In this document: positions 1 to 62,000 of the stretch, piece by piece | Position numbering within the stretch: position 1 is the stretch's first letter | Layout: each line of letters starts with the position of its first letter | DNA from: Chiloscyllium plagiosum | Lineage: Eukaryota | Assembly (NCBI RefSeq): GCF_004010195.1 | Contig: NC_057718.1 | Location: 1,619,696 to 1,681,695 of the forward strand | Direction: 5' to 3' | DNA: 62,000 nucleotides | The notes under the pieces: generated by a model | The model's database searches: none | What the model was told of the DNA's origin: nothing | What the model saw: the letters and a program-made list of their open reading frames with translations, nothing else | Translations under genes and position numbers: made by a program

Positions 1-210
1 CCTCCCCCACTCACCTATTGTACTCTATGCTACTTTCTCTCCACTCCCACCCTCCTCTCACTTATCTCTCCACCCTTCAGGCTCTCTGCCTGTATTCCTG
101 ATGAAGGGCTTTTGCCCGAAACATCGATTTCGCTGCTCCTCGGATGCTGCCTGAATTGCTGTGCTCTTCCAGCACCACCAATCCAGAATCTGCAGTCATT
201 GTTTTTACCT
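1..210 (+). mobile_element. Penelope-like element 3' terminal repeat (family 1), cut by the window edge
   Basis: Closely matches 44640-44862 and 39963-40133; hammerhead motif at 98-125 has the ACGT palindrome decayed to ACAT. Confidence 0.85.
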
Positions 211-984
211 TCTTAAATGTCTGCCACTGCTTGCTTCCTGTTGTTCCTGCTAATCAATCTGCCCAGATCACATGAGCTAATTCTTTTCTCATTTCATTGT
301 AATTCCCTTTATTTAAGTTAATCACAATTCCTGATCCAAATTTCTCACTCTCAAACTGCCCTTGAAATGTTGTGATTTTAGTATTATAGGAAATAAAAGA
401 TATACAGATGAATACCCAATCGGAGAAATGGTGTTAGAGGCAGGATTCCTGGGACTTTGGGTCTGGAATTTAGATACGGGATCGTCCATAATCCATATTG
501 AAAGGCAGAACAGGCAGAAAGGGGCACCAGCCAAATCCTGCTCATGGTTTCTATGCTTCTATGGTTAAATGGTTAATCATAATCAGCACGAGATGTCTTT
601 GCCCATGATTGACCTGATGCCATGAGAATTCATGGTCAATGTTGAGGACCCACAGGACAACTCTTGCTTGATTGTGCTGTCACCTGTGCTGGATCTGGGG
701 GGATGGCTCTAATCTGGGAATAGTGATGGTAGTATCTGGAATATTGTCTGTAAGGTACAATTCCGTAAGTATAACTATCTTAGACTGTTACTTGACCAGT
801 CTGAGACTGCTCTCCCAATTTGTAACCCCCAGCTGTTAGTAAGAATGGCTTTGCCAGGTTGACAGGACTGAGTTTGTGATTGTTTTTAGTGTTTGTGATG
901 GGATGTAATTGTTTCTGGCATTTAGTTCGATGCCATGTGGTCTGTCCAGTGTCATTCCTTTGAGATTTTTTTAAGAGTTTTTGA

Positions 985-1270
985 TTTGAGTAAGTGGCTT
1001 GTTAGGCTAGTTCAGGCAGCAGCTCAGAGACAATCACATACCTGGTGATCTGAAGTCACGTGTCAGCCGGCCCAGGATGGCAGATTTCCTCCCCAAAAGA
1101 GCATAAATGAATTAAATGGATTTTTATGACAGTTATATTCTAGATTTTCATTTTTTTAAAAATTCAGATTCCACCATCTGATATAGTGGGATTAGAATTG
1201 GGTTCCCCAGAACATTACCATGGTCTCTGGATTACCATTCAAGTGATAATATCACTATTCCATTGCCTCT
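985..1270. repeat. Unclassified SINE-like interspersed repeat (related copies at ~16410-16760, 57440-57720, 58255-58630, 61890-62000)
   Basis: Recurrent diverged motif 'caaccacattgct...tctggagtcacatgtag.ccagacc..gt..ggatggcag'. Confidence 0.55.
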
Positions 1271-1969
1271 CTGAAAAATTCAAAAATTAAAAATAATTCT
1301 GAGCCTTCTGTGTGCTTCACAATTGAGAGCTTCCCTCCTGCCGTGGGGAGGCTCCTGGAAGTGTTAAGTGCAATAAGGATAATAGACTAAACCATCCGAA
1401 ATCTCTTTGCTTCATCCGTCCTTGAACCAGTTGAGATATGGGTCAGACTTCTGTGTCACCATGGAGGAGGAAATCCGGTGACAAAGCACTGCACTTTGTT
1501 TTGTTTGCTGATAAAATAATTTCCCTCCATCTTCCCGATACAATATTTATTTTTGTGGCTATTTCATAACTGAAAGGACACTTAACCAATTAAATTTTAC
1601 TCACAATGGGCCTCTTTTTTTCCTAGTATTTGATTGACATCCAAATAAAGTTTTATTGATTTTATTGGACGAGCTTTAACTTTTCTTCATCTGCACTAAT
1701 TGCTATTTGCAAGGCTCCTGTGCACGAGACATGAGGATGATAAGTGAATGGCTACAGGGAGTATCAGGTGTATGAGAGGGCAAGAATGAAGCTGGGGAAG
1801 TGGGTGGAGGGGTGCAGTTTATCTGCAATAAGAATGATATAAGTAATTAGGCTGCTTTAGATAAGAAACAAGATGCACCTTCTAAGCAACCTTCCTCCAA
1901 TCCCGCACTTGTGCATTGCATCACACTCGCCACCTGCAGGTTGGACTCTCCATATCATGATATAGAGGA

Positions 1970-2072
1970 GCCGGTGTTGGACTGGGGTGGACAAAGTTAA
2001 AAATCACACAACACCAGAGCACCATGTAAACCTGTTGGACTATAACCTGATGTGGTGTGATTTTTAACTTTT
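1970..2072. mobile_element. Short fold-back derivative of Penelope-type family 4 terminus (another at ~28018-28134)
   Basis: aaagttaaaaatcacac is inverted against gtgtgatttttaacttt; shares 'aaacctgttggactataacctg' with 3762-3785 and 28092-28115. Confidence 0.65.
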
Positions 2073-2159
2073 TCCATAGTATGGTGAACCAAATGTCCTG
2101 GACAGATATGAGTTAGGTTTACGTTCTGAAGCCACAAATGGGGTCTATTCACTTTTTTT

Positions 2160-2459
2160 TAGACTCCCTACAGTGTGGAAACAGGCACTTCAGCCAAACA
2201 AGTCTACACTGATCCTCCAAAGAGTAACCCACCCCCTACCGTATATTTACCCTTGACTAATGCACCGAACCGACACAACCCTGAACACTATGGACAATTT
2301 AGCATGGCCAATTCACCTAACCTGCACATCTTTGTACTGTGGGAGAAAGCCCACACAGAATGTGCTAACTCCACACAGACAGTTGCCCGAAGCTGGAATT
2401 GAACTGGGGTCCCTGGTGCTGTGAGGCAGCAGGCTTAACCACTGAGTCATCGTGCCTCC
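2160..2459 (-). mobile_element. HE1-type V-SINE (diverged)
   Basis: Reverse complement of the tRNA-like head, V-domain and CR1-like tail; similar to 48884-49203. Confidence 0.85.
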
Positions 2460-3015
2460 AACAATTGTATGAGCATAAAACAAAAATCCTGGAACTCCTA
2501 AGATGTTTAAAAAAAGAGCAACAATTCAGAATTTTAGAAAAGCATCCCAAGCAGCTTCATAGGAGCTTTACAAAACAAAGTGGGAGGTGAAGCCACATGA
2601 GGAGATAGATGACTAAGACCTTGGTTTAAAAGGCAAATTATAAAGGGGCACTTAAAAAAAGAATATAAGATAGAGAGTCAGAAAAATATAGCGAGGAAAT
2701 CCTGAGTTTGGGGCCGAGGCAAATGAAGTTATGACCCTCAGTGATAAAGCATATTTATAACAGTGGACACACAAATGCTGGAGGAGATTGGAGAGGACAT
2801 CTGGGGCAGATAGAGGCACTGATGCTCTCTTCATCTTGTCAGTCAGTTGAATGGTCAGTTAATCTCTGGAGTTATTCAGGGCCTGAAACACTCATGTTTC
2901 TGGTGTCAAATGACATTCCAGCTATTGGAATCAGTCAGGTACAAGACATTTAAGTTCTTCATAAGAATTCATCAAAAGAGAAATTAGTTTAAACATTTGA
3001 CCTTCCACTCAATAG

Positions 3016-3143
3016 GAACACAACTGTTTACGGATCAAGATTCTGGGTGACTGCTACTACGCTGTTTCAGGACTGCCTGACCCACGTGATGATCATGCCC
3101 ATTGCTGTGTGGAACTAGGTCTAGGGATGATCCGAGCAATTCG
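3016..3143 (+). CDS. ADCY8: ADCY8-like exon (C1a domain, second metal-binding Asp): [43 protein letters not shown]
   Basis: Acceptor caatag| at 3014-3015 and donor |gtaaga at 3144; 128 nt; canonical KILGDCYY cyclase motif. Missing from the ORF track. Confidence 0.95.
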
Positions 3144-3675
3144 GTAAGAAAGCCAATTAATACCCATTACATGGCCACTTTGTTCAGATATTTGTTCATA
3201 TATCTGACTCAGTACAGTCCCCAGACATTCACCAGTTACCATCATAAAACTTCATCAATCATTTCTTTAGCTTGTGACTTTTAAGATTAAAGTCCCAGTT
3301 CTGTTACAATGTGGAAGCTATAAACTGGGGAATATGCACCCAATGGGATGTATACCCACATCATATGGACTGTAGTGGTTCAAGAAGGCAGTTCACCACT
3401 CCCTTCTCAAGAGCAATGAGGACTGAGCAATGAATGTTGGATCAGGCAGTGACACTCACATCCCAAGGATAAATAAAAACGATATCTACGAAATGAGGCT
3501 GGTAACAAACAAAATGCAGATGATTGGATCACTAACAATCTCAGTAACTTAATTTGTCCTTTCAAAATGGCAGCCTAGGCTGGCTGCTAACTTCCAAACT
3601 TGTTTATCTTCTGTCATTTTAGGCTATGGTGAGGTAATGCTCCAATAATATTGTCATGTCCTATCATACTTTGAT

Positions 3676-3841
3676 GGGTTTATTTGAAAACACTAGCTTT
3701 CGGAGTGCTGTTCCTTCAACAGGTGCTAGTAGCAGTGACCCGAAAGCTAGTGTTTCCAAATAAACCCTTTGGACTATAACCTGGTGTCGTAGTATTTTTG
3801 ACCTTGTCCAACCCCGTTGAACACTGGCACCTCCACATCAT
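3676..3841. mobile_element. Fold-back Penelope-type family 4 terminus with AGCU-palindrome hammerhead
   Basis: Inverted repeat 3677-3703 / 3740-3766; the minus strand reads CTGTTGA-A-GGAACAGCACTCC-GAAAGCTA. Confidence 0.7.
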
Positions 3842-4369
3842 GGCTATTATACTTTCATAATGATGAGTGACCACCCAATTTCTGGACACAAAATCTAGCA
3901 CCAACATTGCAATAGTGTTGCTATGCTGCACTGGATTGTTAGCCAGGATTATGGTCACAGGTCTTCCCAGTGGGTTTTGAACCCATGATGTTCTGAGTCA
4001 GATGAAGAGATTTCCACCTACTCCATGATTTGCTCCATTAATCCCATCAGATACCATGGGGTTAACCAATTTCAGTACTGAATGGATGCATAAGAATAAG
4101 TCTTTAATCAGGTTGGAGTGCTGGAAACAAAATGAAGGTTGTAGCTGAAGGATTTAATTTCATGTGACACCAGCTTTCTTCAGAAAATATAGATGCCTTT
4201 ATGCAACATTTCCAAGCCTAGAATAATAGGCCAACATTCCCAAAAAAACCAAAAACCATTCTCTGGCAACTAACAGAAGACACAAGAAATTAAATCCAGA
4301 GATTTCTGATGCAATATTGCAGGGTTAAAGCAATGGAGGAGAGACCACCCAATAGAAAATCAGTGAAAG

Positions 4370-6890
4370 AAAATCAAGGCAAACTTCAATAAGCAGGTGG
4401 ACTGGAAAAATCAGGGTGGTAGCAGATCCCAAGGAAAGGAATTTGTGGAATGTCTACACAGCTTGCGGTAGAGCCCACTAGGGAACAGATAATTCTGGAT
4501 TTGGTGATGTGTAATAAAACAGACTTCATTAGGGAGCTTAAGGTGAAGGCAGTGACCATAATATGATCAAGTTCACCTGCAGTTTGAAAGAGAGAAGCTG
4601 GAATCAGATCTTAATGGTATTACAATAAAGTAAAGGTGACCATAGCGACAGGAAAGAGGAGCTGTCCAAAGTTGATTGGAAGAGAGAGCCTAGCAAGGAA
4701 GATGGTGGAGCAGCAATGGAAGGAGTTCTTGGGGGAAATTTGGGACGCACAGCAGAAATTCCTCCCAAGGAAGAAGAAATATCATTAGGAAGGATAAGGC
4801 AACCATGACTGACAAGGGAAGTCAGAGATAGCATAAGAGCAAAAGAAAATACATAGAATGTGGTGAAGATTAGTGGGAAGCCAGAGGATTGGGAAATCTT
4901 TAAAAACCAGCAGAGGATAACTAAAAAAGCAATAAGAGAGGACAAGATGAAATATGAGGGTAAGCTAGCTAGTGATATACAAAAAGATTGTAAGAACATT
5001 TTTCAGATATAAAAAAGGCAGGAAGGAGGCAAGAATAGACATTTGACCACTGGAAAATGAGGCTGGAGAAGTTGTGATGGAAACAAAGAAATGGCAGAGG
5101 GACTGAATAGGTATTTTGCATCTGTTTTCATGGTAGAAGATGCTAGCAACATTCTAGAACTCAAGAGAATGAGGAGATAGAGGTAAGTGTAGTGGCCAAC
5201 ACCAATGAGAAAGTGCTGGGAAGTTGGAAGGTCTGATGGACTACACCTCAAAGTTCTGGATAGCTAAGATAGCTAAGGAGATTGCGGAGGCACTGGTGGT
5301 AATCTTTCAGGAATCACTGGAGCCAGGGAGGGTCCCAGGGGACTAGAAAATGGCTAATGTAACAGTGTTTACGAACAGAGGAAGGCAGAAGACAGGAAGT
5401 TTTAAGCCAGTTAGCCTGACCTCAGTCATTGGGAAGATTTCACAATCTGTTATGAAGGATGAGATTACAGAGTACTTAAAAGTGCATGGGGCTTTGTCAA
5501 GGAGAAGTCAAGCCTGACAAATCAGTCTGAATTCTTTGAGGAGGTAATGAACACGTTAAGACAGAGGAGAGCTAGTGAACATGATCTATTTGGCTTTTCA
5601 GAAGGCCTCTGACAAGGTGCTGCAAAGGAGGCTGCTAAATAAGAGCCCATGTGTTAGGGGTTATGTCCTGGCATGGATAGAGGATTAGCTGACTGACCGA
5701 CAGAAGGCAGAGAGTGAGGATAAAGGGGTCTTTTTCACAATGGCAGCTGGCAACGAGTATAATTCCACAGGGGTCAGTGTTGTGACCACAACTATTCACA
5801 TTATACATTAACGACCTGGACGAAGGAACTGAGGGCATTGTTACTAAGTTTGCAGATGACCCAAAGAAAGATGGAGGGGCAGGTTGGGGAGGTTGGGGGT
5901 GGGTGCTGCAGAAGGACTTGGACAGGCTGAGAAAGTGGGCAAAGAAGTGGCAGATGAATACAATGTGGGAAAGTGTGAGGTTATGCCCCTTGTTAGGAAC
6001 AATAGAGGATTAGACTCTTTTTTAAGGAGGGAAAGACTTTGGAAATCTGAAGCACTGGGATTGCGAGGTCCTAGTTTAGAATTGTCTTAATGTTAACATA
6101 CATGTTCATTTGCTGTTAGGAAGGCAAATTCAATGTTAACGTTAATTTCAAGAGATTGTATAAGGCTCTGGTCAGACCAAATTTGCAATATTGTGAGCAG
6201 TTTTGGGCTCAGTATCTAAAGAAGGATGTGCTGGCCTTGGAGAGAGTCCAGAGGAAGTTTACAGGAATGATCCGAGGATGAAGGGCTTATTATATGAGGA
6301 GTGGTTGTGGACTCTGGATCTGTACTCGATGGAACAAAGAACAAAAAAGCAAAGAAAATTACAGCATAGGAACAGGCCCTTCGGCCTCCAAGCCCGCGCT
6401 GATCAATATCTTCTGTCTAAACCGCTGCCTATTTTCTAAGGATCTGTATCCCTCTGCTCCCTGCTCAATCAAGTATCTGTCCAGATACATCTTAAATGAC
6501 AGTATCGTGCCCGCCTCTTCCACCTCCACTGGCAACACATTCCAGGGCCCCACCACGTTCTGTGTAAAGGACTTGGAGTTCAGAAGAATGATTAGATTCA
6601 ATTCCCTACAGTGTGGAAACAGGCCCTTCAGCCCAGCAAGTCCACACCGACCCTCCAAGAGGGGATTTGATTGAAACTTACAGAATACTGAATAATGTGG
6701 ACATGGAAAAAAATGTTTCCACTAGTCAGTGAGTCTAGGACTTGAGAACATAGACACAGTGAAGGGGCCACCTTTTAGAACTGAAATGAGGAGGAATTTC
6801 TCCAGATGGGAGGTGGTCAGTCTGTGGAACTCATTGCTGCAGAAGGCTGCTGAGGCCAAATCATTGAGTGTATTTAAGACAAGATGGCAT
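4370..6890 (+). mobile_element. Decayed CR1 (HER1-like) LINE ORF2, with a nested minus-strand CR1 3' end (~6333-6571) and a SINE fragment (~6590-6659)
   Basis: Degenerate RT motifs (ccacaggggtcagtgttg; aagtttgcagatgac = KFADD); many stops and frameshifts. Confidence 0.85.
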
Positions 6891-7529
6891 TTGTGAACCA
6901 ATGGATTTTTTATGATATTTACAGTGGCTACATAGTTGTAATTTGAGTCACTTCTAATTGAATTCAAATTTCATTATCTGCCATGATGGGTTTCAAAGCA
7001 ATGACCCCAAAACACAGAGCCTGGGTCTTCGGGTGAATTGTCCAATGATGTTGCCAGTACTCTACAACCTCCTCCAGAGAGTTTACACAGCTGACAGTAT
7101 TGTGAGACTTTCGAAGATCTTTCTCAGCAACATTATCAGACAAACATTAATATTGAACCATATAGCACTATGTTTATCCAGCACCTTTGACATAGTAGAA
7201 TATTGAAAAATTTCAATAAAGCTTCAATAGCAAATTAAATGCAAGTCAAATAAATAGTCTAGTATTTGAGTAGATGGCCAAAAACTTTGTCTAAGAGGCA
7301 GATGTTAAGGAACATAATCATCGAATAATAATCTTAGAGTAATTATGGTACAGAGATAAGTTTGCCCATCAAGTTCATGCACCCTCTCCGAACAGCAGTG
7401 CAATAATTCCTATTAACCCCTTCTGTAATCCACCACCATATGAGTTTATTTCCCTCAAAAACCCAGTCAGTTACCAATTAAACTATTTATCATCTCTACT
7501 TACGCTGCTCTCCTGGACGAAGGGTTTGG

Positions 7530-7778
7530 CAGCACTAACCTCTGACAGTGCAGCACACTCCCTCAATATTGACCCTCCGTCAGTGCTATATTCCCTCTGT
7601 ACTGAACCTCTGACAGTGCGGTGCTCCCTCAACACTGACCTTCTGATGACACTATGCCACTCCCCTCAGCAGTGACCCTCCAACAGTGTGGCACTCTCTC
7701 AGTACTGACCCTCTGACACTACGGCACTCCCTCAGCAGTGAGCCTCCGACAGTGTGGGGTTCCCAGGTACTGACCCTT
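7530..7778. repeat. 33-bp minisatellite, about 7.5 diverged copies (consensus cagtactgaccctctgacagtgcggcactccct)
   Basis: Direct tandem periodicity read from the sequence. Confidence 0.85.
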
Positions 7779-8779
7779 TAACCTGGTCAAGGGACTTCAC
7801 AATCCTTCCAAATGTTAACATAATTGGAACTGGGCACGGTTGTAGTCTAACATTTGCTTTATTGAGTTTCAGCATGGTTTTCCTGCTTCTGTTGTCAAAT
7901 TGTGCTTAGTGCCTCTTTAATTTCATATTGTGACTTTCCTCAAAATTGTCACATCCATGCCATCTAGGCCAAATAACTTCTCTACTTTTAATGCTGCCAA
8001 AATATTTAAGTAACTTATCTTTATCTATTTTTACCCTCACAACTGCCTTCACCTTTACTGAAACATTGGCTCTGTCCTCTTTTTGAGTGAAAACAGGTAT
8101 AATAAACTCAGGAGGAGGCCCCTCACTCCTCCAAACAAATGTCATGCAGAGCACACACTACACCTGCCCCCCCCCCCCCCTCTAAAACTCCCTCTACACA
8201 CACATACAGACAGACACAGACAGAAATAATATGGTGTCATGGATGGAGGTAAAACAAATACTGGGCAAACACTTCAATGGCACCAGATCTCAGGATTTGG
8301 TGAACTGTCCCTTTGTTTCCCAACTCCTTCCGTTTTCTGATCTTTTCCATCCCGTCCTCTCAGGTCTTTATAGGCAATACAGAGTGACTGACTCACAAAT
8401 TGTAATTTCTCTGACTTATTGGTTGATAACAGCACCTTACATCAACCGACAGGTGATACCAGCTGACTTGCTTTAGCGTCAGGCATTTTACTAGAGAGAA
8501 AAAGAGAGAGAGAGACCACCTCCCCTTCTAGAATTCCAAAAGCTTCTCTCTGTATCATTTTTGTTCATGTCCACTTATTGTTCACCTTCCCAGGAATCAT
8601 CAAAGCAGTAAGTAAACACAACTTACAATGACTTCCAACAATTTTCACAAATTAGTTTAAGTACAGAAACTTAATCTGAACTATCAACATCCTTTCTCCA
8701 CCAGCACCCACCACCCACCACCCTCACACACCCATGCCCCCCAATTATAGCATAAATGCTGCCCCCTCCACACTTCATC

Positions 8780-8882
8780 TCAGCTTGAATGAAGAGTCAT
8801 CTAAACTCAAAATGTTAGCTTGCTTTCTCTCCATGGATACTGCCTGACCTGCTGGGATCTCCAGCATTGGTTATTTTCAGTG
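8780..8882 (+). mobile_element. Old Penelope-type terminal repeat with decayed hammerhead
   Basis: 'atgaagagtcatctaaactcaaaatgttagct' followed by the shared tail 'gatactgcctgacctgctg...ctccagca'. Confidence 0.55.
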
Positions 8883-9087
8883 CATAAATTTCTGTCAGCT
8901 CTTTATTGTCAACAATCCTTTTCCCAATTAAGTCCACAATCAAAAGTACAGTAAAATCCAAAGGTACGGTCTTTATGCTCTCAGCTTCATGACCTTCTCG
9001 CTGTGGTGCCACTGCAGTGTCTCAGTATTTCCATTTAATGAAATATGTTGAATACTATTTCTGCTGATTGTGTTTTCTGTCGTTTAG

Positions 9088-9246
9088 GAAGATCAGGTCA
9101 AGTTTTCAAGCAGACATTGATATGCGGATAGGGATCCATTCTGGCTTTGTCCTGTGTGGCGTACTGGGTCTACGGAAGTGGCAGTTTGATGTGTGGTCAT
9201 TGGATGTAAGCATAGCTGACGAGCTAGAATCTACTGGTCAACCTGG
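9088..9246 (+). CDS. ADCY8: ADCY8-like exon (C1a): [53 protein letters not shown]
   Basis: tttag| acceptor and |gtaaga donor; 159 nt; MRIGIHSG and KWQFDVW motifs; phase 2-2 fits both neighbours. Confidence 0.96.
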
Positions 9247-9374
9247 GTAAGAGTGTACCAAACGTTGGAGAGACAGAGAAGGAGTTAAAAAGACAGTGTA
9301 AAACAAGGCAGAGAGTGTGTGATCAAGACTCAGAATTGTGTGTGATTGAGGAACAAAATCTGAGTTATGAAAGA

Positions 9375-9762
9375 AAAACTACATTTCATTACTCCTTTTA
9401 TGACCTCAAACCCAAATTGCTTTGCACCAGGTGAAAGGCAGAGACTATAAGTAAAGCAGCAGCCAATTTACTTGTAGTAGACTCCCATAAAGTGATAAAA
9501 AACAGTTAATCTGTTTCAGTAATTCCCATGCTGTTCATATAGCTGCAGAATCTTTTACACTACCTCCAAGAGGTCACATCAAGCCTCAGCTTAATGTCTC
9601 CTCTGAAAACCCACATCTGCCACTGCAAAGCATTCCCTCAGTATGTGCTGGAATAACCTAAACTGTTTTTGATTCTTATGGTTTTTGCATTCAAGTCTCT
9701 GATTGGGACTTAAGCCCACAACCTTCTGATTCAGGTGTGAGAGTCCACCCCATTGTGTCATG
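9375..9762 (-). mobile_element. Deu-domain SINE (SacSINE1/AmnSINE-like); related fragments at ~3880-4030, 12500-12790, 13540-13740
   Basis: Reverse-strand tRNA-like head ('gggacttaagcccacaaccttctgattcag') and Deu-like body ('gcattccctcagta', 'atcttttacac'); recognised from memory of the family. Confidence 0.55.
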
Positions 9763-10309
9763 ACTAAGTATTTAAATGGCCGAGGATGGGAATGCCATGG
9801 TTCTGGGGAGGGGAGGTGGTGGATTGGTTATGTGCGACTGTAAAAAAGAAGGCAACCACTGAATGAAATATTTCAAGGTTCAATGGAAAGAAAATGTGAT
9901 TAATGAACATGGAAAATCTGAGTGATAGAAAGAAAGTGAGAAGGTGAACAACTACAGTACTTCACAAAAGCACAGCTCAGCTAGAGCAGGAAAGTCATCC
10001 AGGCAGAGACAACAAGCAGAGAATAAAAGGAAAATGTGTAACCATGATTCATATGAACACAGTCAGAGGTACAAAGAGAGAGACAGACTCTCTCGTTTAA
10101 CAAGAGGCCAAACAGACTAATAGGGAAATGAAACAAGACCAAGAGTCTTGGAGGAAAGAGGGGGAAGCACATGGGAGAGTGTGTGACTGAAAAACAGTTA
10201 CCAGTTTTCAAATAGAGACAGTGAATGTGAGGCAGAGAGATAGAGACAATTAAACAGACAGGGAAGAGATCAGGTAGATAGGGAGATATAAATGGTAGGT
10301 AAATGGTAG

Positions 10310-11485
10310 GCCACCCAGGTAAATAGTGCGGTGAGGAAGGCATATGGCGTACTGGCTTTTATTGGTAGAGGAATTGAGTTCCGGAGTCCTGAGGTCATGA
10401 TGCAGTTGTATAAGACTCTGGTGCGGCCGCATCTGGAATATTGTGTGCAGTTTTGGTCGCCATACTATAGGAAGGATGTGGTCGCCATACTATAGGAAGC
10501 GGTGTTCCGCAAGGATCTGTTTTGGGACCATTGCTGTTTGTCATTTTTATAAATGACCTGGAAGAGGGGTTAGAAGGTTGGGTGAGCAAGTTTGCGGATG
10601 ATACGAAAGTCGGAGGAGTTGTTGACAGTGAGGAAGGATGTGGCAGGTTACAGCAGGATATAGACAAGCTGCAGAGCTGGGCAGAAAGGTGGCAAATGGA
10701 ATTCAATGTAGCTAAGTGTGAGGTGATTCACTTTGGGAAGAATAACAAAAAGATGGGGTACTGGGCTAATGGTCGGATACTTGGTAGTGTGGATGAGCAG
10801 AGGGATCTTGGTGTCCATGTACACAGATCTCTGAAAGTTGCCACCCAGGTAAATAGTGCGGTGAGGAAGGCATATGGCGTACTGGCTTTTATTGGTAGAG
10901 GAATTGAGTTCCGGAGCCCTGAGGTCATGATGCAGTTGTATAAGACTCTGGTACGGCCGCATCTGGAATATTATGTGCAGTTTTGGTCGCCATACTATAG
11001 GAAGGAGGTGGAGGCACTGGAACGGGTGCAGAGGAGGTTTACCAGGATGTTGCCTGGTATGAAAGGAAAATCGTATGAGGAAAGACTGAGGCACTTGGGG
11101 CTGTTTTCACTAGAGAAAAGAAGGTTTACGGGTGACTTGATTGAGGTGTACAAGATGATTAGGGGGTTAGATAGGGACGACAGTATGAACCTTTTCCCGC
11201 GTATTGAGTCGGGTATTACAAGGGGGCATAGCTTTAAACGAAGGGGGGGTAGATATAGGACTGAAGTTAGGGGTAGGTTCTTCACTCAGCGAGTCGTAAG
11301 TTCATGGAATGCCCTGCCAGTAGCAGTGGTGGACTCTCCCTCTTTATGGGCATTTAAGCGGGCATTGGATAGGTATATGGAGGATAGTGGGTTAGTATAG
11401 GTTAGGTGGGCTTGGATCGGCGCAACATCGAGGGCCAAAGGGCCTGTACTGCGCTGTATTCTTCTATGTTCTATGGTCTATGTTC
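10310..11485 (+). mobile_element. Young 5'-truncated CR1 LINE with an intact RT C-terminal ORF (10522-11400) and (ttctatg)n tail
   Basis: ORF with PQGS.LGP, KFADDTK and [11 protein letters not shown]; CpG-rich; 3' microsatellite tail; rearranged 5' end. Confidence 0.95.
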
Positions 11486-11594
11486 TAAATGACAGTGAGG
11501 AAGAAGCAATTGTCATATATTTGTAAAATAAGATTATTTAGAAAAGTACCAAAACCAGCAGGCTGGATAATCAATGTTATTTCCTGTGTCTTAG

Positions 11595-11928
11595 GCGAAT
11601 CCACATCTCTGAAGTAACTTTGAAACATTTGAGAGGTGACTATGAAACTGAAGTGGCTCATGGCCACAAACGTGGTGATTTGTTGGAGCGATATAACATT
11701 AAAACCTACTTCATCAAGCACGATGAATTCACTGGGGACCCACCACGAATACGAGTTAGTATTGCGAAATCAGATGCTGGAGCTCCAAGATCACAGTTTG
11801 ATCGTAGAAAAACAGAGACTATATTCAGCAGCAGTTTTCACATTGATGCCAGTCTGCTCCGAGTCATGGAAGCTGAAACCCCATGGAGGCTTGACCATCC
11901 TTTCAACAGAGTAGTTGGTTTGAATAAA
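11595..11928 (+). CDS. ADCY8: ADCY8-like exon (end of C1a into C1b): RIHISEVTLKHLRGDYETEVAHGHKRG...TYFIK...DHPFNRVVGLNK
   Basis: cttag| acceptor and |gtgagt donor; 334 nt; RIHIS...DY..E..HG...TY.IK motif; overlaps ORF 11620..11952. Confidence 0.93.
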
Positions 11929-12186
11929 GTGAGTAAAATTTCCAGCCCGTAAGGTTATCCTTTTCCCGTTGTACAGTAACATGCTCTCGGACATGTGTCA
12001 TTGCCATCTCCATTTAGTCATTGGGTTGAAAAAGAAGATTATATCTTAAAACTAAACAATGTGGATTGGACAAGACAAATCTTTGAAAGGACTGATATTG
12101 TGAGCTGTGCAGTGTTCTGACCAACTGGCTGGAATCAGAGGGGTAAGGTGGGGATATCAGCTGAGACATTGGCAGATTCATGGGGA

Positions 12187-12311
12187 AGGAGAAAGTGAGG
12201 TCTGCAGATGCTGGAGATCAGAGCTGAAAATGTGTTGCTGGAAAAGCGCAGCAGGTCAGGCAGCATCCAGGGAACAGGAGAATCGACGTTTCGGGCATAA
12301 GCCCTTCTTCA
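12187..12311 (-). mobile_element. Short Penelope family 2 terminal insertion whose 5' junction falls inside the hammerhead core
   Basis: The minus strand starts tgaagaagggcttatgcccgaaacgtc and runs to cctcactttctcc. Confidence 0.85.
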
Positions 12312-12950
12312 TGGGGGAGGAAGGGGCACAGGTTGAAGTTGAGGTCCATGTCCTTACACATGCATGCAGTCTTTAACAGAACTCACTGAATCAGGACTGG
12401 ACCTCTTCCCTAATTTCATGGAACACTGAAGCCAATAATAAAGAAAAGATAGTGCCTTGTCTATGAAGCCCTTTGGGATACCCATTGAATCACCTTTTGA
12501 AGTGTGGATGCTGCACAGTGCAGTAACAAATCTGTGTATAAATAACAATGAGTTAACCTATCAGTTACTTTCTTCAGGGAACAAATAGTGGTCAGGATAC
12601 CAGAACCTGCCTGCCCTTCTTCAAAACAACATCATGCGATGTTCTGTATCCAGGTGAGAGAGGACAGGAGGTGTGTTTGGTGGTACATCTATAAAAGCTA
12701 GCATCATTCAATACAGACTGGGAGTGTCTCTTGAGTGAGGCTTTGAACTCAGAACTTTCTGATAGCAGATACTGCTTCCAGTTGAACCTCAGAAGGAAAG
12801 ATTGAAGCTGTTTCCTCCAGATGAACATAGGCTTGTTAACAGTTGAGTTACACACTGATTAACCACCAATTCTATAACCTTCCTCACCTCCAGGCTGCTG
12901 TATTGTTACATAATTTCAGATGTTCCTTTTCCTTTTCATTATTCCTTCAG

Positions 12951-13145
12951 ATCATTGCAGCTCTAATGAGAAAAAAGTCCCAGAGATCTGAGAAGAGCAT
13001 AAGCCCAGGAATCCCCTCCTCCAGGTTCGAAGTGATCAACAAGAGAGTTGAACATGCCATTGAGGTGCGCAGCAGTGACAAGCTGCGGGATGCCTATCTT
13101 AATGAAATCACACTAACGTTTAAAGACTCTACTATTGAAGAGAAG
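12951..13145 (+). CDS. ADCY8: ADCY8-like exon (C1b): IIAALMRKK...INKRVEHAIEVRSSDKLRDAYLNEITLTFKDSTIEEK
   Basis: Polypyrimidine tract with ttcag| acceptor and |gtaat donor; 195 nt, phase 0-0; resembles ADCY8 INKRIEHTIDLRSGDKLR...FKDSSLEHK. Confidence 0.93.
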
Positions 13146-13861
13146 GTAATGTGACTATCTTATTGGGTTCTTGTTTGAAGGAGTGGATTATAGAATAACT
13201 TTCATATTGTCAAATGACTGCAAAACTTGTAAACATAGGCAAAGAACTGGAAATTTCTTGTGGCATATTTTTGCACCTGCAACGAGTGCTGTCTGACTTG
13301 GAGACCTCTAAGTGGCCAGAAATTAACACATTTTGGCTAAAGTTTGTTCGTTCTTGTTCATTTTAAGAGGGACTGTAAACAAAGGGCCCTCATTTATGTA
13401 CTCAAGGGTCGAATTGTGCCTCTTTAAAGTGACTACTTTGGAGGTCTCAAAGAAGTCTAATGCCTTTGTAAATTGTTTCAAAGGCAATTCTATGCTTTTT
13501 CATGATCTTACTGTGCAATTCAGGAAAAAACGATGGCTACTTTGTGCAAAAACAGGCTTCCACAAACAGCAAAGTGACAACAAACAGACCATTTGTTTTT
13601 GCAATGTTGATTAAGAGACAAGTGTCGACTCTGAACAGCAGGGAGGATGCCACTGCTGCTTTAAAACAGTGACATAATCTTTTATGGCCTCCTGAGAATC
13701 CAGAGTGAGCCTTGGTTTCAGATCTCACCTGAAAGATGGATTTGAAATGCTTACGTGAGATTGAAACTTATGTTTGTCTGTCAAGGTTTCTGGATTACTA
13801 GTTCAGTAATGTGCCCAAAGATGTGCAGGCTAGATGGATTGCTCAAGGTAAAATGTAGGGT

Positions 13862-14076
13862 CTAGATTAGAGTGTTGCTGGAAAGGCACAGCAGGTCAGG
13901 CAGCATCTGAGGAGCAGGAAAATCCACATTTCAGGCAAAAGCCCTTCATCAGGATTGCTTTTGCCTGAAACATTGATTTTCCTGCTCCTCGTATGCTGCC
14001 TGACCTGCTGTGCTTTTACATCACTATGCGAATCTAGACTCTGGTTTCCAGCATCTGCAGTGCTCACTTTTGCCTA
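13862..14076. mobile_element. Fold-back Penelope terminal insertion with 14-bp TSD, inside a SINE remnant
   Basis: TSD gtaaaatgtagggt (13848-13861) / gtaaaacgtagggt (14077-14090); arms of about 75 bp inverted around 13943-13957. Confidence 0.85.
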
Positions 14077-14251
14077 GTAAAACGTAGGGTTGCAGGGTAG
14101 GGTGGGATGCTCTTTGGGGGGTGGGGGGGAGGGGGGGTCAGTGTAGACTAGATGGGCTGAATTGCCTCCTTTTGCTCTGTAGGGATTCTATGGTTCTATC
14201 ATACTCCATCTTTAAATGAATGTACAGCTGAGTGTTGTCATTTACTCTTGG

Positions 14252-14950
14252 AATAGAATGGAATGGCCTTTATTGTCACACAGTCAATGAGTAGGGGAAA
14301 CGTTTATATGTCATAGCTATCTTAGATACCAAAGTACCAACAGCACAGCTTCTTTTGTTGCAAGATTTTCGACAACACAGAAATAAAATGCCCAGCATTA
14401 CAGAAATAAAGTTCAGTCCAGCAGGAGCACGCTGACACATCGCTTCGAGTCTTCGAGTTGCTGGCATAGGCTTCACACTATGCCAGCAACATATGCACCA
14501 GGAGGCCGCTGTGCCTGGCCGGGAGATCACCATCCCACACCAGGAGGCCACTGTGCCTGGCCGGGAGATCACCATCCCACACCAGGAGGCCACTGTGCCT
14601 GACCGGGACATACCATCCCACACCAGGAGGCCGCTGTGCCTGGCCGGTAGATCACCATCCCACACCAGGAGGCCAGTGTAGGAGAAGGTTGCACCAGGCC
14701 GGGAGTTCTCACTTGAAGCTGGGCCTCATCACTTGCTGGAGGCCGGGGATTGTCTCCAAGTGAGGGGGTCATCTCCAGAGGCCGGAGGCCGTTACTCACT
14801 GGAAGTCGATGCTCATCAATCCTCGCTGGTGGTCGCCGGAGGCCAGGAGGCAAAGAGAAAAAAATGAAGAAATAAAAAGCAATAGACAAAAGAGAAAGAG
14901 AAGAGAAAGAAGAAGACAAGAAGAAGAGGAGTGGGCGGAGTAGACAAGCT
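14252..14950 (-). mobile_element. Non-autonomous LINE-derived element carrying an internal 42-bp tandem repeat
   Basis: The minus strand ends AATAAA...(ccatt/ctatt)n tail and has a T/C-rich 5' part; no RT motifs seen. Confidence 0.45.
14496..14678. repeat. 42-bp tandem repeat, about 4.3 copies (caccaggaggccgctgtgcctggccgggagatcaccatccca)
   Basis: Units start at 14496, 14538, 14580, 14621 and 14663. Confidence 0.92.
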
Positions 14951-15307
14951 CCTATCTGTGTACCTCTCTTTATACTTCATATCTTCACCATTGCCTACCT
15001 CTCTTGAGCTTCTCAATATCCCCATCGTGCTCTCATTTTAATTTCAATCTCTCTCCCACTCTCTCACTATCACTCTGTGCAGTGCTTGAGAAGATAGTGA
15101 AAATAAGCTTTCTGTTTGATGACGGGTAGTGATGCCTTAGTGGTATTGTTGCTAGACTGTTAGTCCGGAAACTCACCTCATGTTTTGGGGACTTCGATTT
15201 GAATCCTGCCGTGGCAGACAGTGGAATTTGAGTTCAATAAAAAGAAATCTGAAATTAAGAATCTACAAATGACCACAAAACCATTGTCAATTGTCAGAAA
15301 AACAAGC

Positions 15308-15632
15308 GCGATGGCTCAGTGGTTAGCACTGCTGCCTCACAGCACCAGGCACCCGAATTCAACTCCAGATTGGGTCATTGTCTATGTGGAGTTTGCACGT
15401 TCTTCCCATGTCAGCTCTAGTTTCCTCTCTCTGTCCAGGATATTCAAGTTAGGGTGATTTGGCCATTTTAAATTACCCACAGTGTTCAGGGATGTGGAGG
15501 TTAGATGGGTTAACCGTGGGAAATACAGGGTTACAGGGATAGTGTAGGGGGATGGGTGTGGGTGGGATGCTGTCCAGAGAGTTGGTGTGGACGTATTGTG
15601 TTGAATGGCCTGTTTCCACACTGTAGGGATTC
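15308..15632 (+). mobile_element. HE1-type V-SINE (diverged)
   Basis: tggctcagtggttagcactgctgcctcacagc head and ggcctgtttccacactgtagggattcta tail. Confidence 0.85.
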
Positions 15633-15739
15633 TATTTTTTTTAATCTATGTTCTGCAGTCCTGTCCCATCCAGTCGTGAGTGGGTGTGGACAATTACATG
15701 TCTCATTGGAGGAGGAGGTTTCACAAACATCTCCATCCT

Positions 15740-17915
15740 CAGTATGGAAGAGTCTAACACATCCTTGTAAAACATAACACTGAAGCTTCCACTGTAATCC
15801 TCAGCCAGTAGTGCTGAGCGGATAATTCATCTTGGCCTCCTGCAATGATCCCCAGCATTACAGATGCCAGTCATCAGCCAATTCGATTCACTCCACTTGA
15901 TATCACAAAATGGTTGGAGACACTGGATACTGCAAAAGCTAGACCCTGACAACTTTCCTGCAATTGTATTGAAGATGTGCACTCCAGAAATTGCCGCTCC
16001 CCTAGCCAAGTCCTTCCTGTAAAGTTACAGCACTGGCATCTACCCGACAATGTGGAAAATTGCTCAGATATGACCTGTACGTAAAAAACAAGTCAAATTC
16101 CACCCGATCAATTACCATCTCATAGGTCTACTCTTGATCATCAACAAACTGATTATAGGAGCTATCAAGCAGCACCTGCTCAGCAATAACCTGCTCGGTG
16201 ATGCCCAGTTTGGGTTCCACCAGGTTCATTCAGCTTCTGACCACATTACAGCCTTGGTTCAACATGAATTCCAGAAGGGAGAGGAGAGGGACAGCCTTTG
16301 ACATCAAGACTGCATTCAACTGAGTGTGGCATCAAGGAGCCCGAGTGAAACTACAATCAGAACTGGCTATCAGGGGACAAACTCTCCAGTGGTTGCAGTC
16401 ATAGCTTTTGTTGAATTCATTGAGAGGATGAGGGCATTTCTGACTGGGCCAGCATTTATTGCCCATTCCTAATTGCCCAGAGGACAGTTGACATTCAACT
16501 ACATTGCTGTTGGTCTGGAGTCACATGTAGACCAGACCAAGTAGGGATGGCAGTTTCTTTCCCTTAAGGATATCAGTGAAGCAGATGGGCTTTCCCCCAC
16601 AAGTGACAATGGATTCATGATTCATTAGGTTCTCAATTCCAACGTTTTATTGAATTCAAATTCTACCATCAGTAATGACAGGATTGCAACCCAGGTGCCC
16701 AGAATATTACCTAGGTCTCTAGATTAACAATACAGTGATAATACCATTAGGCCACCGCCTCTCTGACACATAGGAAGATGGTTATGGTTCTCAGAAGTCA
16801 GTCATTTCAGCTCCAGGATGTCTCTGCAGGGGCTCCTTAGGATAGTGCCTGAAACCTATCTTCAGCTGCTTCATCAATGAATTTCCCTTGATCATAAGGT
16901 CAGAAGTAGAGATGTTTACGCAATATTCAGCACCATGCACGGCTGCTCAGATACTGAAACAGTCCATGTTCAAATACAACAAAATCTGGACAATATCCAG
17001 AATTGGTCTGACAAGTAGGAGAAAGTGAGGACTGCCATGTGCTGCCACCTAATCTCCCTGCAGTCAGTCCTGCCTCAGCTCAGGGCCACACGCTCCCTGA
17101 CCTGCAAAGGACCTCTGCTGTTTTACATCCTGAGAAGAATTTACTCAGATGCTGCCTAACCTGCTGTGCTTTTCCAGCACCACATTCTCGACCTTCATCT
17201 GACAAGTGGCAAATAACATTTGTGCCACACAAATGCCAGGCAATGACCATCTCCAATAAGAGACAATCTAATCACTGCCCCTTGACACTCAATGGTGTTA
17301 CTATTACTGAATAACTACTTTCAATCCCCACTATCAACATCTTTGAGGTTACCATTTACCAGGAATTTAACCACATAAACACAGTTGTTATAAGAGCAGG
17401 TCAGAAGCCAGGAACACTGGTGAGTAACTCACCTCCTACTCCTCAAAACCTGTCCTCCATCTATAAGACATGAGTCAAGAATGTGATAGAATACTCCCCA
17501 CTTGCCTGGATAAATGCAGATCCAACAACACTGAAGAAGCTTGACACCATTTAGGACAAAGCAGCTGCTTGACTGGTACTACATTCACAAGCATCCACTC
17601 GCTCCACTACCAACACTCAGTTGCAGCAGTGTGTACCATCTACATGATGTACTGCAGAAATTCATCAAAGATCCTCAATAGAACCTTCCAAACCCACAAC
17701 CACTTCCATCTCAAAGAACTGAGGTAGCAGATACATCTGAACACAACCACCTTCAAGTTCCCCTTCAAGCCACTCCCCATCCTGCCTTGGAAGCATATTG
17801 CTGTTCCTTCACTGTCACTGGGTCAAAATCCTGGAATTCTGTCCTTTAGGGCATTGTGAGTCTCAGTACTGCACATGAACTACAGCGTTTCAAGAAGGCA
17901 GCTCACCACGTACTC
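15740..17915 (+). mobile_element. Decayed CR1/L2-clade LINE of a second family, with nested short repeats; a similar 3' end lies at ~3350-3475
   Basis: Degenerate RT segments (cagtttgggttcc, gacatcaagactgcattcaactgagtgtggcat) and 3' 'ttcaagaaggcagctcaccac'. Confidence 0.7.
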
Positions 17916-17934
17916 ATGGACATTGACGAGAGTG

Positions 17935-18725
17935 TCCTAAAGGAAGAGTGCTAAATTGGGGAAGGCCAACTATAGCAAAATTCAGCAGAAGCTGGGAAAT
18001 ATGGATTGGGAGCAGCTGTTTGAGGGTAAATCCACATTTGATAGGTGGGAGGTTTTTAAAGAGAGGTTGATTAGAATGCAGGACAGACATGTCCCTGTGA
18101 AAATGAGGGATAGGAATGGCAAGATTAGGGAACCGTGGATGACAGTTGAAATTGTGAGACTAGCTAAGAGGGAAAAGGAAGCAGACAGCGGTCCAGGCGA
18201 CTGAAAACTGATGAAGCTTTGGAAGCATTTTGGGAATGTAGGACCAATCTGAAATGAAGAATTAAAAGGGCTAAAAGGAGTCATGAAATATCTTGAGCAA
18301 ACAAGGTCAAGGAAAATCCTAAAGCCTTTTATTCATATATAACGATCAAGAGGGTTACTAGGGAAAAGGTTGACCCACCCAAAGACAAAGGAGGAAAGTA
18401 ATGCATTGAGTCAGAGAATGGGTGAGGTTCTTAATGATTACTTTGCATCAGTATCCCCTGAGGAGAGGGACATGATGGATGTTGTGGTTAGGGGTAGATG
18501 TTTGCTTACTCTAGGTCAAGTTAGCATAAGGAGGGAGGAAGGATTGGGTATTCTAAAAGACATTAGATGGACAAGTCCTCAGGTCCAAATGGGATCTATC
18601 CTAGGATACCGAGGAAAGCGGGAAAGAAAATAGCTGGGGCCTTATCATATATCTTTGCAGCATCCTTGAACTCGGGTGAGTCCCGGAGGGCTGGAGAATT
18701 GTTAATGTTGTCCCCTTGTTTAAGA
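17935..18725 (+). mobile_element. CR1 LINE ORF2 fragment
   Basis: ORF-track peptides PWMT, KENPKAFYSYI, LNDYFASV, DKSSGPNGIYPR. Confidence 0.8.
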
Positions 18726-18816
18726 ATTCCCTATTCGACCTCACCCATCTTATTCCTGCATATGTCTTCATGCTGTTGCAACAAAGCTTTCAACTGAGTT
18801 CTTTGCTCCTGAGTTT

Positions 18817-19130
18817 AGATCAGAGTGGTGCTGGAAAAGCACAGCAAGTCAGGCAGCAACTGAGGAGCAACAAAATTGATGTTTCGGGCAAGAGCCCTTC
18901 ATCAGGAATAGAGGCAGGAGGCCTCCAGGGTGGAGAGATAAATGGGGGGGAGTGGGCTGGGGAGAAGGTAGCAAAGAGTACAATAGGTGAATGGGGGTGG
19001 GGATGGAGGTGATAGGTCAGAGAGGAGGGTGGAGTGGATAGGTGGGAAGGATGATAGGCAGGTAGGACAGATCATGAGGGCAGTGCTGAGTTGGAAGGTT
19101 GGAACTGGGGTGAGGTGGGGGAAGGGGAAA
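18817..19130 (-). mobile_element. Penelope family 1-like 3' terminal repeat with hammerhead motif
   Basis: Reverse complement of the same terminus as 26880-27197; motif ctgatgaagggctcttgcccgaaacatc. Confidence 0.85.
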
Positions 19131-19131
19131 G

Positions 19132-21368
19132 CTTTACTCTCATCCACCTGTTTTGTCTCCTTTTCAAAAAACTCAGTAAGGTTAGTGATTCACAACCTTC
19201 ACAAAACTGTCTTGACTCTTCCAAATCAAATTATTCCTTTCCAGATTATTATAAATCCTATTTCTTATAACCTTTTCCAACACTTTACCCACAAACAAAG
19301 TAAGGCTCACTGGCCTATAATTACCAGTGTCGTCCCGACTCCCCTTCTTAAACAAGGGAACCACATTTGCTATCCTCCAGTCTTCTGGCACCATTTCTGT
19401 AGACAATGATGACATAAAGATCACGGCAAAGGCTTGGCAATCTCCTCCCTGGTTTCCCAGAGAATCTGAGGATAAATCCCAACCAGCCCCGGGGTCTTGT
19501 CAATTTTCAGATCTTCCAAAATTGGTAAAACCTCCTCTTTTTCAACCACAATCCCATCTATTCTAGTAGCCTGTATCTCCATATTCTCACTAACATTGCC
19601 CTTTCCAATGTGAATACTGACGAAAAGTATTCATTAAGCCCTTCCCCTTTGTCCTCAGATTCCATACACAACTTCTCACTACAATCTTTGATTGGCCCTA
19701 GTTTTACTCTAGTCATTCTTTTATTCCTGATATATCTACAGAAGGCCTTAGGATTTTCCTTGATCCTATCTGCCAACAACTTCTCTTCTTAGCCCTCTCT
19801 TTAGATCTTTTCTGGCTGACGTATAACTCTCAAGCCCCCTAACTGAGCCTTCAAGCCTCACCCTCACATAAGCTGCCTTCTTCCTCTTGACAAGAGCTTC
19901 AACTTCTTTAGTAAACCATGGCTCCCTCTCTCGACAATTTCCTCCCTGCCTGAAGGGTATATACTTATCAAGGACCCGCAGTAGCTGTTCCTTGAATAAG
20001 TTCCTCATTTCAAGTGTGTCCATCCTCTGCAGTTTCTTGCCCCATCCTATGCATCCTAAATTTTGCCAAATTGCATCATAATTGCCTTTCCCCCAGTTAT
20101 ACCTCTTTCCCTGCGGTATATACCTATCCCTGCCAATTGCTATTGTAAACATAACTGAATTGTGGTCACTATCACCAAAGTGCTCACCTACCTCCAAATC
20201 TAGATTAGATTAGATAGATTAGATTACTTACAGTGTGGAAACAGGCCCTTCGGCCCAACAAGTCCACACCGACCCGCCGAAGCGCAACCCACCTATTCCC
20301 CTACATTTTACCCCTTGACCTAACACTACGGGCAATTTAGCATGGCCAATTCACCTGACCTGCACATCTTTGGACTGTGGGAGGAAACCGGAGCACCCGG
20401 AGGAAACCCACGCAGACACGGGGAGAATGTGCAAACTCCACACAGTTAGTCGCCTGAGTCGGGAAATGAACCCGGGTCTCTGGTGCTGTGAGGCAGCAGT
20501 GCTAACCACTGTGCCACCGTGCCGCCCGCCCATCTAATACCTGGCCGGGTTCATTCCCCAGCACCAAATCCAATATGGCATTGCCCCTTGTTGGCCTGTC
20601 TACATACCTTGTCAGAAAACCCTCCTGCACACATTGAACAAAAACTGACCCATTTAAACTATTGAATTATAGCGCTCCAAGGCAGTACTGGGGAAGTTAA
20701 AGTCCCCCATAACAACTACCCTGTTACTCTCACTCCCATTGAGAATCATCTTTGCTAACCTTTCCTCTACGTCCCTGGAACAATTCGGAGGCTGATAGAA
20801 AACTCCCAACAGGGTGACCTCTCCTTTTCTGTTTCTAACCTCAGCCAAAATACCTCAGTGGATGAGTCCTCAAACGTTATCTCAGCTGCTGTAATACTAC
20901 CGTTGATTAACAATGCCACACCCCTCCCCCCTTTTACCATCTTCTCTGTTCTTACTGAAACATCTGAATCCCGGAACCTGCAAAAAACCATTCCTGTCCC
21001 TCCTCTAGCGATGCATCTAAAAATGGCCACAACATCGAAATCCCACGTAGCAACCCATGCTGCAGGTTCACCTAACTTATTCAGGATGCTCCCGGTATTG
21101 AAGTACACACATTTCAAACCAATATCCTGATTGCCAGTGCCCTCTTGCGACCTTGTAAACCCCTATCCCTGACCTCACTACCCTCAACCGCCTGTACACT
21201 GGAGCTACAATTCAGGTTCCCATCCCCCTGCTGCATTAGTTTAAAGCCTCCTGAAGGGCATTAGCAAATTCCCCCCCCAGGATATTGGTACCCCTCTGGT
21301 TGGAGAGGTCCCACCTTCCTTAGAAAGAGCTCCAATTATCTGAGAATCCAAATCCCTCCCTCCTGCAC
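19132..21368 (-). mobile_element. CR1 LINE (endonuclease to RT start)
   Basis: APE-like MKCVYFN..SI.NK, KGGRGVALLI, MGDFNFP, GDSDHNSV; RT-upstream WRIANVVPLFKKG..NYRPVSLT. Confidence 0.9.
20203..20531 (-). mobile_element. Young full-length HE1 V-SINE inserted in CR1
   Basis: Close to 48884-49203; (aatct)n tail; short TSD atcta. Confidence 0.92.
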
Positions 21369-21638
21369 TTTTCCTGCACTATTATGTCAAACAGGATGTC
21401 TGCTAACTGAACCTCAACTCCTTCATCTTTCCCTTTAATGTTTTTCGTGCTGTGATTTATGATAGTGGGACCTTGTTACTACACAGTTTGGGAAAATCGC
21501 AGGGTATTTTTCTTTGAACTCCTCAGTTCCCTGGTCTTCTCCACAACAAGAGGTGTCACTTCCACCTTGGATCCTTCTAAATCATTCCTAAGAACAAACT
21601 GGATTCCTGCAATTGACACACTGTCAATCACTCCCACT

Positions 21639-23188
21639 TGTGGTGAAACGGTTAAAACTTATGTCCCAATACATGTGTGAATCTAACCGGAATGGAGGTG
21701 TTGCTTAGTCCCGTGTGAATCTTATTACACACCTCCCCGTGTGAATCTTCTTATCTGTATGTAACCAGAATGGAATGTGTTTTTTAGCCTTGCTCTGCTG
21801 TTCACATGAATGTTTATATCTGGAAAAGAGTATATCAGCTGGAGAAGTCTCCAGTTCGGTGAGTCTGCTCCGGGGTTACGTTTAACCGCCGAGCGTGGGT
21901 TGTTGGCAACCGCTCTACGAGAACTGACGGCTCCCAGTTCCGGTAACATGTAGAGTGAGTATAAGCCAGACCCGTTGTAAGATGAGACCTTGGTTTTGGC
22001 GCGCCGGCGGGGAAAAAAAATGCTCATATTCTAGCAGACTCGCCTCTTGGTCGTTTGTCCTGTGTCAGACTACTCTCCTACGAACCTGACATTGAGAATT
22101 TTTTAAAACAGACAGCGTAGAGTGTAGTGAGTAGAGACAGTGTGGTGAAACGGTTAAAAATTATGTCACAATACATGTGTGAATCNNNNNNNNNNNNNNN
22201 NNNNNNNNNNNNNNNNNNNNNNNNNNNNNNNNNNNNNNNNNNNNNNNNNNNNNNNNNNNNNNNNNNNNNNNNNNNNNNNNNNNNNNNNNNNNNNNNNNNN
22301 NNNNNNNNNNNNNNNNNNNNNNNNNNNNNNNNNNNNNNNNNNNNNNNNNNNNNNNNNNNNNNNNNNNNNNNNNNNNNNNNNNNNNNNNNNNNNNNNNNNN
22401 NNNNNNNNNNNNNNNNNNNNNNNNNNNNNNNNNNNNNNNNNNNNNNNNNNNNNNNNNNNNNNNNNNNNNNNNNNNNNNNNNNNNNNNNNNNNNNNNNNNN
22501 NNNNNNNNNNNNNNNNNNNNNNNNNNNNNNNNNNNNNNNNNNNNNNNNNNNNNNNNNNNNNNNNNNNNNNNNNNNNNNNNNNNNNNNNNNNNNNNNNNNN
22601 NNNNNNNNNNNNNNNNNNNNNNNNNNNNNNNNNNNNNNNNNNNNNNNNNNNNNNNNNNNNNNNNNNNNNNNNNNNNNNNNNATGTAACACATGTATTGGG
22701 TCAAGCAGTGGAATGTGGTGAAACGGTTAAAAATTATGTCCCAATACATGTGTGAATCTAACCGGAATGGAGGTGTTGCTTAGTCCCGTGTGAATCTTAT
22801 TACACACCTCCCCGTGTGAATCTTCTTATCTGTATGTAACCAGAATGGAATGTGTTTTTTAGCCTTGCTCTGCTGTTCACATGAATGTTTATATCTGGAA
22901 AAGAGTATATTAGAGTGAGTATAAGCCAGACCCGTGAGTCTGCTCCGGGGTTACGTTTAACCGCCGAGCGTGGGTTGTTGGCAACCGCTCTACGAGAACT
23001 GACGGCTCCCAGTTCCGGTAACATGTAGAGTGAGTATAAGCCAGACCCGTTGTAAGATGAGACCTGGTTTTGGCGACGCTGCGGGGAATAAAAAGCTGAA
23101 GCATATTCTAGCAGACTCGCCTCTTGGTCGTTTGTTCTGTGTCAGACTACTCTCCTACGAACCTGACCTTGAGAATTTTTTTAAAACA
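21639..23188 (+). mobile_element. Young LTR-like insertion: TG...CA units of about 472 bp in tandem, spanning a gap, with 5-bp TSD
   Basis: Unit 1 is 21639-22110, unit 2 starts at 22141 and runs into the gap, unit 3 is 22714-23188. TSD ccact at 21634-21638 and 23189-23193. TATA-like gtataag and AATAAA (~23086); CpG-rich. Confidence 0.8.
22186..22681. other. Assembly gap (others at 27057-27066, 31287-31397, 39274-39962)
   Basis: Runs of N. Confidence 1.
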
Positions 23189-24004
23189 CCACTGTAATTT
23201 CCCCAGTCTTGAATTGGCACTCCAACCTGATCTTATACAGGGGGAATCTCTGTCCATCTAGCCCACAAATTATCACTCTCTCGGGTAACAGATGAGCAAG
23301 AGGGCAAATATGTTTATCTCTTACTATTAGAGTCTGGTTAGATCCCATATCCCTCAAAATTATAACTCTTGTCCTTCTCCCCCTCTTCTTTCTGAGTAAA
23401 CTTTACCCGCAGAGGCAAATTCTTTCTAGAGATCCGGCACTAACTTCATAGCCAGCCACTGGCTTACCTTCTTTCACCATATCTTTTCCCACAGTGCCTT
23501 TCTTTAATGACCAGCACTGTGACTCTATGTGTCCCACCTTCTGCCAGTGAAAACACCTTATCCCAGTGCCCTTCTTCAATCACCGGCACTGTAATTTTCT
23601 GTGTCCCACTCCATTAGTGAAAACCCTGGAGGTTTTTTCACCTCCTTTTCTCCCTCTTGGGCTTCTTTTGTAACCTATGGTGGCTCAGAGGGCTGAAAGG
23701 CCTACTCCTGCTCCTAGTTCCTGTGTTCTTATGTTCTAAACTATTACCAGGGTTGTTTACTCTTTGTTTTGTCACTTCGCATTTCCCCTTCTCCCAATTT
23801 CCATCCCTCACCGGATGAAATTCTTGCTGGAAGCTAAACTTTGGCTTTGTACCAATGCATATTCATCTGCCATCTCTACTGCTGTTCTCACTTCCCAACT
23901 GTCTGTACATCCAAAAGAATTTGTATCACCTCTGGAAGTAAATTTTTAAATTCCCCAGCAGAATAATCTCTCTTAGAGTCTCATAGGTCTTATCTATTTT
24001 TAAG

Positions 24005-24084
24005 TTGAAAATGTGTTGCTGGAACAGCGCAGCAGGTCAGGCAGCATCCAGGGAACAGGAGAATCGATGTTTCGGGCATAAGCC
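24005..24084 (-). mobile_element. 80-bp Penelope family 2 terminal insertion in Gypsy gag
   Basis: 16-bp TSD cttatctatttttaag at 23989-24004 and 24085-24100. Confidence 0.88.
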
Positions 24085-25086
24085 CTTATCTATTTTTAAG
24101 GCCCGCACCCATCTATCAAAATGTCTACGTTTAATTCTTTCGAACTCAACATAAGTCTGACCTGGTTCCTTCTTTATGTTTCTGAACCGCTGTCTGTAGG
24201 CTTCTTCTACCGATGCATGAGCACTCAAAATAGCCTGTCTGACATCTTTATAATCTCTTGACCCCTCACATGACAGCGCGGCAAATACCTCACTAACTCT
24301 GCCTACCAGTTTAGTCTGAACTAGCATTATTCACAAGTCCTCTGACCACTCCATCTGCAAGGCCAATTTTTCAAATGAAATAAAGAAGGCTTCGACATCT
24401 TGTTCATCAAAATGTAGCAATGTTTTAACATATTTGTATATGTCACTACCTTCTCTCTTCATCTCCATCCTCTGAGCGACTTTGCTGACTAAGTCGCAAC
24501 TTTTGAAGTTCATACTCTCTCCATTTCTCTTTTTCTCTCTCCCTTTATTCTTCTCACTCTTTCTCCTTCTCTTTCTCTTTCTTCTCTGTCTCTTCACTCA
24601 GCTAAGAACCTTCTCTCTTTTTTCCTCTCTCTCTCTTTCTCTCTCCCTTTCTTTATTTCCCAACTCCATTTTCCTCAACTGTACTTTAAGTTTTCTAACT
24701 GTACTGCACTTGTCTGTTTCTCTGATACACCTAAGTGCTAGAGTAACTCCATTCCAATTTCAGCTTTACTTTTGTCATTGGTTAAACCAATTTTAACCTC
24801 TTGCTAATTCTAAAAGGATAGTCTTTTTCTGTGCTTCTAAACTTTCTTGGCAAATTTGGGAATCATCTTCAAATCACAGGACCTCTTTTGCAGTTTTAAC
24901 GGCCATTTCTCTCACATTTAATTTAAGCAACCACAAGTACCCAAAATTAAACAAATTGTCTCCTGTCTGTTTTATTTAAAGTACTAGGATACTAATTAAC
25001 GGATACTTAAATTTGCTGGGTTCTTTTACCTTAAATCTGTTCAAATCTGTCCAAATCTCAGACTGGTTCTGTCTAAACCTGTCCAA

Positions 25087-25106
25087 ATCTCGGACCCGAG
25101 CCCCCA
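25087..25106 (-). promoter_or_regulatory. Primer-binding site, tRNA-Pro-like
   Basis: Minus strand TGGGGGCTCG(GG)TCCGAGAT vs tRNA-Pro PBS TGGGGGCTCGTCCGGGAT, 3 nt from the LTR. Confidence 0.75.
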
Positions 25107-25109
25107 AAC

Positions 25110-25979
25110 TGTTATGACACAACGGCAAACAGTTCTGTTAATTAAACAAAACACACAGAAAAGTTCACTTTGCCTTGTAGTCTGTTAAAGTATGAGTGAC
25201 AGAGGACTATCAAATTCCACTATTTAACAAAAATATCAATTTTATTCTTTAACGCTAAAAGTGAACATTAAACAACAACCCTTAAAGGGTTGTTATCTAC
25301 CTCCCACTCTATAACAATATACTGATCCAGTAAAGCCCTTACTAAATTTACAGCAAATCAGTTTTCAAAACCAGAGAGTGGTTGTGTTCTCTAGTGTTTG
25401 TCTTCCTCTATTTGTGGATCTCCCTGGGTCATCTTCAGTCTTCTGCTGCAAAGATATTTCATGTGAAAAGGATACCTTTGACAGAGAATGTTGTGAATGG
25501 CAGTCTTTCAATGGCAGGTGTTGCTGTTTCTCTGGCTAACTGCCCAAAATGCCTATATTTTCCTACCCCAAACATTGGATTGTCTTATTAGTTCAAAGTT
25601 GTCAAAACAGTAAAATTCAAATTCAATTGGGTTTTTTGTATCTTGGAGAAAGTGAGGACTGCAGATGCTGGAGATCAGAGCTGAAAATGTGTTGCTGGAA
25701 AATGTGTTGCAGCAGGTCAGGCAGCATCCAAGGAGCAGGAGAATCGACGTTTCGGGCATGAGCCTTTCTTCAGGAATCTTGGGCACGTATGTTGGGCATA
25801 ATTTAAACTGATTGGTTAAATTTGAACTGCTGTGAATACAACTGAGGTATCTAGGTTACGACCAAATGTTACATCTTTCAATTTTCCAGTACAGGGTACA
25901 TTCTGAAATTGCGAGTCAGTCACGTGAAAGGTGCCTGCAAGTTTTAAAGGTTACAATACATGCCTTCAACTTCATAACA
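25110..25979 (-). repeat. LTR of the Gypsy element
   Basis: Ends are inverted repeats TGTTATGA...TCATAACA; immediately adjacent to the PBS. Confidence 0.82.
25645..25777 (-). mobile_element. Short Penelope family 2 terminal insertion in the Gypsy LTR; hammerhead motif at 25746-25773
   Basis: Flanked by atcttgg repeats; the minus strand reads ctgaagaaaggctcatgcccgaaacgtc. Confidence 0.85.
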
Positions 25980-26145
25980 AGGACAACTAGGAATTGGCAA
26001 TAAATACTGTCCATCTAGTGATGCCCATGTCCCACAAATGATTTAAAAAAGGAACTGCATTTTGTGGGAAGGGTTTTGCAGGATGGGCTGTGGAGTTTTG
26101 AGCATTTTGATAATCTAGCAGAAAGCTAACACGTGTCGTCTTATA

Positions 26146-27197
26146 CACACCAGATGGCCTCCTTCTTTAGAGACCGCAATTTCCCTTCCCACGTGGTTAA
26201 AGATGCCCTCCAACACATCTCGTCCACATCCCGCACCTCCGCCCTCAGACCCCACCCCTCCAACCATAACAAGGACAGAACGCCCCTGGTGCTCACCTTC
26301 CACCCTACCAACGTTCGCATAAACCAAATCATCCGCCGACATTTCTGTCACCTCCAAAAAGACCCCACCACCAGGGATATATTTCCCTCCCCACCCCTTT
26401 CCGCCTTCTGCAAAGACCATTCCCTCCGTGACTACCTGGTCAGGTTCACGCCGCCCTACGACGCACCCTCCCATCCTGGCACATTCTCCTGCCACCGCAG
26501 GAATTGCAAAACCTGCGCCCACACCTCCTCCCTCACCTCTATCCAAGGCCCTAAAGGAGCTTTCCACATCCATCAAAGTTTTACCTGCACATCCACTAAT
26601 ATCATTTATTGTATCCGTTGCTCCCGATGCGGTCTCCTCTACATTGGGGAGACTGGATGCCTCCTAGCAGAGCGCTTTAGGGAACATCTCCGGGACACCC
26701 GCACCAATCAACCACACCGCCCTATGGCCCAACATTTCAACTCCCCCTCCCACTCTGCCGAGGCCATGGAGGTCCTGGGCCTCCTTCACCGCCACTCCCT
26801 CACCACCAGACGCCTGGAGGAAGAATGCCTCATCTTCCGCCTCGGAACTCTTCAACCCCAGGGCATCAATGTGGACTTCAACAGTTTCCTCATTTCCCCT
26901 TCCCCCACCTCACCTTAATTCCAAACTTCCAGCTCAGCACTGTCCCCGTGACTTGTTCGGAATTGTCCTACCTGCCTATATCCTTTTTCACCTATCCACT
27001 CCACCCTCTCCTCCCTGACCTATCACCTTCATCCCCTCCGCCACTCACCCATTGTANNNNNNNNNNATTCCTGATGAAGGGCTTTTGCCCGAAACGTCGA
27101 TTTTACTGCTCCTCGGATGCTGCCTGAACTGCTGTGCTCTTCCAGCACCACTAATCCAGAATCTGGTTTCCAGCATCTGCAGTCATTGTTTTTATCT
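26146..27197 (+). mobile_element. 5'-truncated Penelope-like (Neptune-type) element: Cys linker, GIY-YIG endonuclease and terminus
   Basis: ORF 26133..26918 with C..RNCKTC, NIIYCIRCSRCGLLYIGETG, RFREH, HFN and GINVD. Confidence 0.93.
27071..27098 (+). ncRNA. Minimal type I hammerhead ribozyme motif (intact core)
   Basis: CUGAUGA-A-GGGC(UUUU)GCCC-GAAAC-GUC, with an ACGU palindrome in place of helix III. Confidence 0.8.
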
Positions 27198-27318
27198 TAT
27201 ATCTGAGTACATAGAGCACTCTTTCTTTGAATAGCACAACCAATTGGTTGATATGGTTTTGATCACTAAGTGAAGTCAGTGTTCTGGGCAATCATTGTGC
27301 ATTGTTTCTGATATTCAG

Positions 27319-27419
27319 TATCGCAGGGTACGGGATGAAGTTTTCACATCTAACGTTCTCTGTTCCTTCATCGTAATGCTGTTCATCGTCATTGTGGATT
27401 CCTTATTCTATGTGCCTGA
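27319..27419 (+). CDS. ADCY8: ADCY8-like exon (TM7): YRRVRDEVFTSNVLCSFIVMLFIVIVDSLFYVPE
   Basis: ttcag| acceptor and |gtaagt donor; 101 nt; matches ADCY8 RDEVFKSNLVCAFIVLLFI. Confidence 0.93.
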
Positions 27420-28629
27420 GTAAGTATTAGTTATTATCGATTTATTCTGTGTGTTTAGTCCAAAGTAAGACCCTGTTCAGTGTATATATAGTCAATTTGA
27501 GAGTGTGAAATAGTTGGGAGCTGTCTTTATGAAACAGGTGACCTCATTGTTTCTCAAAAAGGAAAAAACAAGTTCTGGTCAAAATGAGATTCTGGTTTGT
27601 AGAATTAACCATGAAATTGGAACGTTCAGGTGGACGAAAGGGCATTTCTGCCTGAAACTGCTTCTTGAGTATTGCTAAAAAAGACATATTTTGTTGAAAC
27701 TTTCCCTTGCACTCAAAAGAACAATTCACAAGAATACCAAATTAAGGGGAAAAATCAATATTCATACTGCATGAGAGGAGAGGTCTGATTGTTTGGCAAG
27801 TGGATTCGGATTGGTAGGAGTGTTGCCATTGAGAATCCATCCATTAATGCTGATTGACCGTTAACAGCCAGGCTTCGTTCATTGAAAATCAGCCACGTTG
27901 TCTCTGATTATGCAGGACAGAACAGTGAATGCCTGTCACCTGTTTTATTGAGTTGAAAAAAGCACAGCATGTGTATGCTTGATGTCTGTCTGCAAAGATC
28001 AAGCCCTGATATGAAGGTACCAGTGTTGGACTGGGGTGGACAAAGTTAAAAAGGTGAAGGAGCAGCGCCCCCAAATCTAGTGCTTCCAGATAAACCTGTT
28101 GGACTATAACCTGGTGATGTGTTTTTTAACTTTGCAAAGAATAAGGCCCAGTATGTTAATATACTGAGCTTCCAATAAATGCAGATTTACTGCGCTGTGC
28201 ATCTGACTAACAATCCTAGATCAATTGTTAGCATAATTCCTCACACATTCAGGATTATCCAAAAAATGTTGTCCAATTTCAGGATCACATCTAATGTTGG
28301 ACACTGTGCTGTGGGTTTTGCAAACAGTGGCTGGTTGGATGCAGTCAGCACATTGTTTCTTGTGAACATCTTGCACTGGAATTTATATACAGGTGCCACG
28401 GTATTCATTTGTGTGATAGACACATGTCTTTTTGGCTTGTTGACACAATCCTGTTAATGATGAAAACATGAAATGACACTTAACCTCTACCCTTCCAAGT
28501 TTCCAATATGTTGGAAATATGTTTCCTTTAATTTAAACCACAGCTCTATGTAAGATTTTTTTCCCATGCCTTAATGGGCTCCAACCTGCAATCAAATTCA
28601 TGTCTGAAATGGCAGGCTGCCTACCAACT

Positions 28630-29130
28630 CGGACCAACCAACCCAACCACCCCGTGGCTCAACACTTCAACTCCCCCTCCCACTCCACCAAGGACATGCA
28701 GGTCCTTGGACTCCTCCATCACCAGACCATAGCAACACGACGGTTGGAGGAAGAGCGCCTCATCTTCCGCCTAGGAACCCTCCAACCACAAGGGATGAAC
28801 TCAGACTTCTCCAGTTTCCTCATTTACCCTCCCCCCACCTTGTCTCCGTCAAATCTCTCGAACTCAGCACCGCCTTCCTAACCTGCAATCTTCTTCCTGA
28901 CCTCTCCGCCCCCACCCCACTCTGACCTATCACCCTCACCTTGACCTCTTTCCACCTATCGCATTTCCGACGCCCCTCCCCCAAGTCCCTCCTCCCTACC
29001 TTTTATTTTAGCCTGCTGGACACACTTTCCTCATTCCTGAAGAAGGGCTCATGCCTGAAACGTCGATTCTCCTGCTCCTTGGATGCTGCCTGACCTGCTG
29101 CGCTTTTTCAGCAACACATTTTCAGCTCTG
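28630..29130 (+). mobile_element. Penelope family 2 3' fragment (end of GIY-YIG and terminus; hammerhead at 29037-29064)
   Basis: VAQHFNSPSH...LEEERLIFRLGTLQPQGMN; ctgaagaagggctcatgcctgaaacgtc. Confidence 0.9.
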
Positions 29131-29528
29131 AAATGGTCACTCAAGCGAACTGTCTTTCTGCAGTGAACTAGTTGAAAATTGCTCTGGGATGTAAAGACAA
29201 GTTGTGGAGGCCCGAAATCATTAGTGAGACAAAACTCTCTGATTGGCTTCTGGCAAGGCAGTCAGGTTGTGTGTGAACAATACAGAGGCAGAGGCCTTGA
29301 GATTATAAGAGACAGTATCTATCCTTTTCTTCGTCTGCAGTTAAATAGCAAAGAACTCAAAGGTAGCTAAACTCTCCCACCATTTGTTATAAGCTTTATG
29401 TCAAACCAATGATTGAAAGACTGAATAGTTAATGTATCAATTATCCTGTGTCTTCAGCAAAGAACTGAAAGGATCTAGAAATAAGGAGACTAGAGATCAG
29501 AAAGTCTTGGAGAAGCCAAAGGGACACC

Positions 29529-30135
29529 TGTTATAGACCAGGCCAGACCCCCTCAAAACACTTCAAGAACATAGCCCAGACCCTAGGTTTGCGAGTTGTT
29601 TTAAGCAGGTGTAACATGGATATTCCAGGAGGGATGCAGCTGGCCCAACCACTTAGTTTGAAACAAAACAGAATTTATTTGCAAGATTACCAAATGAAAC
29701 ACAAACAAAAGAGAGCAGAATTCAGAATAACTTAACCTGTCTGAAAATTCACCAGACTATCCCAACCTAACGATGCTGTTCCAAATTCCTGCAGCAATCC
29801 CCATAAACACCCCCTGGCACAAAAGATAAAATCAAACACAGTGTCTTACAGGAGAGAGGCAGAAGGCAGAGGGAGTCATGTAGCTTTTTCATTGACCAGC
29901 AGCCTCAAAATGGACTGACTGCTTTCTCTGAACTGCCAGACTGTTAAAACCCAAACCAGAGGAAAGCTGAGCTGGGAAACTGGCCACTCCCCTTTCAGTG
30001 GACACGTGCTTTTTTTTAAACTGAAAAGTTTCTTCAAGCAGATCAACCCTGACATTTCAGGGCCTGTGTCTCGCAAAACACTTTTGAAAAAAACCAAGGA
30101 CAACACAACCTTGTTGAGGGAGTGGCATCATGGCA
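29529..30135. mobile_element. Solo LTR (~607 bp) with 4-bp TSD
   Basis: Starts TGTTATAG and ends ...ATGGCA; cacc at 29525-29528 and 30136-30139. Confidence 0.7.
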
Positions 30136-30489
30136 CACCTTATCAAATCCTTCAGATGTCATTACACAACTGTGTTTCCCCAGTACATTTCCCTCCATAA
30201 TAGAAATGGCTGGTTCTTTGTTTGTATCTGGCAATATGCATATGCAGAGATTTAGGAAAGTGATATAGCTTATGATCGGAGAGTTCTAATTAATATTTTT
30301 GTTTCCCTGTGATTAGAATTGATTTCTTCATAAAAAACCAGAAGTTTCTTGTTAATTACAGAAACTTGGTCAGTGTTTTCTGTAACCTGTGGAAATGGGA
30401 GATTTGAGTAATTTGATTAAATTTTTAACTTTTGTGAAAACCCCAGGCATCATGATGCTCCATTATTAGTGCACTTTCTTAAGTAGATT

Positions 30490-32230
30490 CTGACAGGTAT
30501 ATTGGCATGGCTAGAGAATTCGCTAATGAGCAGGAAACAGTGAGTGGGAATAAGGTGTTCGTTTTCAGATTGACAACCCATGGGCAGTTGGGTACCATAG
30601 GGATCAGTACTGGGACTGCAACTGTTTGCAATATACAATAATGTCTGCAGTGAAGGAAGTGAATGCACTGTAGTCAAATTTGCAGGTGACACAAAGAAAA
30701 GGTGGAAACTCAAACTGTGAGATGAATACAGAGTTTACAGAGAGATATTGATGGATTAAGTAAGTGGGCAAAATGTTGGCAAATGGAACTAAGATGGGAA
30801 ACTGAAGTTATTCATTTGGAAGGGGAGAACAAAAGAACAGAGCATTGTTTAAATGGAGAGATACTGCAGAAAGCTGCAACACAAAGGAATGTAGGATTAT
30901 TTACGCATAAAACACAGAAATCTAGCACATGGGACAGCAGATGATCAGGAAGGCTAATGGAATGATGGCCCTTATTTTAAGGGGGTTGGAGTATAAGAAG
31001 GGATAAGTCTTACTGCAACTGTGCAAGAAGTTGATGAGACCAACTGTGCAAGAAGTTGGTGAGATTGGTGGAGATTGGTGGAGTTGTGGATAGTGAGGAG
31101 GGCTGTTGTCGGCTGCAAAGGGACTTAGATATGATGCAGAGCTGGGCTGAGGAGTGGCAGATGGAGTTCAACCCTGTCAAGTGTGAGGTTGTCCATTTTG
31201 GAAGGACAAATAAGAATGCGGAATACAGGGTTAACGGTAGGGTTCCACCTTAGTAAGGTGGAGGAGCAGAGGGACCTTGGGGTCTANNNNNNNNNNNNNN
31301 NNNNNNNNNNNNNNNNNNNNNNNNNNNNNNNNNNNNNNNNNNNNNNNNNNNNNNNNNNNNNNNNNNNNNNNNNNNNNNNNNNNNNNNNNNNNNNNNNTAA
31401 GATGATCAGAGTAATAGATAGAGTAGACAGTCAGAAACTTTTTCTCCGGGTACAACAGAGTGTTACAAGGGGACATAAATTTAAGGTGAAGGGTGGAAGG
31501 TATAGGGGGGAATGTCAGGGGTAGGTTCTTTACCCAGAGAGTGGTGGGGGCATGGAATGCGCTGCCTGTGGGAGTGGCAGAGTCAGAATCATTGGTGACC
31601 TTTAAGCGGCAATTGGATAGGTACATGGATGGGTGCTTAAGCTAGGACAAATGTTCGGCACAACATCGTGGGCCGAAGGGCCTGTTCTGTGCTGTATTGT
31701 TCTATGTTCTATGTTCCATGTTCTACCACATCTGGAGTACCGTGAGCAGTTTCGGTCACTCATTTAAGGAAATATATCATTTTATTGGAGGCGTTTCAGA
31801 GAAGGTTCACGAGGATGATCCCTGCTATGATTGGAACTATACTCACTGGAGTTTAGAAGAATGACAAGTGATTTAATTGAACCAAACAGAATTCTTAAGG
31901 GGTTTGACAGGTTCAATGCTGAGATATTCTCATGGGACCAGAGAGGACCCATCAGAATTCTGGTCTCATCAGAATTTAAGATTGAGCTGAGGAGGAATTT
32001 TCTCTCTTGGAAGCTTGAGAGCCTTTGGACTTCCTTGCCACAGAGAGCTGTGGGGGCCAGGTCTTTGTGTACTTGTAACGCTGAGGTTGAGAGATTCTTG
32101 ATCAGGGAAATCAAAGGTTACAGAGAAAATGTGTGAAAGTGAATATAAGAAGTATCAGCTCATCTATGACCCTATGGAATGGGCTGAACATTCTATATTT
32201 ATTCCTATTTCGTACGCTCTTATGGTCTTA
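30490..32230 (+). mobile_element. Old CR1 RT/3' region with a younger CR1 3' end nested at ~31070-31724 (spans a gap)
   Basis: KFAGDTK and WQMEFNPVKCEV motifs; (ttctatg)n tail near 31700-31724. Confidence 0.82.
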
Positions 32231-32769
32231 ATCTCTGAGTTAAACTCCCATCGATGGGTGAGCTGCAACAAATTATGAACAGATGAAAAGCAGCAAAGGT
32301 TGGGACCATTGTGATATTCCAATGGAGGTTTTCAAACCTTTATTCTTTGTCCACATTCTGTATGTTTTGGAGGAAAAAAGGACTCTGTGCTAAACCTCAG
32401 TCATCACTGCACCCCTTGGTCCTTCCACTTTAGGATTATGACAGTTGTAACTACCTTCATAAATCACAGAATTGCTTTTCTTAATTAATTAATAGAATGG
32501 GAAATAAACTGTATTCTGGATTTCCCTATTTTCCATAGCAGGGAAATTCTGAACACACATTCTCCTGAATCACATATTCCTTCCAGCTGAGGAAACCCTC
32601 AATGTGTCTTTAGATCTACCAGAGGAATGTCTGACATGGCTTTTGTTGTTAGTGCATGCTTTACTAATTTCGTTTTTTTGGGGGAAAAGACATGTCATGG
32701 GAAATATTCAATGGGAAGCAAGTGAAATTTGATTCCAACATTGTGATAGGAATATATAAACATCTGAAC

Positions 32770-35700
32770 TGAGCCTGTATCTCAGTATTCTCCTTGACAA
32801 CATTGTCTTTTTCCAGTGTGAATACTAATGAAAAATATTCATTTAGTGCTTCCCCTATCTCCTCTGACTCCACACACAACCTCCCAGTACTATCCTTGAT
32901 TGGCCCTAATCTTACTCCAGTCAATCTTTTATTCCTACTATATCATAGAAAGCTTCAGGGTTTTCCTTGATCCTATCCGCCAGTGACTTCTCATGCCCCC
33001 TCCTGGCCTTTTTTCGCTCTCTCTTTAGACCTTTCCTGGCTAACTTGTAACTCTCAAGCGCCTGAACTGAGCCTTCACATCTCACCCTAACATAAGCCTT
33101 CTTCTTCCTCTTGACAAAAGATTCAACTTCCTTAGTAAACCACGGCTCCCTCGCTCGACCACTTCCTCCCTGTCTGATAGGTACATACTTATCAAGCACA
33201 TGCAGTAGCTGTTCCTTGAATAAGCTCCACATTTCAATTGTGCCTATACCCTGCAGTTTCCTTCCCCATCCTATGATGTCTAATTGCATCAGAACTGCTT
33301 TCCCCCCAGCTATATCTCTTGCCCTGTGGTATGTAACTATCCCTTTCCATTAGCTAAAGTAAACATAACGAAATTGTGGTCACTATCATCAATGTGCTCA
33401 CCTACCTCCAAATCTAACACCTGGCCGGGTTCATTACCCAGTACCAAATCCAATGTGGCCTTGCCTCTTGTTGGCTTGACTACATACTGTGTCAACTAGG
33501 AGAAAGTGAGGACTGCAGATGGGGATCAGAGCTTAAAAATGTGTTGCTGGAAAAGCGCAGCAGGTCAGGCAGCATCAAAGGAGAAGGAGAATCGACGTTT
33601 CTGGCATAATCCCTTCTTCAGGAATGAGGAGGGTGTACCAAGCAGGCTAAGATAAAAGGTAGGGAGGAGGGACTTGAGGGAGGGGCTTTGGGAATGCGAT
33701 AGTGGAAGGAGGTTAAGGTGAGGGTGATAGGCCGGAGAGGGGGTGGGGGCGGAGAGATCAGGAAGAAGATTGCAGGTCAAGGAGGCGGTGCTGAATCTGA
33801 GGGTTGGGACTGAGACAAGGTGGGGGGAGGGGAAATGAGGAAGCTGGAGAAATCTGCATTCATCCCTTGTGGTTGGAGGGTTCATAGGCGGAAGATGAGT
33901 CGCTCTTCCTCCAGGTGTCATGTTGCCATGGTCTGGCGATGGAGGAGGCCAAGGACCTGCATGTCCTTGGCAGAGTGGGAGGGGGAGTTAAAGTGTTCAG
34001 CCACGGGGCGGTTGGGTTGGTTGGTGCGGGTGTCCCAGAGGTGTTCTCTGAAATGTTCCGCAAGTAGGCGGCCTGTCTCCCCAATGTATAGGAGGCCACA
34101 TCGGGTGCAGTGGATGTAGTAAATGATGTGTGTGGAGGTGCAGGTGAATTTCTGATGGATATTGAAAAATCCCTTGGGGCCTTGGAGGGAAGTGAACGGG
34201 GAGGTGTGGGCGCAAGTTTTGCATTTTTTGCGGTTGCCAGGGAAGGTGCCGGGAGTGGAGGTTGGGCTGGTGGGGGGTGTGGATCTGACAAGGGAGTCGC
34301 AGAGAGAGTGGTCTTTTTGGAATGCTGATAGGGGTGGGGAGGGAAATATATCCTTGGTGGTGGGGTCCGTTTGGAGGTGGCGGAAATGACGAAGGATGAT
34401 CCGATGTATCTGGAGGTTGGTGGGGTGGTAGGTGAGGACTAGTGGGGTTCTGTCTTGGTGGCGATTGGAGGGGCGGAGTTCAAGGGCGGAGGCAGCATCC
34501 TGTACACATTGGACAAAAGCTGACCCATCTAAAGTACTCAAACTATGGTCTTTCCAGTAAATATTTGGAAAGTTAAAGTCTTGCATAACAACTACCCTGT
34601 TAAATTCGCTCCTACATAGAATCATCTATGCTATCCTTTCCTCTACATCTCTGGAACGATTTGGAGGCCTATTGAAAACTCCCAACAGGGTGACCTCTCC
34701 TTTCCTGTTTCTAACCTCAACCCATACTACCTCAATAGATGAGTCCTCAAACATCCTTTCTGCCACCATAATATTGTCTTTGACTAACAATGCCACACCT
34801 CCCCCTCTTTTACCATCTTCCCTGTTCTTACTGAAACATCTAAACCCCGGAACCCCCAACAACCATTCCTGTCCCTGCTCTATCCATGTCTCTGAAATGG
34901 CCACAAAATCAAAGTCCTAGGTACCAACCCCTGCTGCAAGTTCACCCACCTTATTCAGGATGCTCCTTTGTTGAAGTAGATACACTTCAAACCACCTGCC
35001 TGCTTGCCAGTGCACTCTTGCGACGTTGAAGCCATATTTCTGATCTCAATACTCTCAACCTCCTGTACACTTGAACTACAATTCAGGTTCCAATCCCCCT
35101 GCTGAGTTAGTTTAAACTCTCCTGAAAGGCATTAGCAAACTTCTCCCCCAGGATATTGGTACCCCTCTGGTTCAGGTGAAGACTATACTGTTTGTAGAGG
35201 TCCCACCTACCCCAGAATGAGCCCCAATTATCCAGGTATCAGAACCCCTCCCTCCTGTAGCCACATGTTCAACTCCTCTCTCTCCCTAATTCTCGCCTTG
35301 CACTGTGGCACTGGCAACAAACCAGAGATAACAACTTCCACCCTAGCTCCCTGAATTCCTGCCTGAAACCCCTATCTCTCTTCCTACCTATGTCATTGGT
35401 GCCTATGTGGACCACGACTTGGGGCTGCTCCCTGTTCCCCTCAAGGATCCCAAAAACATGATCTGAGACATCACGAACCCTGGCACCTGGGGGGCAACAC
35501 ATCAACCGTGAGTCTCTCTTGTTCACACAGAGCCTCCGATTTGTTTCCATACATATGGAATCCCCAATGACTAAAGCTCTGCTCATCTTCCCCCTTTCCT
35601 TCAGAGCAACAGGGACAGACTCTATGCTAGTGACCAGTCCCCATGGCTTACCCCTGGTAAGCTGTCCCCCCCAGCAGTATCCAGAACAGTATCTTGTTAT

Positions 35701-35860
35701 GAGAGGATTAGCCACAGTGATTCCCTGCATTGCCTGCCGGTTCCCTTGCCATCTCCTTTCATAACTCATCTGCCTTTTTCCTGTACCTGAGGTGTGAGTA
35801 CCTCCCTGCAACTCCTCTCAATAATTTCCTCCAGCTTCCGAATGATCCGAAGTTCATGCA
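32770..35860 (-). mobile_element. CR1 LINE with ORF1 SGNH-esterase and endonuclease regions
   Basis: ORF1 ALVIGDS...CCPPGARVRDV...VVVHIGTND (35269..35811); ORF2 AISETW, GGGVALLV, KENPEAFY. Confidence 0.9.
33497..34495 (-). mobile_element. Penelope family 2 3' part (GIY-YIG and terminus; hammerhead at 33594-33621) inserted in CR1
   Basis: IIYYIHCTRCGLLYIGETGR in ORF 33918..34625; terminus matches 28630-29130. Confidence 0.92.
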
Positions 35861-36197
35861 AAGTCTTATGTTTTGAATTCCACCTTCCCATCTCCCTCCA
35901 ATAGCCATTGGTTTCTCTTACAAATAAAACTACCAAGCAATCCTCACAAATTGATTTTAAAACTAATCTGAATTTGACTTTATGTGCTGTAGATTATAGG
36001 ATTATGGACCATGAGTGGTAAGCAGGATTTTGGTGGATCCAATGTTATGGGTTGGCACAGTTAGTGTTGGAGAATCTCTATCTTTCTATATTGGCCGCTG
36101 TGTTGGATAATTGTCTCATTCAAGCACTGTACAAGAGTTTTTGAATTGTTTGCAATTTGTCTAACACACAAATCCCCCATTTGTTTTCTACCCACAG

Positions 36198-36399
36198 GCA
36201 GGAAATGAGGATTGGCCATTTAGTCTCCATTGTGCTCATTTACTGCTGTCTGCTATTGTGCATTATGGCTGAGGCATTTAACTGTCTCCCAAAGGCCATG
36301 CATGAACTGAGTACCTGGATTCAAGAGACACACAGTGTCAGAACTACAATCATGCTGCTGTCTATCTCAATCAACTTTGTCTTATCAATATATGACATG
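36198..36399 (+). CDS. ADCY8: ADCY8-like exon (TM8-TM9): QEMRIGHLVSIVLIYCCLLLCIMAEAFNCLPKAMHELSTWIQETHSVRTTIMLLSISINFVLSIYDM
   Basis: cacag| acceptor and |gtgagt donor; 202 nt; AE...CLP......WI.ET...R...SI.INF pattern as in ADCY8. Confidence 0.92.
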
Positions 36400-37174
36400 G
36401 TGAGTAATAAGTTCTTAGGGCACCCAACCTTGGGATTTGTCGTATTTTTATCCCCCATGCAATATTGCTATACAGATCTCAGCTCTGCATCAACTATGTC
36501 TTTATTCCCACTGTGTGGTCATTAATGGGGGGGTTTGTTGCTCATCTTACAGTCACCTTTGAGAAAGTAATCCATCCGAAATTACAGGGGTACAGGAGAG
36601 GGCTAGACAGCGCTGTTACACTCCAAAAAACCTGGTGACGAAGGATTAAATGAGAACTACATTTTACTGACCATTCTACGCAATTATTGGCAGAGATCCA
36701 CACTACAAGCTGTACATCCTCTCAATTTAACCACTTCTGTTTTAATTGTTTCCCGATAATGTCTTTTTAAAGAACCAGTGATTAACTGAGTATCTCCTGT
36801 TCCTGTTTATAGGAAGACAGGTAATTCCCCAAGTTAAACCCATTACTTGTCTATTATTAAACATTGTTAAACTGAACAGGTTCATCAGAAAAATGGGTTA
36901 AATTAAAATAAAAGAAAAGAGAAAAGAAGGAAGAAAACATGATCAGATGGTCTTAGATAATGATGTTGCCCTGAGAGTTCTCTGAACCTTCACCAAGCTC
37001 TTACCTTTGATAAAAGCTGGTCTGCTTGCATACACATTTAAATGTGCTGCCAAAAGTAGAACAAACTGTATACTTGCTGGCGTAGGAGGCATATCACCCA
37101 ACAAAGAAGACAATTTTATATTTTGCCCTCGGACTAATTGAGGGCAAATTATAAAATATATAAAATATTCAGAG

Positions 37175-37330
37175 CTGCACAGTGGCTCAGTGGTTAGCAT
37201 TGCTGCCTCTCAGCACCAGGGACCCAGGTTCAATTCCACCCTCAGGTGACTGATCTTCCGGGTGGGATATTCTTTGGAGGGATGGTGTGGACTTGTTGGG
37301 TCAAATGACCTTTTTACGCACTGTGTGGGT
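37175..37330 (+). mobile_element. Internally deleted HE1 SINE
   Basis: tRNA-like head joined directly to the tail segment. Confidence 0.7.
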
Positions 37331-37461
37331 TCGGCCATAAACATTGTATCTGGAGTGAGTTCTTTGAGTGAACCTGTCATTCTAGGATGGTTGGAGACAA
37401 AAACAGAAATTATTGGAGAAAATCAGCAGGTCAGGCAGCATCTTCTGAGGCGAGAGAAACA

Positions 37462-40133
37462 GAACCCCACTGTCACTATCCCCACCCCCCAGAACACCGA
37501 GGGGAACACTACCCCTGCTCATGACTCCACCCCCATTCCCCCCACCATCACACCCACTCCAGTTACAGGCCCCGCCCCCACTCCCAGCTCTACACCCACA
37601 TCGGATCCCAGCTCCCAGCCCTGCCGAGTTTTCACTATACCCCCAGACCTCTCCCTCACTGAGGACGAACGATCAGTCCTCAGCAAAGGACTCACCTTCA
37701 TCCCCCTCCGTCCACGCATCAATGAATTTAATATACACCGTGACATCGAACACTTCTTCCATCGCCTCCGCCTCCGAGCTTACTTTCACAATCAGGATTC
37801 CCACCCACCTTCCGAGGACCCCTTTGCCCACCTCCAACACACTGCATCCACCTGGACACCCTGCGCTGGCCTATTACCTGCCCTCGACCTCTTCATTTCC
37901 AACTGCCGCCGGGACATTAATCGCCTCAACCTGTCTACCCCCCTCCCCCACTCTAATCTCTCACCCTCACAACACGCAGCCCTCCAATCCCTCTGCTCCA
38001 ATCCCAACCTCACCATCAAGCCAGCGGATAAAGGGGATGCAGTGGTAATCTGGCGCACTGACCTCTACACCGCTGAAGCCAAACGTCAACTCGAGGACAC
38101 CTCTTCCTACTGCCCCCTTGACCATGACCCCACCCCCCATCACCAAACCATCATCTCCCAGACCATACAGAACCTCATCACTTCAGGAGATCTCCCACCC
38201 ACAGCTTCCAACCTCATAATCCAGGAACCCCGCACTGCCCGGTTCTACCTCCTTCCCAAGATCCACAAGCCTGACCACCCTGGCCGACCCATTGACTCAG
38301 CATACTCCTGCCCCACTGAACTCATCTCTACCTACCTCGACACTGTCCTATCCCCCCTAGTCCAGGAACTCCCAACATACGTTCGAGACACCACCCACGT
38401 CCTCCACCTCCTCCAAGACTTCCGTTTCCCCGGCCCCCAACGCCTCATCTTCACCATGGATATCCAATCCCTCTACACTTCCATCCGCCATGACCAGGGC
38501 CTACAAGCCTTCCGTTTTTTCCTCTCCAGACGTCCCCAGCAGTACCCTTCCACGGACACTCTCATTCGTTTAGCCGAACTGGTCCTCACCCTTAACAATT
38601 TCTCCTTTGAATCCTCTCACTTCCTCCAGGCCAAAGGGGTAGCCATCAGCACACGTATGGGCCCCAGCTATGCCTGTCTCTTTGTTGGCTACATAGAGCA
38701 GTTGATCTTCTGTAATTACACCGGCACCACTCCCCACCTCTTCCTCCGCTACATTGATGACTGCATCGGTGCCACCTCGTGCTCCCGCGAGGAGATTGAG
38801 CAATTCATCAACTTCACCAACACATTCCACACTGACCTTAAATTTACCTGGACCATCTCTGACACCTTCCTCCCCCTCCTGGACCTCTCCATCTCCATTA
38901 ATGACGACCGACTTGACACTGACATTTTTTACAAACCCATCGACTCCCACAGCTACCTGGATTACACCTCTTCCCACCCTACCTCTTGCAAAAATGCCAT
39001 CCCGTATTCCCAATTCCTCCGCCTCCGCTGTATCTGCTCCCAGGAGAACTAGTTCCACCACAGAACGCACCAGATGGCCTCCTTCTTTAGAGACCGCAAT
39101 TTCCCTTCCCACGTGGTTAAAGATGCCCTCCAACGCATCTCGTCTACATCCAGCACCTCCACCCTCAGACCCCACCCCTCCAACCGTAACAAGGACAGAA
39201 CGCCCCTGGTGCTCACCTTCCACCCTACCAACCTTCGCATAAACCAAATCATCCGCCGACATTTCTGCCACCTNNNNNNNNNNNNNNNNNNNNNNNNNNN
39301 NNNNNNNNNNNNNNNNNNNNNNNNNNNNNNNNNNNNNNNNNNNNNNNNNNNNNNNNNNNNNNNNNNNNNNNNNNNNNNNNNNNNNNNNNNNNNNNNNNNN
39401 NNNNNNNNNNNNNNNNNNNNNNNNNNNNNNNNNNNNNNNNNNNNNNNNNNNNNNNNNNNNNNNNNNNNNNNNNNNNNNNNNNNNNNNNNNNNNNNNNNNN
39501 NNNNNNNNNNNNNNNNNNNNNNNNNNNNNNNNNNNNNNNNNNNNNNNNNNNNNNNNNNNNNNNNNNNNNNNNNNNNNNNNNNNNNNNNNNNNNNNNNNNN
39601 NNNNNNNNNNNNNNNNNNNNNNNNNNNNNNNNNNNNNNNNNNNNNNNNNNNNNNNNNNNNNNNNNNNNNNNNNNNNNNNNNNNNNNNNNNNNNNNNNNNN
39701 NNNNNNNNNNNNNNNNNNNNNNNNNNNNNNNNNNNNNNNNNNNNNNNNNNNNNNNNNNNNNNNNNNNNNNNNNNNNNNNNNNNNNNNNNNNNNNNNNNNN
39801 NNNNNNNNNNNNNNNNNNNNNNNNNNNNNNNNNNNNNNNNNNNNNNNNNNNNNNNNNNNNNNNNNNNNNNNNNNNNNNNNNNNNNNNNNNNNNNNNNNNN
39901 NNNNNNNNNNNNNNNNNNNNNNNNNNNNNNNNNNNNNNNNNNNNNNNNNNNNNNNNNNNNNNTTGTACTCTATGCTACTCTCTCCCCACCCCCACCCTCC
40001 TCTAGCTTATCTCTCCACGCTTCAGGCTCACTGTCTTTATTCCTGATGAAGGGCTTTTGCCCGAAACGTCGATTTTGCTGCTCCTCGGATGCTGCCTGAA
40101 CTGCTGTGCTCTTCCAGCACCACTGATCCAGAA
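37462..40133 (+). mobile_element. Near full-length Penelope-like (Neptune-type) retroelement; RT with one premature stop; GIY-YIG part inferred to lie in the gap
   Basis: VLSKGLTF, IKPADKG, FYLLPKIHK, GRPI, MDIQSLYTSI, GPSYACLF and RYIDD; TAG at 39050-39052; terminus after gap 39274-39962. Confidence 0.95.
40043..40070 (+). ncRNA. Minimal hammerhead ribozyme motif (intact core)
   Basis: CUGAUGA-A-GGGC(UUUU)GCCC-GAAAC-GUC. Confidence 0.8.
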
Positions 40134-40229
40134 TTATGTTTCATATCCAGTGACCTTTCTTATGAACTCAAAGTGAGATGGAGAGTCCATACACTGACTG
40201 TGGTGATTGGAGGAGCAGCAAGAAAGGGA

Positions 40230-42040
40230 AAATTGGAAGTGTTCCTTTAAACACTGTGTGCAGTTAAATGTTGGAGAAATAAAGCAGCAGTTAACCACTG
40301 CGAGACAGGAGAAATATTTCTGAACCCAATCAAGGATCAGGCTGTTTTGGATCTGGTAAAGTGTAATAAGGCAGATTTAATAATAATATCAAAGTAAAAG
40401 ATCCCCTCGGAAAGAGTGACCATAAAATGATAGAACTTAACAATCAATTTAAAAGGGAGGAACTTGGGTTAGAAACACAGATGCTCAACTCAAACAAGGG
40501 CAATTGCAAAGTAATGAGGCCAGAACTGGCTGGAGTGCATTTGGAAAGGAGTTAAGCAGCAAAGATGGTCGAGCAACAATGGCAGACTTTTAAGAAACCA
40601 GTTCTTGGCTCATAGCAAAGAGATATACTGCTGAGGAAGCAGGATTCAATGAATAGGATTACCGAAAATGGCAAAGATTAGTGGTAAGTCAGAAGAATGG
40701 CAAAGCTTTAAGATCAGCAAAAGGCAATAAATAAAAAAGAGGGACAAAATAAACTTGGAGGGTGGCATGGTGGCTCAGTGGTTAGCACTGCTACCTCACA
40801 GTGCCAGGGACCCGGGTTCAATTCCAGCCTCGGGTGACTGTCTGTGTGGAGTTTGCACATTCTCCCCATGTCTCCATAGGTTTCCTCCAGTTTCCTCCCA
40901 CAATCCAAAGATGTGCAGGTTAGGTGAGGTGGCCTTGCTAAATTGCCCATAGTGTTCTGGGATGTGTAGGTTAGGAGCATTAGTCAGGGGTAAATGTAGA
41001 ATAATGGGGAATGGGTCTGGGTGGGATACTCTTTGGAGGGTTGGTGTGAACTTGTTGGGCCAAATGGCCTGTTTCCACACTGTAGGGATTCTAAGTACAG
41101 CAAACTTTGTTTTAACTAGTACCTTATGAGCTAGTACTCTCAATACACCGGCAGAAATTATACACCTCAAGTACCAATGAAGCTTACTTATTACTTATTA
41201 TTCTGTCCAATTATTATCGGTTTTAAATTCTTTTATCTCAATGTCAATTTTATTGTTCAATGAGATGGTCACACTAAATAGCAACAGTTGATTCAATTTC
41301 AAGTCAATTTCTCCTTAAATATCGCAATCTATCACAATGTCCGAGTGATCAGTTGAGGATAAGTGAGAAGGCTGTCTGCAGGTAAGTTTTATTTAAGGCA
41401 AAATCACATTTAAGTGATTTATGCTGTAAATGAAGTATAACAGTACTGTGTGTACATCCTCTATTACATTTCTGTTACTGAGTGTGTGTGTTTATGTTAA
41501 TTATGTGGTCCTCATGATTATCCAGACTGGCACGCTGCTGGTCCCATAAATGCTGGTTAATTAAATGTCTGCTGCATTATCAAGACAGACTGCAAGAGCT
41601 TCTTCAAATATATAAAGAAAAGAGAAGCCAGGTTAACATAAGTTCCTTAGAGAAAGAGGTGAGGAATTAATAATAGGGGACCAGGAAATGACAGAGGAGT
41701 TGAATAAATATTTTGCATCAGTCTTCACAGTGGAAGACACTAATAGTATCCCAAAATTACTATATTTTTAAGGGACAAAAAAGAGGAAAGCAAATAAATA
41801 CGATAACTGTTACTGGAGAAAAATCTACAAGGGAAACTATAGTGAGGTTAAAGACTGATAGGTCCCCTGAACCTGATGAGTTGTATCCTGGGTTAGTGAA
41901 GGAAGGAGCTATAGAGATAGTGAATGCACTGGTAATAATCACTGGCAATAATTTTCCTGGAAAAAGTCATAGAGGTTTGGAAAACTACCAACGTGATATT
42001 TTTATTTGAAAAGGGAAACAGTAAAAAATCAGGTAACTAT
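40230..42040 (+). mobile_element. Decayed CR1 ORF2 fragments with a nested HE1 SINE (40757-41092)
   Basis: SDHKMIE, LNKYFASVFTVED and DRSPEPDELYP; SINE head and tail visible. Confidence 0.78.
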
Positions 42041-43942
42041 CTGATACTAAAACAGAAATTGCAGGAGAAACTCAGCATATCTGGAAGCATCTGTAGCAAG
42101 AAGGCAGAGTAAATTTTTTGAGTCTGGTGATTAATCTTCAGAAAAGTATAATATCTAACAGTATTCCTATCAGGACTTGAATTTTTTTTTACCCTTGTCC
42201 AGTCCCTTCCCACTTAGATCCACAATTCTTCGTCAGTTTTACAGTATACATCAATTTCAGAATTTCCCGTTTGGGTGCACCAGATGCCTCCTGTTCATCG
42301 TGAACCCCGATTGTCATGCTCTTAAAGCTTTCTGCTTTGCCTTGCAAGAAAGGCCTGAATCGTTCCCATCCAGCACCACTCTCCTCCAGCTGGCCGAGTT
42401 TATCCTCACCCTGACCAACTTGTCCTTTAACTCATCTCAATTTCTTCAGATTTCTTCAGGGGTGGCTATGGGACCTGCATGGGCCCCAGTTTTGCTTGTT
42501 TTTTTGTGAGATATGTGGACCATTCTTTGTTCCAACCCTACTTGGGTTCCTCCCCACAATGATTTATCCGGTACATCGATAATATCATTGGTGCTGCTTC
42601 CCTCTGCATCTGGAATTGGAAAAAATTATCAATTTCACTTCCAATTTCCACCCTGCTGTCACCTTCACATGGTCTATCTCTGACTCCTACCTATTCTTCC
42701 TCAATATCTCGAGGGACAGGCTGGTCACCGACATGCAGTACAATACCACTGACTCCCACCGTTACTTGGACTATACATCTTCACACCCTGCTTCCTGGAA
42801 AGACTCTATTCCATTCTCCCAGTTTCTCCATCTCCATCACATGTATTATAATAATGCTGCTTTCCACAGAGAGGACCTAAGAAATGTCCACCTTTTTCCT
42901 CAATCAAGGATTCTCTGTCACTGTGGTTGATAAGATCATTAGCTTTGTCTGATCCATTTCCCACACTTCAGCCCATATCCCTTCTCTTCCCTCCCACCAA
43001 CAGCAATAGGGTTCCTCTTGTTCTTACCGACCATCTCACCAGCATCCAAATCCAATGGATCAAGAACCACTATTTCTCCACCTCCAATGGGATGCCATCA
43101 CTAGACATATATTCCCCTCTCCTCTCCTCCCTTGTCAAGTCTTCCACAGAGACCATTCCCTCCGGGATATCTTGGTCCACTCTTTCTCCACTTTTCAACA
43201 TCTTTCCATGCAATCGCAGAAGATGTAACATCTGCCTGTTTACATCCACCCTTCCTCACTATCCAAAATTCCAGACACACCTTCCTCGTGAAGTAATGAA
43301 TTACCCACTTTACTTCAAACTAATCTACTGTATTCACTGCTCACATGTGGGTTTTTTCTGCACTGGAAATGAAACACAGATTGGGTGACTGTTTTGCGGA
43401 ACACCTACATTTTATCCACAAAAAGTACCTCAAGCTTCCTGTTCCCTGTCACTGTAACCTCCCCCCACCCCCCCACCCTGTTCCCGGCCAACATCTCTGT
43501 CTCAGGCTGGCTGCAGTGCTCCAGTGAAGCTCAGCACAAGCTGGAAGAACAGCACCTCACCTTCCACTCGGGGACCCTGCAGCCCTCCGGACTCAAGATC
43601 GAATTCGATAATTTTAGAACCTGAGCACCTCCTTTCAGGTCCTTTACTCATCCCAACACATCAGGCCTTCTTTCAGCACAGCACACCCATTTTCACCTAC
43701 TCATGGTCCCATTATCATCTTTTCTTTCTCCCTGGCTAATGATTACTCATCACTTTGTCTGCCCAGCTGGTGTTGCTTTGTTTGGCTCTATGTCCACCTT
43801 TTGTTTACTCCATCCACAAACCACCCCACCATCTTCAGCATATACAGCACCTTTTCCTGGCTACAAACCAAACATGAACTCTCCTCTCTCTCCACAGATG
43901 CTGCCAGACTTGCTGAGTCCCGCCAGCAATTTCTGTTTATGT
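42040..43942 (+). mobile_element. Old, heavily decayed Penelope element (RT to GIY-YIG) with an inverted terminus at ~42045-42143
   Basis: GVAMGP, RYIDN, DSHRYLDYTSSHP, SIPFSQFL, CNRRRCNIC and GTLQPSGL. Confidence 0.85.
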
Positions 43943-44045
43943 TGGGGCAGTAGGAGTAGTTTGGAATTGATACAGTCTATGGAGAGAGTGTGGTATAGTG
44001 ACATTTGATTGAGGACAATGATGAGTGGGGTAATGGGATTGTTTT

Positions 44046-44866
44046 GTGTTAGTGGTGCTGGAAGAGCACATCAGTTCAGGCAGCATCCGACGAGCAGCAA
44101 AATCGACGTTTCGGGCAAAAGCCCTTCATCAGGAATAAAGGCAGTGAGCCTGAAGCGTGGAGAGATAAGCTCGAGGAGGGTGGGGGTGGGGAGAGAGTAG
44201 CATAGAGTACAATGGGTGAGTGGGGGAGGGGATGAAGGTGATAGGTCAGGGAGGAGAGGGTGGAGTGGATAGGTGGAAAAGGAGCTGGGCAGGTAGGACA
44301 GGTCCGGACAAGTCATGGGGACAGTGCTGAGCTGGAAGTTTAGAACTAGGGTGAGGTGGGGGAAGGGGAAATGAGGAAACTGTTGAAGTCCACATTGATG
44401 CCCTGGGGTTGAAGTGTTCCGACGTGGAAGATGAGGCGTTCTTCCTCCAGGCATCTGGTAGTGAGGGAGAGGCAGTGAAGGAGGCCCAAGTTTCCTTATT
44501 TCCCCTTGCCCCACATCACCCTAATTCCAAACTTCCAGCTCAGCACTGTCCCCATGACTTGTCCGGACTTGTCCTACCTGCCTAGCTCCTTTTCCACCTA
44601 TCCACTCCACCTTCTCCTCCCTGACCTATCACCTTCATCCCCTCCCCCACCCACCCATTGTACTCTATGCTACTTTCTCCGCACCCCCACCCTCCTCTAG
44701 CTTATCTCTCCACCCTTCAGGCTCTCTGCCTTTATTCCTGATGAAGGGCTTTTGCCCGAAACGTCGATTTCGCTGCTCCTTGGATGCTGCCTGAACTGCT
44801 GTGCTCTTCCAGCACCACTAATCCAGATTCTGGTTTCCAGCATCTGCAGTCATTGTTTTTACCACC
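44046..44866. mobile_element. Head-to-head inverted pair of Penelope family 1 termini (arms of about 330 bp) with 10-bp TSD
   Basis: Minus copy ~44049-44488 and plus copy ~44490-44862; TSD ggattgtttt at 44036-44045 and 44867-44876; hammerheads at 44105-44132 (-) and 44738-44765 (+). Confidence 0.9.
44738..44765 (+). ncRNA. Minimal hammerhead ribozyme motif (intact core)
   Basis: CUGAUGA-A-GGGC(UUUU)GCCC-GAAAC-GUC. Confidence 0.8.
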
Positions 44867-45241
44867 GGATTGTTTTGGGGTTGAGACAGGGTTATGGTGA
44901 GGGAGTGCAGCAATTGGATTAGTTTGGGACTGCACGAAGAGTACGGGGAGAGAGTAGGGCACTGCGATTAGTTTAGGATTGAAACACAGAGAGAGGGTAG
45001 AACAATGGGATTAGAGTCACAGAGTCATAGAGATGTACTGCATAAAAACAGACCCTTCGGCCCAACTTGTCCATGCTGACCAGATTTCTACATTAATCCA
45101 GTGTTTTAAAATTGCTTTCATAATCAACCAATTTAGCTTCCTGGGACAAAAGATCGCCACAGACAGGTTAGGCATGCATGACTGTGAATTGGTAAATTCT
45201 CATGGATTCTTGTAATTCTGATTTATCTAATCTCTCCTCAG

Positions 45242-45343
45242 ATTTGGTGCCCTGGTTTGAATCCATTTCTAAATGAAGCGTTTAATACTACAAACTGGGG
45301 TCAATTTCATGTGCAGACAACGAATATCTGTAATCAGATTGAG
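45242..45343 (+). CDS. ADCY8: ADCY8-like exon (extracellular loop with N-T-T sequon): IWCPGLNPFLNEAFNTTNWGQFHVQTTNICNQIE
   Basis: ctcctcag| acceptor and |gtacgg donor; 102 nt, phase 0-0; xWC...FN...T.IC...E pattern of the ADCY8 loop exon. Confidence 0.87.
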
Positions 45344-47609
45344 GTACGGCACCCATTGGTTTCTACAATTCTGACCCTTCATTTGTTTCCTCTGACTGAG
45401 GAAAGTTGATTGAAGGGTCACACTACATTATTGGGAACAGTGACAGAAGGTGTGATAGTGTGTTTGCTATGTTTCAAAGAGAACTGAAATGAAATAACAA
45501 CAAAAGTGTGTATTTATATAGCCCCTTCAATGTAATGAAATACTTCAAGGTACTTCACATGAGCATTTTGAAACAAAGTAAGTATAATTTGATAAACATT
45601 ACAAACACAAGACTGCAAGATGGCATAGACTGGGACCTGAATATTGGAGGGTACATGGCATTTTGGCAGGAGAACTTAGGAAAAGATAGGGGTGGGGGAT
45701 GGCAGGGGCCTCTGTTAATGAATTATGATATTAACACCACAAAGAGGGTTGTTGCAAACTCAGGAATCAAAGCTGAGGAGTGGTTTAGGTAGAGATTAGA
45801 AATCTTAAAGGCAAAAAGTAATTTAAGGGAATACAAGTAAAATACTATGGATACTAAAAATCTAAAATAAAACATGAAATGCTGGAGACACTCAGCATGT
45901 TTGGCGAGAGAAACAGAGTTAATATTTCAAATCTCATATAACTCCTTAAAAGTTAACAATTCATAGCATGTTTTCAGGTTTTTGTTTAGATCAGTGTTTT
46001 CTGGAGCTATCCAGAGAGCAAGCTATACACAACAATATGGTCTTGTGCAATAGGGTAAGATTAAGGACCTCAAAGTGAAGGCGCCGCTAGGTAGCAGCGA
46101 CCATGTTATGATTGAATTTTATATTCAATTTGACAGAATGCAGAATGAGGCCAAGTTTTTAATAGGAGTAAGGTAAATTTGAATGGTATGAGACAAGAAC
46201 TTTCAAAAATTAATTGGAGTAGACTGTTTGGAGGTAAATGACATCTGATAAGCAGTGGGCTTTCAAGAGTGCGATAATGAAAGTTCAGAGTCTTTGTGTC
46301 CCTGTTAGAATAAAAGGTAAAAGTGGTAGAATTAAAGAACAATTGATGAATAAAGATACTGTGGTTCTAGTCAAGAATAAAAAGAATCATATATTAGATA
46401 TAACCAACTGGGTTCAAATGAACGTCTTGAACATTACAAAGTGTGTAGGGCCATTCTTTAAGAGGGAGATCAGGAAGTCAAACAGAGGATATGAGGTAGC
46501 CTTGGCAAATAAGGCAAAGCATAATCCAAAGAGATTGTACAAATACATTAAGAGTAAGGGAACAGCTAGACAGATCATAAGATCCCTTAAAGATCAAGGA
46601 GGTCATCTTTGTGTTGAACCTCAGGAGATAGGAGAGATCCTAAATGAATATTTTGCATCAGTTTTTACTGTGGAGAAAGAGGTGGAAGCGAGAGAACTCA
46701 GGGAAATAAATATTAATGCTTTGAAAACAGTTCACATTACAGAATGATTGATCGATTGTAATGTGTACTGAGATAAAATGAAAAGTTTGTTAACAAGCAG
46801 TGAAAGCAGATCATAGTAAGCAAGGATATACAGGTCAAAAAGATTTAGACAGAGGCATATAGATTACACTGCACAGGGTGTGCACTAGGCGAGACCAGCG
46901 TTAGCAAGATCAGCTTTATTTGAGGCTTGAGGATGAAGTGCTAGAGGTGTTAGGAAATATAAAAGTGGATAAATCTCTGGGACCTAATCTATTTTATCAA
47001 AGGACTTTGTGGGACATTAGGTCGGAAATTTCAGGGTCCCTTGCAAGAATATTTGTATCATCTGTAAATACAGGTGAGGTGCCAAATGACTGGAAAGTGG
47101 CTAATGTTGTGTCTATGTTTAAGCAGGGATGTAAGAGAACTATCGACCGGGGATCTGACTTCATTGGTGGATAAATTGTTGGAGGTGATTCTGAAAAATA
47201 GGATTTATATGTATTTGGAGAGGGAAGGAATGATCAGGGATGATCAGCATGGTTTTGTGTGAGAGAAATCATGTCTCACAAATTTGATTGAGTTTTTTGA
47301 GGAAGTAACCAAGACGATTGATGAAGGCAGAATAGGATACATTGTTTATTTGGAGTTTAGTAAAGCCTTTGACAAGATTCCACATGGTAGACTAATTAGT
47401 TAAGTTAAATCACATGGGATTCAGGGTGAGCTTGCCAATTAGATACAAAATCAGCTTAACAGCAGGAGACAGAGTGATGGTGCAGGGTTGTTTCTTGCTC
47501 TGGAGGCCTGTGACCAGCATATTCCACACAGTCCACTTTTGTTTCCAAAAGAGAAAATGCTGGAAAATCTCAGCAGGTCTGGCAGCATCTGTAAGGAGAG
47601 AAAAGAGCT

Positions 47610-47640
47610 GACGTTTCGAGTCTAACTGACACTTTGTCAA
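47610..47640 (-). ncRNA. Hammerhead variant with U3-A8 core (family 3); second copy at 49208-49238 (+)
   Basis: AGCU-UUGACAA-A-G(G/U)GUC(AGUUA)GACUC-GAAAC-GUC-AGCU. Confidence 0.68.
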
Positions 47641-48883
47641 AGCTCAAGAAAGACTATTGTCGGAAATAGAGACAGAAAGGTCAAGGAAAGGAAGGCAAGT
47701 GCCGGAGATGGACCAGGTGAAGGTGATGGAGGGATGGAAACGGGAAGGGAAGTTTATGAATTTTTCCAGGTCAGGACGAGAGCATGAAACCGCACCAAAA
47801 TAGTCATCGATGTATCGATAAAGCAGTTGTGGGAGGGGACCCGGGTAGGCCTGGAACAAGAAATGTTCCACATACCCTATGAAAAGGCAGGCATAGCTAG
47901 GACCCATGTGGGTATCCATTGCTACACCTTTGATTTGGAGAAAATGGGATGAGTTGAAGGAGAAGTTGTTGAGAGAGAGAACAAGTTCAGTCAGGCGGAG
48001 GAGAGTGCTGGTGGATGGAGATTGTTCGGGCCTCTTTTTGAAAAAGAAGCGAAGAGCTTTCAAGCTTGGTGTGGGATGGAGGTGTAAAGAGATTGCACAT
48101 TCATGGTGAATAGAAGGTGGTTAGGGCCTGCAAATTGAAAGCAGTCAATGTGTCGCAGGGCATCAGAGGAATCCTGGATGTAGGTGGGGAGGGAGTGAAC
48201 CAGAGGAGCAAGGATGGAGTCAAGGTAGGAGGAAATAAGTTCGGTGGGGCAGGAGCACAATGACACAATGGGCCTGCCGGTACAGTCCTTCTTATGGATT
48301 TTGGGGAGTAGGTAGAAACGGGCTGTCTGGGGTTGGGAGACTATGAGGTTGGAAGCTGTGGGGGGGGAGGCATCTGCAGGAAATGAGGTCAGTCACAGTG
48401 TTGGAGACAATGGCTTGATGCTCGGTGGTGTGGTCATGCTCCAGGGGGAGTGAGGAGGAGGAATCTGAGAGTTGGCGCTCAGCCTCTGCGAGGTAGAGGT
48501 CAGTACGCCAAACGACAACAGCACCCCCTTTGTCAGCAGGTTTGATGACAAGGTTGGGGTTGGACCTAAAGGAGCGAAGGGCAGAAAGTTCGGATGGAGA
48601 GAGGTTGGATGGGTAAGAGGGGCAGAGAAATTAAGGCGGCCAATGTCCCGTCGACAATTGTCAATGAAAAGATCGAGGGCAGGAAATTGTCCTGGCGGGG
48701 GTGTCTAATTAGAGGTGGAATGTTGGAGGGATGTGAAAGGATCTGTGGAGTGGGGGGAGGACTCTTGCCCAAAGAAGTGAGCACGAAGGCGACGGCGACA
48801 GAAGAGCTCAGCATCATGTCGAGCCCGGAATTCACTGAGGTGGGGACGTAAGGGTACAAAGCTGAGTCCTTTGCTGAGAACAT

Positions 48884-49203
48884 GGGCGGCACGGTGGCAC
48901 AGTGGTTAGCACTGCTGCCTCGCAGCGCCAGAGACCCGGGTTCAATTCCCGCCTCAGGCGACTGACTGTGTGGAGTTTGCACGTTCTCCCCGTGTCTGCG
49001 TGGGTTTCCTCCGGGTGCTCCGGTTTCCTCCGACAGTCCAAAGATGTGCAAGTCAGGTGAATTGGCCATGCTAAATTGCCCGTAGTGTTAGGTAAAGGGG
49101 TAAATGTAGGGGTATGGGTGGGTTACGCTTCGGCGGGTCGGTGTGGACTTGTTGGGCTGAAGGGCCTGTTTCCACACTGTAAGTAATCTAATCTAAACTA
49201 AAC
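48884..49203 (+). mobile_element. Young full-length HE1 V-SINE
   Basis: A box tggcacagtgg, B box ggttcaattcc, V-domain, CR1-like tail and (aatct)n. Confidence 0.93.
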
Positions 49204-50049
49204 AGCTTTGACAAAGGGTCAGTTAGACTCGAAATGTCAGCTCTTTTCTCTCCTTACAGATGCTGCCAGACCTGCTGAGATTTTCCAGCATTTTCTCTTC
49301 TGGTTTCAGATTCCAGCATCCGCAGTAATTTGCTTTTATTTTAGCTTTTGTCCAATTTTGTTTGTCATTTATAGAAATGAATAAGATGAGAATGTAGAAG
49401 GTATTGTTAATAAGTTGGTGGATGACACCAAAATTGATGGTACAGTGAACAAAGAGATTCAAAGGGATCATTGAAATCCCTCACTGTCGAGATTTAGGAG
49501 TTCAGTTAGATAATTCTTTGAAGTTTGTATCACATACAGGCAGGGTGGTTAAGAAGGTATTTCGCACGCTTGTCTTCATTGCTCAGACCTTTGAATGTGG
49601 AAATTGGGATGTCATGTTGAGGTTGTTACAGGCGATGGTGAGGCCTCTTCTGGAATACAGTGTCCAGTTCTTGCCACCCTGTTATCAGAAGGATATTATT
49701 AAGCTGGAGGGGCTTCAGATTGATTTACCCGGGTGTTGCTGGGAAAGGAGGTTTGAGTTATAAGGAGAGGCCAGATAGGTTCTGACTATTTTCACTGGAG
49801 CGTAGGAGACTCAACGGTGACTGTATAGAGGTTTATAAAATCATGAAGGGTATACATAAGGTGAATGGCAGGTGTCCTTTTCCTAGAGTAGGGATTTCAT
49901 GGTAGGATAGAACATAAAGTATGGAAAATATGATTAAAAGATGAACAAGGAAAACTAGAGTTTGAGAGAAGTTTAATTGGAGCTCTAAAAACCAACATTG
50001 AAAATTATTTTAGATTTTCTTAAAATTTAAAAAAAGGATTAATTAATTA

Positions 50050-51880
50050 TATCCAAGGTTACTACGGGAAGTGAGGAATGAGATTGCTGCGCCTCTGGCG
50101 ATGATCTTTGCTTTCTCACTCTCCACGGGAATAGTACCTGATGATTGGAGGGAGGCGAATGTTGTGTCTCTGTTCAAGAAAGGGAATAGGGAAATCCCTG
50201 GGAATTACAGACCAGTCAGTCTTACATCTGTGGACTTCACCAGTTCCCTCATTTCCCCTCCCCCCACCTTACCTCAGTTCCAACCTTCCAGCTCAGCACT
50301 GTCCTCATGACCTGTCCTACCTGCCTATCTCCCTTCTTACCTATCCGCTCCACCCTCCTCTCTGACCTATCATCTCCATCCCCACTCCCACCCCACCTAT
50401 TGTACTCTTTGCTACCTTCCCCCCAGCCCCACCCCCCATTTATCTCTCCACCCTGAAGGCTCCCTGTCTCTATTCCTAATTAAAGGATTTTGCCCGAAAC
50501 ATCAATTTTCCTGCTCCTCGGATCTGCCTGACCTGCTGTTCTTTTCCAGCACCACTAAACTCTGGTTTCCAGCATCTGCAGTCCTCATTTTTGCCTTACA
50601 TCTGTGGTAAGAAAGGTACTGGAAAGGAGTTTGGGAGAGAGGATTTATGAGTATTTGGAAAAACATAGTTTGATTAAATATAGCCAGAATGGCTGTGTGA
50701 GGGGCAGGTCATGCCTCACAAACCTAATTAAGTTCTTTAAGGATGTGACAAGTCAAGTTCAAGCAGTAGATGTGGTGTATATGGATTTCAGTAAGGCCTT
50801 TGATAAGGTTCCCCATGCTAGACTCATTTAGAAAGTTAGGAGGTATGGGATACAGGGAAATCTGGCTGTCTGAATACAGAATTGGCTGGCTGAAAGAAGA
50901 CAGCGTGTAGTAGTGGATGGAAAGTATTCCGCCTGGAGGTCGGTGACCAGTGGTGTCCCACTGGGATCTGTTCTTGGGCCTCTGCTCTTTGTAGATTTTT
51001 TTAAATGACTTGGATGAAGAAGTGGAATGGTGCGTTGATATGTTTTCTGATGACACAAAGGTCGTTGGTGTTGTAGATAGTGTCGAGGGCTGTTGCAGGT
51101 TACAACAAGACATTGACAAGATGCAGAGCTGGGCTGAGAAGTGGCAGATGGAGGTCAACCTGGATAAATGTGAAATGATTTATTTTGGAAGGTCAAATTT
51201 GAATGCTGAATACAGGGTTAAAGACAGGATTCTTGACAGTGTGGAGGAACTGCAGGTTCTTGGGGTCCATGGGATCCCTCAAAGTTGCCACCCAAATTGA
51301 TAGGGTTGTTAAGAAGGTGTATGGTGTTTTGGCTTTCATTAACAGGGAGATTGAGTTTAAGGGTCGCTGTAGCTCTATAAAACCCTAGTTAGGCCACACT
51401 TGGAATATTGTGTCCAGTTCTGGTTGCCTCATTATAGGAAGGATGTAGATGCTTTAGAGAGGGTCCAGAGGAGATTTACCAGGATGCAGTCTAGATTGGA
51501 GGGCTTGCCTTACGAAGAGAGGTTGAGTGAACTTGGTCTTTTCACACTGGAGAGAAGAAGGAAGAAAGGTGACTTGATAGAGATGTACAAGGTAATAGAA
51601 TAGATAGCCAGAGACTTTTCTCTGGGGCAGAAATGACTGTCATGAGGGGTCATAATTTTAAGGTGATTGGAGGAAGATATAGAGGTGATGACAGAGACAG
51701 GCTGTTTAAGTGGAGAGTGGTGGGTGAATACACTGCCAGCGATTGTAGTACAGTAAGAGACATTAGGTACATTTATGCGACTGTTGGACAAGCACATGGA
51801 CAGCAGTAAATTAAGGTGTATGTGGGCTATGTTGATTGTTGGTTGAAGGGCATGTAATGTGCTGTACTGTTCTGTGTTTG
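50050..51880 (+). mobile_element. CR1 RT and 3' end, with a Penelope terminus inserted at 50234-50594
   Basis: WREANVVSLFKKG, YMDFSKAFDKVPH and FSDDTK; the insert has a 13-bp TSD cttacatctgtgg (50221-50233 / 50595-50607). Confidence 0.88.
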
Positions 51881-52140
51881 GGGTGGCACGGTGGCTCAGT
51901 GGTGAGCTCTGCTGCCTCACAGCGCCAGGGCCCCGGGTTCAATTCCAGCCTCAGGTAACTGTTGGTGTGTGGAGTTTGCACATTCTCCCCATGTCTGTGT
52001 GGGTTTACTCCGGGTGCTCCAGTTTCCTCCACAATCCAAGATTAGGTGGATTGACCATGCTAAATTGCCCATAATGTTCAGGAATATGTGAGTTAGGTGC
52101 ATTAGTCGGGGTAAATGTCGAGTGATATGATAGGGGAATT
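51880..52140 (+). mobile_element. HE1 V-SINE, 3' truncated
   Basis: tRNA-like head and V-domain. Confidence 0.82.
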
Positions 52141-52149
52141 TTAAAAAAT

Positions 52150-52582
52150 GTTACATTACCTTACAGTGATTCATAATATAAGTTAGAAAAGCGGAGTTAA
52201 AAGGATAGTTATCACAGACAGATAAACAAATTGCAATAAATATTATTGCAGTAGCTCAGCACAGCAGCTTCTACACATGGTCTGACCGGCCTCGCAAGGA
52301 GCTGACCATCTGTGCCCGATCCCAGTCCAACAACTGTCCCCACTCCACTCCAGGTTTCCAGCCCACTCTGCTCCATCTCTCACTGCTCCAGGTCTCCAGC
52401 CCACTCTGCTCCACTCTTAGTGATCCAAGGTAAGTTTTCTTATTAGAAAAAAAACTTTAAAATCTTTGGAAAAAGAGAGAGGATGAAAAATGGGAAAAGA
52501 AAGAGGACAGACTGAGGAGCCCTGGGCTGAGGAGCCCTGGGCTGAGGAGCCCAGACATTGCCCACCCCTCTGCCATCTTGAT
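52150..52582 (-). mobile_element. LINE 5'UTR-like or non-autonomous element with a 15-bp repeat (ctgaggagccctggg, about 3 copies, 52512-52552)
   Basis: The minus strand begins caagatggca (YY1-like) followed by a T-rich tract. Confidence 0.4.
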
Positions 52583-52679
52583 TCTTGTGTTGTACCTGGA
52601 TTTCAAGAAGACATTTAAAAGGGTGCCTCATTAACTTATTTCACTCTGAGGATGGTGGGAATCTGGAATGCACTGCCTG

Positions 52680-55455
52680 GGATGCTATGACTCATGACCC
52701 CCTGAGAGGATTTTTCTGTCTAATGTCTGTTTTGATTGAATTATGGGTGAATTTTAAACAGTGTCTCCCTAGTTCTAGATTCTCCCATAAGACAAAACTT
52801 TCTTTCTTTATCTACCCTTTGGAGACTCCTAAACTTGTCATATATATTTCAATAAAGTTGCTTCTTATTTTTCTAATGTCTAGCAGATACAAGCCGAGCC
52901 ATTCTACCTCCCTTTCCTCATATGGTCGCCTCCACCCACACTGTCCCACCTTCCCCTCCTCCCTATTCCAGGTATTAGTTTGGTAAACCCTTTCTGAATA
53001 GCTTCCAAAATATTTACATTTCTCTGTAAATAAGGTGACCAATACAATACAACTCCTCTAGATGTGGCCTTGTACAAATGAAGCATAACTTCCCTACTTT
53101 TATGTTCATTCCCCCATCCCAGGAATAAATGATAATATTTCATTAGCGTTCTGTATTATTGGCTGTACCTGTGTACTAACCTTTTGTAATTCATCCCTCT
53201 GCATTTCAGAGCTCTTCAATCTCTCACCATCGAGATAATATACTTATTTTCCATTCTTCCTCCCAAAATGGATAATGTCACATTTTGCCTCATGATACTC
53301 CATTTCCCATTAGGTTTGTATCTACTGGAGTTTAAAAGAATAAAGGTGATTTGATTGAAACATAAAAGATTCTGAGGCATCTGGCAGGATAGATGTGGGA
53401 AATAAATTACCATGTCCGAGAGATCCAGAACGAGAGAATGGTTTTTAAAAATAAGGGAATGCCCATTTAAGACAAAGAGAAGAAATGTTTTCTCATAGAG
53501 AGTCATAATTTATTGGAAAGTCTCTTCCTTAAAAAAAACAATGGAAGCATAGCCTTTGAATATTTTTAAGGGGAGGTGAGGTAATCTTTGATTAGGAGGG
53601 ACCTGAAAGGTTACTGAGGAATGTGGAGCTCTCACCAGACAGAATCCTACTGAATGGCTCAGCAGGCTGGAGGTGTCCAGTGGTCTATAGACTTATGGAT
53701 GTTCACAGCACAGAGGAGGTGATTCAGCCCAATGTGTTCATGCCAGTCAACAAAGATGTGACCACACTAATACTGTTTCCCAGCTTTGGCCCCCTAACCT
53801 GGAGGCTATAGCAGTGCGGGTGAATATCCAATACTGCTTAATGTTACAACTAACTCAGCCACCATTTCAGCCAATACATTCCAGCCTCCAACCACACTCT
53901 GATAGAGAAATAATTCTCCTTTCCTCTCCTCTTAGCCTTCTTCTTTTTACATTAAAGTTCAGGCCTCTGATAATTTACCGCTGTACTAATGTAAAAACAG
54001 TGCCTTCGTCCCTCTCATATTCCTCAATCAGGTTCCCTCTCAGCCTTCTCTGCTCTAAAGAAAGCAATCCAAGCCTCTCCAGACTCTCTTCATCACTAAA
54101 TTACTCCATCCCAGGAAACATCTTGGTGAATCTCTTCTGTACCATCTTGAATACAATCACATTTTTCCTGTGGTGCAGAGGCCAGAATTGTTGTGGTCTA
54201 ACCAATATTGTTTACAGCTCTACCATAACCTCCCTGCTCTTATATTTAATGCCTCAACTAATAAGGATGAGTATCCCATCTGCCTTCCTGACCACCTTAT
54301 CTATTTGCCCTGCTACCTTCAGGGATCTATGAAGGTGCACACCAAGGCCAATCTGATCCTCAGTACTCTCCAGGGCCTTACCATTCACACTGTAACTTTG
54401 TAACTTGTTTTGTTAGCCCCCCCCCCCCCGCCCCCCCCCCCCCCCCCAAGTGCATTACCTCACACGTTTTCAGGTTGAATTCCATTCTACACTGCTCTTC
54501 CCAGATCACCAATCCATTGATATGTTCCTGTACTTTATGGCTTTTCTCACAATTTATGAACCTACTAATTTTCATGTCATCTGCATATCATTGCCCATAC
54601 CCCAACATTGTATTCCGCAAACAGCAACAGTTCCAGCATCCAGTCCTGAGGAATCCCACTGGAAGCAGGCTTCCAGTCACAGGAATAGTCCTCTACCTTC
54701 ACCCTCTGCTTACTGCCTCTCAACCCATTTGGATCCCAAGTGTCACTTTGTCCTGGATCCCATGTGTTCTTACTCTCTTGACCAGTTAGCTATGAAGGGC
54801 CTTATCAAAATCTATGTTGACCACATGAAATACAGAGAGAAATGTTTCAGTGTGATTTGGACAGGCTGAGTGAGTGGTTAAATGCATTGCAGATGCAGTA
54901 TTATGTGGATAATTGTGGGGTTCTTCACTCTGTTAGTAGAAATAGTAAGATGGATTATTATTTGAATGGCTGTAGTTTGAGAGAGGGGAATATTCGATGA
55001 GTCCTGGCTGTCTTCATGCACCAGTCACTGATGATAAGTGTGCAGGTGCGGCAGTGAGAAAAGCCTTACAGTGTGTTGGTCTCGATGTGAGAGGGTTTGA
55101 GTACAGGAACAATGATGTCTTGCTGTAATTACATAGAGCATTGGTGAGGCTACTTGGACTATTGTGTGCAGCATTTGTCTCCTAATCTGAGGAAGGATGT
55201 CTGGGGGTAGACTGCAAGTTTATCAAATTGATTGTTGGGATGGCAGGGCTGATATATGAGGAGAGATTGAGTCAGTTGGGATTATATTGATTGGAGTTTA
55301 GAAGAATGATCTTATAAAAACTTTTAAAACTTTAACAGAACTCAACTGGTTAGATATAAGAAGTATGTTCCCAATGGAAGGGGTCAAAACCAGGGGTCAA
55401 TTTGGGTTAAACTTTTTAGGACTGAGATGAGGAGAAATTTCTTCACCCAGAGAGT
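52680..55455. mobile_element. Patchwork of old CR1 RT/3' fragments in both orientations
   Basis: Degenerate 'WSPYL', 'EERL', 'MEFN..CEVMHLG' peptides on alternating strands. Confidence 0.7.
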
Positions 55456-56778
55456 TTGGATTTGATGTATTCTTGTCACATGTACCGAGATACAATTGAG
55501 AAGTTGTCTTGTCACATGTACCAGGATACAATGAAAAATTGTTTTGCATGTTACACAGGCAGATCATACCATACAAAAGTGCATCAGGGTAGCAGAACAA
55601 GGTGCAGAATACAGTGTTACAGCCACAGAGAAGGTGCAGAGAGAGAGAGAGATCAGAATTAACATTTGAGAAGTGCATTCAGAAGTCTGATTATAGCAGG
55701 AAGAAGCTGTTCTTGAATCTGTTCGTACATGTAGACAACTTTTATATCATCTGCCTAATGGAAGAGAGTGGAAGGGAGTGTAACTGGGGTGGGACGGGTC
55801 TCTTATGATGTTGGTTGATTTCCCAAGGCAGTGGGAAATATAGATGGAGTTAGTGGATGGGAGGCTGGTTTGAGTGATGGACTGGGCTCTCTGTAGTTCC
55901 TTGCAGTCTTGGGAAGCGCCATTGCTGAATGCATTCATAAAGATTGGTCAGAGCTTTTGTGAACATACCAAATTTCCTTAGCCTCCTGAAGAAATAGAGA
56001 CACTGTTGTGCCTTCTTGACCATTGTGCCAATGTGGGTGGACCAAGACAGATTGTTGGTGAACATCGCTCTCAGGAACTTGATGCTTTCGACCATCTCTT
56101 TCTCATTACCTTTGATATAAACAGGGCCAGGCCCTCCACTCCACTTTCTGCAGTCAATGACCAGCTCCTTTGTTTGTTGACACTGATAGAGACATTATTG
56201 TCTTTGCACCATCTCACTAAGCACTCAACCTCTTTCCTGTATTCTGTGTTGTCATTGTTTGAGATCAGGCCTACAATAGTGGTGTCATCAGCAAACTTGT
56301 AAATGGAATTGGGGTGGAATGTGGCCTCACAGGCATGAGTGTATAAGAACTGTAGGAGGGGGCTGAGTACATCACCTTATGGGGCACTGATGTTGAGGAT
56401 TATGGTGGAGGAGATGTTGTCACCAATTCTTACCAATTTTGTCTATGGATCAGGAAGTTAAGGATCCAGTTGCAGAAGGGGAGATGAGTTTGTTTGGAAT
56501 CATGCTGTTGAAGGTGGAACTGTAGTCAATAAATTGGAGCCTGACATAGGTATTCTTGTTATCCACATGAACCAGGGATGAGTGTAGGGCAGGGAGATGG
56601 TGTCTGCTGTGGACTTGTTGCACTGGGAGGTGAATTGCAAAGGATCAAGACAATATAGTAGGCTGGGGTTGATGAGATCATAACTAACCTCTCAAAGCAC
56701 TTCCTAATGATGGAGGTCAGAGCCACCGGGTGGTAGTATTTGAGACATGATGCATAATTTTATTTTGGCACCAGGATG
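55456..56778 (-). mobile_element. Rex1/Babar-clade LINE 3' part (RT)
   Basis: Minus strand KFADDTTIVGLI...KELVID and VESIKFL...LSWSTHI..VKKAQQCLYFFRRLRKFG. Confidence 0.85.
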
Positions 56779-58464
56779 AAATTCACCGGTTGAGACCAAA
56801 ACATTGAGTTTTCAAGAAGGAGGTAGATAAAGCTCATTTAGCTAAAGGGGTCAAGGGATGTGGTGGGGTGGCGGTGGTTGGGGGGATGGGGTTGGTTGTT
56901 GGCGGGAGTAAGGTATTAAGCTTGATGATCAGCCACGATCATAATGAATAGCATGGCAGGTTCAAAGGGTTGACTAGCCTATTCCTGCTCCAATCTTCTA
57001 TGTTTCTACATTTCTACAATACAAGGAACTCTCTGGAATTCACTGCCCCTGAAGGCTATTGAAGCCAAGTCATTGAGTGTATTTAAGACAGAGATAGATA
57101 GGTTCTTGATCAGTAAAGTGATCAAGGGCTACAGGGAGAAGGCAGGAGAGTGGGGTTGACAAATATATCAGCCATGAGCAAATGGGAGAGCAGGCTCAGT
57201 GGACTGAATGACCAAATTTTGCTCCTTTTATCTTATGGTCTTGTGGTGTTTTGGTCATTGTGGTTGGTCACAGTGGAGAAATGTGAAATTGGTGGGTTTC
57301 TTGCAGATGAGGTTTCTCAGCCATCTGTGGGTCAGCTGTCCACATTGTGGCATAGCACCTCAGATATTGATGAGGGACATTTTACAGGGTGTTCTGAGCC
57401 ATGGTTGTATGTAGTTTAAACTGTATTCAATTTTTCAGTTGCAGTTTGATACAACTAAATGATTTCTAGGGCATTTCACAAAATTGTTAAGAATTAACCC
57501 CATGCATTGGGTCTGGAGCCACAACTAGGCCCGACCTGGTAAAGGACAGCAGCAAATTCTTTCTTCTGAAGAACATCAGTGAACATTACAAGGCTTTACA
57601 ATAATCTGGTAGTTTCATGATGATCATGAGATTAGGTTTTGATTATATATTTGTTAATTGAACTCAAATTTCAGCATCTGCTGCAGTGTTATTTGAACTG
57701 ATGACCCTGGAGAACTCGTCTGGGTCCCTCCATCATTCATTCAGTCACTTTATGATGTTGAAGTTAGAGACATGTGGATACCTGAGGAAAACGAAGACAG
57801 TTGAGTTGGTTTATTTTAACTCACAAGGTGAGATTCAGGAATGGTCAAAGAGGGTTATGAATGTTCTTTACTCTAGTTGCCTGTGTGTCATAAATCTGAC
57901 CAGGGTTTGACTTGCCTTGGATTTTATTTTAACCCTGGAAGCCATTTTTTAATATCAGTCTGTTCTTTGGAGCAAGTGGGCTCCAATTAATCCCTTTATA
58001 CCTGGGAGCAAACTTTTCAGGAGTGTCTCAATGCCAGGGTATCTTAGAACTAAATCTGTTCATCGTATTCCAAGTGTCTTCTGACAAGTGACTTGTACCA
58101 TTTTAACTCTATTTTTATACTCATTTCCCTTTGAAAGAAAAGGCCAATATTTTATTTGTCTTCCTGTTATGTGCTGAGCTTATTTTTTGATTCCTGAACA
58201 ATAGTTAATCCCATGAATTAATGAAATAAATAATGTGAGCTGCTTTATTAATTCCTGGGACTGAGGGCAGTTGAGTCAACCACATTGCTGGAGATCTGGA
58301 GTCAGAAGTTGGCTAAACCAGGTAAATGCAGCAGATTAATGAACCAGATGGGTTTTTACAACAACCAACATGATCACCGTGAGGCCAGCTTTTGATTCCA
58401 GATTTTTATTAAATTCAAATGTCACCACCCACCATGTTTGAATCCCCTATCCCCAAAACATTAA

Positions 58465-58560
58465 TTCTGAAGAAGGGTTACAGGACCCAAAGCATTAACT
58501 CTGCTTTCTCTCACAGATGCTGCCAGACCTGCTGAGTTTTTCCAACAATTTTTGTTTTGG
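58465..58560 (+). mobile_element. Old Penelope-type terminus with decayed hammerhead
   Basis: ctgaagaagggttacaggacccaaagcatt followed by gatgctgccagacctgctgag. Confidence 0.6.
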
Positions 58561-58651
58561 TTTTCCCCCAGAACATTAGGGTGGGATTCTGAATTTCATC
58601 CAGTGACAATAACACTAAGCAACCATCTCCACCAGGAGTTCCAGGAGTTAG

Positions 58652-58799
58652 TGAAAGCTAGTCTAGTATGTGGGCAATGGTTAGATCTAGGAATTGCTGC
58701 AGCTTTAGTTAGTGAAGGATAATCTGAAGGCTAGTCCAGTATGTGGGCAATGGTTAGATCTAGGAATTGCTGCAGCTTTAGTTAGTGAAGGATAATCTG
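58652..58799. repeat. 73-bp tandem duplication
   Basis: gctagtc..gtatgtgggcaatggttagatctagg... starts at both 58657 and 58730. Confidence 0.9.
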
Positions 58800-58956
58800 C
58801 ATCTGTACATGGTCACCACTGTACTTAAAGATGCTTCTGTAACCATAGTCCAACATTTCAAAGGGAGAACACAAAACCTGGATAGAATAATGAAGCAAAA
58901 ATGGGCCAAGAGAATATGTGAAGTTACTCTAATCCTGACATTGTATCTTTTTGTAG

Positions 58957-59123
58957 TATTTTGTCCTGTGCGGGGTGACATCATTGATCAGCTGTGCTGC
59001 GTTTCTTCATCTACATTCAATTATAAAGCTGGTGTCTGTCATCTTAATCATTGCCATCTACTCCTACATCACCCACGTCAGTTTCAGATACTTGAATGTG
59101 CTGTTGCATGACGATTTGCCCAG
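58957..59123 (+). CDS. ADCY8: ADCY8-like exon (TM10-TM11): YFVLCGVTSLISCAAFLHLHSIIKLVSVILIIAIYSYITHVSFRYLNVLLHDDLP
   Basis: tttttgtag| acceptor and |gtaatt donor; 167 nt; matches ADCY8 [35 protein letters not shown]. Confidence 0.93.
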
Positions 59124-59644
59124 GTAATTTTGCATGGAACATCTGATGAGATATTGTTCACAAATCAGCCCTTTGATCCGTCTGAAACCTTTTTCCTATA
59201 GCAGATTCCAAAATTGCACTGTTCTCTAATTGTGGTCTCACTGAGGTTTTTATATAAACTGATTGATTGTTACATTTCAGCCTTCATATTATGTTCTCAG
59301 AAGGAGAATGTTATGCATTAGTACACAGCGGCAGATATTGGAAGAATGCATAACATTCTGGAGGCTGTTGGTTTGGAGGAGATGACAGAGATACATTTCT
59401 ATCACAGCTCATTTTAACCTCTCTGTTCAATGAGAACAATCGCAGTTTCTATAGTCTCCACATAACTGAAATTCCTTACTCCTTAATGTGTGTACTGTCT
59501 ATCTTCTTTTTAATCATTCCCTTAATGCACCTTATGTTACAATTACTGCTCACAAGACTTTTCCCATCAGTATTTCTGTTAGTTTCTGTGGATTATTTCC
59601 CATTTTGAGGTCAGGTAGAATTTTTTCCCTCACTGAGTTTAATA

Positions 59645-61470
59645 CACAGGTAACTATAGGCTGGTTAGCCTAACACTGGTCATTGGTAAGATTTGAGATT
59701 GTATTATTAAGGATAAGTTTGCGGAGTACTCAGAAATGCAGGGTAAAATAGGATGGAGTCAGGATGGCTTCACCAAGGGGAAGTCATGCCTGACAAATCT
59801 GTTCGAATTCTTTGAGGAGGTAACAAACAAGTTTGACAAAGGAGAACCAGTAGACATGATCTACTTGGATTTCCAGCAGGCCTTTGACAAAATGTTGCAC
59901 AGGAGGCTGCTAAATAAGAGAAAAGGCCCGTTGTGTTATGGGTAAGGTACTGGCATGGACAGAGGATTGGTTGACTGGCAGAAGGCAGAGAGTGAGAATG
60001 AAAAGTCTTTTTCAGGATAACAGCTGGTGACTGTTGGAGTTCTCTAGGTCAGTGAAGGGACCACAACTATTCACGTTATACATTAACGATCTAGACAAAG
60101 GAACTGAGAGCATTGCTGCTGAGTTTACAGATGACACAAAGATAGATGGAGGGACACAGGTAGTGTTGAGGAGGCAGGAAGGCTGCAGAAGGACTCAGAT
60201 AGGCTAGGAGAGTTGGAAAAGAAGTGGCAAATGGAATGCAATGCGGGAAAGTATGAGGTTATGCACTTTAGTCAGAAGAATGAGACATAGACAATATTCT
60301 AAATGGTGAAAGACTTTGGAAATCTGAAGCACAAAATTACTTGGGAGTAATAGCTCAGAATTCTGTTAAGGTTAACATGCAGATTCAGTTGGTAGTTGGG
60401 ATTCATTTCAAGAAGACGAGAGTACAAATGCGGAGATGTACAGCTGAGGCTGTGTAAGGCTCTGGCTGGGCCTCATTTGGAATATTGTGAGCTGTTTTGG
60501 GCCCCTTACCTAAGGAAGGATGCGTTGGTGTTGAAGGGGATCTGGAGGACATTTACAGTAATGGTCCTGCAAGGTGAAGGGCTCGTCATATGAGGAGTGG
60601 TTGAGAAACTCTGGTCTGAGCTCAGTGATGTTTAGAGGGATGAGGAGGGATCTGTTTGAAACTTATAGAATGCTGAGAGACCTGGATAGAGTGGATATGG
60701 AAAAGATATAGGAGAGATTGGGACCTGAGGGAACATCTTTGAGGAGAAAGTGAGGACTGCAGATGCTGGAGATCAGAGCTGAAAATGTGTTGCTGGAAAA
60801 GCGCAGTAGGTCAGGCAGCATCCTGAAGAAGGGCTCATGCCTGAAACGTTGATTCTCCTGCTCCTTGGATGCTCCCTGACCTGCTGAGCTTTTCCAGCAA
60901 CACATTTTCAGACCTGAGGGAATAGCCTCAGAGTGAAGGGATGACCCTCTAGAACTGAGATGAGTAGCACTGCTGTCTCACAGTGCCATGGACTCTGGTT
61001 CAATTCCAGCCTCAGGTGACTGTCTGTGTGGCATTTGTACATTTTCCCCATGTCTGCGAGGGTTTCCTCCCACAGTCAAAGGTGTGCAGGTCAGGTGGGT
61101 TAGCCATGGGAAATATAAGATTACAGGGATAGGGAAGGAAGGGATGGGTCTGGCGGGTTGCTCTTCAAAGGATTGGTGTGGACATGATGGGCCGAATGGC
61201 CTGCTTCCACACTATAGGGATTCTATGAAATTCATGAATTTCCTCTGCCAAAGGGTGGTTCAGGTGTGGAACCCATTGCTGCAGAGGGTTGTGAAACCTA
61301 ATTGTTTGAGTGTATTTAAGACAGAGATAGATAAGGTCTTTATTAGTAATGGGATCAAAGGTTATGGGGAGAAGGCAGGAGAATGGAGATGAGCATCATA
61401 TTAACCATGATCGAGTGGCAGAGCAGATGCTAATTCAGCTCCTAAATCTTATCATGTTATGGTATTATAA
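59645..61470 (+). mobile_element. Decayed CR1 RT/3' end with nested HE1 SINE (~60965-61227)
   Basis: QDGFTKGKSCLTNL, IYLDFQQAFDK, FTDDTK and PHLEYC. Confidence 0.85.
60734..60910. mobile_element. Fold-back Penelope family 2 terminus with 12-bp TSD; hammerhead at 60823-60850 (+)
   Basis: TSD gacctgagggaa at 60722-60733 and 60911-60922; arms 60779-60823 / 60867-60911. Confidence 0.85.
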
Positions 61471-61526
61471 ATTGTCATGACTACAGAAATACTTACAATC
61501 ATTGATTTGGGTACAGAGAACACAGC

Positions 61527-61620
61527 TGAAAATGTGTTGCTGGAAAAGCGCAGCAGGTCAGGCAGCATCCAGGGAACAGGAGAATCGACGTTTCGGGCAT
61601 AAGCCCTTCTTCAGGAACCA
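61527..61620 (-). mobile_element. 94-bp Penelope family 2 insertion with intact hammerhead (61587-61614)
   Basis: 15-bp TSD tacagagaacacagc at 61512-61526 and 61621-61635. Confidence 0.9.
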
Positions 61621-62000
61621 TACAGAGAACACAGCCTACAATTACCTGTATACATTCCTCCTGTTACTCACAGTTTGTGATCTGATCTCATTAAGCCATT
61701 CAAGATTCTGAAGTGGCTTAACAGGATTGACACTGAGACCTTGCTCCTACTGGTTGTGGAATCAAGAACATGTGTATAAGGGGCCGATGGATTAGGACTG
61801 AGAAGCAGGAAAGTGTGTTAAGCCCAAGCTTAGACATGATCACATAAATAGTATAGAAAGCTCAAGGGGCTGTATATTTTCATGGGAGATGATGTCACTG
61901 GCAAGACCAGAATTTGTTGCTCTTCCATGATTGGCCTTGACCTGAGTGGCTTGCTTGGCCATTTCAAAGGAATCACATTGCTGTTTGTCTGAAGTCATGT

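What the first reader, a model, noticed from the sequence alone, without database searches (positions are those of the whole stretch)
47610..49238. Hammerhead variant with a compensatory U3-A8 swap in the catalytic core
Seen: both family 3 termini read AGCU-UUGACAA-A-G(G/U)GUC AGUUA GACUC-GAAA(C/U)GUC-AGCU instead of CUGANGA. Established: positions 3 and 8 form a Watson-Crick pair (C3-G8) in the active hammerhead fold. Inference: the double change C3U plus G8A preserves that pair. Together with a different helix II and a perfect 4-bp helix I (AGCU/AGCU), this suggests selection for ribozyme function in this lineage rather than decay. A strict CUGANGA search would miss it.
Basis: partly seen in the sequence, partly recalled or inferred. 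Interest (0 to 1): 0.75.

Follow-up and report, generated by a model that had tools for sequence, protein, structure and literature searches.

The report
Shark Penelope-element hammerhead, U3-A8 core variant
The two motifs are real copies of a small hammerhead self-cutting-RNA motif carried by a family of Penelope-like jumping genes whose whole family has swapped one core base pair (C-G to U-A), a compensated variant already described elsewhere, and both copies here are dead end-pieces.

Summary
Both sites read AGCU-UUGACAA-A-G(G/U)GUC-AGUUA-GACUC-GAAA(C/U)GUC-AGCU. UUGACAA is the family's majority form, not a private mutation. Among exact 27-mers in this 3.56-Gb genome, U3/A8 occurs 1,830 times, C3/A8 107, U3/G8 12 and C3/G8 2. 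Most of the C3/A8 cases are junction artefacts.

The motif is the minimal, dimer-type hammerhead of a Penelope-like retroelement (PLE). It lies 30 nt after a TATA box, at the discrete 5' end of most copies, and ahead of the two known PLE "tail" ends and the ORF.

The window's "termini" are not LTR-like ends. They are two inverted 5'-leader retrocopies of one typical complex PLE insertion.

U3-A8 covariation is already published, both for natural hammerheads (PMC3088659) and for PLE min-HHRs (PMC4209133). This scan has also noted PLE min-HHRs before in this genome, and U3-A8 variants on other DNA.

Cleavage is untested. Retrocopy ends give no sign of it: 23 of 3,197 tails, at most 7 with a foreign flank, begin at the cut site. 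G8A is also a CpG-type change.

Verdict: real, a new member of a known kind, of modest interest.

The parts
47606..47644 (-). Left variant min-hammerhead. Helix I 5' AGCU 47644-47641; core UUGACAA 47640-47634 (U3 = 47640, A8 = 47635); extra A 47633; helix II GUGUC 47632-47628 with GACUC 47622-47618 (private U10.2-U11.2 mismatch); loop AGUUA 47627-47623; GAAA 47617-47614; CGUC 47613-47610; helix I 3' AGCU 47609-47606. Predicted cut between 47610 and 47609.
   Evidence: Sequence; pattern match with 0 expected; aligned with canonical motifs.
47546..47605 (-). Left arm leader and tail, ending at the short tail end (equivalent to L046 position 247).
   Evidence: blastn: 47546-47652(-) = L046 141-247, 94.4%. 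Short and long ends recur in genome copies and in contigs of other runs (loose ends at 246/247 and 284).
47648..48882 (-). Internal ORF fragment of the same PLE family (N-terminal region through the RT YxDD motif), frameshifted. It is joined directly to the leader's AGCU, which I read as a template-switch chimera.
   Evidence: blastn: 93.2% over 1,243 bp to L046 919-2150. ORF pieces listed. RVT_1 at E 3.5e-6 on the L046 equivalent. No Pfam hit on the window pieces themselves.
48890..49203 (+). tRNA-derived SINE copy whose 3' end abuts the AGCU of the right arm.
   Evidence: Sequence. A second copy at window 20215-20521 is 95% identical, and further diverged copies exist. 'tRNA-derived SINE' is my reading of the sequence; no tool tested it.
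49204..49242 (+). Right variant min-hammerhead. Helix I 5' AGCU 49204-49207; core UUGACAA 49208-49214 (U3 = 49208, A8 = 49213); extra A 49215; helix II GGGUC 49216-49220 with GACUC 49226-49230; loop AGUUA 49221-49225; GAAA 49231-49234; UGUC 49235-49238 (15.2 C>U, a CpG decay); helix I 3' AGCU 49239-49242. Predicted cut between 49238 and 49239.
49243..49339 (+). Right arm leader and tail, ending at the long tail end (equivalent to L046 position 284). It carries the 37-nt 'tail' extension that the left arm lacks.
   Evidence: blastn: 49204-49339(+) = L046 149-284, 95.6%. A tail present at only one end of a PLE insertion unit is described in PMC8557442.

Best explanation
The motif is the minimal type-I hammerhead (min-HHR) of one family of canonical, endonuclease-bearing Penelope-like retroelements in a shark-type genome.

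(a) Identity, about 0.95. The whole family, at least 5,621 copies, carries U3-A8 in place of C3-G8. It also has the other published marks of PLE min-HHRs: an extra base after A9, a G10.1-C11.1 closing pair, no helix III of its own, and a palindromic A-C-G-U around the cut site. Two motifs must therefore pair through ACGU to build helix III before cutting after GUC.

(b) Context, about 0.85. In source elements the motif occupies the first 39 nt of the probable transcript, 30 nt after a TATAAATA box. The two reverse-transcription start sites (short and long tail) and the ORF follow it. The two window copies are dead retrocopies of this leader. They were laid down head-to-head in one complex insertion, each extended by a template switch: one into ORF-internal RNA, the other onto a SINE.

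(c) Activity, about 0.5, inferred. Because U3-A8 keeps the Watson-Crick pair of the active core, source elements probably keep the same weak, dimer- or protein-dependent self-cleavage as canonical PLE hammerheads. The likely history is a CpG-type G8A change (C7-G8) followed or accompanied by C3U in the master lineage.
For: Family-level core.
- Exact 27-mer counts are U3/A8 1,830, C3/A8 107, U3/G8 12 and C3/G8 2.
- 86 of the first 100 listed AGCT-N7-helix II matches read TTGACAA, out of 1,518 in all.
- The 35-mer with up to 3 mismatches gives 5,621 matches against 0 for the reversed control.
- Of 20 fetched C3/A8 copies (20 of 107), only 4 have a proper AGCT before the C, or 5 counting one ambiguous case. 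The rest take the C from a junction or a foreign flank, so there is no unpaired intermediate subfamily.

Published min-HHR marks (PMC4209133 passages) are met in the alignment.

Cross-family pair-keeping changes.
- Four pairs change on both sides between families: two in helix I, the 3-8 pair, and one in helix II.
- 91.8% of cells are paired, against 21-38% when partners are slid.
- The rows are copies of about 3 families and were chosen by me.

The other 12 conserved positions are unchanged while the tail is 62-68% identical.

PLE identity.
- RVT_1 scores E 3.5e-6 and 1.6e-5, below Pfam's cut-off.
- The closest proteins are elasmobranch.
- Homologue P0014 has RVT_1 plus GIY-YIG at E 4.4e-4, below the cut-off.
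- A fragment about 410-640 nt upstream of a pLTR-borne motif aligns to P0014 residues 682-756 at E 2e-13.
- Inverted arms and a tail at one end match PMC8557442. Two RT start sites match PMC11167929.

Leader anatomy.
- In L046, TATAAATA is at 119, AGCT at 149, the cut site at 183|184, the tail ends at 247 and 284, and the first ATG at 320.
- Copies beginning at AGCT: 626 have no T in the three upstream bases, against 326 with the pLTR's TTT.
- There are 177 perfect palindromic junctions.
- Contigs from three other organism labels show loose ends at 149, 246/247 and 284. None of the 40 rows listed (44 more were not shown) is at positions 153 or 158.

U3-A8 variants are reported as natural and active in vitro (PMC3088659 passage).
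Against: - No cleavage was measured. The one raw RNA run laid 0 reads, which is no test.
- Rfam's hammerhead models hit nothing in the window, but they also miss the 10 canonical motifs.
- Retrocopy 5' ends do not mark the cut site. Only 23 of 3,197 exact tails have non-G, non-T, non-C before AGCU(1.1-1.4), and 16 of those 23 are CAA|AGCT fold-back junctions. Template RNAs were therefore almost always uncut.
- G8A sits in a CpG, which is mutationally favoured. The family's other CpGs are heavily decayed: only 38 of the first 100 listed copies keep GAAACGTC, and 19 have A12.
- U3-A8 occurs in one lineage only. 94 of the first 100 listed U3-A8 descriptor hits are this family. The covariation is therefore one event, picked out after the fact.
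- The thermodynamic fold pairs GAC(5-7) with GUC(16.2-17), an inactive conformer, in the variant motifs and in one of the two canonical ones folded.
- Published PLE min-HHRs cut poorly in vitro (PMC4209133). Hammerhead mutants did not affect insertion by an Anolis PLE in vitro (PMC11167929). PLE clades without hammerheads proliferate well (PMC8557442).
Confidence: 0.6

Rival explanations
1. Inactive relic. The hammerhead of this family lost cleavage when CpG decay changed G8 to A. C3U is a neutral transition that happens to restore pairing, and the motif simply rides along in the leader of a family that amplified without it.
For: - G8 follows C7, forming a CpG; other CpGs of the motif are about half decayed.
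- Only 23 of 3,197 tails could start at the cut site.
- Hammerhead function is dispensable for insertion in vitro (PMC11167929), and hammerhead-less PLE clades thrive (PMC8557442).
- This is a single lineage event.
Against: - The other 12 conserved positions are all kept while the tail is 62-68% identical.
- Helices I and II changed only by pair-keeping substitutions.
- No C3-A8 or U3-G8 subfamily exists.
- The two changed positions are exactly the pairing partners.
Confidence: 0.25
2. The stretch is kept for a role other than cutting. It would serve as the first 39 nt of the transcript (start-site context, binding of the element's protein) or as a strand-transfer device. In that device the AGCU palindrome and the UGAC/GUCA complement let cDNA ends anneal or snap back, producing the inverted pLTR arrangement.
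For: - Copies start at AGCU, 30 nt after a TATA box.
- There are 177 perfect palindromes sharing one AGCT.
- 16 junctions join AGCT to position 1.1.
- Junctions also use TGAC/GTCA.
- Chimeras join ORF-internal sequence to AGCU.
Against: - Microhomology use can be a by-product of any 4-nt palindrome at an RNA end.
- Canonical families of the same genome keep at least 60 nt of shared sequence upstream of their motif, so a 5'-terminal position is not general.
- A non-catalytic role does not explain why all catalytic bases are kept.
Confidence: 0.1
3. Terminal inverted repeats of a DNA transposon or fold-back element that merely resemble a hammerhead.
For: A 100-nt, 97% inverted repeat flanks 1.56 kb.
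Against: - The arms are the leader and tail of a retroelement with RT.
- Thousands of solo arms exist, and the arms have discrete RT-start ends.
- The inner part is RT-coding sequence plus a SINE, not a transposase.
Confidence: 0.02
4. A non-LTR retrozyme: tandem hammerhead repeats that yield small circular RNAs.
For: One locus (L023) has two direct leader copies 528 bp apart. Animal retrozymes are proposed to derive from PLE pLTRs (bioRxiv 10.64898/2026.07.22.740005; abstract and four search-hit passages seen, none on this point).
Against: The window copies are inverted, not tandem. No circular RNA evidence was available. Most copies are solo or head-to-head.
Confidence: 0.03

Closest known systems
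Minimal hammerheads (min-HHR) of metazoan Penelope-like elements, including the U3-A8 variant of Schistosoma mansoni Cercyon elements (Cervera & de la Pena 2014, PMC4209133; passages read)
   Same: - Type-I motif without its own helix III.
- Extra base after A9.
- G10.1-C11.1 closing pair.
- Palindromic 15.2-16.2.
- Location in the pLTR.
- Thousands of mostly solo or opposite-strand copies.
- U3-A8 in place of C3-G8.
   Different: - Host is a cartilaginous-fish-type genome.
- Helix II is 5 bp with a G-U pair and a 5-nt loop.
- Helix I is a perfect AGCU palindrome.
- N7 is C, so the ancestral C7-G8 was a CpG.
- The motif sits at the discrete 5' end of most copies.

I saw no vertebrate U3-A8 example in the passages read; that paper's supplementary figures could not be searched.
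Natural U3-A8 hammerheads of phages and bacteria (Perreault et al. 2011, PMC3088659; passage read)
   Same: The same compensated core pair. It is stated there to be active in vitro and to occur in nature.
   Different: Those are complete three-helix ribozymes with tertiary contacts, not dimer-dependent minimal motifs in a retroelement.
Poseidon element PAc of Anolis carolinensis (Frangieh et al. 2024, PMC11167929; passages read)
   Same: - Hammerhead at the pLTR-ORF junction.
- Two adjacent internal RT start sites that define the 'tail'.
- Both DNA strands are cut and extended.
- No read ends at the hammerhead cut site.
   Different: In PAc the ORF starts inside the motif and the RT start sites lie within the ORF. 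Here the motif and both tail ends precede the first ATG (L046 320). PAc has the C3-G8 core.
Animal non-LTR retrozymes (Cervera & de la Pena 2020, PMC7229834, passages; Li et al. 2026 preprint, abstract and four search-hit passages)
   Same: Type-I hammerheads related to PLE pLTRs.
   Different: Retrozymes are tandem direct repeats that give circular RNAs. The copies here are inverted or solo leader retrocopies.

Membership tests
PLE minimal hammerhead (min-HHR, Cervera & de la Pena 2014) | Catalytic boxes (C/U)UGAN(G/A)A ... GAAA and an NUH cut site, with positions 3 and 8 able to pair | tested here: met
   UUGACAA ... GAAA(C/U)GUC at both sites. U3-A8 is the family majority, 1,830 of 1,951.
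PLE minimal hammerhead (min-HHR, Cervera & de la Pena 2014) | One extra nucleotide between A9 and 10.1, and a G10.1-C11.1 closing pair | tested here: met
   An A at alignment column 16 in all 20 rows. Columns 17-31 read G-C in 14 of 17 distinct rows.
PLE minimal hammerhead (min-HHR, Cervera & de la Pena 2014) | No own helix III; palindromic 15.1-16.1 (ACGU) allowing a dimer | tested here: met
   GAAACGUC in the left copy and in 38 of the first 100 listed genome copies. The rest are mostly CpG-decay forms (TG 18, CA 14). The right copy has AUGU, which allows wobble pairs only.
PLE minimal hammerhead (min-HHR, Cervera & de la Pena 2014) | Location in the pseudo-LTR of a Penelope-like element | tested here: met
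   L046 runs TATA - motif - tails - ORF with RVT_1. In L032 a GIY-YIG-type C-terminus lies about 410-640 nt upstream of the motif.
PLE minimal hammerhead (min-HHR, Cervera & de la Pena 2014) | Self-cleavage (as dimer or with extended helix III) | not testable with these tools
   No usable RNA reads. Retrocopy ends give no support.
Hammerhead ribozyme as modelled in Rfam (type I/II/III covariance models) | Match to a curated covariance model | tested here: not met
   No hammerhead match at the gathering score or at E<=10. The 10 canonical min-HHRs of the window are missed too, so the models do not cover helix-III-less motifs.
Canonical EN+ Penelope-like element | Reverse transcriptase domain | tested here: met
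   RVT_1 at E 3.5e-6 (27.3 bits) and 1.6e-5 (25.1 bits), both under Pfam's 29.6-bit cut-off. Homologues P0002 and P0021 score above it. The window's own ORF pieces gave no Pfam hit.
Canonical EN+ Penelope-like element | C-terminal GIY-YIG endonuclease | tested here: inconclusive
   No GIY-YIG hit on decayed L032 pieces at E<=1. Homologue P0014 has GIY-YIG at E 4.4e-4, 20.9 bits against a cut-off of 22.6. The L032 piece aligns to P0014 682-756 at E 2e-13. The RT-coding parts of several fetched copies read N.
Canonical EN+ Penelope-like element | Insertion architecture: 5'-truncated and inverted adjacent copies, with a 30-40-bp tail at one end | tested here: met
   Inverted arms. Short tail end on the left and a long end 37 nt further on the right. 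The same ends appear genome-wide and in other runs. Described in PMC8557442.
Non-LTR retrozyme | Tandem direct hammerhead repeats giving unit-length circular RNA | tested here: not met
   The window copies are inverted. Circular RNA could not be tested.

The most novel reading that the evidence does not exclude
In this family the hammerhead occupies the very first 39 nt of the element's transcript. What selection keeps is the folded motif as a replication device rather than as a nuclease. The AGCU palindrome of helix I and the UGAC/GUCA complement would let cDNA ends anneal or snap back, and that would generate the inverted and tandem pseudo-LTRs that define Penelope-like elements. The U3-A8 swap would then record selection on the fold.
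Probability: 0.1. Interest if true: 0.6.

Novelty: new member of a known kind. Interest (0 to 1): 0.3.

Why it matters
It adds a vertebrate (cartilaginous-fish-type) Penelope-like family, with thousands of copies, to the few natural cases where the C3-G8 core pair of the hammerhead is replaced by U3-A8.

It also suggests a simple route to that state. When N7 is C, G8 lies in a CpG and is prone to become A, after which C3U restores the pair.

Practically, CUGANGA-based descriptors and Rfam models miss this family entirely.

The family has clean, discrete ends: the 5' AGCU, two tail ends, and many microhomology junctions. That makes it a convenient natural record of how PLE reverse transcription starts, ends and switches templates.

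None of this changes what is known about hammerheads or PLEs.

Tried and rejected
- **Rfam.** Searches at the gathering score and at E<=10 gave no hammerhead. This is uninformative, because the canonical min-HHRs are missed too.
- **RNA evidence.** No RNA holder was listed for the stretch. The raw single-cell RNA run X23 laid 0 reads, so neither expression nor read ends at the cut site were tested. Runs X2 and X4 are only guessed to be RNA.
- **C3-A8 intermediate subfamily.** Rejected. 15-16 of the 20 fetched copies (20 of 107) take their C from a junction or a foreign flank.
- **Other U3-A8 families in the genome.** None seen. 94 of the first 100 listed descriptor hits are this family, and the other 6 look like chance or decayed canonical motifs.
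- **Copies starting at the cut site.** 23 of 3,197. I ran no shifted-position control for background truncation.
- **Thermodynamic folding of monomer and dimer.** Helices I and II form, but the core pairs with the cut-site triplet. The dimer output was not interpretable as printed, so I drew no conclusion from it.
- **Target-site duplication of the composite insertion.** Only an 8-nt TTTTGTTT is shared, 1 nt from the left arm and 16 nt from the right. Unresolved.
- **Full-length copy.** Long 'open frames' were runs of N. I did not pursue intact copies.
- **Pfam.** Nothing on the window ORF pieces or on the L032 pieces.
- **Supplements of PMC4209133.** Not searchable.
- **Literature.** 'penelope-like' + 'shark' + 'ribozyme' returned one review. 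'U3-A8' returned only PMC4209133.
Full report
**1. What is in the sequence**

- Minus strand, 47644-47606: AGCT TTGACAA A GTGTC AGTTA GACTC GAAA CGTC AGCT.
- Plus strand, 49204-49242: AGCT TTGACAA A GGGTC AGTTA GACTC GAAA TGTC AGCT.

A 35-nt pattern with up to 3 mismatches finds only these two sites in 62 kb, against 0.00 expected in 100 shuffles. They are the inner ends of a 100-nt, 97% inverted repeat, 47545-47644 and 49204-49303. The copies are therefore head-to-head.

A strict CTGANGA descriptor gives 13 matches in the window and misses both variant sites. Ten of the 13 are canonical motifs of the form CTGA[T/A]GA-A-GGGC-NNNN-GCCC-GAAAC[G/A]TC. Two rows are one chance site and one row is another chance site. 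Rfam finds no hammerhead at the gathering score or at E<=10, so it misses the canonical motifs as well.

The sequence after the cut site is clearly homologous between the canonical copies and the variant copies. The shared blocks are GATGCTGCC.GA.CTGCTG...TTCCAGCA...CCAGCATC.GCAGT. Identity is 62-68% over about 108 columns.

**2. Is UUGACAA the family form?**

Yes. The window lies in a 3.56-Gb assembly. The 35-mer with up to 3 mismatches occurs 5,621 times, against 0 for the reversed control.

Exact 27-mers that differ only at positions 3 and 8:

| Position 3 / 8 | Count |
|---|---|
| U3/A8 | 1,830 |
| C3/A8 | 107 |
| U3/G8 | 12 |
| C3/G8 | 2 |

I also took a sample anchored outside the heptamer (AGCT-N7-helix II, 1,518 hits). 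TTGACAA appears in 86 of the first 100 listed.

I fetched 20 of the 107 C3/A8 copies. Only 4 have AGCT followed by C, or 5 counting one ambiguous case. In the others the C belongs to the other arm of a head-to-head junction or to a foreign flank, for example ...caaag|CTGACAA or ...gagaaaagag|CTGACAA. There is therefore no unpaired intermediate subfamily. True C3 is about 1% of copies, which is ordinary for a transition.

One of the two C3/G8 copies (L032) sits behind a diverged pLTR and may be an old copy. The other is a junction case.

Contigs of runs under three other organism labels hold the unit. They show the same majority differences from my reference copy at positions 180, 212, 217, 248 and 249. 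None of the 40 listed rows is at 153 (U3) or 158 (A8); 44 further rows were not shown. I infer from this that the U3-A8 form is shared beyond this assembly.

**3. What the motif belongs to**

Locus L046 shows the 5' part of a family member:

| Feature | Position in L046 |
|---|---|
| TATAAATA | 119 |
| AGCT | 149 |
| Core | 153-159 |
| Cut site | 183\|184 |
| Short tail end | about 247 |
| Long tail end | 284 |
| First ATG of a long open frame | 320 |

- The frame has an RVT_1 match at E 3.5e-6, below Pfam's cut-off.
- The closest proteins to the window's RT fragment are from elasmobranchs.
- One homologue, P0014, has RVT_1 and GIY-YIG, at E 4.4e-4 and below the cut-off.
- A fragment 410-640 nt upstream of a pLTR-borne motif (L032) aligns to the C-terminal residues 682-756 of P0014 at E 2e-13.

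Together with the architecture described below, this is a canonical endonuclease-type Penelope-like element. The GIY-YIG domain of this family itself was not scored directly, and the RT-coding parts of several fetched copies read N.

**4. Anatomy of the copies, and of the window's pair**

Most copies begin at the AGCT.
- Among exact matches, 626 have no T in the three bases upstream, against 326 with the pLTR's TTT.
- 45 of the first 100 listed of the 626 read CAA, which means they abut an inverted copy.
- 177 sites are perfect 26-nt palindromes sharing one AGCT.
- Contigs of other runs have loose ends at 149 (before) and at 246/247 and 284 (behind). They also have joints from ORF-internal positions back to 149, and opposite-strand joints.

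I read the AGCU as the RNA's 5' end, probably the transcription start 30 nt after the TATA box. This is an inference. I read the two 3' ends as the two internal reverse-transcription start sites shown for an Anolis PLE (PMC11167929, passages). The 37-nt difference matches the 30-40-bp 'tail' found at only one end of PLE insertion units. The adjacent inverted 5'-truncated copy is also a described PLE feature (PMC8557442, passages).

The window fits this picture:

| Window interval | Strand | Equivalent |
|---|---|---|
| 49204-49339 | + | L046 149-284 (long end) |
| 47546-47652 | - | L046 141-247 (short end) |
| 47648-48882 | - | ORF-internal L046 919-2150, 93%, joined directly to the AGCU |
| 48890-49203 | + | SINE whose 3' end abuts the other AGCU |

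I interpret this as one insertion made of two cDNAs primed from both target ends, each extended by a template switch at the RNA's 5' end. A target-site duplication could not be established.

**5. Does it work as a ribozyme?**

*For:*
- All the marks that Cervera and de la Pena listed for PLE min-HHRs are present. These are the extra base after A9, the G10.1-C11.1 pair, and the palindromic 15.2-16.2.
- Relative to the canonical families, four pairs differ on both sides while staying paired: two in helix I, the 3-8 pair, and one in helix II. 91.8% of cells are paired, against 21-38% with slid partners. The rows are copies of about three families that I chose, so this illustrates family-level covariation and is not an independent test.
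- The other 12 conserved positions are identical although the neighbouring tail is about one-third diverged.
- U3-A8 hammerheads are stated to be active in vitro and to occur naturally (PMC3088659, passage).

*Against, or neutral:*
- C7-G8 is a CpG, so G8A is the expected decay. The motif's other CpGs are heavily decayed in copies. Of the first 100 listed, 38 read GAAACGTC, 18 GAAATGTC, 14 GAAACATC, 19 have A12, and 11 are other forms.
- The U3-A8 state occurs in one lineage only. That family is a small minority beside about 129,533 canonical-type matches, against a control of 1,791. Of the first 100 listed there, 96 are C3/G8.
- Of 3,197 exact tails, only 23 lack G, T and C at the three bases before the cut site. 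16 of those 23 are CAA|AGCT junctions that need no cleavage. RNAs used as templates were therefore almost never cut at this motif.
- That is what one expects of a lone, dimer-dependent motif at an RNA's 5' end. It also agrees with the published findings that hammerhead mutants do not impair insertion in vitro and that no read ends were seen at the cut site (PMC11167929).
- The RNA test failed for lack of reads.
- Both window copies are damaged privately: a U10.2-U11.2 mismatch on the left and U15.2 on the right.

**6. Comparison with what is known, and verdict**

The compensated U3-A8 core is published for natural hammerheads (2011) and specifically for PLE min-HHRs, in Schistosoma with about 1,300 hits (2014). 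In the passages I read, and in my searches, I found no report of it for a vertebrate or a shark. The 2014 paper's supplementary figures could not be searched.

Earlier notes of this scan had already described PLE min-HHRs and fold-back copies in this genome, and U3-A8 variants in other genomes. I re-derived the fold-back reading from my own counts.

The finding is real and correctly read at the sequence level. Its family-level claim holds. Its claim of selection is plausible but unproven, and its 'termini' are inverted leader retrocopies. It is a new member of a known kind.

Noticed in passing
window 98-125, 18878-18905, 25746-25773, 27071-27098, 29037-29064, 33594-33621, 40043-40070, 44105-44132, 44738-44765, 61587-61614: Ten canonical PLE min-hammerheads of two families (CUGAUGA with a UUUU-type loop, CUGAAGA with a UCAU/UUAU-type loop). 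Unlike the variant family, they share at least 60 nt of sequence upstream of the motif.
   Followed up: partly
window 60796-60895: The best sub-threshold Rfam hit (mir-2007, 28.2 bits against a gathering score of 100) is a long hairpin. Its arms look like a head-to-head pair of canonical PLE tails, so PLE fold-backs can mimic miRNA precursors.
   Followed up: no
window 48890-49203 and 20215-20521: Two copies, 95% identical, of a roughly 310-nt SINE with a tRNA-like head. More diverged copies lie at about 40766, 51887, 2159, 60965 and elsewhere. One copy abuts the AGCU of the right arm as if it had been picked up by template switching.
   Followed up: partly
L023 (G000:C1:37546782-37549816), motifs at 972 and 1500, both +: Two direct leader copies lie 528 bp apart: leader, ORF 5' part, then leader again. 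A read-through transcript would carry two hammerheads in tandem, the layout from which retrozyme-like units could arise.
   Followed up: no
L050, L055, L054 and others; 16 sites: Head-to-head junctions use microhomologies that mirror RNA pairings of the motif. One is AGCT at the 5' end against AGCT at 1.1-1.4. The other is TGAC (positions 4-7) against GTCA (16.2-1.1). This suggests snap-back or annealing of cDNA ends.
   Followed up: partly
window about 27053-27062; L045, L046, L048, L037, L039, L042, L005, L019: There are runs of N: a 10-N gap just upstream of the canonical motif at 27071, and longer N runs over RT-coding parts of fetched retroelement copies. The latter produced spurious 'open frames' of up to 2,210 aa.
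   Followed up: yes
whole genome: At least 129,533 matches to a min-hammerhead descriptor with an intact GAAACGTC, against 1,791 for the reversed control. That is roughly one per 27 kb, which makes this genome very rich in PLE hammerhead relics.
   Followed up: no
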